Shown here: in pieces, positions 1 to 64,000 of the stretch
Layout of the letters: the number at the start of each line of letters is the position of its first letter
Numbering within the stretch: position 1 is the stretch's first letter
Origin: Eledone cirrhosa
Lineage: Eukaryota
DNA: 64,000 bases
NCBI GenBank assembly: GCA_964016885.1
Contig: OZ024742.1
Coordinates: forward strand, 65,100,001 to 65,164,000
Direction of reading: 5' to 3'
Position numbers and translations under genes: made by a program
The notes under the pieces: generated by a model
Databases searched by the model: none
What the model saw: only the letters and a program-made list of their open reading frames with translations
What the model was told of the DNA's origin: nothing

Positions 1-759
1 CTTTACTGTATTGGTTAGGCGCATGTTATCATGACACCAGCACTACTGTCAGCTGCACTATGTACCAGCAGATCATTTGGAAAATGCTGCATTTGATGGA
101 CTGGTTTTGCTATCAAGGGAAAAAATTTAACTTTCATTTTCTATGTGTTTCTGGGCAGAATACTATATTCTACATTACCACAGTAGTTCTCATGTGGTGT
201 GACAACTAAGTACCACTAAATTATCTGGGAATGTTACTTCATGTGAAAGGCTGCTGTGAAATTTTTTCCTCATCCTTTCTGTGAAGTTATTACACTCATC
301 ATCACCATTTTTACATCAACTTTTCCATGCTGGCATGGGTTGGACAGCACTTTTTATAGACAATATTTTACAGCTGGATGCCCTTCCTGACACCAACCCT
401 TTTAGTTGCTTCTAAAAACATGCACATGGCAGGGATATAGTGGACCAATTCTAAACTGGGTTCACATTATTTCTCTTCAGTTAGCTGTCAGAATGAATAG
501 GTACCACAGATTATCTGGGGATAAGCTAATATCCTATTCAGGGAGAATTTATATCTCATATGTTTAATATATGCATTATTTTCCTTACTCTGTGTTGATA
601 TCTCTCAGGTTGCCTGCTGTAACACAATTGTTTAGTTACTTCCTTAGAAACTAACATGAAGGGCTTTTTCCCAGTAGTCATTAGAAAATTCAAGGAATTT
701 TAAGAATTTTATATTCTCTATTGCTATCTTTCATGGCTGCTTCAGTTTATCAAGGTTTT

Positions 760-763
<4 letters not shown>

Positions 764-836
<73 letters not shown>
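764..836. repeat. (CT)n microsatellite
   Basis: Pure CT dinucleotide run; source of the ER-repeat ORFs at 731-1005. Confidence 0.95.
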
Positions 837-839
<3 letters not shown>

Positions 840-1915
840 TAATACACACACAGTCCACTGAAAATAATGATATGTGCATGAGTGGGGTAAGAGAAGTTGT
901 CTCTCTCTGTACAATCCACCTAAGGCTAACGATATACAGGAGTGACACTGGGAGATCTCTCTCTCTCTCATCACTCTGATTGATCGACAAGATCGCAGAC
1001 CTCATTCACTTGCCGAGTGGGGTTGACCTCATCAAATCAGACCAAGGAAAATATGTTTCCATTGGTCTTTCCATCGATGATACTATCTACCAGTCGCAAC
1101 TCCTGGCAGAAAGAGCACTGTGAAATAAAGTGTCTTGCTCAAGGGCACAATGCATCACCTGGTCTGAGAATTGAACTCATAACCTCATGATCGTGAATCC
1201 AACTCCCTAACCACTAAGCCACATGCCTTCACAATCCATTAAAGGTAGTCCACTAAAAATAGTGATGATATGTGAAAGTGAGACTGGGGGATGTCTCTCT
1301 CTTTTACCTACTACTGTCCAGTCGACTAAATGGTGAGACAGGAGTCTTAAGTCTCTTCTATTCTCATCATCATCATCATCTAGCATGGATTTCTCAATTG
1401 TGCAAGAGGCAGAGATAATGGCTTCTACCATTTCTATGTATTGATGAGATCAATAGCATTCTGAACCTCTTCAGATCACAAAGAATGGATATGGTATTAC
1501 ATAACAATGAAACATTTGTCAACTTCAGTGTTACTGTTAACTCTTTCATAACCTCATAACCATATATTTTTAATGAAAGACACTGACTATGATTTTTAAT
1601 TAATTTTGAAAATAATCAAGACTTTGGTAGGATTTAGTAATATAACTTTCTCATTATTAAACTGGTGTTTGGATCATAACTTCACAAAGTTTCTTACATA
1701 CAATTATTATGGAACATTTAAAAATAAATATGAAGGGTTTTGCATCCTAGAACTAGAGGCAGGTTCAGAAGGTTTTGTATCAAAAGTGAGAGAGAGCCAG
1801 AAAGAGAGGACTGTACCCACACTATTTCTGTGTGTTTTAGTAACTTTAATTAAACATCATATTGTTTTTTAAACCAGAAAATGATTATTAATGCATTGTT
1901 CTTTGTTTCCTGAAG

Positions 1916-1996
1916 ATGGCACCACACACTCAGTCTGTTGTCATGGCAACTAACTGGGACCGACCATATTCCAGAGAAACAGCAGCATTTCCTGCC
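1916..1996 (+). CDS. GLDC: Glycine decarboxylase (glycine cleavage P protein), penultimate coding exon
   Basis: ttcctgaag|ATG...GCC|gtaagt; 81 nt, phase 0/0; [27 protein letters not shown] contains the GLDC/GcvP C-terminal W-D-R-P-Y-S-R-E-x-A-A-F-P motif. Confidence 0.93.
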
Positions 1997-2278
1997 GTAA
2001 GTACTTCATTGATGAATTTTATTTATGATTCTAGTGATTCAGACCTATGATCAAATTTTTGAAGCACTGTATCTTGAATTGCATTCATCATCATCATTGA
2101 ATGGCATTAAATATCTGAGGCAGGTTTTCTATGGACAGATGCCCTTCCTGAGGACATCTGTTACTGCTAATGTTCATTGAACTGCTAAACTGTAAGATGT
2201 GTTATTTATGGTGATTATATACATACTTCTTTTTGTATAAATGGTGACAATGTGGCATTCATGGCATCTAACATACTC

Positions 2279-2320
<42 letters not shown>

Positions 2321-2956
2321 ATATAAACCAAGCCAAAATCAGTTCTATATGAGCAAGACATGGTCATCTGACCTTGACTCAAACCTGTCTAATCCATGCT
2401 AGCATGGAAAATGGATGTTAAACGGTGATGATATATATATGTGTGTGTGTGTGTGTGTATATATATTAGGAAGGGCATCCAGCCGTAGAAAACCTGCCAG
2501 ATAGTCCTATACAAACGAGACATGGTCACCTGACAAATCTTGCCTCAAGTGTGACAATTCCCGTCTAACCCATGCTAGCATGGAAGATAGACGTTAAATG
2601 ATGATGATGCACCTCTTACAACATGCAAGGATGTGGTGTGCCTATTCTAAACTGGATATATACTGTCATAAGTGATGTCTTTAATGTCTAGTTTTTATTT
2701 TATTCATGATACCTCAACATTAATTTTCCATTATGTAGCAATTGGATATTGTCATATTTATGCCTTTCACAAGGGTATTTCTATCATCATCATTGTTTCA
2801 ATGATGCTTTTACTCTACTAGTATGAGTTGGATAGGTTTGCACAATAGTATATCACCCACTGTTTTGATCCAGTGTCATCTCTTCAGTAAAGCCCAATAT
2901 CATGAAATCTAATTTTACTGCAACTTCTTCAAATCAACACTGGAACCATTATACTC

Positions 2957-3145
2957 AACCTGCTTGAAATACCAGCCAAATATTCCTTAAATCACAAAAA
3001 AGAAGGATGCAGCAAATCTTTAAAAAGTGAGGACACATTCGATAATGTAGTTGAAGAAATTGTAAGAATAAAAGACCAGATGTTCATAGCCAGTTTATCT
3101 TTGACCATGGGTCTGCTAGATTATGGCTGACCTGAGGTTAAATAA
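2957..3145 (+). mobile_element. Unclassified dispersed repeat ending in (AAC)n-like tail (SINE/LINE 3' end)
   Basis: Motifs acctgctagaaatagcagccaaat...tttgatcataggtctgct...gacctggggctaaacaacaac recur at ~32110-32305, 37795-37950, 39063-39225, 53915-54070, 55300-55463 (+) and ~54405-54540, 55835-55985 (-). Confidence 0.6.
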
Positions 3146-3302
3146 TAATATTATTAATATATTAATAACTTCTTAAATACTCAAAAGGACCCTGATTGAG
3201 CCCTCAAATATTTCTTCTCATCACACCATTCATGCACCTCAGTCAGAGAAGAATCAATTTCTTCCAAAAGCTGCAAGAATTTGTATGTCTGTTTGTCCGC
3301 AT

Positions 3303-3390
3303 CATTTGTGTATTATTCTATGTACTATATTGACGAGTTGTAGTGCACCTGAGCACTTTACACAATAATTTCATTATTATTATTATTATT
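3303..3390 (+). mobile_element. CR1-like LINE extreme 3' end with (ATT)n tail
   Basis: ttattctatgtactata...gagttgtagtgcacctgagcac...caataatttc(att)n matches the 3'UTR of the longer CR1-like fragments at 48384-48708 and 52660-53031. Confidence 0.8.
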
Positions 3391-3607
3391 GAATGCTATG
3401 GTTGACGGAGGCTCGGCTCTGTAAGGTATTGTAAATTTTGAACACTATAACAATTGTAAATTGTTTAAAACTTTAACGAACTTGTAGACAAAAACACCCT
3501 CCTCCTCGTGAGAGGGGTCTTTCTGCCCGTTATTTGGCCCTTCGGGGTTAAATAACTGCTTATTGGGGTTTTGTGCCCAATATTTATTTTAAACAAAAAA
3601 AAACAAC

Positions 3608-5686
3608 ATGGCTACGAAAAAGAATTTTCATAGGTCACTCCCACTCATTCCGTCTTCTTCTTCCTCAATCATCACTACAGCAGAGAGAAGATTGTCTCTC
3701 TCCCTCCCTTCTTTAAATGTGTCTCTCTCCCTCCCTTCTCTTTCGCAAGCGACGACAAAAAAGAAAAGTCTCGTGCAAAGCGTGCAAGATTTCTCCACGA
3801 CGACGACGACAACGACGAAACAGGTGTGCGGGAAATACGAAAACCCATTTCATTCGTCTGACGTCAGGAATAATAGCAGTAGCAGCCGTAATAACAACAG
3901 CAACAGTGACAATGAAAACAACAGTAGCAGCCGCAACAGCATCACCAGCAGCATAAACAACAACAGCATTAGCAGCAGCAACACCAACAACAACCACAGC
4001 AACAGCGGCGGAGGCAGTAGTCATAGTACCTGCAGCAACAACAAAAGTAACAGCAGCTCTGACGACAACAACAACAACAGCAGCAAAGAAAAACCAATCT
4101 CGTTTGCAGGTATCGCGAAGAACCTGGAAACAATCCTCATAACAAATGAGGAATTAGAGGAAGCGAAGAAGATGGTGACAAAAACTGGACACCAAGCAAT
4201 CTGCAAGGCAGCGGAAAAATTTTTAGAAACCTAACAGCACTGTACGGTCACGTACCGTACAGTAAGTACAAAATCCCGTAGGGTTGAAAGAGCCACAGAG
4301 GCTCAAATACAAAAAGCCTTGGGGTCTGTGTGGCAGCGGAAAACGCACATCACCCGAGGCAAAAAATATGCCACCGTAGACGTACTTTATGCCACACCCC
4401 AGGAGGCAAAGGCTCAATCCGTAGTGACCCTAAGGAGCGAGGAAATGGTGTTGGTGCCCTCCTACTGCGGGTAAAAAATTGTGAGGGTCAAACTGACCCA
4501 CGTCCTCCCCGGGATGGCCCCTTCTTGGCTGGCCGCGTCTGTCCTCGTCGGAATCGAGGACAAAACAACTGTACTGCAAGTACAGAAAAAAGTAAGAGAA
4601 GATTGGGTCGGCACCTCCATTGAGATGTTAATCCAAACCAACCAGGAGTGCATCGAAGCTATCACGGATGTGATAGACTTCGATAACGGCACTCAACTGC
4701 CCATAAGTGTTGAGGGCAAACGCCCGAAATGCTTTTGCTGTGGATCGAAGACTCACCTCAGGGCCTTCTGCAACGAGAAAACCCTGAGAAAGGAGAAAAC
4801 CCCCCTCCTTCCGAAACCGGCTCCACGGCTACCAGCAACAGAACAAGCGGCAACCAGGAACGATAGGTCCGTGGCACCCATACCCACGCCACGGAAATCA
4901 AAAACAGCAGCAGCAGTGGAAATATTAATACCAAATGCAGCTGCAACAGAGAGTCCAGTGCAAACATCACCAACAACAACAAGTGAAAGAGTGGAGCTGG
5001 TACCCCTCCCCGACCTCACAGAATCAGACATGGAGTGTGAGGTGGGAGAGGGATGGCAAAAGGTCGTAAGAAGGCACAAACGCAGAAGCAGCGCATCGTC
5101 GCCTTTGAAAAGGGAGGAAAGAAATGAGAAAAGGGTAAAGTCTACTGCAAAGAGACTCACAGCAGCAACACCATCACCACCCACACTAGCACCACCATCA
5201 CCACCGGCGACAACCCCACCGCCAACAACACCTTCAACACTACCACCACAAGCACCAACATCGCAAACACAACAACAAAACACACACACCCAGCAACAAC
5301 GACAAGAAAATAGCGGAACCACACCCCACCCCCAGAAAAACAAATGCACGGCAATAAATACACACAACAAGAAACTAATGACTTACATAATTGAACACAC
5401 AGACATTTCACAACACGACTACATAATACCAGCACCAATCAAAACGCCAACTAACATAAGACTGATAAAAATAGCACAGAAACAATACACAAACATTAAA
5501 ACGAAATTCCCCAACGCAGTTGGTGATTTCAGGGACCTAGGAGGAACTATCAATCGAAGAGTATATTCGGACATACTCATAGAAGAGCCGACGACCAGCC
5601 GAAGGGACGATTCAACGGTCCCTTCACCAGACGATCAAGTGAAAAGGGATGTAAAAACCATCCCTCCTCTACGAAAAGTACGGTAA
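3608..5686 (+). pseudogene. Tx1 copy A ORF1 (gag-like, CCHC zinc knuckle), two in-frame stops
   Basis: ORFs 3608..4234 and 4481..5686 are in the same frame. Reading through TAA 4232-4234 and TAA 4472-4474 aligns to copy B ORF1. CFCCGSKTHLRAFC = C-x2-C-x4-H-x4-C. Confidence 0.88.
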
Positions 5687-5721
5687 GTGGTCTTTCCCAT
5701 CTTTTCCACTCTATTTTAAAC

Positions 5722-8700
5722 ATGACCTCACTCAGAATAGGCAGCATAAATGCGCGTGGATTGGGGTCGTCATGGAAGCAGGGTCACCTGCTCAACGACC
5801 TCAGGTCACTAAACATAGATGTAGTGGCCATCAGCGAGACCAGAATCTCTGAAGCATGGGCCTTCGCACCGATCTTCGGCGGCTACGATGTGTACGCATC
5901 TCCCAGCCGTCCTGGATCGGGGGGAGGAGTTGCTGTGCTTTTTCGGAGAGGTTTGGATCTCGCCATACGGGCCATCTTCCTGGACCCAGAGGGTAAGCTG
6001 GTGGTGCTCGACGTGACCAGCGGAGACGGGCAAGCTTTCAGGCTAGTGGCCGTCTATGCCCCGACAGGAGCAGGGCGGCCTGATTTCTTCCGGCGTCTGG
6101 AGACCTTTCTTGGAACGTCCCGCTCTTTAGTGTTAGTGGGCGACTGGAACGGGATCTTAGATGCAGGCTGGGACTGTGTGGGATTAGCGGATAGGGGTGG
6201 AGGGTGCAAGAGCCTCACCAACCTGCTCAGGCGTTTTGAACTGTCTGACAGGTACCGATTGGATTTCCCGAATGTGCCAATGTGGACTTGGACAAATCGC
6301 ATAGGGTCATCCAGATCATATCTAGATAGAGTATTTTGTAGGGAAATAGATAGGTCTAGCATAGGCTGTCCACAATTCAAGATAGTCAGCTACACGGACC
6401 ACAAATTCGTGATCTGTGTGCTTGACTTAGATAGGCTTCATAGACGAGGACCCGGCTACTGGAAGCTAAACGCGTCCTTACCAGCGCGCAAGGCCTACAG
6501 AGACCGGATTAGCGAACTAGTTAAGCGGGCGTTGACGGGGGCCATCGTCAACAAGTGGTGGTTTGCTCTGAAAAGAGCGATTAGAATAGAATCCATTAGG
6601 TTTAGTAAGACTTTAGCAATAGAGAAAAATAGAGCAGAGGGAGAATTAGTTAGAAAATTAGACGAGGCGCTTAGCAAAGGCTTTGCGACCGACGTGCTTG
6701 CGGAGAAATTGGCCCTTGACCAATTCTTCAATGCAAAGCACGAAGGCTGCGCTGTCAGAGCAAGGGTGCGTGCTCTCAGACACGAGGGGGCGAAAGCCGT
6801 TCAATGGGCTCGAGTGGCGGAGGTGCGTCGTGGCAACAAAGCCACGATCCGGTCTTTGGTGGACCACGATGGGCGCATGCTACTCGATCCCGGGCAAATG
6901 TGTGAAGCTTTTCAGTGACACTTCGCTCAGCTGTTCGGGGGCAGCGGTGGGCCGGGTCGAAGGATGGACTTTAGTGTCTACCTCGACGGACTGCCGCGGC
7001 TCTCGGCCACTGAGGCGAAGTGTTGCGAAAAGCCGATAACAGCCGCTGAAGTACGGGAGGCAATGACTGGCTGCACAAGGGGTAAATCGCCTGGTTTGGA
7101 TGGTCTGCCCTATAAACTTTACGTACAGATGCCAGACTTGTTCGGAGGCCTCTTGGCGGACGTCTACTGCAACTGGCAACAGAAAGGGAGAATTCCCAGT
7201 TCTGTGAGCCGAGGAGCGGTGGCACTTCTGAGAAAGGATCCGAACAAGGGGGATAACATAGATAATTTCCGGCCCATAACTCTGCTAAACACAGAGTTCA
7301 AGATTTTGGCCAAGGTGCTAGCAAAGAGGTTGGCGCTTGTCGTTGGTGGTCTGGTGGGAGTGGCGCAGACATGCGCAATTCTCGACAGATCTATCCACGA
7401 CAACCTCCACCTCATGCGATACATCGTAGAGAGGGTAGCTAGGGAACCTGGCACGGGTGGGTCCTTGATAAATTTAGATCAGTCGAAAGCTTTCGATAGG
7501 GTCGACCATCGTTACCTAGCGGCAGTCCTGAGGGCGGCTGGCTTTGGGCCCGTCTTCAGAGGCTGGATCGCTGCCATGCACAGCGACATCTGCTCTGTGG
7601 TGAGAGTGAACGGTCACCTGTCGGAACCGTTCAACATCATGCGCTCGGTCCGCCAAGGATGTCCCCTCTCGTCCCTCTTGTACGTATTGACTCTCGAGCC
7701 ATTACTGCACAAACTGGAGACGTTGAGGGGCGTCCCGCGCGAACTAGGATGCGGAAGATCCGTGTCAGCATATGCCGACGATGTCACCGTAGTGGTGTCG
7801 AACGCCAAACACATCGAGGCGATTGGCACTACACTAAGAGAATACGAAGCGGTAACAGGAGCAATGATCAACCAGGAAAAGTCAGTGGGCCTGCAGCTCG
7901 GCACCTGGAAAGGCAGGTCCATGCCGTCCAACAGCGTCGTCGGACGCTGGACGGACGGACCGGTTAAATTGCTAGGGGTCTGGTTCGGTCCGGACCTCCA
8001 GACGGAGAAAAACTGGGACGAGGTGACGAGCAGGGTGGCTTCTCTCACCCAGAAATGGGCGGAGAGGAAGCTATCCCTGAAAGGTCGAGCGGAGGTGGCT
8101 AACGCGTACATCGCGTCTGTCATCTGCTACCGCCTGACCATCGTACCTTGTCCTAAGCCTCGCCTGACTGCGCTGGAGCGTTTGCTCTTTCGCTTTTTGT
8201 GGAAGGGACGCGCTCCGATGGTCAGGCGGTCCATCTGTTGTCAACACCCGCTACGTGGAGGGCTGGGCATGCCGTGGCTGATGATGCTCAGGCTACGACA
8301 TCTCCACCTCTTCCTCGACGGTGATCAGGTGTGGTCGCCGTTTGCTAGACACGTTTTTCCCCAGCTCGTTTCCTTGACGGAGCTGCAGTCCTGGGTCAAG
8401 CGAAGACCGAGAGGGAGCGCCTGGAGACTGGAATGTCTTCAGGCGCTCACAGCCCTCGACCAATCGGGCAATGTGATCGGTGGAAACTCCACCTCGGCGT
8501 TCTATAGAGGATTAGTGGAGGGGAAGAGCGACGACGTACTTGGGGAAACTCTAGGCGTTGACGAAAACCAACTAGCCATTCTCTTCGGAAGAACTTTCGG
8601 GCCGGGGCCTATGGACAACTTCCAGAAATCTCTGGCCTGGCAGTGCTACCGAGGAGCCTTGCCAGTTCGGGATAAACTCTACAGGCATGGAGGTGCCGTC

Positions 8701-9126
8701 AACCGGGCATGTCCGAGATGCGCGCAGGGCAACGAAACCGTCCTGCACGCACTCGTCCAGTGTCCGAAAATTGCTGACTTGTGGGTTTATGTCGAACACC
8801 TGCTGTCGCGTTTAGGACGGATCCGGCTATCATCTGAGTCCATCGTGAGGATTGCCCCGCCCTCCTCCTTTAGCCGGGAAGGGCAGGCAGTTTTTATCTG
8901 CCTGGTGGCCATGGCGAAAGAGATAGTATGGTGGACACGTTTGAAAGGGCTGAAGACGAGCACTTACCTCTTCGGTGATGCTCTGATTGACTTTTTCAAA
9001 TTTCATTTGAAAAGGAAAATCAGAGTAGAGAGGGAAGTGCTCTCTTCCCAGCATTTTGTTGAAAGATGGGTGAGAGAAGCAAGAATGGCCCGAGTGAATG
9101 GGCCTACTCTGAGTATATATCTGTAA
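5722..9126 (+). pseudogene. Tx1 copy A ORF2: APE endonuclease + reverse transcriptase + C-terminal Cys/His finger; one premature stop
   Basis: SINARGL, ISETR, GDWNG, YLDRVF, TDH (APE); KSPGLDG, FRPITLLN, DQSKAFDRV, RQGCPLS, YADD (RT); CPRC..ETVLHALVQC. TGA at 6916-6918 where copy B has CGA. Confidence 0.93.
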
Positions 9127-9393
9127 ATTAAAGGTGGAAAACTGGGAGAGGGCACTTGCCTTGGTGGTCAGGGTCATTGTGGCTTTTTACTGGGCTTTCT
9201 CCACAAATGTCCCTCGGAAGTCTCCCCCCTATTGGGGAATTTTTCATTGTTATTTTTGTTACATCCTCTGTTTTTGTTTTTTACACGCAGAAATGCCCAT
9301 TTGTACCGTCCTGCATTGTCCTGCACTGTCCTTAATGTCTACTTTATGTAAACCCTTGTGGTTAATAAAGAAATCATTATTATTATTATTATT

Positions 9394-10453
9394 TTTATTC
9401 CTTGAATCTCAGTCATTGATGTTGGTTAACTGGAAAGTCCGTTGGATTGAATATCAAGCCACTACCTGCAGCCTCAGATATTCAGGACGTATCGGAGGGT
9501 TCTTGCTGTTCCAAGCAAGCATGCCTTTTGAAGCGTTCCAAAAAGCGTGAAGGGGCCGATTTTCTTTAACCATCCCTGGAAACTTTTGGAGATAGTCCCC
9601 AGTGCGCCTATGACAATCGGGATCACTTTGACTTCATGGCAGTTCCAAATCCTTTTCACCTCCCACTTTAGGTCCTGGTATCGGTTAATTTTCTCCCTCT
9701 CCTTCTCTTGCACTCTCGTGTCGAACGGGCAGGCCACATCCACAATCAGACACAATCTTTTTTCTTTGTCCACAACCACCAGGTCAGGTCTATTGTGTTC
9801 CAGTTTTTTGTCCGTCTGTATCCTAAAATCCCACAGCACCTTCACCTGATTGTTCTCCATCACCGCCTCTGGCCTATGCTCATACCATTTCTCAGAATGT
9901 GGTAAATTGTTTACTTTGCACAGGTGCCAGTGGATCACCCTGCCCATCACATCGTGTCTCCAGCCCTTATAGTGGGTCTGGGCTAGGTGTTTACACTCGG
10001 ACACAATGTGAGCCACAGTCTCCTCTCTCTCTCCACAGATCCTGCACAGTGGGCTAGCCTCCTCCTTGTAAATATGGTGCTTCAACCACTTCGTTTTGAG
10101 GGCCTGCTCCTGCGCAGCCATTAGCATTCCTTCTGTAGCCTTTTTGAGGTCTCCTCTTCTCAACCAGTTCCATGTCTGTGGATCTCTAAATTCAGTTTTC
10201 TCAAAGAAGGTACTATGAAGGGATTTTCCCTTAAGGCTGCTCTTCCTCCTTGATGTTATTTCCTCCTTGGACATCCCCTGGCCTACTGTCCCCTCCTTCA
10301 GTACAGTTCTGAGCATTGGCTCCTTACTATAGGTCACGTATTTGTATAGGTTGTTTTTCTCCATCTGAACACAGTCCTCTATGCTGATAAGACCTCTTCC
10401 ACCCTCAGATCTCCTTAGGTAGAGTCTATCGACATCACTCCTCTTGTGGAACA

Positions 10454-10455
<2 letters not shown>
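9394..10455 (-). mobile_element. 5'-truncated R4/Dong-like non-LTR retrotransposon (RLE type) with (TAA)n tail
   Basis: Carries ORF 9474..10454, a short 3'UTR with AATAAA (9394-9399 on -) and (AAT)n on both sides. Confidence 0.85.
9474..10454 (-). CDS. C-terminal fragment of R4-clade ORF (end of RT/thumb, CCHC finger, PD-(D/E)xK restriction-like endonuclease)
   Basis: DRLYLRRSEGGRGL; AAQEQAL; CRIC..ETVAHIVSEC; RHD; WDF..TD..HNRPDLVVVD; DVACP; EKINRYQDL; IPIVIGALG. No internal stops over 326 codons. Confidence 0.88.

Positions 10456-10502
<47 letters not shown>
10456..10502. repeat. (ATT)n microsatellite separating the R4-like element and Tx1 copy B
   Basis: ~15 perfect ATT units; similar tracts at 3373-3390, 9376-9393 and 16364-16396. 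Confidence 0.95.
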
Positions 10503-10710
10503 GGCGACCTACTTAGTAAATCGTATCATCGTGAGCTCCGCAAAGGTTTGTTATTTCCGTTTGTTAAAAATTGTCATTTATGGAAAATTTTATTGTTAAC
10601 TGTTTATAAGCGCACATACATTGTTTTCCGAAAAGGACACCCAAAAAGATTGGGGCCTTGTGCCCAAAATTTTAACTTTTATTATTATCCAAAAATTTCT
10701 TTGAAAAAAA

Positions 10711-12705
10711 ATGGCTAATTCCCCTCTGCACGAAGCAGCTGAAAGCCTTCCTCACAAAATAACACCTCACACCGACACCACCATTGTAAATGTTACTACG
10801 TTTGCCAACACAAAAAAAAATATAAGCAGTAGCAATATTTTAAATTTGTCTCAGGCAGACATTCATTTCCCGCCATTACCAATGACTGCAGGTGTTAAAG
10901 CCTCCACCACCACCACCACCGCGACAACCACCACCCCCACCACCACCGCGACAACAGAAACAAAAGAAGAAAAAAATAAATTAACTCGTGATGTCGAAAT
11001 GAAATCAAGCAAAATGGACTCTTCCGCACCAAAGACGAATGACGTCACCACCACCACAACTGAAACAAAAATTAAGATTAACACAAATAACGATAGTAAC
11101 AACAACAACAATGACATTATAAAACCGACCCTCAGTTTCGCCATCGTAGCAAAACAATTCGAAGCGTTCACGGTAACTCAAGAAGATTTAGAAAATGCCA
11201 AACAAATGGTAAAGAAAGATGGGTACAGGGTCAGCCTCACCCCCCCACCTAATAAAATGGAGCATCGGCGCCTGTGCACCGTGTCGTATAGAACAATAAA
11301 TGTAAAATCGCGCCGAGTGGAACGGGCATCCGAGTCCCAAATCCAAAAAGCTTTGGGACATGTGTGGGCAAGAAAAACCCACATCAGACGTGGGCAAAAG
11401 TATGGAACCGTGGATGTGTTCTTTGAAATACCAGAGGAGGCTAGAGAACACTCCATGGCCCCATTAAAAAGTGACGACCTCACACTCGTCCCAAGCTATT
11501 GTGGCCAGAGACTCGTAAAGATCAGGGTGACCCACGTTCCACCGGCCATCGAAATTCCCTGGCTAATAGCGGCTGTCCTCGCCGGCATCGAAGCCAACAC
11601 GAAAATAATAGCAGTAGCAAAAGAAAAGCAGGAAAACTGGTCTGGATCTGGGATGGAGCTCCTGATCCAAGTGGACCAAAAAAGCATTGAGGAGATCCCA
11701 GAGGTAATAGACCTCACTGACGGCAGCCACCTCACGGTAATTGTCGAGGGCAGAAGACCTAGGTGTGTCGTTTGTGGTGAAGGAACCCACCTAAGGGCTT
11801 TCTGCCCTCAGGCTAAAAGGTTGAGGCCACCTCTCCTACCCACCCCAGTGACACAACCATCAACACCACCAGTAGCAGAGATGGCAGCAACAACTGTAGC
11901 AGCAACAACAGAAGCAACTATAACAGCAACAACCCCAGCAACAGTAGCAAAACCAACACCACTACCACCACCAGCAAAACCAACACCACCACCACCCAAC
12001 GCTTCAGAACTAGCACCAGCGCCTACACCATCCACCACACCACAACCAAAACTAACGGCTGTGGAGGATTTTCCACTCCCCGGCCTATCACAACTGGAGA
12101 CAGATTGTGACGACGAGGAGTGGGAAACGATATCCGGAAAAAAAAAAAGAAACCAAAAAAGAAAAAATTCTCTTCCTTCCCCCTCCAAAAACAAAATACA
12201 GATGGAAACAAATAAACTAAGAAACAAAAAAGTTAGGACAGATATGCCACCATCCATACCAGCATCACCAACCCCATCAACCCAAACACCAACACCATCA
12301 CCATCATTAACTCCAACACCACCATCACCTACACCACAAAAGTCACCAAAATGCGAAACAGAAACAAAACCACAACAAATGCAAACAAAACAAAACAACC
12401 AAAACGATACACACTACACAGCATTAAATTTGAACAACAAGCAATTATTACACTACATCCAACACAACACCAGCATCACAGAAAAAGACTACACAACAAC
12501 CCCAAAATTCACACCACCTCCACACATACAAATCACTCGCATCACACAGAAAACGTACATGACACTAAAACAAAAATTCCCCAAAGACATCGGAGACTTC
12601 CGACAAGCACTCTCCAGGAGGATTTATAAGGACATCCCTCCTGAGGAGGCCACAAGCAGTGAAAAGGATGGAAAAGCCGTCCTTCCCCTACGAGAAGTAA
12701 GGTAA
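10711..12705 (+). CDS. Tx1 copy B ORF1 (gag-like nucleic acid-binding protein, CCHC knuckle), intact 664 aa
   Basis: Uninterrupted ORF; CVVCGEGTHLRAFC knuckle; EEWETISGKKKR basic motif; Pro/Thr-rich linker; homologous to copy A ORF1. Confidence 0.88.
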   Translation: MANSPLHEAAESLPHKITPHTDTTIVNVTTFANTKKNISSSNILNLSQADIHFPPLPMTAGVKASTTTTTATTTTPTTTATTETKEEKNKLTRDVEMKSSKMDSSAPKTNDVTTTTTETKIKINTNNDSNNNNNDIIKPTLSFAIVAKQFEAFTVTQEDLENAKQMVKKDGYRVSLTPPPNKMEHRRLCTVSYRTINVKSRRVERASESQIQKALGHVWARKTHIRRGQKYGTVDVFFEIPEEAREHSMAPLKSDDLTLVPSYCGQRLVKIRVTHVPPAIEIPWLIAAVLAGIEANTKIIAVAKEKQENWSGSGMELLIQVDQKSIEEIPEVIDLTDGSHLTVIVEGRRPRCVVCGEGTHLRAFCPQAKRLRPPLLPTPVTQPSTPPVAEMAATTVAATTEATITATTPATVAKPTPLPPPAKPTPPPPNASELAPAPTPSTTPQPKLTAVEDFPLPGLSQLETDCDDEEWETISGKKKRNQKRKNSLPSPSKNKIQMETNKLRNKKVRTDMPPSIPASPTPSTQTPTPSPSLTPTPPSPTPQKSPKCETETKPQQMQTKQNNQNDTHYTALNLNNKQLLHYIQHNTSITEKDYTTTPKFTPPPHIQITRITQKTYMTLKQKFPKDIGDFRQALSRRIYKDIPPEEATSSEKDGKAVLPLREVR

Positions 12706-12739
12706 GTGGTCTTTCCCATCTTTTCCACTCCTTTTCAAC

Positions 12740-15700
12740 ATGACCTCACTCAGAATAGGCAGCATAAATGCGCGTGGCTTGGGGTCGTCATGGAAGCAGG
12801 GCCACCTGCTCAACGACCTCAGGTCACTAAACATAGATGTAGTGGCCATCAGCGAGACCAGAATCTCCGAAGCACAGGCTTTCGCACCGATCTTCGGCGG
12901 CTACGATGTGTACGCATCTCCCAGCCGTCCGGGATCGGGGGGAGGAGTTGCTGTGCTTTTTCGGAGAGGTTTGGATCTTGCCATACGGGCCATCTTCCTG
13001 GACCCAGAAGGTAAGTTGGTGGTGCTGGACGTGACCAGCGGAGACGGGCAAGCTTTCAGGTTAGTGGCCGTCTATGCCCCGACAGGAGCAGGGCGGCCTG
13101 ATTTCTTCCGGCGTCTGGAGACCTTTCTTGGAACGTCCCGCTCTTTAGTGTTAGTGGGCGACTGGAACGGGATCTTAGATGCATGCTGGGATTGTGTGGG
13201 ATTAGTGGATAGGGAAGGAGGGTGCAAGAGTCTCACCAACCTGCTCAGACGTTTTGAACTGTCTGACAGGTACCGAATGGATTTCCCGAATGTACCAATG
13301 TGGACTTGGACAAATCGCATAGGGTCATCCAGATCATATCTAGATAGAGTATTTTGTAGGGAAATAGATAGGTCTAGCATAGGCTGTCCACAATTCAAGA
13401 TAGTCAGCTACACGGACCACAAATTCGTGATCTGTGTGCTTGACTTAGATAGGCTTCATAGACGAGGACCCGGCTACTGGAAGCTAAACGCGTCCTTACC
13501 AGCGCGCAAGGCCTACAGAGACCGGATTAGCGAACTAGTTAAGCGGGCGTTGACGGGGGCCATCGTCAACAACAAGTGGTGGTTTGCTCTGAAAAGAGCA
13601 ATTAGAATAGAGTCCATTAGGTTTAGTAAGACTTTAGCAATAGAGAAAAATAGAGCAGAAGGAGAATTAGTTAGAAAATTAGATGAGGCGCTTAGCAAAG
13701 GCATCGCGACCGACGTACTTGCGGCGAAATTGGCCCTTGACCAATTCTTCAATGCAAAGCACGAAGGCTGCGTTGTCAGAGCTAGGGTGCGTGCTCTCAG
13801 ACACGAGGGGACGAAAGCCGTTCAATGGGCCCGAGTGGCGGAGGCGCGTCGTGGCAACAAAGCCACGATCCGGTCTTTGGTGGACCACGACGGGCGCATG
13901 CTACTCGATCCCGGGCAAATGTGTGAAGCTTTTCAGCGACACTTTGCTCAACTGTTCGGGGGCAGCGGCGGGCCGGATCGAGGGATGGACTTTAGTGTCT
14001 ACCTCGACGGACTGCCGCGGCTTTTGGCCACTGAGGCGGAGTGTTGCGAAAAGCCGATAACAACCGCTGAAGTACGGGATGCAATGACTAGTTGCACAAG
14101 GGGTAAATCGCCTGGTTTGGATGGTCTGCCCTATGAACTTTACGTACAAATGCCAAACTTGTTCGGAGGCCTCTTGGCGGACGTCTACTGCAACTGGCAA
14201 CAGAACGGGAGAATTCCCAGCTCTGTGAGCCGAGGAGCGGTGGCGCTGCTGAGAAAGGATCCGAACAAGGGGGATAACATAGATAATTTTAGGCCCATAA
14301 CTCTGCTAAACACAGAGTTCAAAATTTTGGCCAAGGTGCTAGCAAAGAGGTTGGCGCTTGTCGTTGGTGGTCTGGTGGGAGAGGCACAGACATGCGCCAT
14401 TCCCGACAGATCCATCCACGACAACCTCCACCTCATGCGATACATCGTAGAGAGGGTAGCTAGGGAACCTGGCACGGGTGGGTCTTTGATCAATTTAGAT
14501 CAGTCGAAAGCCTTCGATAGGGTCGACCATCGTTACCTAGCGGCTTTGGGCCCGTCTTCAGAGGCTGGATCGCTGCCATGCACAGCGACATCTGCTCTGT
14601 GGTGAGAGTGAACGATCACCTTTCGGAACCGTTCAACATCATGCGCTCAGTCCGCCAAGGATGTCCCCTCTCGTCCCTATTGTACGTATTGACTCTCGAG
14701 CCATTACTGCACAAACTGGAGACGTTGAGGGGGGTCCCGCGCGAACTAGGATGCGGAAGATCCGTGTCAGCATATGCCGACGATGTCACCGTAGTGGTGT
14801 CGAACGCCAAACACATTGAGGCGATCGGCACTACACTAAGAGAATACGAAGCGGTGACAGGAGCAATGATCAACCAGGAAAAGTCAGTGGGCCTGCAGCT
14901 CGGCACCTGGAGAGGCATGTCCATGCCGTCCAACAGCGTCGTCGGGCGCTGGACGGACGGACCGGTTAAATTGCTAGGGGTCTGGTTCGGTCCAGACCTC
15001 CAGACGGACAAAAACTGGGACGAGGTGACGAGCAGGGTGGCTTCTCTCACCCAGAAATGGGCCGAGAGGAAGCTATCCCTGAAAGGTCGAGCGGAGGTGG
15101 CGAATGCGTACATCGCATCCGTCATCTACTACCGCCTGACCGTCGTACCTTGTCCTAAGCCCCGCCTGACTGCGCTGGAGCGTTTGCTCTTTTGCTTCTT
15201 GTGGAAGGGACGCGCTCCGATGGTCAGGCGGTCCATCTGCTGTCAACACCCGCTACGTGGAGGGCTGGGCATGCCGTGGCTGATGATGCGCAGACACGCG
15301 CTCAGGCTACGACATCTCCACCTCTTCCTCGACGGTGATCAGGTGTGGTCGCCGTTTGCAAGACACGTTTTTCCCCAGCTCGTCTCCTTGACGGAGCTGC
15401 AGTCCTGGGTCAAGCGAAGACCGAGAGGGAGCGCTTGGAGACTGGAATGTCTTCAGGCGCTCACAGCCCTCGACCAATCGGGCAATGTGATCGGTCGAAA
15501 CTCCACCTTGGCGTTCTATAGAGGATTAGTGGAGGGGAAGAGCGACGACGTACTTGGAGAAACTCTAGGCGTCGACGAAAATCAACTAGCCAATCTCTTC
15601 GGAAGGACTTTCGGGCCGGGGCCTATGGACAACTTCCAGAAATCCCTGGCCTGGCAGTGCTACCGAGGAGCTTTGCCAGTTCGGGATAAACTCTACAGGC

Positions 15701-16140
15701 ATGGAGGTGCCGTCAGCCGGGCATGTCCGAGATGCGCGCAGGGCGACGAAACCGTCCTGCACGCACTCGTCCAGTGTCAGAGCATTGCTGACTTGTGGGT
15801 TTATGTCGAACACCTGCTGTCACGTGTAGGACGGATCCAGCTATCAGCTGAGTCCATCGTGAGGATTGCCGCGCCCCCTTCCTTTAGCCTGGAAGGGCAG
15901 GCAGTTTTTATCTGACTAGTGGCCATGGCGAAAGAGATAGTATGGTGGACACGTTTGAAAGGGCTGAAGACGAGCACTTACCTCTTCGGTGATGCCCTGA
16001 TTAACTTTTTCAAATTTCATTTGAAAAGGAAAATCAGGGTAGAGAGGGAAGTGCTCTCTTCCCAGCATTTTGTTGAAAGATGGGTGAGAGAAGCAAGTAT
16101 GGCCCGAATGAATGGGCTTTCTCTGAGTATGTGTCTGTAA
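12740..16140 (+). pseudogene. Tx1 copy B ORF2 (APE-RT-finger), frameshifted
   Basis: Near-identical to copy A ORF2. 19-nt deletion (agtcctgagggcggctggc) between 14544/14545 with ggc microhomology; TGA at 15913-15915 (TGC in copy A). Confidence 0.93.
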
Positions 16141-16362
16141 ATTAAAGGTGGAAAACTGGGAGAGGGCACTTGCCCTGGTGGTCAGGGCCACTGTGGTCTT
16201 TTAATGGGCTTTCTCCACAAATGTCCCTCGGAAGTCTCCCCCCTATTGGGGAATTTTTCTTTGTTATTTTATTTCAACCTCTGTTTTTTTACACGCAGAA
16301 ATGCCCATTTGTACTGTCCTTAATGTCTACTTTATGTGAACCCTTGTGGTTAATAAAGAAAA

Positions 16363-16396
<34 letters not shown>

Positions 16397-16445
16397 TATT
16401 TTACTTGACATTTTTCAATTTTATTTTTCAATTTTATTTTTCTAG

Positions 16446-16613
16446 TCATTTATCAGAACAGACAATAAACTGTGGCCAGCTGTTGGTAGGATAGATGATG
16501 TCTATGGTGACCAGAATCTTGTGTGTACGTGCCCACCAATGGAAGTTTATGAATCACCCTTCATCAAAGAATCAGCCAATGAAAATCTACAGCAAAGAAG
16601 AGTGTCCAATTAA
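16446..16613 (+). CDS. GLDC: Glycine decarboxylase, last coding exon
   Basis: ttttctag|TCA...TAA; in frame with the previous exon; [39 protein letters not shown]...RRVSN* has the GcvP terminal W-P[20 protein letters not shown] motif. Confidence 0.95.
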
Positions 16614-17177
16614 ATTGAAGGATGGGAAAGCAAATTATATAATCTAGGAGAAAACAAACAAAAATCATGTTTTTATATATATATAAAATTACGGGTGGAT
16701 TTCTCTCCCTCTCTCTATATATATAGATTTGGTGGGTGTTACCAGTTGACTAGTAAGACTATATTCAGCTAAGTACTCAATACTTGGCAAAATAGAGTTA
16801 AAAGTTAGTGCCTGAAAGTAGAGTTAAAAGTTATTGCCTGATGGTTGAGCTCATGCCATTTCAGCAGCGAATAGATAACATTGAAAAAGCATGAGCTCAG
16901 CCCTCTGGCACTAACTTTTTATATATATATATATATATAAAAGAAATTATATTTTTGGATACACTATATATGTGTGTGTGTGTGTGTGTGTATTTTGGAA
17001 TGTACAAATGAGAAGGAAATTATTACTCAATACATGCAGTAGAGTATATTTTTGGTAATTTGAAGCTTGAGGCTTCACTGTATATTTCCTGCAATTACAC
17101 ATTCTTTAAGATATGAAGGAAACAGGAAAACTTGAGGTAGCAATAATTGAGTACAAAACCTCAACTTCAAAGGAATG

Positions 17178-17226
<49 letters not shown>

Positions 17227-18837
17227 TAAACGTAGTGGAAAGTGCTGTAATTAAAATTGTGACCAACAATAATGAAAAATGAAGAAATGGAATGCTTAAA
17301 AAAAATGCAATCTGCTTTCTCTTTTTTTTACTTGGAAAAAAAAACAAAAAAACAAGAAAACAAGTTTACAGATTTCTGCTTTGAACATTGGAGTTTCTGA
17401 CTGTGTAAAGAAAACATTTTTTTAAAATTTATTGTTTTTGTCCACCACTCTTTTTACTGACAACATAAATGCTTCATATCGAGAAAATATAATTTCTTAC
17501 AATTTACACAAAGTATCAGGTTTTATACAAGTGAGGAAATACAACTGTATCGCATTTATATATCTCTTAGAAATTTGTAAACTCAAAAGTCGACATTTAC
17601 ATATTTGTTTTCCTAATTCAGAAAAACCAAGCTAAATGTTTTGTATTCTCCATTACTGCTGGACCTAGTTTTAATTGTACCACTTTTTCTCTATCATTTG
17701 TGTGTGTGTCTGTCCTAGATATGTGATCAGACCTCTGTTAACTTAAGGTCAGCTTTTGTGAAATTGTGAAATCTGTTTTAGTGACACACACACACGCACG
17801 CAGTTATATTTTTGGATGCATAGAAAAGAAGTAAGATTATGACAATTTCCCCCTCCTATATAAAATATTTATATTAAGTGTGTAAAACAGTCACTGGTTT
17901 AAAAGTTTTAATAAATTTAGCCAATTTCTAAGAAACAGGATATCTTTTTCAAGCTGACTAAAAGAAGTTGAAGTTATTTCTGGCTTGTAAAATAATTGCT
18001 TGTAATTTGGGTGAGGTTATTTAATTTGTTAGTTTTCTTTTTATAAATTTCAAGGGTTGATTTTAAAATATTAGGAGTATTTCATACATGTATCTCTTTT
18101 AGAATTCTTATTGACACAACCAATTTCTTATTAGTTTTTATGTCAGACTTGAAACTTTATCTGATTTAATTTTAATGTGTGAAAATATTTGTTTGTTAAT
18201 AGGGAACATAACAAGATTTAGTTTAAATTTGTTAATTTACACACATTTATTTACCAATTATGAGAATGGATTTATAATATACAGCATGAACATTTAATTT
18301 ATATCTAAAACTTTCTCTGAAAAAATGTTCCCATGAAATAGCCAACTTAGCAGTTAAATGGCTAGAGTTATCAAGTTGCATGAAAGTTGGTGGGACAGAT
18401 AATTCCTGAATTTTCAGGGGATAACACTTGTCTACACAGGACAACAATATAATCATTGCAACATATATACAACAAATTACTGAGATATATAAAAATACAA
18501 AAATATCGAATAGAGGATGTCAGATGGCAAGATTTTCAATAAAAGAATTATGGAAAGCATAACTAAATTGTTGTTGTTTAATTTGTTTCAATTTAAATGA
18601 AAGCAATTTGATTCATCTATCATCATCTATCATATGTAAATATAGCTATACACATTGAATGTATGCCACACATTGTGTGTGTCCACATAAGTACAGCTCC
18701 ACTGTACTAGTACTTCTACACTTAGCTTCCCTTCTATCAACTGCCCTTATACTGCTCATTTTGCTCCAGCTATCTACCAATTTCAGAGTCACTAAAGTTG
18801 TTGTGCAACTCGTGCCAACAAAGATACTTACCTGTGT

Positions 18838-19340
18838 GTGGTTTGGCTGACTAGGCTGGTTGAAGCTAGGCTTGACTGGAATGAATAGAGTTAGCTTATG
18901 GCCTTGCCTGGCCATCTCTAGCTGGTTGAGCTGGACTGTCTATTCTTGTTGTGCTGGCCTGGCTGGCAGAGATGGGCCTGGCCTGACTGGCTGGGCTAGC
19001 TAGAAGCAGGCTGGGCTGGGTTGGCTGTGCTAGGTTGGCTGTTGGCCAAGGTTTTCCTGGATGAGGCTAGGCTAGCCCTGCTGTGACATGGTTTAGGGCT
19101 GGTTGGGGCTTGGTTGCTTAAGGATGGGCTGGGCTGATTGATGTTGGGTTGCCTGAGGCCTAGCTGGTTGAATCTGGGCTGGCGAAGACTAAGCTGGGCC
19201 GGCTGAGCTGATTGTAGTACAAACCTTAGCCGTAAACTCTAACCCAAGCCTGGCTTACTGAACTGGTCTTGTTTAGCTAAGCTGGTAGGACTTTTCTGAA
19301 CTTGCGTTGTTAAAGGTGGTGGCCAGGCTTATCTGGCCTG
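18838..19340. repeat. Degenerate GGCTR/GGGCT pentamer-rich low-complexity tract
   Basis: ggctgg/gggct/ggctag recur densely; strongly G/T-skewed on + versus flanks. Confidence 0.6.
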
Positions 19341-20249
19341 TTTGATTGATCTGTTATGGCATCTACTTGTTCCTACTCCCATTTAGCCCTCCTCTGTAAA
19401 AACCTTTTGATTTTCTATTTTTTTCCACATTTTGCTTGACAACATTGCTCATCTAAATACAGCATTAGAGCATCATCATCATCATCATCACCGTTTTAAC
19501 TCCATTCTCCCATGCTAGCATGGGTTAGACGGGTTGTCCTGTTGTGGGCAATGTCTTGCTCATACGGGAACTGATTTTGGCTGGATTTCTACAGCTGGAT
19601 GCCCTTCCTAACACCAACCTCATTTACAGTGAGAGCTGGGTGCATTTCTTTTTTTGTGGCACCTACACGACCACTTTACAGTGTGGTCTGGGTGCTTTTT
19701 TGTTGTGACACCTCCACGACCACTTTGCAGTAGGAGGGGATGGGAGCATATTGTCTATATGCTTCGGCTTCGGCTTGTTCCCATGTGAAGTTGGGTCTTC
19801 TGTTTCTAAATACAATGGCATGCAACTTGCTGCATCTGGTATTGCCTGTAGCTCTGTCACCAATTTTATGTTCTTTGGCCATGCAACTCCATCTCTTTCA
19901 GCAGAAAAGGGCTATAATTACAACACTGGTAATTGTAATCTTGAACATCTTGTGATTTGATGCCGAAATAGCTAGTGGTTAAAAAAATATATATAGGGCC
20001 TACCTCATTTCCAGAACACACTTAGGGAAATTGTAATGTTGGTTCTTTTACACTTGCTTCAGCTACTTGAACCTCCTCATACTTCCAAATAGCCAAACAG
20101 AATCCAGACAGTGTTACATGTTCCATTTTAGATACAATTCCAATTGAAAATGGGCCAATGGCTTCCTTGCCATGTTGAGATGACATCATATACCTCCCAC
20201 TTCTAGTCTTATAACTCATTACACTACTTCAACTGCTAATGATTTTTAA

Positions 20250-20980
20250 ACTAGTACCACCTTTCTGTAGAAAACTTCTTGAGTCATTCCTTCATTGAAG
20301 GTGAAGCATGCACAAAATTCTTGTTCCAGACTTCTCAATTTCTCATCGCAGCAAGATCCTGTCCAGTGAGGCCCATGTCCCTCGCCCAAAGAGTCCTGAT
20401 GGTTATGTTTGGACATCCTACTCAATACTTTGTATCTGGTGTCCAGAGAAGCAGGAACATGCCCAGCAAGAGCCAAGCGACAGGATCAAACTTGTGGCAG
20501 GTCACCATAATGAACCTTTGCTATGAAATGTTGAACACTACATGTAACATCTTAGTATAGGAACCATCAAGTCTCCTTGATCTGGCAACATTGAGAATCC
20601 ATGACTCCGAAACCATATAGCAAGATGGCCTCAACAGTAGCCTTGAAGACCCCGTACTTCATAGAACTTGGGTTGGCAGCCTTTCAGATTTATTGCACTC
20701 TATGCTTGACCAATTCTGGTGGTCATATACTCAATGTCAGTACAACCACCCAGATACCTAAACTCATGAACTGTTCGATAGGAGAACTGTCAGAAGCATG
20801 TAGTTGACTGAAAGTGGATGAATTCAAATGCATGCATTTAGTCTTTGAAGCCTTGAGAAACAAACCCACTTCTTGGCAGGCAGTCTCAACATGGTAGAGG
20901 AGGTCCTGGGCTGCTTCGATAGTATCCTCCAGAAGAGTGATCTCATCTGCATAGTCAAAATCAGGGAGCACAATAGAAAG
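20250..20980 (-). mobile_element. Degraded RTE-like LINE RT fragment
   Basis: PDFDYADEITLL..AAQDLL..VETACQEVGLFLKASKTKCM (YADD-like region) and downstream LAGH motif; broken frames. Confidence 0.7.
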
Positions 20981-22830
20981 CAATGCTTAGATAAAATTAG
21001 GATTTTGTAGTTTAACTAACAATGTATGTATGCATCGACCCGGCACGCCAGAGTCATAGAGGTGCTATCGTCATGTACAGTGTGTCTTGAGCACTTTAAA
21101 CAGCAAAACCTATCCCCTCTCCAAGTTGGAATACAGCCAATTTCATCTGGAGAAGGTGAGGAAGTGAGAAAGAGGATCATGAGCTGAACACCTTAACTCC
21201 TAGGCCATGTACCTTTATACATTGTCACTAATGTCAGTAGATTTGTCCACTTGTAAAGTGGATTCTAAAATACATTCTCTTCTATATCAACTATATTATC
21301 TGAGAGGAAAACTTTGCTAATTTCTTGTTCAGCTGCATTCTCTAACTCCAGCTTTCTATAAGCAGAAAAAATAATTAATTTGGCTAAAAGTCTGTGATTT
21401 CATATCTTATGCAATTGTCTGAATATATGCAATTTGAGTCTTCTTTAGAAACCTTTGACATTTTATAAAAAATATTTATTTTCCTTGCTTCAAATACTGT
21501 TGACAATCTTAAAATAATTTGAATCTTTTAAAGATGTGAGTGTTTAGTTGTAAAATGCATTTCTAAATTTTAGATACCATGTCTTCATTTAACATTCTAG
21601 CACTACATGTAACACAATGACAAAGGTTGATAATTGTTTCCAGTTAAAAAAAAACTCTTATATTAAATACTTTGGCTCTAGTTTCACCTTATTAGGCCTA
21701 GTAGATTTTATGGAAATTTATAATTGTCACTGCTATGTTTCCTTTTGATAAACCTATGTGGGAGCTATGATCATTCCCTTTCTTTGTTCATTTATAAATT
21801 GGGTCATAAATTCTGAGGCCTTTTGTAGTGAATTTATCATTTTCATCATAAGATCTGTAGCAGTACTAGAACCATGTTCAACTAAATAGAAAAAGGAAAT
21901 GGTCATTAATTCCTGATACAGTTGTGGGAGGCACTGTATTAGACATTTTAAAACTGGCTGAGCCCATCTTTCTCCAGGTCTGAACACAGCTAATTTCTTC
22001 TAGAGTAGGAAAAAGCAAAAGAAAGATAGAGGTAGAATCAACTCCCAGAACTGTCTAGTACTTTGACAGCAAAAAGATGAAAGACAAAGTTGACCTCAGT
22101 GGGATTAGATCTCAGCATGCAGAGAGCTGGAATAAATACCAAGGCATTTAATCTGATACTGTAATCACTCTGCCAACTCACTCTTTCAACTAAATAAGAT
22201 GATGGAAAAAACATAAGACTATTTTCCCATTTTCAGAATGGTCTATAATCCAGAGTTAAGATTTACAATTTGGTACTTCAACCAGAAATTATGGTATCTG
22301 TTCTTAAATTTCAGTTTCAACTCTTTATTGGATTTTTAATCCAATCAATTCTTGTAATTAGATTTGTATCTCCAAGAGTAAATCGAGCCCCAGGATCTGA
22401 ATTCAGAATACAAAAATTTGTGACTAAATACCGGAAGATACTTTGCTTGATACTCTAACATAGGCACAATGCTATATAGATATTTCAGAAAAACAATAAA
22501 TAGACAATTATATCAACTTTCAGTGCATGACTGGTATTTTATGTTATCAAACCTGGAAGTGTTAAAGGCAAAGTTCACCAGCTGAATTTGAACTTCTGAC
22601 AGAATGTAAAGGGATATAACAACTCAAACACTGCAAAACACTTCTTTTAGCACCAATACCAGCACTCTACCATTTCTATATTTCTATTGAAAATCATAAT
22701 GCCTTTCATAATATTTTGAAAATAATCAAGCATTAGGAAGGACTGAATTTTAATTTAGTCTCTCCTGTTTTATTTTACCCTCCTTTGATGTTGAATCAAT
22801 GTTTCAATATTTTTTAAAATATTGTATCAA

Positions 22831-23291
22831 TAGCATAATAGCTAGAATAAGGATAAGATGGAAGAAGTTTAAGGAGCTATACCCACTCTTGACAACAAAA
22901 GGACAGCTGTGTGTGAAGCTGCATGGTAGTGAAACATGGGCAGTGACTGCCGCGAACTTGTGAAGGCTGGAGAGAAAGGAAGCAACCATGCTTCATTGCA
23001 TGTGCAATGTAAATGTGAGAGAAAGGCAGAGCTTGGATGAACTGAGAGAGAAGACTGCATTGGTACAGACATATGATCCCATAGATGATGATCGCTGGGT
23101 GAAGAACTGCCAGGAAACTCCAGTGTAAGGAAGCTGCAGCCGAGGTAGACCTGGGTGGAGGTGATGAGAGCTGATGTTAAATGGCTGAGACTCGCAAAGA
23201 TGACAACGGAATGCAAAGAATGGAGAGATGCTGTGCTGAAAAGGACCCATTCAAGCATGGAAAAACAGCAGTAAAAACGATGATGATGATG
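22831..23291 (+). mobile_element. RTE-like LINE 3' fragment with (GAT)n tail
   Basis: Similar to 59010-59560 (IARIRI.WKKF.EL, LHGSETW); ends agcatggaaaa..gtaaaaac(gat)n. Confidence 0.8.
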
Positions 23292-24194
23292 GTTGAATCC
23301 TTAGAACATCAGACAAACCCTTTCTTGCAGTATTTATGTTGTGTTCAAATCCCACCAAGGTTAGCTTTGCCTTTCATCCTTACTGGGTCGATAAAATGAA
23401 GTACCTGTAATGCACTGAGGTCAATTTAATCAACTTACCCTACCCCAGAATTGTTGGAATTGTGCCTAAATCAGAAAACATTATTATTATCATTTTCTGT
23501 AATTGTGTCTAGTTTTGTTTTTTTTTCAATGTAGAGATTGTACTACTCTGGCTGGAATTGCTACTATGGAGATGTCTGGGAAGATATATACTGGAGATTG
23601 AATGGAAACATTATAGAATAGAGAGGACTCTTCTGGGTGAGCATATAACCTCTAATGTTAGTGCTGCAATAAAATGCACCAAGTACATCATGTAAAGTGG
23701 TAGTGCTACTGTCATGATTAAATGCATGCAGTAAAATGCTTCTAGTACATTTTCATGTGGTAGTGTTGGTGCCATGATAAAAGGCACCCAGTACACTCTG
23801 TAAAGTGGTTGATTTTAGGAAGGGCAATCAGTTACAGACACTTTGGCAAACAAGGAACATATTGGTAAGATGTCTCTCTAGGACTGTGACAGCCTGTCCA
23901 ACCCATGCCAACTTAGAAGGTGAATGTAAAATGATGAGTACTTTAAAACTGTTTTGTTTCATATTAGGGCTGGTTTGGTATCAAAAAGGTTAAATAATAA
24001 AATTCCCATGTTTGTGATGTCCAAAAAATGAGCAACTCAAATTATAAGTCTCCCTTTAGTAATTAGCATAGCCAATAGAGCATAATAAAGGCACCCAGTA
24101 AAGTGGTAGTTCTGGTGCCATGATAATTGCACTCAATACACCCACTAGGCCCTGCTTGGAAAGGCATCCAGTATTAGAAACCAAATATTGAACA

Positions 24195-24539
24195 GGCACA
24201 TGGCTTAGTGGTTAGAGCATTGGGCTTACAATCAAAAGGTTGTGAGTTCAATTCTCAGACCGGGCGATGTGTTGTTTCCTTGAGCAAGACACTTTATTTC
24301 ACATTTGCTCCAGTTCACTCAGCTGTAGAAATGAGATGATAGGGACTGGGGTTCCTATCATTCCACTGCAAAGTGGTCGTGGAGGTGCCACGGGAAAAAA
24401 GCACCCAGCACTCACTGTAAATGAGGTTGGTGTTAGGAAGGGCATCCAGCTGTAGAAATGAAGCCAGAATCAGTTCCTGTCTCACCCTTGCAAGCAGGGA
24501 AAAGCGGACGTAAAATGAAATGATGATGATGATGATGAT
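24195..24539 (+). mobile_element. tRNA-derived SINE family A (tRNA head + central domain + RTE-type (GAT)n tail)
   Basis: A-box tggcttagtgg, B-box gagttcaattc; core ttaggaagggcatccagctgtagaaa; inverse copy at 46304-46626; many truncated relatives (e.g. 2466-2609, 19470-19730, 41135-41465, 61340-61757, 62630-62883). Confidence 0.82.
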
Positions 24540-26541
24540 AAGCAAGACAGTCAGCTAACCTGTTTAACCTCAGAACATGGCAACTTGTACAACCCATGCC
24601 AGCATGGAAAGCAGATGTAAAAAATGATGATGAAAAACAACAAAGATTAATTAATTCACACAAACAAGTTTGTTTTTTTTCAAAAACGTAGTCTTTAATA
24701 AAATAAAATTTTAAAGAAGAAAGAAATTGAAACATAATATATATACACACTTATGCATTGCTGTGTATAGAAACCATGTACTGAAAAATCATTGAGTGTG
24801 TGTGTAATATATTTATATATATTTATAATGTATATATTTACATCTACACACACACATATATATATAGATTATATGTGTGTGCATACATCTACACAAACAC
24901 ACATATATGTATGAATGAACACATGGTTTTATACACACAAACAGTCTATATACACATATCTACACTGATGTGTATATAACTACATTGATATATATATTAT
25001 ACACGCATGTGTGTATATAATTGTGTACATATACATATATATATGTATTGTATATTCACATATCTACATTGATGTGTGCATATACATATATACACACACA
25101 TTTATGTATGTGTGTGTGTTAAGATAGGCAGAACATTAAGTCAACCAGTAGAGCAGGACCTTGGTGGTGGTGTGGTGGAGGGGGTGGTGAGAGGAAAATG
25201 ACAGAGGGCTATAATAATAACAATAACAATTATGGTGGTGGCCATGTATATAACAATTATCATATTATTATGTCCTTCTAACACAGCCTGTTTTCTTATA
25301 AAAGTCCTCCTCTCTAGCTCTCTGTAGATTCTACACCACACATTCCCATCAACACCCACCCCATAAATGATGAGAGATATAGTCCACCATCACCACCACC
25401 ACACCCCTCTGGAACAGATCAAATGGTTGAGGAAGGAGATGGTTCTACCTTTCAAATATTTTTTATTTATCACTGGACTACCTAGAAGTTTTTTTTTTTC
25501 TGAAAATTTTGTTTTTGCTTCAAATGCTACATTTCTCTACTGTCTGTCTGTGTGCCTGTTCAGCAACTCAACTCTATAGTCCCCCATCCCACCCCAACAC
25601 TGTACCACATTGCACTGTGTGGGGTAGTGGTAACACACGCAGAATCCACTTCATAAAATGTTGATTTACTGGCTGGTCAGGTCCAGTCAGCCACACAGGC
25701 TACAAACTGGCCATGCCCTTTTATCTTTAAGCTAAATGCAAAATGTCAAAACTATCTCCAACAAGAAAGACATCTGAGGTCAAGGTTGATGGGTAGAGAC
25801 AAAGAGAATTGATCATCTCTTATTTACATTAATATACTGTAAATCATACCCACTCAAACTAATTCTCCTTTTACAGAGTCTTAGAAATTCCCCCTTCCCC
25901 ACATTAGATGGTGTAATTGCAACAGAATTCTTTCATGTTACCTTTGAAAGTATCTACTACCAGTAAAACACCTGTCAAATCTATCTCCCTTTAGATGTGT
26001 GTCACTCCTTGTTTGGAAATTGTCCTGACATTTACTAGTTCTTTATCTCTCTATCTCAGGGAGAGAACTTCTACTTAAAGGTCAAGAACAAGAGTGTGAG
26101 GAGCTTCCTAGGATACAATGGCTCCTCTACCACAATCAGTTTGTCAATGAATCAAGTGAATTAATGAAAGAATGTTTACAGGTCAGCAATACCTGAATTT
26201 AATGAAACAAAAAGCAATATCCCAGGGAAACAAGATAGGCCACATATGTGATAACATCTTAGGAATTAATATGTACAGACAAGAAGGAATGCTTTAGAAA
26301 CAAGCAGCAAACCTAGTCAACAATAACAATGCTCTCTTCTCTCCAAACAAGGAATCTTTCCTTATGAAGTAGTGCTTCCAGTCAAAATCAAAGCATCATT
26401 GAAGCAATGTGTAAGAAATAACATGCACAAGCCAAATGTTCTGCCCTAGGAATCAACACCCCAACCAGAGACAATATCCTCTAAAACATTGTTTTTTTTC
26501 ATCTGAAAGCAATGTTTCCCAGAACAGTAACAAACTTTCAC

Positions 26542-27000
26542 CAGTCAAAATCAATGTCCCAAGGATACCTACAAACTCTGAACAGTCAAACAAAATATCC
26601 CAAGGACACCAACAAATCAACTAGCCCAAAATTCATGTCCCAAAGACATCTACAAAACCTGACCTGCTAAACATATTGATTCTCCAAGAAATCAGCAAAT
26701 CTCGACCAGCTCAAAGCAATATCCCAAGGACTCCAGCAACCCCTGACCAGCCAAAAACAATGTCCCCAGGATCCCAACAAACCATGAGCAGCTAAAAGCA
26801 ATATCCAAAGGACCCTAATAACCTCTGACCAGCCAAAGGAAATGTCCTGAGGTTGAATACAGAACCTGACCGGCCAAAAGCAATGTCTTACCAAGACACC
26901 AGCCACCCATGATGAGCCAGATGTTATGAAGCCCAGGACACCTACAAACCTCGACCAGCCAAAAGCAGTATCCTGAGAACCCCCGACAAGCCCTGAGTAA
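26542..27000. repeat. Degenerate ~41-bp minisatellite, ~11 units
   Basis: Consensus approx. agccaaaagcaatgtcccaaggacacctacaaaccctgacc; e.g. unit agctcaaagcaatatcccaaggactccagcaacccctgacc = 41 nt. Confidence 0.75.
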
Positions 27001-27307
27001 TGTCAGCCTGAGACACTTACAAAGCTAAAGGAATGTCTTCCACCACCAAGGAATAAACCATACTGCCTTGAAGCAAAGCAACGTTCACAATGTGATGTAA
27101 TCAATTAGGTGAGATTTGTAGACCAGAATCCTGAGAAGAAAAACAAAATATTGTGTGTGTGGAACAGATTGTCACAATGCAGACAGTTTTTTTCTTTCAA
27201 ATAGATTTTTTTAATATAAAAAATGTCAATTTTTTTTCTAGTCTTTTTTTTTTTCATTTTCCTTGCATATTACATGTTTGGGTGTACCAAATGGCTATTG
27301 AAATTGT

Positions 27308-27340
<33 letters not shown>

Positions 27341-27958
27341 TATATACACACACACACATACATACACACAATTACTACTGTGTGTAGACTGTGCATATCA
27401 TATGGCTACACTTAATTTTTTTTAAATCTTTATATTTATTTCAGTTCATTATTTCCACTCTTTGTTTCTTCTTTTTCTTCTTCTTTGTTTTCAACTTATC
27501 TTTTCCTATGAAGGTTTTTCAAGTGACAAAACTATGCCAGGCTGTGTTTAGCTGCTGGAGGAGCACTAGATGGAGAGAGTACAAGCTGCTTTATTGCTGT
27601 TTCTGTTAGGAGGAGATTATTTATATAAAAACAGGAGTACCAAAGATAAAAAAAACAACATGTAAGGACATCTGGAGGAATACTTCCTTCATTTTGTTGT
27701 TGTTGTTGTCTCTTCTGATACGCTAGCTCATATCTCACATCCAAAATATATAAAACAGGATACATATGTAGATATGTATATGTGCGTGTGTGTATATATG
27801 TTCATCACACAGGCACATATAAATGTGTCTAAGCTCAAAGGCAAAATACAGAGATCTTGTATTGAAATATTGTTTTCCTCTTTACATTTATTGGTCTATT
27901 TTGTCTCTTGTATATGTATGCCTGTATGTATGTGTGCATACATGTATGTATATGTGTT

Positions 27959-30242
<2,284 letters not shown>

Positions 30243-31015
30243 AAATACATGTGGCCTTGATTTTCCTTTTCTTTTTGTCACATTTTAGAAAATAAATGCA
30301 TGAAGTTGAAATGGTTTCACAGTCCATTGGTCAATGGTGTTTGGTTACTGTTGTTGTGGACGTGATGGTTAGGGAGGGGGCACGGTAGAAGGCGGGGAAG
30401 CGAAGGAAGCCTGGGTACAATATACAGGAACATGACCAGTGTTTGGTGATTGAGGATCTGAGATAGATAGATATAAAGATAGAGAGGCTTCTCGGTACTG
30501 TGGAATGGCATGGAAAGACACATCTTGGTTATCAGTATTAATATTATTATAATAATAATTAATTACATTCATTGTTATCATAATTATTATTTTCAGTGAC
30601 GAGTCAGTTTTTGTCTTCTCTCAATTCTTAGAAACAAAAAAAATCAAAAAAAAAAAATCAATAAAATGAAAGATTATCAAACAAAATGTTTTGTTTGATA
30701 AGATGCTGCTGTGGTTATTGTTTTGTGTAATAAGGCAATAATAATGATAAATTAACCACCCCAACCCTAAAAAAACCAACAAAAAAATTTCTTTTAAGAG
30801 AAAGGAAGAAAAATTTTCTAATAAAAGCTCCAGTTAACTGAAGCAGTTGTATTTGTTGTATTCATTATTATTATTATGATTATTATTATCCTTATTATTA
30901 TTTAATGTGGTAAGTAAAAAATTTGTTTAATTAAAAAAAATGTAACAAAAGAAAACAAATATACAAAAGAATGTAAGAGTATGTGTATGGGGGAAAGAAA
31001 GAAGGATGGGGGATG

Positions 31016-31060
<45 letters not shown>

Positions 31061-31585
31061 CAAAACAAAAGGAAAAAAAAACTAAAAAAATAAAATTAAA
31101 TGAAATTTCAAATTAAAGGAATTAACAGATTACAGAGAACATTCTTGTTTCACGCAAGAAGAAAAATAAAATTCTTCTGAAAGAAATAATGAGAGAATAC
31201 TGTTGAGAAGACAAGAAAGAATTTCTGAGAACGATCACTTCTGCTCTTTGCAATTCCTCAACGAAGGAGTTCGTTTTGTTCTTGGGCTAAAAATGTCCAA
31301 AACGACTGTTTACCGGCATTTTTCAAAGACTAACCAACCATGGTACATCTATTTTAAATTCATCTCTCTGTCCCCACCTTTAATTTTCTTTCTCATAAAA
31401 ATATTGGAGGGGGAGAGACGTCGATGATGAATGCTTACTCAGCACTGGGTGTGATCTCTCTGTAACCCTTTCTGGTGATGATCGTCATAGAAACCGGCTC
31501 TCTAGCTTTTAGTAGACATTTTTTTTTGCTTTTAATTAGTTAAAAGAGTCAATGGAAGGTGTGTTAGGAGCAAGCTCCTTCTCTA

Positions 31586-31663
31586 TTATAGGTCAATCTC
31601 GTCCTCTTCTGAATTTTGCCGAACTCGGAAACACAAGCAACAGGACACCAAAATGCCAACGGC
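31586..31663 (-). CDS. Tetraspanin, last coding exon (end of TM4 + cytoplasmic tail)
   Basis: ccatttcag|GCC...TAA; AVGILVSCCLCFRVRQNSEEDEIDL*; juxtamembrane cysteines. Confidence 0.88.
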   Translation of the reverse strand, partial: AVGILVSCCLCFRVRQNSEEDEIDL

Positions 31664-31849
31664 CTGAAATGGAATGAAGTGAAAAGTTGTTTAGATAAAG
31701 TTAAAATATCAAAGTAGCCAGACATAAACTGTACAACTTCATCCTTTAATAAAATTTATGATAACACATGTAGGATTAATAAACAAGATTTTTTAGAGTC
31801 TGTATTTCTTTTCTTAAAATGATACAACAAACAGTTGATAATCCTAATA

Positions 31850-31960
31850 CTTCGTTCAATGGCAGCTGTGATTTTTGTGTTTAAATTGTCAATGTCTGTC
31901 ACCCATGTATTGTACACAAGATCTTTGATGAATCCCCAAAGAAAGAAACCACAGGCTAGA
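31850..31960 (-). mobile_element. Tc1/mariner-type transposase remnant
   Basis: FFLWGFIKDLVY...DIDNLNTKITAAI resembles the (D)FFLWGxxKxxVY C-terminal motif of Tc1/mariner-superfamily transposases. Confidence 0.55.
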
Positions 31961-32478
31961 AACCTTTGTGTACAGAGTGCTGTTGAAAACGAAAACACTA
32001 AATTACTTGTACTTGTGTCGCTGTCAACAATTCATGTAATGGGCTAAGCCAGTTCTTTCAGACAAACTTGTGTCCTAAATCATGATCATCTACATGAACC
32101 AAGTGGAAATCTCTATGTGATCATCTAATTTGATAGAAATTGAAGCCAAATCCCCAAATCATACCCTATCATCTATAGAAAAGGAAGATCATATTAGGAA
32201 ATATAGTCCTATGTCTGAATAAAAGATGTGAGAGTCAATGGCTATAGCATCTTTGATCAGGGACCTGCTGGATCATGGCTGATATGGGTCTAAAACAACA
32301 ACATCCATCCACTGCTTCAGTTTCCCATCATCGTGACTGTATTTAGCAGCTTGTATGAAGGTGTTCCAGAAGTGGATGATATGCAAGTCCAAATAGAGAC
32401 TGACTTAAATCTAGTTAGCTGCCACCTATAATAGACATTTGAAAGTGAATAGTAATAACATTATGTAAAGGGAGTTAA

Positions 32479-32692
32479 CCCTTTCGTTACTATATTTTTA
32501 ATGAATTTAAAGTAATTTTGAAAATAATCAAGAATTTGGAGGGTTTTAACTCTTTCATTAGGTGTTTGGAACATAAATTAAGGGTTCTTTCACAAAATTA
32601 TGATTGAAAGTTTTAAGATAAATACAAATACTGTAAAACAGCTTTGTATAGTAGAACCAAAGACAGTTTCAAGTGGTTTAGTATCAAAAGGG
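32479..32692. mobile_element. piggyBac-like MITE (TTAA TSD, CCCTTT..AAAGGG termini)
   Basis: TTAA(32475-78)|ccctttcgttacta ... tagtatcaaaaggg|TTAA(32693-96); 12/14 TIR match; decayed relatives at ~1537-1790, ~34315-34553, ~41970-42152. Confidence 0.7.
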
Positions 32693-32802
32693 TTAAGTTA
32701 TTCTGTTACCAATAGAGATAATACAAAAAGATATTTTCAACAAACTGGAGCTTGCAGAATTTGCCCCTTAATTCAACTAGGTAGAGAGTTGATCATACTT
32801 AC

Positions 32803-32886
32803 TAATAATATTGGAATAGAGCCAGCAACTAAACCAAGTATTATAGCCCTTTTGATCAAGTGTTCCCGTATTTTGTCCAGGCAACC
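32803..32886 (-). CDS. Tetraspanin exon (GC motif of large loop + start of TM4)
   Basis: ctttcag|GGT...TTA|gtaagt; 84 nt; GCLDKIREHLIKRAIILGLVAGSIPILL. Confidence 0.9.
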
Positions 32887-33994
32887 CTGAAAGTATGGGG
32901 ACAAAATACAAAATTTTTTTCAAATCATGGTTATTGGATGGTTTTCATAGAATAAAGGAAGAAATAAAATGTAAAAATTTAAATAAAACAGACACATCTA
33001 CAACAATAAAAACAAAAGCAACATCCTAACAATACTACTATTACACCATCATAACGTAACCCCCACCTCCTCAGTCAGGAACACAACACTCTAGCACCAC
33101 CATAAACCCCACCTCCTCAGTCGGGAACAACACTCTAGCACACAATTATTGCACCACCATAACAACACTAGCCCTGCTACACACTCCAGAACATAAAATC
33201 ATAATACTATCTCCCTCATCCATTTCAGGTAAATACAGCAAGATATATATATACATATAAAAATAACAGCAAAAGCATTAGAAACTTTATTTGTACTAAA
33301 CATTGTACTGAGATGGGCAACCCAACAAGTGTAGAGAAATGGCAACTATTGCTTTTCTCCTTGTCCTCCTTTCTGTGGCCACCATTATAAACAGACTGGA
33401 TATTACAGAGCATACAGTATGTTCAGACTGATACACTGCATCACATACAATTAACCACTTAACCACTGTATATCAGAATGTGCATTATGATCCTCAGCAA
33501 GAATGTAATAGATATCCAGAGCTGTGGATAGCATCCAGTTGTTTGGCAGACTATGCATGTAAGTATGATTGTATGATCAAAGAGGAACTAGGGCTATACA
33601 ACAACAACAAACAAACATAAACAGTGGGCCAAAATCAACACTCTCAAGCAACCTCACTTATATGATAATCTACTTTATGCTAGAGTGTGAAGTAGAGTAG
33701 TATAGTTCTCCAAAAGGCAAAGGTATGATGTATCTGGAACACTGGATCCATAGGTCTTTTCAACAAGGGCTGACAAGTCACAACACATGAACATCTATGA
33801 CTGACCCTGGACAACACATGAAGATCCATGGTTGCCTATGACCACTGGGTAACATATCAATAACAAGAATGGCCAGATACAACACAACAACAAAACTCTA
33901 AGATCAATCCACTAAAAAGCACACTTCCATATCTATGAAATGAAATGAAATGAAATGAAATGAAGCATGGCGATAAGTAAAAAGGTTAACATAC

Positions 33995-34137
33995 TTCGGT
34001 ATTTAAATCAGGATTTCTTAAATCGTTTTTACCAATGGGCGGGCCTAGTGCTGGGGGCAATCTAGATCGCATTTCACCAGTACACCGTTTCTCATTTGAA
34101 TTTTTTTTACAACAACTTCTTGGCACATATGGAGCTT
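33995..34137 (-). CDS. Tetraspanin exon (PxSCC motif)
   Basis: tttttcag|AA GCT...GAA|gtatgt; 143 nt, phase 1/0; (Q)APYVPRSCCKKNSNEKRCTGEMRSRLPPALGPPIGKNDLRNPDLNTE. Confidence 0.88.
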
Positions 34138-34568
34138 CTGAAAAAGGAAGAGAACAGAGTTGAATACCAGGTCATGTTAAGTTATCCATAAAATGTTGGA
34201 GGGAATTAGGTAAAGGTAGTTGAATATGTACGAAACAGAATGCAATAATTATACATACTCTATCTAAGCAGACAGTAGAAAGATCAAGCAAAGGTGTTGC
34301 ACGTATGAGATCATTTAACCGAAGCAGGCTCTGGTTTTACAATACTAAGCTGTATATTGTAAAAGCATATTCATTTATCCATAAACCTTTCATCATAATT
34401 TTATGTAAGCACCTTTGTTAATTTATGCTCTAAACACTGATTTAATAATAATGAAAAAAATTCTTATATTACTAAATCCCTCCAAATTTTTCATTATCAA
34501 AATGATTTGAAAATCAGTGTCTTTTATTAGAAATATGGTAATAAAAGGGTTAATATGAAGAGAGTACA

Positions 34569-34599
<31 letters not shown>

Positions 34600-34607
34600 T
34601 TACTTAC

Positions 34608-34701
34608 GGTCTGGATTGCGGCGGTACCATTCGCTTCGTAGTTTATACACACTCCACGAGAAGGAACTATTTTCACCACCTTTGATTCCACAACACTGCA
34701 A
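34608..34701 (-). CDS. Tetraspanin exon (CCG motif)
   Basis: tgtacag|TTG...GAC C|gtaagt; 94 nt, phase 0/1; LQCCGIKGGENSSFSWSVYKLRSEWYRRNPD. Confidence 0.92.
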
Positions 34702-36144
34702 CTGTACAATAGAGAATAGAGAACCAGGTATATTAAGTATCACATATTCAATCACAGCTTACAACATACAATGTTGTTAATAAACTTACTAAATACAGTA
34801 GCCAAATCTTCCTCAAATCATACCCTATTGTCTTCAGAAAAGGAAATACACAAACAAGGTAATATCATAAGCATACATCTATTTTCCATACGTTCAATTT
34901 TAGCATGGTTTCTACAGCTGAATGGCTTTCTTATGGCCAACCACTTTACAGAGTGTACTGGGTGTAAGATATACTATACTTGAGAAAAAAAGAAGACAGG
35001 TTTGTCATGGCTTGAATGGTGTTTGGTCATAAATCATCTAGATGACAGCTAACCTGGAGCTAAACAACAACAATTACAAACAAGCAGATTGATACAGAAA
35101 TCTTCCTTCCTTCCAAGCCTTGAACACAGCAGTGGACTGCCCCAAGTAACATTCCAAGATCACCTGGCATCTATTTACTCTATTCCACCAGTAACAGAGA
35201 ACTGCACTATTACTTGTCTATTTTTAGAGTTACCCAATGCCAGGTTAATGTTCAGAAAATTGAGACCCAATGTCTACAATAGCAGATCTTTCCTTTAACT
35301 CATTGTTTCTAATGCTCTTTCTGAAGCAAATCTTATCTGTTGGTCATAACTCCGGGCAGAGGCTACACAGTTTTGCCAATAGCACGAGGTAGGATTTGAA
35401 ATCAGAAACTCACAGAGCCAAAACAGATAAAGCAGGGCATCCTGTATGATGTTTTACCAATAATTCTACCAATCAAGTACCTCAGGGTTGGTGTTTTATT
35501 TATTGACTTTGAAAGGATGAAAGGCAAAGCTAGCCTTGGTAGGATTGAATTCAAAGCTGCATAGAATTAGAACAAACGCAGGCATTTACATCATATGCTC
35601 TAACTACTATATATATGTATATACACACACACACACACACACACACATATATTAAATATATATACACACATATATAGGTTTATCAAATCATATTTTGACA
35701 GATGTTCGTGTAAGTACACAGTACATACATCATTCTATATTAGCTTTGTTATGGCTTATATTCAATATAACCTACCACATGAGCCTCAACCCCACTCACT
35801 TGTCCACCAAAAGTAAAAGGAAAACAGGGTATATATATATTGCTTTTGATATCTGTTAAGTGACCTTTCCTATAAAATAACATGTTTGTGACATCAGACA
35901 GACATTACTTACTGAATTACTAATCCTACCACCACCACTACGACTATTCACCTGTCATTATAATCAGTTCTAAGCAGCCCTTTATACTGGGTAACACCAA
36001 AACTACCACATCACCACATAATACTGACACTGCAACACAATGAGTCAAGCAGGGAGCTGCTGTGGTTACTCGACCTACTAGAAATAGGAGCCAAATCTCC
36101 CACAAATCACATCCTATTATCTTTAAAAAAGGAACTGTCTAAAC

Positions 36145-36460
36145 CAAAGGTCTCAAACTCAAGGACTCAAAATAGCCATTACATCCTGTGAGTGAGGCAC
36201 AGTCTACCAAAAGTGAGATGAGGTGGGGGTGTGTGATTTTCACCAGTTATAATGCTAATCTGCAATACAGCTGATAGGATAGGCTGCTATTTATTTATTT
36301 TTTTTACAATCAAAATGAATACACATAAGATAGTATGTGAATTAGTACAAAATGTAGCCGGACAAACTTTTCATTTAAAATTTTCCTTAATTATTCATGA
36401 AAATTATTCTGCTGTTGGCCATAGAAAAGCATTTTGTGGGCTGCGTGTTTGAGAGCCCCG
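36145..36460. mobile_element. Probable hAT (Charlie-like) MITE
   Basis: Imperfect TIRs caaaggtctcaaac / gtttgagagccccg; imperfect 8-bp flanks gtctaaac / ttttaaac. Confidence 0.5.
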
Positions 36461-36547
36461 TTTTAAACCCTACTCTCAGGATGATCACAACATGACATAA
36501 TACTAAACCATCAACATAACAAAAGTCAAATCTCTCTCTCAAGTCTT

Positions 36548-36822
36548 TGCACCACCAACACACAACACCATTGCACCAACCAGCCCACAACACCCTTACA
36601 CCAGCCCACATCATTTCACCACTAACACACACCATTGCACCAGCCCACAACACTCTTACACCAGCTCACATCATTACACCACCAACACACAACACCCGCC
36701 CACATCATTACACCACCAACCCACAACATTACACCACCATCCCACATCATTATACCCCCAATACACAACACTATTGCACCATCAACACACAATACCTTTG
36801 CACAAGCTCACATCATCATTAC
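36548..36822. repeat. Degenerate C/A-rich tandem repeat
   Basis: Recurrent cagcccacatcattacaccaccaacacacaac-like units. Confidence 0.65.
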
Positions 36823-37446
36823 TAATTGTAGCCTGGGTTTTCCTTGGGACATACAGAGACACATAAGTTGACAGATTTAAACTTAAAATTCCTGGTTTTC
36901 AATCAAAACTCTTAGTGTGGTGACAACTCTACTCATCCATCATACATTCTATCTCTCACTCAATAACCTGTTTCTTTTTTTCCTTGAAACAAATTTTAGT
37001 TCTATCTATCTTTCACACATACCATCATATTTACCACACTATCTCACTATATTTCTCTCTAAAAACAACAATGACCACAACCACCTGTCATTACAGTGAA
37101 ACCCTATTTTTTGTCTCTGTTGCATTGTCTATAAGTTGACGGACATGCAGAAACACACACACAAACAAATATTAGTCTGGTGGAGTATTATTTCCCTCTT
37201 TATATATAGAGAGCATGCTGTGATAGATGAACTTACAGGTACAGCTCCTATTATAGTATAGATTACATCACCAACACACTACAACACCACCATTCTCGGT
37301 GAAGTCAAATCCCGCCGAGGTTAACTTTTCCTTTCATCCTTACAGGGTCGATAAAATAAAGTACCAGTAATGTACTGGATATTTGCTGGCCTTGTGTCAA
37401 AAGTAGAAACAATTATTACCAACACCAGCACTATATCACAACTCAC

Positions 37447-37566
37447 CTGCCTCTGTAATGAATCCCATGCATCAGTAACAAGTTTGTTATTAGAGTTTGT
37501 CCGTGTGTCCAAACCATACTGTTGTTCTATAGTGACGGTCATGTGTTTCACTATGTCTTTGGTCAC
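37447..37566 (-). CDS. Tetraspanin exon (large extracellular loop helices A/B)
   Basis: tctacag|GTG...CAG|gtgagt; 120 nt; VTKDIVKHMTVTIEQQYGLDTRTNSNNKLVTDAWDSLQRQ (typical Y.. WDxLQ). Confidence 0.92.
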
Positions 37567-39483
37567 CTGTAGACAGACAACAAACAAATATTAGAGTACA
37601 AAACACCAAGTCATTTCTAAAACAAGAAGTCAATGGAGAAGTTTCTTTATAACGATTAAGACATTCATGATGATGATGATGATGATAATATTAACATCAC
37701 CATCACCATCACCACCACCACCACCACCACCAATTTTAAAAACCACCATACCACAAACATTACCTCAAATGAAAGAGAGTCTTTAAGTTGTCACTCAACC
37801 TGCTAGATATAGCAGTTGAATCTCTCTCAACTCATTAAGAAAAAAGATTACATTAGATAGAGTAGTCCTATCTGAAATGAGAGACATGGTCACAGGAACA
37901 CTTAACCATAGACCTGATGGATGAAGATTGATTTAAAGCTAAACAATGACGACACACTAGATAATTTAAACCTAGGTGGTCACAGAGGGATCACCTATAG
38001 GTTTGCTGAGAATTGACCTGGGAGTAACAACAATATCCTTAAGCAATGGTAATATCTCAAACATACATGTGACTTCAATTGCTACATAAGCACAATCTAT
38101 CTGCTGTTGATGCTACCATTACCATCTTGAGATATTTTCCCAAGCCAGCATGGGTTTTATTGGTTTGCCATACCAACTATAAATAACATCTTTGAGTATT
38201 CAACAACAGAAACTTCCAGCTTGCTTTCCATTTCTTTCTTTTATCTTTTTTTAATGCATATTTTGCCTTCCTTATTTAAAATTTTTATTTTTATATTCAC
38301 TTATCTGTTTATTTTGTGTTTTGTTTCTCAACTGTGAGAAGTTCTAGATACTTCCCCTAGTCTGTCGTGGCTTACTAGCTCTATTCTGACGTTTAAATTG
38401 ATTAAATAAATACTTACACTGATCACAGTGTTTGCCATCACATTCTGAAATCTAATCTCACCACCTCATACACTAGTTCTCATTATTAGCAAAACACTGG
38501 CACATTTTCAATTAACATCTATCATTGATACACATCACATAAATATTGACTAACTGATATCTTTAATATCCAGCTTTCTTAGTGCATATGTGCTCTACCA
38601 TCTATATAGGTTAATAGCACCCATCCAACACATCATATTTACCACATTTCTCTACAACATCCACAGGTTTTCTACATTCAATACACCATGTTTCACTACC
38701 ATGTAGGTTAGTCTACTCATCCAACAAATCATACTTAATTTTTCTTTAGCATCCACAGATCATTTATAGTCAGTACTCCACAGGTTAACATTACTTCATC
38801 CAACTCATCACATTTATCTACAATATCCACAAATTTTCTACATTTAATATTCCACATTTCATTTACCATATTGATTAAAGTTACACATTTTACAGATCAT
38901 ACTGTATTTCTCCCCAACATTTTCGAATTCTCTACATTTTCTTCCAATGGGATTTGAACACAGAATATAAATAAATACTGCACATTATTGTGCCTAATGC
39001 TCCAATGATTCTGTCAATCCCAACTTACATAATCATATTCATCTTTTAATCAATGAGGTGCTGACCTGTTAGAAATAACAGTCAAATCTCTCTCAAACTA
39101 CAAACAAGAGCTGATTGCAGAAACATAATCCTAAATAAACAAAAAAGCAGGATAGTCATGTCTCGAATGCCTATGATTATATGTCTGCTCAATCATGGCT
39201 GACCTATGGCTAAACAACAATAACAATGAGTATTCAGTTGTTCAAAGATCTGAACTACCAAGTATTCCACAAACGTGTACACTTAATGTAATTCTAAGGT
39301 ACAATATATTACAAAGCTGCACCTTTGAATAACAAGTTAAATCTTTCATAGAAATATGGTGTCCCTTTTTTTTTACCTAGGATCTTTGGAAAGTTTGTGG
39401 CACATTGAAGGGATAGAAACATGGCATTTACCACATTTAACCAATCAATTTTGAAAAGAGTTCTCAGGTTCTGTGCATATAAA

Positions 39484-39596
39484 CACTGTTCACTTTCCTG
39501 ACCTTTGTACATTATTCTATGTACTATACATGCACCTTTGATGAGTTGTAGTGCACCTGCGCAATGTACACAATAATTTTCCTTATTATTATTATT
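39484..39596 (+). mobile_element. CR1-like 3'UTR fragment with (ATT)n tail
   Basis: Same 3'UTR as 3303-3390 and 48590-48708; another piece at ~46866-46941. Confidence 0.78.
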
Positions 39597-39599
39597 TTA

Positions 39600-40342
39600 G
39601 GCTAAATACATAAACGGCAAAGCATAAATGAACTGAGAGAGAAACTGGGTATAAGAGGTGTCAGATACAGCATGCAGGAGACTGCGTTTGTATGGACATA
39701 TGATGCATACAAAGGATGACAGCTGTATAAAAGGTTGCAGGGGGTTCAAAGTTGATGGACTCTATGGTGTAGGAAGATTTGGGATGAAGGGGATAAAAGC
39801 TGATCTTGCACAATTGCAACTCTCGAAGGCAATTACACTGTACCAAGATCGCTGGCATTATGCAGTAATACAGAAGACCCACCTTCCTATGTGCATGGGA
39901 TGAAGCATACATCTTGTATTCACTACACTTCCCATTCTTGCACCTTCCATGTCCTAACACTCCACACATGCCAGAACACCCCACACACGTCCCTAGATCT
40001 ATCTCTCAATCACCCCCAGTCCTTAGCCCACACTGTAAAGTAGTTGTGTAGGTGACACAACAAAAAGCCCCCAGCCCACACTGTAAAGTAGTTGTGTAGG
40101 TGACACAACAAAAATCCCCCAGCCCACACTGTAAAGTAGTTATGTAGGTGTCACAACAAAAAGCCCTCAGCACACACTGTAAATGTGGTTGGCGTTAGGA
40201 AGGGCATCCAGTGTAGAAACTAAGCCCAAACCAGTTCTGTATGAGTAAGTCATGGTCATCAGACTTGGCTTGTCTTACAATAGGGCAACTTGTCTAACCC
40301 ACCTAGTGTACAAAATGGACATTAAACGGTAATGATGATGAT
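39600..40342 (+). mobile_element. RTE-like LINE 3' fragment; downstream part has a 48-bp x3 tandem repeat and (GAT)n tail
   Basis: RRLRLYGHMM..DDSCIK..; homologous to 51310-51990; repeat units start at 40025, 40073, 40121. Confidence 0.78.
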
Positions 40343-40726
40343 GCTTAAACAGTTTCTGCATACCTAATTCCACTCATAATGCAGTTGTATCAAGCCCAGG
40401 ATCTCATGTTTTTAAAATAAACATTTTAACCACTCAGCCATACCTAATCAGTTATGTCAAATCTAATAACAAGTTGAACAAGTTCCCACCCCACCCCACC
40501 CTCCAAATAACATAGGTAGCTTTTGATGATAAAGAAATTCAAACAGCTGTAAGTAAGCTGCCCATCTAAATATACAACACTTTTGTTAATGTGTTGAAGT
40601 GTGTATATGACAAGGTTGACAGACATGTCTTTTCATGTAAGGTGGAACAATAGAAGAAATCAGCTGTCACAACAATGGCAACAATACCCTGAATAAGAAT
40701 ATAGTTCTTTCTGAAACATAACTAAA

Positions 40727-41599
40727 CTAACAGAAAAATCATCCTTCGGGTGGTTTTCTGCTAGCATGTGTAGTGTGCATATTGATATTACAGGCAAATA
40801 TATATGCATGTAGATATGATATGTTAAATAAAATCGTAATTGACAATATGCACAGAAACTGAAGAGAGACTGTGTTACGCTCTCTTCTGTAATCAGTAAA
40901 GTAATCCATGATACATTTAAAAAAGATGATAATATATAAACTGCATTACGGTGAAATGTAATGAAAACGAAAAAGGAGAAAATTAGCGACAGAAATATAA
41001 ATCTTATATAACGATGCAAATATATGAACGTTTACATAAGCGATGTAATAAGTATTCTGATATAACAGACACTAACCGGAAGTGTAGACATTTGAACATT
41101 TTTTAAGAAATGAATCTTAAAATAAGCAATTGTTATCATCATCATCATCATCGTTTAACGTCCATCTTCCACACTTGCATGGGTTTGGACGGGAGTTTTT
41201 CCACTTGAGGCAAGAGTGGTTGTCTTGCTCGCATAGGACTGTCTGGCGGGTTTTCTACGGCTGGGTGCCCTTCCTAACACCAACCACATTTACAGTGTGG
41301 ACTGGGAGGTTTTTACCGTGTTACCTACACGGTCACATTACAGCGTGGACTGTGTGTTTTTTTTGTCGTGACACCTACACAACCTCATTTGTTTCGGACT
41401 GGATGTTGTGGTACCAACATAACTTTACATTGAAACGGGTGGTGTGGATGGGGTGGGGTTTTATATAAGAATATTTATGTTTAATCAACAGCTACGAAAT
41501 TTAGTACAAAAATTATGTAATATTCATTATTTATTCAAAGTAATCCAACTTACTTTACTAACGAGATAAAAAAATATATTCAGGACACATTCCCGCACT
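40727..41599 (-). mobile_element. Decayed inverse copy of the non-autonomous Helitron, interrupted by a SINE-like insertion (~41135-41465)
   Basis: Reverse-complement matches to 60461-60850 and 61176-61239. Confidence 0.75.
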
Positions 41600-43849
41600 G
41601 TAGGATATTACATTTTTTACCCCAGTAATGATTAACCCCCTTCAACACTATTGCTACTGTATTTATAATAAAATTATCATTGTCATCATCATCATCATCA
41701 TCACCGATTACCGTCTATTTTCCATGCTTGCATGGGTTAGACTTGCTGAAGTGTTATGGGGCCAGACAGGTCAGGTGACCACGCCTTGTTCATATGCTCC
41801 ATTTTTGGCTTGGTTTTCTTTGGCTGGATGCCCTTCCTAACATCACTAATCTTACAGGATGAACTGGGAACTTTTTGTTGTGGCACCAGTACGACTATCT
41901 TACAGAGTGGACTGGATGCTTTTTATTGTGGCCCCAGCACTGTTACTTGTCTAATGGTTCAAGTGACTTCTTAAAATAAGCCAAAGATTAGGAGGAATTT
42001 AGCAAAATAACTTTTTCATTAAGTTGATGTCTGGAACATAACAAAAAGTTCTTACATAAAATTATGTTGTAAAATTTTAATGTAAACATGAACACTTTAA
42101 AACTGGCAGCTTTATATCAAACAGTAAGGATGGTTTGGTATTAAAAGTGTTACAAGCTGAAAGAATGAAAATAAGGAAGTACTTATTATCTATTCCTCTT
42201 TCAAAAGACTCTTAATTTTCTACTGATCAACATCTAGTCCAGTGAAGGCAAAACTTTTTAACAATCCATTGAAAATTTTAACTTCTTTGATAATCTTGTT
42301 GATGGAGTCATACGTATAAGATAAAATGAAATGAAATGAAATTTACAGCAGGTTTAGCTTGTTTCCTATGATAAGCACCCATTCCTATTATGAAAAGCAA
42401 CATAAAGTGTCTTGCTCAAGAACACAACACACTGCCTGGTCTAAGAACTGAACCCATGACATTATCATGAAAATATTATGTGGTGGACACTGCTGGAACA
42501 TCGTTGATCATAAAACTACAGAATCTTTACTGACCTAGGACTACACAACAAGAATAACCTCCTATGTTTTAAATGATATAGATAATTTTTTTTATATAAC
42601 ATTGTACCAAAATTCATCAAATGTCACAACCAACACAGACATAGGTTTGCAAATTCACTCTCATTGGGACTTTTGTAAGAAAGATCCCTGGTTTGAGAAT
42701 ATCTGTCCTTCCCCCTTGAAAAAAATGTTTTTTTTTTCTTTTTGAATATCTTGGTAGGTATGGTCAGTACTGTATTCTTTCATGTATACTGCATAGTTTT
42801 TTTCCCTTTTTACATTGTTTTGTTTTAAGGATATGTGGTATACACCATAACTGAATGTTTCCAGCCTTTTTTGCAGGCTTTTCCAGACATTTTTCTGGTG
42901 AAAAGGGGGGTGCACATTATACAAAAATGCACACAATACATGGAAGGAGAGGTTGATGACTGCAGCAGTGGACAGGAGAGCCCAGCAAAAGGAGTGCAAT
43001 AAATCCAACAGACCAGAGACTGTCATTCACGCATATAGCCACTGGAGACGCTGCTCCAGCCAAGTTGGCAACAGGATACTACCCATGGTCAGCTTTGACC
43101 AAAGGAGGCCTTAAATTTTAACATGGAAGAATATGGCAGTCTTGTAATAATATAATTAAAAGTTTCGGCAAAACTGCAACGTACATTTAACATAACAGAT
43201 GGAATGTTGGTAGCCAGTGAGCATCACTGTAAAACCTACCATATTTCATTGCAGTATCAGTAGAGGGTCGGACGCCATGCTTTGCAGCAAAGAGTTACGG
43301 CCCTTTATGGTCTGAGTTCAAATCTTGCCAAGGCTAACTTTGCCTTTCATCCTCCTTACGAGGTCGATAAAATAAAGTACCAGTAATGTACTGTGTAATT
43401 GCTGGCCTTGTGCCAAAAGTAGAAACAATTAATTTTACTGTCAAACAATGAAACAATAACAAGCAAAGACAGTTGTGCTGATTTCCAAGATGCAAGAGAA
43501 AGGGAAGGAAGGGAGTTATGATTATGAACGCATACATATTAGATAGGAGAGTTACCTCCCATAGTATAGAAATTTCATATCAGTATATTAGAAATGCAAA
43601 GTAGATACGTAATTAGGAAGACATTGATTGGCATATAAACCGAGCAAGATAAAGAGATATAGATAAACAGCTTTATACACACATACCAAAGTAAGGGTGG
43701 AGAGGGCCCCTGAGTCCAGTAAGACAACCTCTCTAGTGCTGGTGGCACGAATAAAAGCACCCAGTCCATGTTGTAAAGTGGTACTGGTGATAGGAAGGGC
43801 ATACAACCAGTATATTATTAATGCCAAATTATTAGCACAAAATACAAAT

Positions 43850-43884
<35 letters not shown>

Positions 43885-44349
43885 CACACAAAACATGGAT
43901 ACATGATGGCTGCATCTTGATTTCGAGAATTGCCATCACTTAATCTCCCTCCCACATATGGGTGGCATAGAAAAAGACTTTTAGATCAAATAATGCTTGT
44001 GCTTGAACCTTTTTAAGTGAAGAAATGCCTTGTACTGGACCAATCTCACTCTCTGAACAATCGTGACAGGTACCCAAAACGAACAGGTCAACATTATTGG
44101 CTGTCATCGAGTTGCATATATATAAATTCTAAACTACTGGTTTCTACTTCATTGTTATACCAACACTCCGGAATGCACAGGCCTACATGTATACTTCATT
44201 GAGTGCTGTATCCTGTGTTCACTACTGTTGGTTGATTAACTGATACAAAATACACCAAGTATATATATATGTATGTATCCGTAAGAGGTTGACGACAGAG
44301 AAATGAGTACTTAATGCTAAAGTTGAGTTTTAATATTCATTATTATTAA

Positions 44350-44542
44350 GGCGGTGGATTGGCAGTATCGGTAGAGGGTCGGACGCCATGTTTTGAGGCA
44401 TAGTTACGGCCCTTGCCATTCTGAGTTCAAATCCCGCCGAGGTTAACTTTGCCTTTCATCCTTACGGGGTCGATAAAATAAAGTACCAGTAATACACTGG
44501 ATAATTGCTGGCCTTGTGCCAAAAGTAGAAACAATTATTATT
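44350..44542 (+). mobile_element. tRNA-derived SINE family B with (ATT)n tail
   Basis: A-box tggcagtatcgg, B-box gagttcaaatccc, core gcctttcatccttacggggtcgataaa; TSD-like attattattaaggc; copies at 37298-37398, 43248-43430, 49150-49330(-), 50357-50547(-), 50566-50760, 56876-57030. Confidence 0.85.
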
Positions 44543-44594
44543 AAGGCTAACCGTTTTTACGCCCGGGAACTGATTCTGGCTTGATTTCTACAGC

Positions 44595-45105
44595 TTCCTG
44601 AGATCCCGCTACATCTCTTGTGTACCCATTGTTTGCATTTGGGGCAGAGAATGGAGTTCCTACCTACACCTTTCCTACATACTGAGCAAGGCCATTTCCC
44701 TGAGGGGATCTGGGTTCTGTTTTCTCGTCTACTTACAAGGACCTTAGTCTTTGTCACCCTTTCTTTCTCGTCCCTGCTTCCAAGTTTGGAATTTCTTATC
44801 TAGTTCTACCATAGATTCAGCTATAAGTGCGAGGTCATCTGCATATAGGAGTTCCTATGGGCATCCGGTCTTAAACTCTTCCGTTATTGCCTGCAGGGCT
44901 ATGATGAACAGGAGATGGCTAAGAACAGAGCCTTGGTAGACACCGACCTGTACGCTAAATTCCTCGCTATGCTCATTGCTAATCCTAACTTTGCTGACTG
45001 CTCCCCTATACATGGCTTGTACAGCTTTCACAAGCCATTCATCTACTCCTAGTTTTCTAAGAGCCCACCAGATTACAGCACGGAGAACTCTGTCAAAGGC
45101 TTTCA
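44595..45105 (-). mobile_element. RTE-like LINE RT fragment
   Basis: KAFDRV..IWWALRKLGV; VGVYQGSVLSHLLF; ELLYADDLALIAES; followed by KWPCSVCRKGVGRNSILCPKCKQWVHKRC. Confidence 0.85.
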
Positions 45106-46303
45106 AAATATTGAGAGAGAGAGAGAGAGAGACAGCTAGATATAGTGACAATTGTATATAGACAGGCAGATAATTATTGATAATCATTGATAAAGAAGGT
45201 TTTAGATATATATAGTTAGACAGGTATAGAGTAAGAATTATATGCATATACACCATACAATAATTAGATTAGTCTTCACAGCTAGACATAGAAACAGATA
45301 GAAAGATAGTTATACTGGCATACATATACATATATCTGATCCAGCTTCCCTCAAAACGTGAGGACTCACCTAACCCATGCTAGCGAGGAAAAATGGACAT
45401 TAAATAGTGATGATGATATATACGAATATATATATAGGACCAAGAAGACCACAGATCAGTGTAGTACTCATAGTACTCAATACATATGTAGATGTAGAAG
45501 AGAGTGGACTTTCTGTTGGGATTTTGCTACTTACTATGTGTATGAGCATATATATATATAGTGGAGAGTCAGGGCCCAATGGCTGAGCTCTTGCCGTTTC
45601 TCAACAGAAAATTCCAGAGTCTGGAATTTGTTGTTAAAACAGCAAGAGCTCAGCTGTGGGGCTATGATTCTCTACTATATTTACACTCTACTCAAGTATT
45701 GAGTACACCGTTGAATAATTGTCTTACTAGTTTAAATCTGATATATTCCTGATCCCTCTTTCTCTATACCACACTTTCTTCCTCTCCCTTTCACTCCCTC
45801 GCCTGACTCTCTAGTAGTCCTTTTCTCACTTATAACTGCTGGGATCAGACATGTCTTTTTTCTCTCGACCACAGTCTTGAACTTAAGTTGCTTGCACATT
45901 GCTCGGTTTGTTGTATTTTTCTGCTGTTTTTTCACTGTTTTCTCTTTTCTTCCCTCCCTCCTCTATTTTCCCAATAACTTATCCAGTTATTGACGCTCTG
46001 GGCGGTAGATATATTGTCTTTAAAGTGTAGAAATATCCGAGACCTCCAGTAGACAACTGATGAGGAAAACTCCCCACCCTCGTTCTTGCTTTCTTCTTAT
46101 TCTCACTCCATTTTAAGCTACCTTAAATAACAACTACACAGCCATTTCTACCTCTCTCTCTCTCTAGAGAGAGAGAGAGGTAGAAATAGCCTGGCTGAAC
46201 CGTAAAACAATAAAAGTAATTACAGAGGTGTTGTCTCCAGTGTTATGACCTTCAAAATTGTGAGGAACAAAACAAAGCTAGGTGTATTTTCATCAGTGAG
46301 ATA

Positions 46304-46626
46304 TCATCATCATTTTACGTCCGCTTTTCCTTGCTTGCAAGGGTGGGACGGGAACTGATTCTGGCTTGATTTCTACAGCTGGATGCCCTTCCCAACATCA
46401 ACCTCATTTACAGTGAGTACTGGGTGCTTTTTGCCGTGGCACCTCCACGACCACTTTGCAGTGGAATGATAGGGACTCCAGTCCCTATCATCTCATTTCT
46501 ACAGCTGAGTAAACTGGAGCAATGTGAAATAAAGTGTCTTGCTCAAGGAAACAACACATCACCCGGTCTGAGAATTGAACTCACAACCTTTCGATTGCAA
46601 GTCCAACCACTAAGCCATGTGCCTCC
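46304..46626 (-). mobile_element. tRNA-derived SINE family A, full length
   Basis: Reverse complement of 24195-24539. Confidence 0.82.
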
Positions 46627-48383
46627 ATATATATGTTCTATACCATCTAACCTATGCTAGCATGGAAAATGGACGTTAAACGATGATGATGATGATGAGT
46701 CTAAGTACCAATTTGTCTACGTTTAATGTGTGCTTTTCCATTCTGAGGTATTGCCTACAATGTAGTTGATCATACTAACCCCAGCATCTATTTTCTAGTC
46801 AGGTACTTATTTTATTGATCTCTACTTGCAGAACCATTAGATTACATGATATAAACAAACAGCATGTACATTATTCTATGCACTAAACATGTATCTTTGA
46901 TGAGCTGTAGTGCACCTGAGCACTGTACGCAATACTTTTCATATATAAATATATATACACACACACACACAATGTGCATGTTATGTGTGGATTTATGCAG
47001 TTACAATAGATATGAAGACATGCAGCAGACAGATAGATCATGAAAACATACAGCTGACAGATATAAATCCCAATTATAACAACAATCACAACTGCTTTTT
47101 TATCTGTGGGTTATTGTAATCTCAAATACAACAAAGTAAAATATCAGTAGTCTGTGTGAAGAGGTTAGTTAGTTGGAGTTGTTGTTGTTGAGTATTGTCA
47201 GTTCACATTTACACACAGAAAACAGTGTCAAAGTTCACACTTCCTACATCAACTTGTCAACCTGCTATTGCCCTCCATGGTGGGAAGTGTGGCAGAAAAT
47301 ATAACATTGTTCACCAATCAACCCCCACCAACACTTTAAATACCTCACACCTGCAAGGAAAACTGTTTGATGCCATAAACAAAACACATCACTCACATAC
47401 ATACATACAACAACTAGAGAAACAAGCTGATTTTTCCATTTTCCCTGCTAAAGCAGAGGTTAGACTATGACATGGAAGGATAATAAATTTTATGCTAATC
47501 ATGGAGTCCCTTTTGAGGGGGGATGTTTTATAACCTGATGCCCTTCCTGGCACCAAACCCTTTAGGTACCTCTTTTGTTTGACACACACAGACACGGTGT
47601 GCCTATTCTAAACCAAATACTTAAATCACACCCTACAATCTTTACAAAGATTTAATAAAAGGAAGTTAAATATAGTTGGATGATCAGGGTTAGAATACCT
47701 TTGATTATTAGTATGCTTGATCATGGTTAATCTAAGACTAAACAGCAATAACAAAGAATGGATCAATGCTTTCAGTAAGGTTGAATTAGAAATATGGAAT
47801 AAATAAATAAGTACAGAAGAAAATATCAGAGTTAATAACAACAGATTTTATAGGAATTATTGAAAAATATTCTCAAAAATTATGTGGCTTTATTTTCAGA
47901 GTAAGGGAGCCAGTAACAGTATAAAACTGAATTATTAAGAGCAGAAAACTATGGGGACCGATAGTACAAAATATTATGGGAGTTAATACATGTCTGCTAC
48001 ACTGACCTCCAACATGTCTGCTATAGGAAACAACATATCAGATATCTATGGAAGTCAATGTGGCAGATATATCTATGGTAGACAAATAAAACAGAAAACT
48101 ATGTTAGCCATTATAGCAGAAACTAATATAGCAGATATTTATGAAAGCTCATATGATAAAACTATGGTAGCCTATATAGCAAAAAACCCAAATATTACAT
48201 CAGAAAATTATGAAAGCGAACATGGGAAATACCCATAGAAGCTAATAGCAAAAATATATAAAGCAATGAATTGTTACGAAGCAAATTAAACACCCACACA
48301 CGTACGCAAATGCATATATATTTTCAAATCCACATGATTAGACTAAACTAGCCCTACCCTCAGCATATATAAGCCTAGTCCAG

Positions 48384-48708
48384 ACCAGAAAACAGCACAG
48401 CTCCCATGACTTTCAGAAACATTTTTTCACGCTCAGAGTTGCTGAAGTATGGAACAAGCTACCTGCATAAGTTGTAAGCTGTCAGGACACTGCATCCTTC
48501 AAAACTTCCCCAAATTCGCCAACACTACACCTGATATTCCCCCTCCATACACATGCACGCATGTATCTGTGTGTATAGCATGACTCCTACACTGTTCACT
48601 TTCGTGACATTTGCACATTATTCTATGTACTATACATGCACCTTTGATGAGTTGTAGTGCACCTGAGCACAGTACAAATAATTTTCATTATTTTTATTAT
48701 TATTATTG
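48384..48708 (+). mobile_element. CR1-like LINE 3' end
   Basis: RKQHSSHDFQKHFFTLRVAEVWNKLP = CR1-type ORF2 C-terminus (FF..RV...WN.LP); 3'UTR and (ATT)n tail. Confidence 0.82.
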
Positions 48709-49051
48709 GTTAGGTTATTCCAGACCAGTCGAAACTGGTAGAGGGGTGTGATAGGATAAAAAAAGAAAATTATTTGTGAGACTGATATTGAGAGAAGATG
48801 AGAATACTAGGCTTATCTTGCTTTTCCTCCTCTTGGGTCTTCTTTGGCATCCACCATTAGTTTGATCATTGCATGGTTAGCATGATGCAGAAGTAGACAG
48901 AGTTTAGAGAGAGAGAGAGAGAGAAGGTGACAACCAGCATCAGCATCAGCATCAGCAGAAGCTGACAAAATCCTTGCTGTACAAGCAAATGCAATGTTTT
49001 GGAAGATGGTGTAAGAAAATTTGGTGGTTCCATACTTACAATTTCACCTAC

Positions 49052-49126
49052 CTGTTTTCTGAAGTAAAATGCCATCCCACAGGAAACAGTGAGAAACAGC
49101 AGCATAAAAGATAGTGTTCCACTATA
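49052..49126 (-). CDS. Tetraspanin exon (TM3)
   Basis: catttcag|TAT...CAG|gtaggt; 75 nt; YSGTLSFMLLFLTVSCGMAFYFRKQ. An alternative in-frame donor would end the exon at 49040. Confidence 0.88.
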
Positions 49127-50356
49127 CTGAAATGAAATAAAAGGTAATAATAATAATAATTGTTTCTACATTTGGCACAAGGCCATTAATTTTGGGGAGG
49201 GGAAAAGTCAATTAAATCAATCCCAGTGCGTGACTGGTACTTTATTTTACCGCAAAGTTAACCTCAGCGGGATTTGAACTCAGAATGTAAAGGGCCGCAA
49301 CTCTATGCTGATACTGTCAATTCATTGCCCCTAATAATTATTTCTACTTTAGGCACAAGGCCAGCAATAATAACAACAACCACAGTTGTCATAATTTAGA
49401 TATAAATAACATTGAAAGACCATAATTTTTAACATCCTGTAATAATTTAACAGAAAATATTCAAAAACGTTAATTCAAATGTTTATAGTTTCTTTACTAG
49501 TAAACAGATTGTTGGGAAAATATGTTGTAAACTAAAGTAAAAACTTTAATTTTTTAATAAGATGCAGTTATAATACTTTTCATATTTTTCAAGAATATCT
49601 TGCTTATTTTTTTTTTATGCTATGTGAGACAGGATGTTAAGAATTAATAGGAGAAAGGACAAGAATATTTTACAACTTAGACCACATGTGATCCAACAAG
49701 AAGCATAATTAAACCAGTTACATCAGAATCATGCATGTATGTAACAGCAGTCATAATAATGGTTTCTAATTTAGGCACAGGGGCCAGCCATATGAGGATG
49801 TGAAGGGAGTTATGGTAATAGTCAATTGTATCATCCCCAATACTTAACTCGTACTTTGACCACAAAAGAATGAAAGGTAAAATTGCACATGTTGAGTAAT
49901 TGGAGAAGAAGAAAGCTGATTGAATCAACCTCAGTCAATTTGTTTTTGAACTCAGCAACAAATAACTGCAAAATATGTTATCCAATGCTTTTAATGATTC
50001 TGTTGATTCACTACTATAACTATGATTTCTTACAAAGGTCAAGAATTTAGGGGAAGGGGAAAGTCTATTATATTTACCCCAGTACTTTACTGGTAGTTTA
50101 TTTTATCAACAAACCTAGAGAGACGAAAGGCAAAGTTTACCGTAGCTGTGTGTGTGTATGAGGTGTTTACACAGGTGAATAAGAAAAGAAATGGTGTTTG
50201 TATGTGTGTGCACATGCAAGAGGGGTGAGGGGTGGCAGGGAGATACTACCTTTTGTAGCAAGTCCATTTGTTCTTGCAACAAAAATAGTGGTGTCGTAGT
50301 TTTGAATAGTGATAACATGACAACATCTGATTTATTGCTATTATATCACAAATATC

Positions 50357-50760
50357 ATAATTGTTTCTACATTAGGCACAAGGCCAGCAATTACCCAGTG
50401 TATTACTGGTACTTCATTTTATCGACCCCGTAAGGATGAAAGGCAAAGTTAACCTCGGCGGGATTTGAACTCAGAATGGCAAGGGCCGTAACTCTATGCG
50501 TCAAAGCATGGCGTCCGACCCTCTACCGATACTGCCAATCCACTGCCTTTCACAAATATCATAATGGTGGTGGATTGGCAGTATCGGTAGAGGGTCGGAC
50601 GCCATGCTTTAGAGCATAGTTACGTCCCTTTACGATCTGAGTTCAAATCCCGCCGAGGTTGACTTTGCCTTTCATCCTTACGGGGTCGATAAAATAAAGT
50701 ACCTGTAATGCACTGGGTAATTGCTGGCCTTGTGCCTTGTGCCTAAAGTAGAAACAATTA
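50357..50760. mobile_element. Head-to-head inverted pair of family B SINEs
   Basis: Minus copy 50357-50547, plus copy 50566-50760, 18-nt spacer; overlapping TSDs. Confidence 0.9.
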
Positions 50761-50810
50761 TATCACAAATGGAACAAAACAACAGGTGTGACTATCATAT
50801 TATTGTTGTT

Positions 50811-51105
50811 ACAACTCACACCTATACAGGTTTGATGGGCCTCCTGTCTGGTTGCATCTCATAGGAGGTAATGATAGAAGCCCCAACCCTATCATGCGGG
50901 TACAGCTCACACCTATGCAGGTTTATCTAGCCTCCTATGTTGTTGCATCTCATAGGTTTAGGGCCTCTATCATTAAAATGCCTGAGAAACCTATCATTTA
51001 GTTGATACAGCTCACACATATGCAGGTTTAGCTGGCCTTCTATGTAGTTGCATCACATATAAGGTTTTGTGAGTGTTTTAATGATAGAGGCCCCCAATCC
51101 TATTA
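50811..51105. repeat. Degenerate ~90-105-bp tandem repeat, 3 units
   Basis: acagctcacacctatgcaggttt...gttgcatctcatagg recurs at ~50811, 50902, 51007. Confidence 0.65.
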
Positions 51106-51139
51106 TGAAAAACAACATGAAAATGAAGCGTCATTTTTA

Positions 51140-51988
51140 AGAACACAAAAAGGTTTCTCTCTAAAAATGAAAGGCAGATTGTATGATGCCTGTATACGAA
51201 CAGCAATGCTACATGGCAGTGAGACATGGGTATTGTGTGCAGAGGACCTGCGCAGACTGGAAAGGAACAAAGTATGCATGCTCCGTTGGATGTGTAATAG
51301 TAATATACGCGAACGGCAAAACATAAATGAACTAAGTGAGAAATTAGGAATAAGAAGGATCAGTTGCTGTTTACTTGAGAGAAGACTACATTGGTATGGT
51401 CACGTGATGTGCATGAAAGACGACAGCTGTATAAAAAAGAGCAGGGCGATCAAAATTGATGGAAGTTACAGAGTAGGTAGACCCAGAAAAACCTGGGACA
51501 ATTTGATAAATTCCGATTTTACACACTTGCACCTCTCTAAGACAATGTCACTGGACCAAGATCTTTGGCGCCACGCAGTAATACAGAAGACCCGCCTTGC
51601 CTATGTACAAAGCGAAACCTAGTCAGTAGGCATCTCTTAACCAAATATACACCCCAATCCACTATCCCTACTCCATCCTCCCACTCCCACCGACACCATC
51701 CTTTCTCTGTAAAGTTGGTACCACAAGATCCAGTCCAAATTAATGACATCGAGATCGTGTAGGTGTCACAACAAAAAAAACACAGTTCACGCTGTAATGT
51801 GGCCATGTAGGTAACACGGTAAAAAGTTCCCAGTCCACACTGTAAATATGGTTGGTGTTAGGAAGGGCATCCAGCCGTAGAAAACCTGCCAGCTAGTCCT
51901 ATACGAGTAAGACACGGTTACCCGACCAACCTTGCCTCAAATTGGGACAACTCCCGTCTAACCCATGCTAGATGTTAAACGATGATGA
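51140..51988 (+). mobile_element. RTE-like LINE 3' fragment (ORF end 51167-51622) plus 3' region and (GAT)n tail
   Basis: KGRLYDACIRTAMLHGSETW...RRLHWYGHV...GRPRKTW..W; RTE-type C-terminus. Confidence 0.85.
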
Positions 51989-52162
51989 CAAAAGGCTGCT
52001 CAGACCAGGAATGAAACCCACAACATATTTATGACCATGAGATGAACACCCTAACCATATGGCCACATTCTTGAATATTGCTACAACTGTCCAATTGAAC
52101 ATCACACAGCATGTTCTGTCATACAGTGGTATATCATATTTGGTAGTGTGAATGTTATAATC

Positions 52163-52322
52163 CCTATACTTACTGTATGTGGTACAGTGTGAACTTGTAT
52201 AGCCTACACTTACTGTATGTGGTACAGTGTGAACATGTATAGCCTACACTTACTGTATGTGGTAGTGTAAACATGTACTCCCTACACTTACTGTATGTGG
52301 TACAGTGTGAACATGTACTCCT
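52163..52322. repeat. 40-bp minisatellite, 4 units
   Basis: cctacacttactgtatgtggtacagtgtgaacatgtatag; unit starts 52163, 52203, 52243, 52281. Confidence 0.85.
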
Positions 52323-52659
52323 TTTACTATGCAGGCTGCTCCAGTGGGTATCAGAGCTGAGGTGAGCAAGTTGGACTTGGATGAAGTACAACTGTTATTC
52401 ATAACTCCTCATCAACCTTGATCAAGCAGGGATATTCTACTGTAATTTCTACTTAAGTCTAACAATTACATAACATTCCTGATTTGACTTGTAATACAAA
52501 CACATATATGCACAAATATGACTGTGTGGATAATGGCAATTGCTTGACAACTGCATGATTCCGGGTTCACCCCAATTACATGGGACTTTGGGGAAGTGTC
52601 TTTTACCCTCATTGATCAATCAATGCCTTGTGAGTGGAATTTTGCAGATGGGCACTGCA

Positions 52660-53031
52660 GATTAACCATTTTGCCAACAACAACTCTGAGCACCTTTTTG
52701 AATTCCATGTGTCTAACACCCATGGACATGCCTACAAAGTCAGAAAACAGCACAGTTCCCATGACTTTCGGAAACATTCTTTCATGCTCAGAGTTGCTGA
52801 AGCATGGAACAAACTACCAGCATCAGTTGTTAGCTGTTGAGAGACTGCATCCTTCAAAACTTCCATGCGTCTCGAAATTCGCCAACATTACACCTGATAT
52901 TCCCCTCCATACACACGTACGCATATATCTATGTGTATATCATGACTCATACACTGTTCACTTTCCTGACATTTGTACTTTACTTTATGTACATGCACCT
53001 TTGATAAGTTGTAGTGCACCTGAGTTTCATT
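52660..53031 (+). mobile_element. CR1-like LINE 3' end
   Basis: THGHAYKVRKQHSSHDFRKHSFMLRVAEAWNKLPASVV plus the shared 3'UTR. Confidence 0.82.
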
Positions 53032-56000
53032 ATATATAGTATCAGACTTGAATAAATAAGTATTGGGGTCGATATGATCGGCTAAATAAAGGCAGTGCCT
53101 CAGTATGGACGAATTGTAATGACTGGTACCAGTAAAGAATAAAAGAAAATATTTCCATTAGTCATTTTTGTATATGTATGTATATAGATGTATGCACATA
53201 TCTGTCTATGTTTACTGTTTATGCCCTGTAATTTAGCAATTTGAGAAAAAGAGATAGATAATTAAGTACTGGGGATTGGTATAATTGACTAAATCTCTTT
53301 ATGGAGGTGCCCAAGCATAGTCACAGTCTAATGACTGAAGTCATTAAATAAAAGGATATATGACTATATGTGAGTGAAATTCTTAACCACACACACATTT
53401 CTGCACGAGCATACACATATATATATCATCATCATCATTGTTTTACATCTGCTTTCCCTGCTAGCAAGGGTTAAATGGGTTTACATGTGCTGAAGCGGGG
53501 CTACTGATCTACCAGACAGTATGAGGGGTCTGCATCTCACTTATGTATGGTCATATGTTCTTTCGAGTGCATAGGAGAAGCCTTTTGACACAAACTGAAG
53601 GGTCCTCACAACCCCTTGTTTGGCAAGCTTTCTATGGCTGGATGCATTTCCTAACACCAACCACTTTACAGCATGTACTGGATACTTTTATTGCTATATA
53701 AATATATATGAGAGAGTGTGGTGATGTGTGCATATAGTATTAAATTGTTTACTGGAACAACATAACTACCAATAACATCATCATAAGTAAACATTACATG
53801 ATAAAGTGTGCACACTGAATGAATGATTGCTTACAACACCATCTCTCTAGTGGTTACTTATTTCACAAAACCCATCTTTGACCCTTTAACACCGAGAGAG
53901 CCTATATACAGTCACTTGCCCTGCTAGAAATAGCAGCCAAATTTCCTGCTAATCACACTTCACTGGAAGACACATTATCTAATGTAGTCTATCAAAAGGA
54001 AGTATGATCAAAGTTGGGATGACTTTGATGATAGATCAGTTGAATCAAAGTTGACCGGGGCCAAACAACAGTAACAAGCCACCCCTAGCTTAGCTGTATT
54101 ACAGCATGAAGACCATGAAATCATCATGTAAATGACCACACAATGAAATCTTCTCCTCCCAATCACTTGGCCTAGTTTTCCTGTGTTTTAATTTAGATTA
54201 AATATCTAATTAAACAGAAAAAGTAACACAGTAACATTTGGGAGGTGTAGTGTTGGTATGGTAGTAGTAGTGGTTGTAGTGTTGGAAGTGGTGTGGTGGT
54301 GATAGTAGTAGTTGTAGTAGTATAGTTATGCTCTGGTGTGGTGCTGATTTTGGTGGTGTAGTTGTGTTGGTAGTGATGGTGTGGTTGGGTGGAATAATGA
54401 TGGTAATGTTGTTTAACCTTGACTGAGCAGAACTTATGCTTTAAGGTATTCCAACCGTGACCATCCTTTCATATCCAGATATACATTCGCCAAGGTATCT
54501 TTCCTTTCAAGAAAATTGGCAGCTATTTCTAGCAGATTAAGAAACAGGCTTAGAGGCCTCATTTACTGGTACTGTTAGCAAAGTGGATGGTATAGGTGGT
54601 TGTGGTGTAATTTTACCAAGAAAAGAGGCAAGCAGTTAGGAAAGTAACCATTACTGATACCCCCTTCCTTACCAACTCACAATAGTCTACCCACTCACCC
54701 ACCCACACTCCATACAACTCTCCTACTTTACCACCACCTCATGAAAGGAATTCAAGGTTACCCATGCTATGAGAAAATACAGTAGAGAGAGACAGACAGA
54801 AAGGTCAACTAGGGATGAGGAGGTAGAGGAGGTCTTAAGAATGAAGGGAAGGAGGGGGGGGGGGTTGAAGGAAGTGACTGGAAGCAGAAAGTGAAGGATG
54901 CTGGGAAGGTGCAGGTAATTAATCCAAAAGCTAATTAGGTTGTAACAAATAGAATGGAGTGATTTATACTAGCTACTCCTAGCATTACCACCAAAACTGT
55001 GAAGTTATCTGAATGTATGTCTGCTGACATACCTATATATTGATGTGTGTATGTATACACATATTTATACATTCAAATGTGTATAACCACATTTGACTAC
55101 TAATGGGTGTGTATCTCTCTAGACATGTAGACACACATATACTCACAGATAAAGACACTTTTATATAAATATATGCACACATACATATATATACGCAAAC
55201 ATAAATGTGTGTATTTGTTGTAAACTAAGCAGATTATTTACTGTTAATAAAGAACAACAACAGTGTTCCAGAAACATCAGGAGAGCTTCTACATGGTCCC
55301 TTGACCTGCTAAAAATAACAACCACATATCCACCGAATCACAGTTTAGAAAAAAAAGTTGGGTAATGCAGTCCTAAATAGCCTATCTATGTAAAAGATAA
55401 GAGGTTCACATGAGGAAAAGTTGGCCTTATCAGAGATGACCTAGGGCTAAACAACTACAACAACCAAAGTGGCTAAAGATGAATGCATGTAATAAAGATA
55501 AAAAAAACTATTAACATGATGATGATTATGATGGTAATGATAATGATTGTGGTGGCAATGATGATGGTGATGATGTGTATTACCAAGGGAATTGGCAGTA
55601 TTGCCAAGAACATCTATTTCTGTGTCTTTTGTGTTATTGTTAGCTCATGTACTGAACTGGCTGGTGGAGTAGGGTGCGGTGGTAGCTTTGTGGAGTGGAG
55701 TGTGTAGTGTAGAAGAGGTGTGTAGCTTCGAGGAGTACAGCATCATGGTGGCGGCAGTGTGGTGGCGGCGGTAGTGTAGTGTTTTGGGTGTATTGGTCGT
55801 TCTATGTACAATAGCAGTTGTGAGAATAAGCATCGTTGTTGTTTAGCCTTATGATCAAAGGTATTCCACCCAGGACCATCTTGTATTGTTAGAATTATCA
55901 TGAATTACATTGACTATTGTGTCTACATTTTTAAGACAGTAGGGTACAATTTGATATAGCTGTTATTTCTAGCAGACTGGGCCACCACATTAGAGGCTCT

Positions 56001-56359
56001 CTCATTGGCTCAGGGCTATTGGGTGGTAGTGGCAGCAGTGCTGATTGTATTTAGGGTGGTTATAGTAACTAACATTGTGGCAATACATAATTGTAGAAGT
56101 AGTAGTGGTGGTGGTGGTAGCAACAGTGTATTGTACATGAAAGAAGTACTGATGATGGTGGTAATAACAGTATGTGTGTGGCATGTATCAAGAGGAAGGT
56201 GGTACATGATGGTGATGCTCCCCCCCCCCCCCGCACCAGTGTTGGTAGGTGGTTAGATGGTGGTGATAAAGTAAAGACTATTCAGGGTTACCAGGCACAG
56301 TAGGGATGGTACTGGCAATAGAACACACACACACAAGCATATATATATGCTGAGTTTAA

Positions 56360-56461
<102 letters not shown>

Positions 56462-57828
56462 TTAAACTCAGTCTGATGATGCTGATGTTCTATTTTGCAG
56501 CCTCAGGTATGCCAAAACTACTACTGAACAAATCCCACTGAGACTAGTTAGTGTGTGTCTCTGGCCTACATTAACAACTAGTAAGTTTACTGCTTGCAAG
56601 GTTAATGTATTTTATCAGTGCAACACCCCTGAAGGGATGGCAGAAGTGGGAATTGGGGTGGCTAATTAGAGCCATCACATTCATATTTCTCTGGCAACAA
56701 TAAATAGATAAGTGAGAAATTTCTGGTATCCTCATGGCTAGGTAGCTAGTCTATTATCATATTCAACACTCCCAAAAAAAAATCAAGGATATATTCCCAA
56801 CTGTAACCACATGTAATGAGGTATTTAAAAATCCATGGCAGGCAGGTTATGTGCAGTGGCCCAGCATAACAATATAGGTGGCAAATTGGCAGAGTGGTTA
56901 GAGTGTAGAACAGAATTGCCTTGCATGCATTTTTCTGTCTCTCTACACTCTGAGTTCAAATCCTGCAAAGGTCAGCTTAGCCTTTCATCCTTTTAGAGTT
57001 GATAAACAAAGTAACCAGTCAAGTACTGGAGTTGATTCTTCTTCCTCTCTCTCTCTTTGAAATAAATCAGCTGTGGTCAGATCTAAAGAGGTATGGACCC
57101 AGCCAGGTTTAAATGTCCAAACATGTAGGTCATAACACCACTCCTGACTCAAAGCAATGTATCATCATCATTGTTTAATATTTATTTTCCATGCTTGCAT
57201 GGGTTAGGCAATGTTATGTTCTGAGGTTAAACCAGTCAGGAGAACATGTCTTGCTCATACATTTTATTTTTGGCATACTTTCTAGGGCTAGATGACCTTC
57301 CTAACACCAATCACTTTACAGCAGCACAGCTACATTTTCTTTGTGTTCACATATACACACACTTCATGATTTAGTCTAAAATATGGGAAGAGAGAGAGAC
57401 CCAGTGGGTTGCTAGCTATAGTTCTGAGAACTGGGGATTATGTGTAGAGTTTAACAATTAATATCTTCTAATAATTTTGCAGGAAATTATTCCAAAATGT
57501 GTGTTAATTCAAATATTTATAGTATCTTTACAAGTAGACAGATCATTGTGAAAATTTGCAGTAAACTAAAGTGAAAACTTGAACTGTTTCATATGATGCA
57601 GTTGTAGTGCTGTTTTGTACTTTTCAAGAACGTCTTTGCTAATGTGGTTTCATGTAGTACAGGATGTTACGAATTAAAGCATCTGGATGTTGAAGAGTGG
57701 TTTCAGAGGATGAACAAGGAGTGACACATGTTAACAAGAAAGAGAGAAAGAAAAAGGAAGAGGCAGGAGCTTATGAAATATAAGGAAGAGGGACATAACA
57801 GTTTGAAAGACAAAATGAAAGTACTTAC

Positions 57829-58029
57829 AAAACCTAACACACATTTATCCTCTCTCATCGTACCACAGCAGCCACAAAACGCCAGTAGCGCTATTGTGCC
57901 ACCAGCACCTATTAAGAGGTATGTTGCTACTTCGAACCATTCTTCACCAACCACTACAGATACTTCTCGTGCACTGTATTCCGTAACCAAGTACCAAATT
58001 CCAACTGCCAAGGCACCACAGCCTAATAT
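57829..58029 (-). CDS. Tetraspanin exon (end of TM1, small loop, TM2)
   Basis: ttttccag|ATA...TTT|gtaagt; 201 nt; ILGCGALAVGIW...YLLIGAGGTIALLAFCGCCGTMREDKCVLGF (GCCG..E..C signature). Upstream first coding exon not found in window. Confidence 0.93.
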
Positions 58030-58119
58030 CTGGAAAAACAAAAAGAGAGAAAAATGAGTATATATTATATGACATGTATAGTATATATTATATAAAAATA
58101 TGTTTATTGCCACAAGGGC

Positions 58120-59562
58120 AAAGGTGATGCCCTAAAGAGGAGCAACTATAGAAGAATAAAACTAATGGACCAAGTTATGATAGAAAAAGAGTAAAATTAG
58201 ATGAGATGCAGTTTGGTTTCATACCTGGTAAAAGGACTACAGACACCCTCTTTTTAGTAAGGCTAGGACAAGAGTAGTTCTTAGCCAAAAATTAGCCACT
58301 ATACCTAGCTTTCATTGATCTAGGAAAAGCATTTGCCAGAGTACCCCAATCTATTATCTCGTGGTCCTTAAGGAAATTAGGTGTAGAATGGTTGGTGAGA
58401 GCAGTGCAAGTCATGTACAGAGGAGTTGTCAGCACGGTGACGGTAGGAAATGAGTTTAGATAGGAATTCAATGTACAAGTAGGAGTTCAACAAAATTTGG
58501 TTTTTAGCCCACTACTATTCATTATAGTCCTCCAGGCTATAACAGAGGAGTTTAGGACCAGTTGCCCAGGGGGAACTTTGCCATTTAGATGAACTGGTCC
58601 TTATAGGCGAAGCCATTAAAGATCTAGAAAATAAGTTCCGACTAGGGAAACAGGACTTAGAATCAAAAGGGTTGAGAGTAAACTTAGCCAAAACTAAAGT
58701 GTTAGTGTGTAAGAGAGAAGATAGGATCTTGATCCTTCAGAAAAGTGGCCCTGCTCAATATGTAGAAAGGGAGTAGGCATAAACTCCATACAATGTATAC
58801 AATGTAAATCTTGGGTAGACAAGAGATATAGTGGGATAACAAGTAGACTAACAGGAAGGGAAAACTTTGTTTGTACAAGATGCACAGTGTAACCAAGAGG
58901 AAGATAGCCAGTGATGTTAGCCTATTCCAGTCACAGGAAGGATCCATAGAAGCAGTTGATAGCTTCTGTTATCTAGGCTATGTAATTAGCAATGGAGGTG
59001 GGTGCTCTGCGAGCATAATAACTAGAATAAGGATAGGATGGAAAAAGTTCAGAGAGCTACCTCCACTGTTGACCACAAAAGGTTTCTCCCTACGTACAAA
59101 AGGACAACTGTATGATGCCTGAGTGTGAAGTATAATGCTTGCATGGTAGTGAAACATGGACTGTGACTGCAGAGGACATGCATAGACTGGAGAGAAATAA
59201 AGCAACCATGCTCTGTTGGATGTGCAATGTAAGTGTGAGAGAACGGCAGAGTTTGGACGAGTTGAAGGAGACGCTGGGTTTAAGAGAAATTTGAGGTGGT
59301 GTGCAGGAGAGAAAACTACATTGGTTTGGACATGTGGTGCACATGGACAATGAACGTTGGGTGAAGAAGTGTCAGGAAGCTGCATTAGAGGTAGACCAAG
59401 AAAGACCTGGGTAGAAGTTATAAGAGCTGACCTCAAATCACTGAGACTCACAGAGGCGATGACAAAGGATCGTGACATGTGGAGAGATGTTGTACTGAGA
59501 AGAACCTATCCAACCCATGCAAGCGTGGAAAAGTGGATGTAAAAGTGATGATGATGATGATG
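58120..59562 (+). mobile_element. RTE-like LINE, decayed RT-to-3' end, (GAT)n tail
   Basis: QFGF, YLAFIDL.KAF, FSPLLF, VNL.KTKV, Cys-rich insert, VDSFCYLG, LHGSETW, GRPRKTW; ends acccatgcaagcgtggaaaagtggatgtaaaa(gat)n. Confidence 0.88.
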
Positions 59563-60438
59563 TATAGAGTCACAAAGGCTGTAAATTGATTATATGTTTA
59601 ACATAAGCGGACATCTGGATGTTGTAGAGAAATAATTGAAAGAATATACTCAAAATATGTATAGGTGTGTGTGTGTGCACAAGGATTGCTAGCAGGACGT
59701 TAATTGAAGATAATTCATTGGACTGTGGCTATACTGGGGCACCACTTCCAAGAGTTTCAGTAGATTATATCAAGCCCAGTACTTATTCTAGTCCACCTTT
59801 TCTTATACTCCAAAAGAAGGTTGCTGGAGAACAGAAACAGCTGCTGGCTGGCTATTTCATGGCTTGTTTGTGTTTCACACTTCCACCAAAAGACCTAGAT
59901 ATGCTACTCAGTGTGACATCTTATTTTGTGTCTATGGGAGGTAGTTTCATTCAGAAAATTCTCAGGAAAGTTTTTTTTATTTTATATTTCATCTTTTTAA
60001 ATAGCTTAAACTAGAAAATGTGTCTTCAAGCATTAAAAGAAAAAAGAAAATATACATGAGTAATTAATCCATCTTTTCTCAAAAAAAAAAAGGAAAAAAC
60101 TTTGAGTAACAAACTCACAGACTTAACTTTGAATAAATATGAGGGTGTCAATAATTGTCCAAAGAAGACCTAAGTGGGAATTGTAACAACTGAAGTTAAA
60201 TGGCTGAAGATCACAGAGATGATGAAGAAGTGTAATGAGTAGAAGAATGGTGTGCTGGAAAAGACCCATCCAACTCATGCAAGCATGGGAAAGCAAATAT
60301 AAAATGAGGATGATGATGATGAAAGGGGTTAAGTTGTCATGGAGGCTCCAAGAACAGTGTTCAATGATCTTTATCATGTGAGTTGAAAGTGTGTGTATCA
60401 GGGGCTAAAATCCATTCTAGGCTTTCAGCACATTACAA

Positions 60439-61239
60439 TCTAAACTATAATAAAGTAAGGAGTGCGGGATTGTGTACAGTTTATTTCTTTTAATCCAGTT
60501 AGTAAAATAAGTTGGATTACTTTCAATAAATAATGAATGAATATTACGTAATTTATTTACTAAATTTCGTAGCTGTTGATTAAATATATTTTATTGTTTA
60601 TTTAAAGATTCACTTCTTTAAAATTTTCAAATGTCAACACTTCCGGTTAGCGATTGCTTAAATAAACATTCATATATTTCCGTTACTGATTATCTCCTAA
60701 TGCAGTTTATATATAATATCGTCTTTTTTTTATGTATCATGGATTACGTTACTGATTACATAAGAGAGTGTAATGCAGTCTTCGTTCAATTTCTGTGTAT
60801 ATTGTCAATTAGGATTTTATTTGATGTATATCTACATGCATATATATTTTTATCTTATTAAATAACGTTACAAATGGGAGTGAAGATATGAACACATATG
60901 ATATGTACAAACCATATAAATAAATTTACAGTAGAATAACATAACAAATATGTTTTAAATATATACATGAATAACATTACAAATGCTTAGATAACATAAA
61001 TTGTTCACGATTCTGTCAGAAGGATATATTCCTTTAATGTTGCAATATTAAAGAAAATGAACAACCGAGCCACCACCAGAGCAAAAGACAGCAGCGAGGA
61101 GTACTGGGCAACCTCTCTAATAATTTTTGAGGCAAACCAGCACACTCGCAGTGTTACCTTGGGTGATGGCGAGGTTAATATCAATATGTACACTACACAT
61201 GCTAGCAGAAAACCACCCGAAGGGTGGTTTTTCTGCTAG
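60439..61239 (+). mobile_element. Non-autonomous Helitron
   Basis: A|TCTAAACTATAATAAAG 5' end; 3' hairpin ccacccgaagggtgg then CTAG|T; A/T target with no TSD; second copy at 40727-41599. Confidence 0.8.
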
Positions 61240-62029
61240 TAAATGTAATGAGAGACTGGAGGCTCCAGTGTCAGGCAACTGAACAGCGACAATATAGAGT
61301 CTTGAGAGACTTCAGACTGGATGAACATGTAACAAGTTTCCTAGTGCTGGCGCCATGATAAAATATACCCAGTCCACATTATAAAGTGGTAATTCTGGTG
61401 CCACAATAAACTGCACCTAGTCCATTCTGTAAAGTGCATAAAACATACCTATCTACCCTGTAAAGAAGTAGTATTGGCGCCACAAAGAAATGAACCCAGC
61501 CCACCTTGTAAAATGGCAGTTCTTGTGCCACAATATAATGCACCCAATCCACTTTGTAAAGTGGTAGTGCCTGTGCTATTAAAAAACGCAGCCAGTACAC
61601 TGTAAGGTGGTTGATGTTAGGAAGGGCATCCAGCTGTAGAAACCAAGCCAGAATCAGTTCTGTATGAGCAAGACATGGTCACCTGACCTAGCATTGCCCA
61701 CAACTCGTCTAATCCATGCTAGCGTGGAAGAATGGACATAAAACAGTGATGATGATAATGATCTAGCTGTAGAAACCATGCCAAATATAGAACCTATGAA
61801 AAAGATTTGGTCACTTGACCTTTCTAGGTACAGACTTTGACAACCCATTGAACTCATGCTAGTGTGGAACGTAGGCATTCCACACTAGCATGATTTTTTA
61901 AAATTACAGCATGTTTCTGAATGCATTAAAAAATGGGTTTTTTTAAAAATGGTCAGTCAGTTGATGCATGAAAAAATAGCTGGACAGTAGAAAATCTCTT
62001 ATGCTGGTGGCAGCATTGAACAACAGAGT

Positions 62030-62200
62030 TTTGTTGGACAGATGAGTAACAATCGATGGATTGGCAAAAATATGCAAATTAGTCATGGTTCAGCCCATGA
62101 AACTATCCAAATCAAATGAGTGACAATTGATGGAGTGGCAAATAATATGCTAATTAGTCACGGTTCTGCTTATGAAATTATCCAGAACAGATTTGGCCAT
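62030..62200 (+). mobile_element. Mariner transposase HTH remnant, tandemly duplicated
   Basis: VTIDG..KNMQISHGSAHETI and VTIDGVANNMLISHGSAYEIIQNRFG resemble the mariner DRRVT..E.A..L.ISHGS...II...LG region. Confidence 0.6.
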
Positions 62201-62526
62201 GGTTAAAGCAATAACAATAACAGACACTTCAAGTTCAAACTTGCTTAGTAGCAATGTGAGGGAGGTTATGTCTAGCAAACCATGTAGAGTTAATTCTTCC
62301 TGGTAATAGGGGACCAAAAGAAATTACAAGTGCATTGCAGACAATTAATGACTCACACTTGAATGTGTGTGTGTGCGTGCATGCGTGTGTGTGTAATTGA
62401 AAAAAGAGAAGAGGAAAGTTAGAGAAAGAGAAAAAGGAGGATGGAAAGTAAATGTAGGTAGGTATATAGTTCACATGTTTCAGTATGGTATCTCTCTCTC
62501 TACATATATATGCAGCTAATGTATGT

Positions 62527-62562
<36 letters not shown>

Positions 62563-62882
62563 CCACACACACACATACATTAGCTGCATATATATATATA
62601 TATATATATATATCCAGGCCGAAACAAATGAGATCGTGTAGGTGTCACGACAAAAAAAACACACAGTCCACGCTGTAATGTGGCCGTGTAGGCAACACGG
62701 TAAAAACCTCCCAGACCCACACTGTAAATGTGGTTGGTGTTAGGAAGGGCATCCAACTGTAGAAAACCTGCCAGACAGTCCTATGCGAGCAAGACAATCA
62801 CTCTTGCCTCAAGTGGGACTACCCCCGTCCAAACCCATGCAAGCGTGGAACACGGACGTTAAACGTTGATGAGGATGATGAT

Positions 62883-62930
<48 letters not shown>

Positions 62931-63530
62931 AATATATCATCATCAGCAGCAGCATCGTTTTTTACAGATGCTTTTTCCATGCTTGCATGGGTTGGACATA
63001 TATATACACACACTCACACACACACACACACAAATGAATAAATGCTTTAATTAAATATATTAAGATGTGCTTTGTGAGGTGTGTGTAGGTGTGTATACAA
63101 GAGTCTGCATATGTGTATGTGTGTGTGTATGCATCTGAATGTGGTTGCGATGGGTTGGGTCTGTCTGTGTGCACGAATAAATACAATACATTGGCCAACA
63201 GTCATTTCTTCAATACCATCACCACTGCCACCACCACCACCACCACTGCTGCCACCACCCTCACCAACACTGCCACAAACAACGTTTTAGTGTGTCAAGT
63301 TTTTCAAGTTAAAGATACAATATGCTGTATAAATAAAGCAAGGAGGGGGAAAGAGACAGGGACATCTTGGGAAGAAAGAAAAATCTGAAATCACATGGTG
63401 TCACATAGTGGTAAAAGAGAGAAAGATAGCAAGGAGGAAAGAGTAGAAACGACGGGAGGGTGGGGGAAGTAATCTAAGAATGTAGGATTTGTGTGTATGT
63501 ATAGAAAACGAGAGACAAAGGAAGGATATA

Positions 63531-63570
<40 letters not shown>

Positions 63571-63737
63571 AAGAAAGGATATATATGTATAGAGAGAGAA
63601 AAAAAGAAAGGATATATATGTATAGAAAGAGAGAAAGAAAGGATATATATATGAGTACATATTCTTCTATGAAATATGTATCTAGTATATTTACAATATA
63701 CTGTGTTTTCTCTACATACATATATCTTTTTCATTTG

Positions 63738-63789
<52 letters not shown>

Positions 63790-64000
63790 AACAAACATAT
63801 ATATATATATATTGGGAGATAGAGAGAGAGAGTTAGTATTATGTTTTTCGGTGATTTGTTTGGCATCAAAGTTGAAAGGAACCCAAAAGTTTAACATGCT
63901 CTGTCTTATCACCCTACCAGCACAACCATTCTCCTTATTCCCAACACTCTTTACCACCCACCCACCATAACTGATACCAACATTATTCTGATGGAAGACC

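Follow-up and report, generated by a model that had tools for sequence, protein, structure and literature searches.

In target-primed reverse transcription (TPRT), the nicked strand of the target primes the synthesis of the new copy. The endonuclease is considered to decide the target of LINEs of this kind (PMC4494074, PMC7265360), and the molecular basis of microsatellite targeting has been described as not well understood (PMC3812793). Dong elements, among which Dong, DongAg and DongBg are listed (PMC3812793), target TAA repeats in most insects, molluscs and cnidarians (PMC7998251; TAA targeting is also given by PMC3812793 and PMC3774820). Families of the Tx1 group target (TC)n, (TTC)n, (TTCC)n and (TTTC)n (PMC4494074), and TRAS1 and SART1 of Bombyx mori telomeres insert in opposing orientations into a single simple repeat (PMC7265360). 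Among cephalopods, Dong-R4 has been reported as abundant, with recent activity, in Octopus vulgaris (PMC13282606); Dong-R4 and L1-Tx1 are both abundant and young in octopus, and the accessible portions of the reports in question contain no analysis of targets (PMC13282606, PMC8967140, PMC9115989).

The stack of retrotransposons described here lies in the last intron of the glycine decarboxylase (GLDC) gene of Eledone cirrhosa, within a window of 64,000 nucleotides (the whole stretch of DNA that was analysed, to which all positions refer). The intron measures 14.4 kb, of which the insert makes up 13 kb; without the insert it would be ~1.5 kb long, a roughly tenfold inflation. The locus is composed as follows:

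1916..1996, plus strand: penultimate coding exon of GLDC (human GLDC aa 904-929, E 1.2e-5), with AG/GT borders
3302..3372, plus strand: 3' stub of a CR1-type LINE, 71 nt, with 8 further copies that are 82-100% alike
3373..3390, plus strand: (ATT)6 tract, tail of the CR1-type stub and 5' flank of element A
3391..9375, plus strand: Tx1-like element A, full-length, 5' UTR present
3608-5686, plus strand: ORF1 of element A, with a CCHC knuckle and two stops
5722-9126, plus strand: ORF2 of element A, APE-RT-CCHC, with one stop and deletions of 3 and 12 nt
9364, plus strand: AATAAA in the 3' UTR of element A
9376..9399, plus strand: (ATT)6-TTT-ATT tract, where A and the Dong-like element meet tail to tail
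9400..10455, minus strand: Dong/R4-like element, 5'-truncated, last 1056 nt
10456..10502, plus strand: TT+(ATT)15 tract, where the truncated Dong-like element and B meet head to head
10503..16363, plus strand: Tx1-like element B, full-length
10711-12705, plus strand: ORF1 of element B, open, in a 5' UTR/ORF1 module unlike that of A
12740-16140, plus strand: ORF2 of element B, with a 19-nt deletion and one stop
16352, plus strand: AATAAA of element B
16364..16396, plus strand: (ATT)11 tract, tail of B
16397..16445, plus strand: native end of the intron, 49 nt, with pyrimidine tract and acceptor AG, single-copy together with the exon
16446..16613, plus strand: last coding exon of GLDC (human GLDC aa 932-972, E 2.7e-18)

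The original prediction, made from the letters alone, had named the stacked elements and four ATT tracts, and all of them are present at these coordinates; its statement that no element interrupts another is likewise borne out by the element borders within the stack. An (ATT)6 stands immediately upstream of a random position in 59 of 798,080 cases. Other parts of the description require adjustment. The junctions, said to be pure ATT throughout, are so for the most part, but the second contains one TTT unit, which corresponds to the degenerate tail of the Dong-like element itself. The assignment of the elements to different clades holds for Tx1-like versus Dong-like, but A and B belong to one family, as two of its subfamilies. 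And the docking of all elements in the ATT tract applies to A, B and the Dong-like copy, whereas the CR1 stub supplies the seed of the tract and is not directed to it.

Each component of this arrangement has a known precedent; the combination is new, and it does not constitute a new kind of element. With the clade of Dong (Bombyx mori) the minus-strand element shares a single ORF, an RT, a C-terminal restriction-like endonuclease (RLE), the lack of an N-terminal zinc finger and a (TAA)n target, a likeness judged by traits; here, unlike there, the target is shared with an APE family and the stacks are mixed. Kibi at (TC)n, Koshi at (TTC)n and the crocodilian Tx1 elements at (TTCC)n/(TTTC)n resemble A and B in their two ORFs, an APE-RT-CCHC ORF2, microsatellite on both flanks and a fixed strand. 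They differ in the repeat: here it is (ATT)n, or (ATCT)n in the case of a sister family, and the accessible text of PMC4494074 mentions neither target. TRAS1 and SART1 are likewise two families that enter one simple repeat in opposite directions, but both are APE-type and telomeric, whereas here unrelated nuclease types meet in dispersed microsatellites that derive from the tails of other elements. A further comparison is offered by the R elements of ribosomal DNA. R1 (APE) and R2 (RLE) share one repeated locus, the 28S rDNA, and so likewise combine the two nuclease types, but they occupy separate fixed sites in the gene, in the same orientation and with no renewal of the target. The literature searched holds no report of an ATT-specific Tx1 element, of one that shares the Dong target, or of target choice by cephalopod Tx1 or Dong elements; Repbase Reports and supplements may bear on this.

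Elements A and B both encode an APE endonuclease, an RT and a zf-RVT domain, in two ORFs each. Their window copies are both broken; many copies elsewhere keep an open ORF2 frame of 1152 codons. The APE endonuclease, the RT and a C-terminal CCHC were all found in the ORF2 of this family, and its closest solved relative is human L1 ORF2p (E 7e-53). The protein is 32% identical to one named by its source 'Transposon TX1 149 kDa protein', and its closest named relative is from argonaut (72%). The ORF1 product (P0003) carries a CCHC knuckle, CX2CX4HX4C, at aa 368; an ORF1 with such a knuckle is a feature of the Tx1 clade. A quick RT tree of 48 rows, built without curated references, leaves the deep forks open between Tx1 and other L1-group clades. 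The two-ORF layout, the APE-RT-CCHC ORF2 and the target preference suggest that A and B are L1/Tx1-like. No match to a 5' ribozyme was returned by Rfam for the 5' ends, the first 50-59 nt of which fold like shuffles (z -1.4 to +1.6), and a structure predicted for the APE domain from one sequence reached a pLDDT of 37, too low for use.

Across their last 3.75 kb, A and B are 94.5% identical (a difference of 5.5% in ORF2), versus just 40-60% in the 5' UTR and ORF1, with a sharp border right before ORF2. The ORF1 cores are 57% identical, and the endonucleases differ at four positions. More B-like 5' modules, 82-91% alike, occur on the same ORF2, and the pattern would most simply reflect an exchange of 5' modules. 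Among 47 natural copies, mean ORF2 distances are 1.1% within the B-type, 3.0% within the A-type and 4.3% between the two; the B-type is the younger subfamily and the A-type the older.

The minus-strand piece at 9400-10455 comprises the end of the RT thumb, a CCHC motif, the restriction-like endonuclease and the 3' UTR. It shares 99.5% identity with a natural full-length copy of ~4.56 kb with a single ORF of 1141 aa, a frame that is open in many natural copies. The ORF carries a central RT (RVT_1, E 1.7e-23), and its CCHC and PD..D motifs lie at aa 952 and 1038. The endonuclease stretch can be aligned with that of R2, in a match that is weak when taken alone (i-E 0.064), and the best PDB matches of the protein are R2 proteins, ranked above L1. 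An N-terminal C2H2 zinc finger of the R2 or NeSL type is present in 0 of 25 aligned relatives; the N-terminal block at aa 53-122 is conserved and Trp-rich (W56, W86, W111), without a Pfam match. A diverged N-terminal SANT/Myb-like domain has been described for the R4/Dong clade (PMC7998251), and a 5' HDV-like ribozyme is given as a feature of that clade (PMC3774820); for the present element Rfam returned no match to such a ribozyme, and a descriptor run without a positive control found none. Named Dong or R4 proteins were absent from the search matches and cluster members. The single ORF, the RT, the CCHC and PD..D motifs and the TAA target point to a Dong/R4-like element, a placement by shared traits.

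The remaining member of the stack, the stub at 3302..3372, appears to have had a different role. Its eight further copies extend upstream into the C-terminus of a LINE ORF2, which we take to be of CR1 type by the fit of one coding end (L168) to CR1 C-terminal motifs; a Pfam search of that coding end gave no match. There is no ATT at the 5' junction of the stub, and un-invaded tails of such copies (eight tails) carry 1-5 ATT units. The stub is therefore the seed of the ATT tract rather than a seeker of it.

Evidence for the flank preference of the other two families extends well beyond this locus. Exact B heads occur 1687 times in the genome, with (ATT)4 in phase directly upstream in 1532 and (ATT)2 in 1614. 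Losses of the repeat are evenly spread, 73 falling in units 1-2 versus 82 in units 3-4, and thus fit later point mutation; of the first 100 places listed, 10 are exceptions, and each of them retains an interrupted or short tract. In those 10 cases the two ATT units beside the head had seemed protected (1 versus 9 interruptions), a notion ruled out by the genome-wide counts. Among the best-scoring loci, window included, 30 of 30 A heads and 29 of 30 B heads follow ATT, the sole B exception being joined to the interior of a Dong-like copy through 3 nt of microhomology, and all 51 full-length Tx1 copies with both ends have at least six 5' units. Dong-like copies were collected by a protein search of the genome. 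Most of their full-length heads also lie in the TAA target, on the sense strand, as do truncated ends: at least four AAT occur in the last 24 nt in 30 of 38 (window copy included), with truncation points that range from nt 64 to 4446; the background frequency is 0.36%. Most of the other eight show a short rearrangement, inversion or deletion at the junction. For Tx1, 11 of 20 rows of truncated ends follow the repeat, three of the 20 being internal deletions and two representing one tandem locus. The prediction that the repeat would also be found 5' of other copies is thus confirmed, even at many different truncation points. Two clear Tx1 insertions (L082 and L068) lack a 5' tract, the former having entered a site as short as ATTAT, with a duplication of 13 nt. 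Judged by its flanks, the Tx1-like family would be strongly, not absolutely, ATT-specific.

Orientation is as regular as position. In 308 fetched loci, picked by element with the window excluded and so informative of orientation, not frequency, there are 124 element-tract-element junctions: 40 Tx+/Tx+, 32 Tx+/R4-, 29 R4-/Tx+ and 20 R4-/R4- (R4 being the Dong-like family), with three rows that have an R4+ end and none with Tx-. All Tx1 ends at these junctions are on the ATT strand, and nearly all Dong ends are on the AAT strand; the three R4+ rows most likely arise from a 5' inversion (L236) and a strand-changing tract (L310). Among 57 Tx1 tails chosen regardless of flank, 16 adjoin a Dong-like tail and 6 a Tx1 head; one gave a spurious 23-nt match, and 34 border other sequence, a large part of which consists of the tails of additional repeats. 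Triples like that of the window recur at L269 and L308, and a CR1-seeded stack at L255. In 40 evenly picked stretches of 10 kb (400 kb in all), 6.5% of the DNA is Tx1-like and 1.0% belongs to the Dong-like family; ATT runs of at least four units number 30 there (median 5). First-look candidates number 44,179 for one of the two families and 45,475 for the other. Mixed arrays, the count of which had been proposed as a check, are frequent in the genome-wide loci. The stack is therefore typical of this genome, an ordinary product of two very large families, and not unique.

A SINE is also found in these ATT tracts, with 13 of 18 heads in the fetched loci after ATT. It was considered as a further ATT-specific element and set aside, as no ATT run precedes any of the three heads from evenly picked DNA.

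Taken with the strand rule, the flanks show two large, young LINE families, an APE-bearing Tx1-like one and an RLE-bearing Dong/R4-like one, in the same microsatellite on opposite strands, very probably as a result of strand-specific nicking. The convergence from opposite strands that was originally proposed is upheld by the flanks and by strands that are fixed for each family; the nuclease specificity itself is predicted from the flanks. An APE and a restriction-like endonuclease family would then have converged on the same three-base repeat.

The lengths of the tracts are relevant to how such stacks might grow. The window contains ~40 ATT units over four tracts, versus 1-5 in a CR1 tail. The median 5' tract is 9 units in A (n=23) and 18 in B (n=28; P=8e-5), and the median 3' tract is 13 units in both. 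The 5' tracts of B, twice those of A, are not explained by plain target duplication, the endonucleases being nearly alike; candidate causes are an AUU leader, age, or slippage when the second strand is joined. An (ATT)6 occurs at the inversion point of L236, which shows that a cDNA end can carry repeat not derived from the target. Target-site duplications are readable at impure targets: 13 nt at L082, 49 nt at L022/L065, 42 nt at L190 and 50 nt at L238, the last possibly a tandem duplicate. At each of these the 3' side opens with the duplicated target, with no added tail. That insertion regenerates the target, as had been suggested, agrees with tracts on both sides that are longer than those of random DNA (median 5) and with these duplications of 13-50 nt.

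A history of the locus can be sketched from private substitutions, which number 6.6 per kb in A, 3.45 per kb in B and 0 in the 1056 nt of the Dong-like copy; the order would thus be stub, A, B and Dong-like, the last two not firmly ordered. A CR1-type stub would have arrived close to where the GLDC intron ends, bringing a short ATT tail, and A would have been the first to insert into this tail. B would then have entered the tail of A, and the Dong-like copy likely inserted last, between A and B. In each of these later insertions the endonuclease would nick its own strand of (ATT)n/(AAT)n and prime TPRT. The target-site duplication of ~13-50 nt and a variable repeat tail would renew the target, turning one target into two, and stacks would grow. 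Such feedback, in which tails and duplications make new targets, would inflate introns and affect a sizeable share of the genome.

It is also conceivable that Tx1 elements themselves bring the (ATT)n at their 5' side, through an AUU leader acquired by read-through or through slippage of the RT; the nuclease would then need only a weak ATT-rich site, and stacking would follow from tails already present. The fixed phase at full-length heads would fit such an origin, as would a tract length that is family-specific despite a near-identical endonuclease, the weaker rule at truncated ends, and nicks beside non-repeat sequence in L082, L022/L065 and L238. The same is true of L271, which has 22 units in its 5' tract and, on its 3' side, one ATT followed by (CTT)n. 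Truncated ends, however, cannot carry a 5' leader, and 11 of the 17 true truncations still follow at least four ATT, against a background of 0.36% for at least four repeat units before a random position. The strand rule is strict, and many 3' neighbours are ATT-tailed, where no leader acts; heads with only three units exist (L304, L306), and the units beside the head are not purer than others. A purely element-borne 5' tract is for these reasons unlikely, but such an origin can in part operate alongside targeting.

Targeting by the two nucleases must also be weighed against explanations in which the stack would not reflect target choice at all. A mis-join or tandem duplication at the microsatellites is very improbable: A and B, which have unlike 5' modules and diverge by 5.5% in ORF2, each group with their own subfamily, and the same architecture recurs at many loci. 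The two exons around the stack are consecutive portions of human GLDC, in the right order and phase, and single-copy; the 3' flank has one match in the genome. These observations outweigh the likely tandem duplicates seen at other loci (L238/L239, 98.9%) and the behaviour of contigs from public runs, which break at every tract, with no listed piece spanning the stack. Among 15 listed joints of reads and contigs on 2600-16800 (351 more lie outside the listing), none was the 3390-to-16364 joint of an empty allele, a check that weighs neither way, as it covers four of six runs, with three runs being one sample and the RAD run hardly covering the unique flanks. Less probable still, to the point of being nearly negligible, is a passive accumulation by broad insertion, in which copies gather in permissive intron sites and the repeats are mere tails. 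All three families do end in ATT/AAT tails, and both families are very abundant; but the tract at 10456-10502 sits between two 5' ends, 91% of the 1687 heads follow (ATT)4, the strand rule holds, and CR1, with the same tail, has no 5' tract.

A natural comparison for the targeting reading is provided by a sister Tx1-like family, met in a random sample (L209), whose endonuclease is 63% identical and which has (ATCT)n at both ends. At least four ATCT precede the head in 18 of 20 copies (L209 included). Flank choice therefore follows family, a pattern that lends support to the predicted specificity at the level of the nuclease. We lean slightly towards a broader reading as well, in which an ATT-specific Tx1 family with exchangeable 5' modules and Dong elements would share the microsatellite as a previously undescribed guild, lengthen it and build thousands of self-growing stacks, and sister Tx1 families would have switched to other repeats such as (ATCT)n, giving natural pairs of endonucleases in which to study the recognition of simple repeats by APE domains. 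The young, open-frame families and the ATT/ATCT endonuclease pair make these proposals testable by domain swaps and cleavage assays. Several copies of the sister family follow the tails of related elements.

One ORF2, approximately 95% identical, is common to at least three 5'UTR/ORF1 modules, those of A (3391-9375) and B (10503-16363), the two forward-strand Tx1-like elements stacked in ATT tracts in the last GLDC intron, and a B-like module at 82-91%; the border between module and ORF2 lies just 5' of ORF2. The modules compared were as follows.

Window 3391-5640, forward strand: module of A
Window 10503-12660, forward strand: module of B, set against that of A
L200, L243, L254, L274, L302-L316 (loci fetched from the same assembly): further loci used for the comparison

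The 3' end of A's 5'UTR (3500-3590) holds three hairpins that fold well above shuffled sequences (z -4.1), and a GGGG..GCCCAA hairpin motif is present again in the 5'UTR of B. Both elements also carry an AATAAA on the sense strand within the GLDC intron (9364 in A; 16352 in B, 93 nt upstream of the GLDC acceptor), and it is possible that these signals cause premature polyadenylation.

A sister Tx1-like family, whose intact ORFs have 643 and 1150 codons and which gave 1120 first-look candidates, occupies (ATCT)n in 18 of 20 copies, L209 included. Tails of related elements precede its stacked copies.

L209 (G000:C3:320000001-320010000): copy from the evenly picked DNA
L276-L295: further copies

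In L201, a run of ATTAT pentamers (2251-2285) is followed by a SINE and by a Tx1-like element that is truncated at its 5' end and divergent, with 61% identity in the endonuclease; this run may possibly represent a further target type.

Copies of the Dong-like LINE family, which shares the ATT tracts, occur in several arrangements. One (L236:1-2790) has a 5' inversion in a twin-priming pattern, and (ATT)6 stands where the orientation changes. Elsewhere (L310, L312, L107) copies are paired tail-to-tail, the tract turning from (AAT)n into (ATT)n, and in L135 and L136 (G000:C5:88760000-88780000) units of approximately 5 kb form a tandem array, parted by compound (AAT)n(AAG)n tracts.

The ATT tracts have other occupants, commonly a SINE on the Tx1 strand.

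Many of the fetched loci and, in the window, 43251-44533 and 50362-50756: SINE of approximately 190 nt with an ATT tail
L085, L150, L154, L179, L252, L275: further members of the ATT guild beyond the searched element library, namely several Tx1-like tails of divergent sequence and another Dong-like family, recurring across tracts

Among fetched loci, 13 of 18 heads of this SINE lie in the same tracts; in evenly picked DNA, none of three follows ATT. Short un-invaded ATT/AAT tails (4-5 units) end CR1-type and SINE copies at window 39585, 48696 and 49146. The window also contains a 2.3-kb low-complexity array, (TA)n/TACA-rich with 9% GC (27958-30250).

Follow-up and report, generated by a model that had tools for sequence, protein, structure and literature searches.

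Two neighboring LINEs, designated A and B, carry nearly the same ORF2 and 3′ UTR behind diverged 5′ UTR-ORF1 cassettes. We consider it probable (about 0.72) that recombination at the ORF1 3′ end joined an ancestor of A or B to a distant relative, and that both forms then transposed as multi-copy families.

Anatomy and classification of the two elements

The window is the whole stretch of DNA that was analyzed (64,000 nt). Two full-length L1/Tx1-type LINEs, A (3391-9375) and B (10503-16363), occupy the last intron of a glycine decarboxylase gene (GLDC), each within (ATT)n repeats, and a Dong/R2-like LINE fragment separates them; B extends to 16363, past position 12739, where the initially annotated interval ends. 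A and B share one orientation and are spaced ~7 kb apart. The features are:

1916..1996, + strand: probable penultimate coding exon of GLDC, an AG/GT-bounded frame whose phase agrees with that of the last exon, which we take to be GLDC from a motif of that protein
3373..3390, no strand: (ATT)6 repeat, 5′ flank of A
3391..3607, + strand: A 5′ UTR, with hairpins and a 24-nt motif (3562-3585) common to B
3608..5686, + strand: A ORF1, A-type cassette, 692 codons, in-frame stops at 4232-4234 and 4472-4474
5643..5712, + strand: switch zone in A, a 44-nt ORF1 tail 82% identical to B, followed by 30 nt, beginning at the ORF1 stop, that are the same in both
5722..9126, + strand: A ORF2 (APE endonuclease, RT, zf-RVT), from Pfam domains and comparison with B
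9127..9375, + strand: A 3′ UTR, AATAAA at 9364-9369
9376..9399, no strand: (ATT)8 repeat between A and the middle fragment
9400..10455, - strand: 5′-truncated fragment of an unrelated LINE, with a zinc finger and a restriction-like endonuclease
10456..10502, no strand: (ATT)16 repeat, 5′ flank of B
10503..10710, + strand: B 5′ UTR, with the motif common to A at 10649-10672
10711..12705, + strand: B ORF1, B-type cassette, 664 aa, open frame, from ORF comparison and predicted structure
12662..12731, + strand: switch zone in B, from the A/B alignment
12740..16140, + strand: B ORF2, with a 19-nt frameshifting deletion near 14541 and a stop at 15913-15915
16141..16363, + strand: B 3′ UTR, with AATAAA
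16364..16396, no strand: (ATT)11 repeat, 3′ flank of B
16446..16613, + strand: last coding exon of GLDC, matching human glycine decarboxylase residues 932-972 (E 4e-18), with a splice acceptor

A and B are two dead copies. A ORF2 contains a stop at 6916-6918, a 12-nt in-frame deletion near 8289 and a 3-nt deletion near 6548, and the disabling changes in the two ORF2s are private to each copy. The middle fragment appears to be Dong/R4-like, judged by its target and anatomy, and its endonuclease region gave weak matches, only to R2 proteins (E 0.002-0.01). We rejected a tandem duplication, since the 5′ halves differ and the unrelated fragment lies between the copies with its own repeat flanks.

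The ORF2 of both copies contains PF03372, PF00078 and PF13966, corresponding to an APE endonuclease, an RT and the C-terminal zinc motif of the L1 group. Its best solved-structure matches were human L1 ORF2p (E 1e-40), ahead of R2 (E 1e-21), a coarse comparison in which only these clades appeared. Two further features of the L1 group are present, a separate upstream ORF1 with predicted RNA-binding domains and an AATAAA followed by (ATT)n, and no terminal repeats were found among the top self-BLAST matches of the window. ORF1s of the Tx1 clade have RRM-type domains and a CCHC knuckle; the same combination, with predicted RRM-like domains, occurs in A and B. Both ends of A and of B adjoin (ATT)n, a count made for two copies only (2/2); for Tx1 families, passages of PMC4494074 set the criterion for a target preference at >20% of a family's flanks with one repeat.

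In B, ORF1 begins with a low-complexity N-terminus, continues through two predicted RRM-like domains and the CCHC knuckle (aa 139-370), and ends with a Pro/Thr-rich linker and a small C-terminal domain. The ORF1 model (pLDDT 92) predicts both RRM-like domains, the knuckle (C-X2-C-X4-H-X4-C) is present in A and B, and zf-CCHC occurs in 10 of 64 ORF1 alignment members. Atlas neighbors of ORF1 fall in CCHC and ZCCHC3-type RBD clusters (0.91-0.93), and an Atlas search with the C-terminal domain gave no match.

A shared ORF2 that diverged under selection

The longest match between the copies is a single self-BLAST alignment, 5638-9399 versus 12658-16387, at 94.4% identity. In 100-column bins, identity is 0.92-1.0 from A position 5660 through the 3′ UTR. 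The ORF2s differ at 126 nt and by three indels and encode the same amino acid at 1077 of 1128 aligned codons (95.5%), with a dS of 0.092 and a dN of 0.021; in the 3′ UTR, 211 of 223 aligned bases are identical. The dN/dS ratio is 0.23 (bootstrap interval 0.16-0.32), and purifying selection acted on these differences. Consequently, most of them arose in active lineages; post-insertion decay accounts for at most ~17 of the 72.5 synonymous differences.

These values bear on an alternative that the initial annotation raised as local gene conversion of ORF2. In its full form, two unrelated elements landed next to each other, and conversion later replaced the whole ORF2 and 3′ UTR of one with those of the other. 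The 7-kb spacing and direct orientation would suit such an exchange. However, it predicts neutral differences (dN/dS near 1), a poor fit with the observed 0.23; a 3.7-kb tract needs prior similarity, while the ORF1s imply distant parents; and run X6, one of the public sequencing runs searched, holds the A cassette and this ORF2 in very many contigs and is poor in B-type contigs. We regard gene conversion as very unlikely. Synonymous differences are evenly spread along ORF2 (chi-square p 0.72), and a tract of 303 nt (6277-6578) is free of substitutions (p 0.0006 for all differences, p 0.10 for synonymous ones). Close to it, the letters at 6610 and 6646 are common to A and B and rare in runs X1 and X6. 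The tract and these letters may be a conversion patch; a single clean event explains them poorly, and they point to either a local patch or a further exchange at a later time.

Deeply diverged ORF1s and an abrupt switch

Upstream of A position 5660, identity in the same bins falls to 0.42-0.67, a step within ~50 nt that bears out the abrupt transition reported initially. The ORF1 cores are moderately similar, as also reported, with 50 of 80 aa identical in the best block (50/77 by the earlier count) and 47 of 100 in the next. Over the whole core, 97 of 180 aa are identical (54%), dN is 0.34 and synonymous sites are saturated (pS 0.75). Similar dS in ORF1 and ORF2 would have spoken against recombination; saturation stands against 0.092, and synonymous differences number 97 at 129 sites in the ORF1 core versus 72 at 839 in ORF2 (Fisher p 3e-58).

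The remaining 5′ parts had been described as unalignable, which does not hold for the linker (alignment score 170, reached by 0 of 300 shuffles) or for the 24-nt 5′ UTR motif (21 of 24 identical; 3 of 1000 dinucleotide shuffles do as well). The C-terminal domain is homologous (30 of 72 aa), and the N-terminus is a borderline case, its score being equalled in 6 of 300 shuffles. When six UTR and junction pieces were folded, only A 3480-3615 beat its shuffles (z -2.4). Rfam gave six matches, none near the gathering score, and no ribozyme at the 5′ ends of A and B.

Near-identity had been placed from about the last ten ORF1 codons onward. This stands for ORF2 and the 3′ UTR; the ORF1 tail is instead a transition zone, its last 44 nt holding eight differences (82% identity; p 2e-4 against the ORF2 rate), and near-identity starts at the stop. 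The alignment puts the switch point at the ORF1 stop or no more than ~44 nt before the end of ORF1. The junction also carries a splice-like signal.

Could the contrast arise without recombination, through a 5′ half that evolves far faster or under positive selection? N-termini of mammalian L1 ORF1 do evolve fast, according to passages of PMC5872511. However, synonymous sites in ORF1 are too saturated for this (pS 0.75 versus 0.086), its core is under purifying selection (pN 0.27 < pS 0.75), and the change is a step. The nearest database ORF1 cores (35-39%, best full-length match) and ORF2s (39-41%) are also about equally distant, although they are not established as the same elements. Because faster ORF1 evolution cannot give the dS contrast, one end was exchanged, and the fast-evolution account is extremely improbable.

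Copies in public sequencing runs

Contig depth does not measure copy number and gives no ranking among the parts of a gene, so what is drawn from depth below is a hint. Runs X9 and X14 have low depth, and their hosts may not be independent. Public runs hold both cassettes in multiple copies. For the A cassette, X1 and X6 hold 43 and 34 variant contigs at 4232, and 53 and 42 at 4389; the ORF1 stop at 4232-4234 is private to copy A, all depth in both runs reading another letter. For the B cassette, X1 holds 15 contigs with a common variant, and X6 holds B-type contigs over 10514-10921 (14 other letters) and 10931-12076 (43 other letters, 15 gaps). X9 contains cassettes of both types. B-type sequence is plentiful in one run and scarce in another.

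The A junction occurs outside this locus: X14 record 9 spans 5632-5856 with four other letters and joins an A-type ORF1 tail to this ORF2, so that in this one bridging contig the A-type ORF1 is not linked to a distinct ORF2. The junction also weighs against an assembly artefact in which collapsed reads gave both cassettes the same ORF2. Assemblies easily go wrong in high-copy repeats, and one assembly was examined, but the ORF2s differ at 126 places and by three indels, each with private disabling changes, and we give an artefact almost no credence.

The B linkage is indirect. In X1, where B-type sequence is abundant, depth at the B spacer (12720) is 311,000 and B's letter at 6696 takes 21% of the depth; in X6, where B-type ORF1 contig depth is 160-285, the values are 267 and 0.3%. 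The spacer and letter 6696 thus appear to track the B cassette between the runs. Of the 19 ORF2 variant rows listed, 17 read B's letter; in 12 rows nearly all depth falls on that letter, and nine of these are non-synonymous changes, the pattern that private decay in A predicts.

The tracking argues against a reading in which a single chimeric event, through a template switch at insertion or through recombination at the locus, produced one of the copies (B is the likelier), whose cassette elsewhere sits on another ORF2. LINE chimeras formed at insertion have been proposed as a route of ORF1 shuffling (passages of PMC4120745), and none of the 32 contig records listed, of ~189,000, joins B-type ORF1 to ORF2. 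The A junction in X14 also counts against a one-off event, which we consider unlikely. Recombination at the ORF1/ORF2 junction, as first proposed, is the best reading, given the extreme dS contrast and the A junction found elsewhere with this ORF2; for the B-type cassette, the proposal is borne out only indirectly.

Relatives

We found 24 ORF2 relatives. A HMMER search with ORF1 gave 370, at no more than 51% identity among the 150 matches listed, and a quick ORF1 tree (47 rows, matches of at least 140 aa, P0003 excluded) does not resolve A and B within a group of 10. Word-seeded protein searches gave 2242 candidates for the B core, none at E 0.001, and eight for the ORF1 tails, none confirmed; because these searches were empty, neither a third cassette nor a parent tail was seen. 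The data searched contained no parent family in which one of the cassettes is joined to another ORF2. In metagenome contigs, the junction pattern had no matches and the ORF2 pattern had 110, none confirmed as relatives; in viral contigs, the ORF2-start pattern had none. The literature within scope held no account of these families or of Tx1 lineages exchanging their ORF1; Repbase and most subscription papers lay outside it, and the families may be catalogued there or in the repeat library behind PMC13282606.

A proposed history

The exchange would have used the ~44-nt stretch still 82% alike at the ORF1 end, probably at a time corresponding to a dS of ~0.07-0.09. Most likely the RT would have switched templates during insertion, passing from one co-expressed RNA to another; the alternative is that two copies recombined as DNA. 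ORF2p and the 3′ UTR would have remained together, and the hybrid could work if ORF1p, with its two predicted RRM-like domains and CCHC knuckle, is a general RNA chaperone that need not match ORF2p. Both forms likely kept transposing afterwards as separate families, and the two copies are probably neighbors because a common endonuclease sends both into (ATT)n.

A broader version, which is possible but which we hold doubtful, places one ORF2 engine on at least two ancient 5′ UTR-ORF1 cassettes, repeatedly exchanged at a fixed crossover at the ORF1 end; the cassettes would resemble old balanced alleles, their success flipping between host species, in line with the unequal B-type abundance among the runs. 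Letters 6610 and 6646 hint at repeated exchange, as do ORF2 contigs in X6 that seemingly outnumber A and B cassettes together, and A/B joints at a homologous Asn-rich tract in contigs.

Comparison with known systems

The parents of the mouse L1 Tf and Gf families are young branches of one L1 lineage; by comparison, A and B have ORF1 cores 54% identical with saturated dS, and their parents would be more distant. In passages of PMC3600994, L1MdTf and L1MdGf take their 5′ UTR and whole ORF1 from the F lineage and their ORF2 from A_III, so coverage of the whole ORF1 does not, as initially suggested, go beyond mammalian L1. As in A and B, a 5′ UTR and whole ORF1 were joined to another lineage's ORF2 and 3′ UTR, and the products amplified beside a parent; the mouse join lies near the ORF2 start, whereas A and B switch at the ORF1 end. 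Divergence is discordant across the breakpoint in A and B, as in Tf/Gf; of the many junction copies expected for such families, we found the A junction in one other contig and the B junction by depth tracking.

In Jockey-group CR1/L2 elements, ORF1 evolution is described as reticulate, with whole ORF1s moving between ORF2 lineages (passages of PMC4120745). Those swaps were deduced from trees in which clades and ORF1 types conflict at depth, whereas the A/B swap is recent, involves homologous ORF1s of one type and leaves a visible junction. Yeast Ty1/Ty1′ is one family with two gag forms, one gained by recombination, and gag type decides control (passages of PMC7055915); there the element is an LTR element, function was tested and transfer was horizontal, whereas A and B are LINEs known from sequence alone.

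The Tx1-clade LINEs Kibi and Koshi target (TC)n or (TTC)n microsatellites (passages of PMC4494074). A and B resemble them in having two ORFs, an APE-RT-zinc finger ORF2 and simple-repeat insertion, with (ATT)n as target. In Octopus vulgaris, L1-Tx1 and Dong-R4 are both recently active (passages of PMC13282606). The passages of these two papers on Kibi/Koshi and on Octopus L1-Tx1 do not mention a cassette swap. Fish, frog and lizard L1 show almost no 5′ UTR replacement, and the arms race is called mammal-specific, in passages of PMC5381506; these elements are like A and B in their short 5′ UTRs and in conserved motifs common to divergent families, but A and B show 5′-end exchange in an apparent invertebrate.

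Implications

Whole-ORF1 swaps are already known from mouse L1 Tf/Gf, Jockey-group ORF1 shuffling and yeast Ty1 gag. LINE ORF1 shuffling has so far been known from close mouse L1 families or from ancient tree conflicts; what sets A and B apart is how recent the swap is and how deeply its parents had diverged, with both of its products active. For annotation, families defined by RT would merge such elements and counts based on ORF1 would split them. A datable swap with both products amplified is a natural experiment on whether ORF1p must match ORF2p, and on 5′-end exchange as an escape from host control outside mammals. If the success of the cassettes does flip between hosts, an invertebrate host would seem to direct its control at ORF1p or at the promoter, and the cassettes would be the LINE equivalent of gag switching in Ty1/Ty1′.

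Divergence between A and B

We compared A and B, two full-length L1/Tx1-type LINEs that share one intron with a third insertion:

1997-16445: last GLDC intron, bounded by a probable exon (1916-1996) and exon 16446-16613
3391-9375, plus strand: element A
9400-10455, minus strand: fragment of an unrelated LINE, restriction-endonuclease type (Dong/R4-like), in the same (ATT)n array as A and B
10503-16363, plus strand: element B

The initial annotation had proposed a module swap at the ORF1/ORF2 junction, and the abrupt transition that it described is borne out: identity per 100 columns is 0.42-0.67, stepping to 0.92-1.0 at A 5660 and B 12679. The comparison of synonymous divergence that it called for likewise separates ORF2 (126 substitutions, dS 0.092, dN 0.021) from the ORF1 core (97 of 180 amino acids identical, pS 0.75, dN 0.34; Fisher p = 3e-58 for synonymous sites). 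Because synonymous sites differ too, fast evolution of the 5′ half with no recombination is extremely improbable, and a misassembly is just as remote. A and B match at 82% over the final 44 nt of ORF1 and fully over the 30 nt from the stop onward, which by alignment places the crossover within A 5643-5712.

The A- and B-type cassettes, each a 5′ UTR plus ORF1, align as homologous throughout, not as unrelated modules. Their N-termini, linkers and 5′ UTRs had been called unalignable; the N-terminus is marginal, the linker and C-terminal domain align better than all 300 shuffles, and the otherwise unalignable 5′ UTRs have a 24-nt motif in common (3562-3585 in A, 10649-10672 in B). This possible promoter or translation element could form a short hairpin, 22-38 nt upstream of the ORF1 start. 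In two public sequencing runs, X1 and X6, contigs connect A with B at the homologous Asn-rich tract directly before the ORF1 core (4080-4086 in A, 11094-11098 in B); this connection may mark another crossover point or a mismatch in low-complexity sequence.

Anatomy of the elements

Both copies have a 5′ UTR of ~210 nt, an ORF1 (664 codons and open in B; 692 codons with two stops in A), a 34-35 nt spacer, a disabled ORF2 with endonuclease, RT and zf-RVT domains whose closest solved-structure relatives are human L1 ORF2p, and AATAAA in the 3′ UTR. CpG ratios of 0.64-0.89 across the ORFs suggest that both copies are young. A database search at E 0.001 gives 370 relatives of the ORF1 core, whose structure model, built on an alignment of 64 sequences, is confident (pLDDT 92). 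Tandem RRM proteins are its best Foldseek rows (E 6e-5 to 1e-3, low TM), and VIA gives Z up to 8.9, middling by the tool's own grading; two RRM-like domains are predicted, with a CCHC knuckle, which we take to be the ORF1 type of Tx1 elements.

A donor-like GTAAGT at the ORF1 stop and an acceptor-like CAG behind a pyrimidine run (5683-5735 in A, 12702-12753 in B) lie 53 and 52 nt apart, and splicing would fuse ORF1 to ORF2 in frame. These signals are probably chance, because the distance is short for an intron and, in five of the six nearest ORF2 relatives, the alignment starts with their own Met in the same position. The database proteins P0015, P0023, P0042 and P0120 each fuse a piece of A/B-type ORF1 to apparent host-gene sequence and are likely gene-prediction errors or exonised insertions. 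Elsewhere lie a very AT-rich simple repeat with many open frames (27900-30250; 2.3 kb, GC 9%) and an old RT fragment (44798-45121, minus strand), 30% identical to A's ORF2.

Probable spread of the two cassettes

Local conversion of ORF2 between neighbouring copies, the alternative raised initially, predicts that later changes are neutral; the A versus B ORF2 dN/dS of 0.23 (0.16-0.32) therefore disfavors copying between dead neighbors. Counting all non-synonymous ORF2 changes as decay leaves ~55 synonymous differences that arose in active lineages (dS 0.066). A and B carry matching letters at 6610 and 6646, where most of X1 (94%, 75%) and X6 (>99%) differ from them, and a 303-nt substitution-free stretch adjoins these positions (p = 0.0006 for all differences, 0.10 for synonymous ones). 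These features speak against one clean exchange. A small conversion patch would explain both, as would a later exchange between families; as an account of the whole ORF2, we consider local conversion very unlikely.

Part of the stretch occurs in 20 of 24 listed runs (shares 0.08-0.75; at least 0.28 in 13), and contigs from four (X1, X6, X9 and X14) were compared with the window in detail. Dozens of variant contigs cover the A cassette in X1 and X6. At position 4232, A's first ORF1 stop, the whole depth of both runs reads another letter, which marks the stop as private and this very copy as absent there. Coverage of the B cassette comes from X1, where 15 contigs have one indel in common, and from two long X6 contigs, ~96% alike; X9 holds pieces of both types. 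Among the 40 of 1280 variant rows listed, B's letter is read in 17 of 19 ORF2 rows: 12 are nearly fixed in X1, nine of these non-synonymous, as expected from decay private to A, and four of the five mixed rows are synonymous.

A one-off chimera would fit the lack of a contig bridging B-type ORF1 to ORF2 among the 32 of ~189,000 pieces listed. However, X14 record 9 (5632-5856, 4 other letters) carries an A-type ORF1 tail running into A/B-type ORF2. Contig depth, which is no copy number, also follows B ORF1 on the B spacer (X1, 311,000 versus ~200,000-260,000; X6, 267 versus 160-285), as does B's letter at 6696 between these runs. Such tracking indirectly links the B cassette to this ORF2 outside the window, and we regard a one-off chimera as unlikely.

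Insertion site

The DNA is animal (window GC ~37%; flank CpG observed/expected 0.16). Exon 16446-16613 matches human GLDC residues 932-972 (E 4e-18); the probable exon 1916-1996 is in phase with it and contains a GLDC motif. Along the intron, the order is (ATT)6, A, (ATT)8, the minus-strand LINE fragment, (ATT)16, B and (ATT)11. The three LINEs fill ~13 kb of its 14.4 kb; two lie in sense orientation and, having poly(A) signals as well as a donor-like site, could disturb the host transcript. Coverage of the Dong/R4-like fragment is very deep in X1 and thin in X6. Dong elements target TAA repeats (PMC3812793), and recently active L1-Tx1 and Dong-R4 families are reported together in Octopus vulgaris (PMC13282606), which is no more than a resemblance.

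A probable cassette swap between distant lineages

The A/B observation is real and probably reflects the swapping of ORF1 cassettes at family level in an L1/Tx1-type LINE. In the history that we favor, at a probability of roughly 0.7, two distant LINE lineages would have been expressed in the same germ cells, and reverse transcription on one RNA would have switched to the other within the conserved tail of ORF1; alternatively, recombination between two copies would have occurred there. The recombinant would have kept ORF2, its own 3′ UTR and its target choice, while its promoter and ORF1 would have been new. Both forms would then have spread, and two copies would have come together in one (ATT)n array, also used by the middle LINE. 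Metagenome contigs, viral contigs and protein database searches yielded no parental element with a different ORF2, and a literature search outside Repbase and most subscription journals found no account of the A/B family.

ORF1/5′-end exchange is already known as a process. Published work describes whole 5′ UTR-ORF1 swaps joined near the ORF2 start in mouse L1 Tf and Gf (PMC3600994), one ORF2 recombination in horse (PMC5872511), an inferred transfer of whole ORF1 in CR1/L2 elements (PMC4120745), gag acquired through recombination in yeast Ty1 (PMC7055915), and little 5′ UTR replacement outside mammals (PMC5381506). Since swaps are known in mouse, CR1/L2 and Ty1, what is new in A and B is limited to the parental distance, the junction still visible and the apparent co-activity of both forms in a non-mammal.
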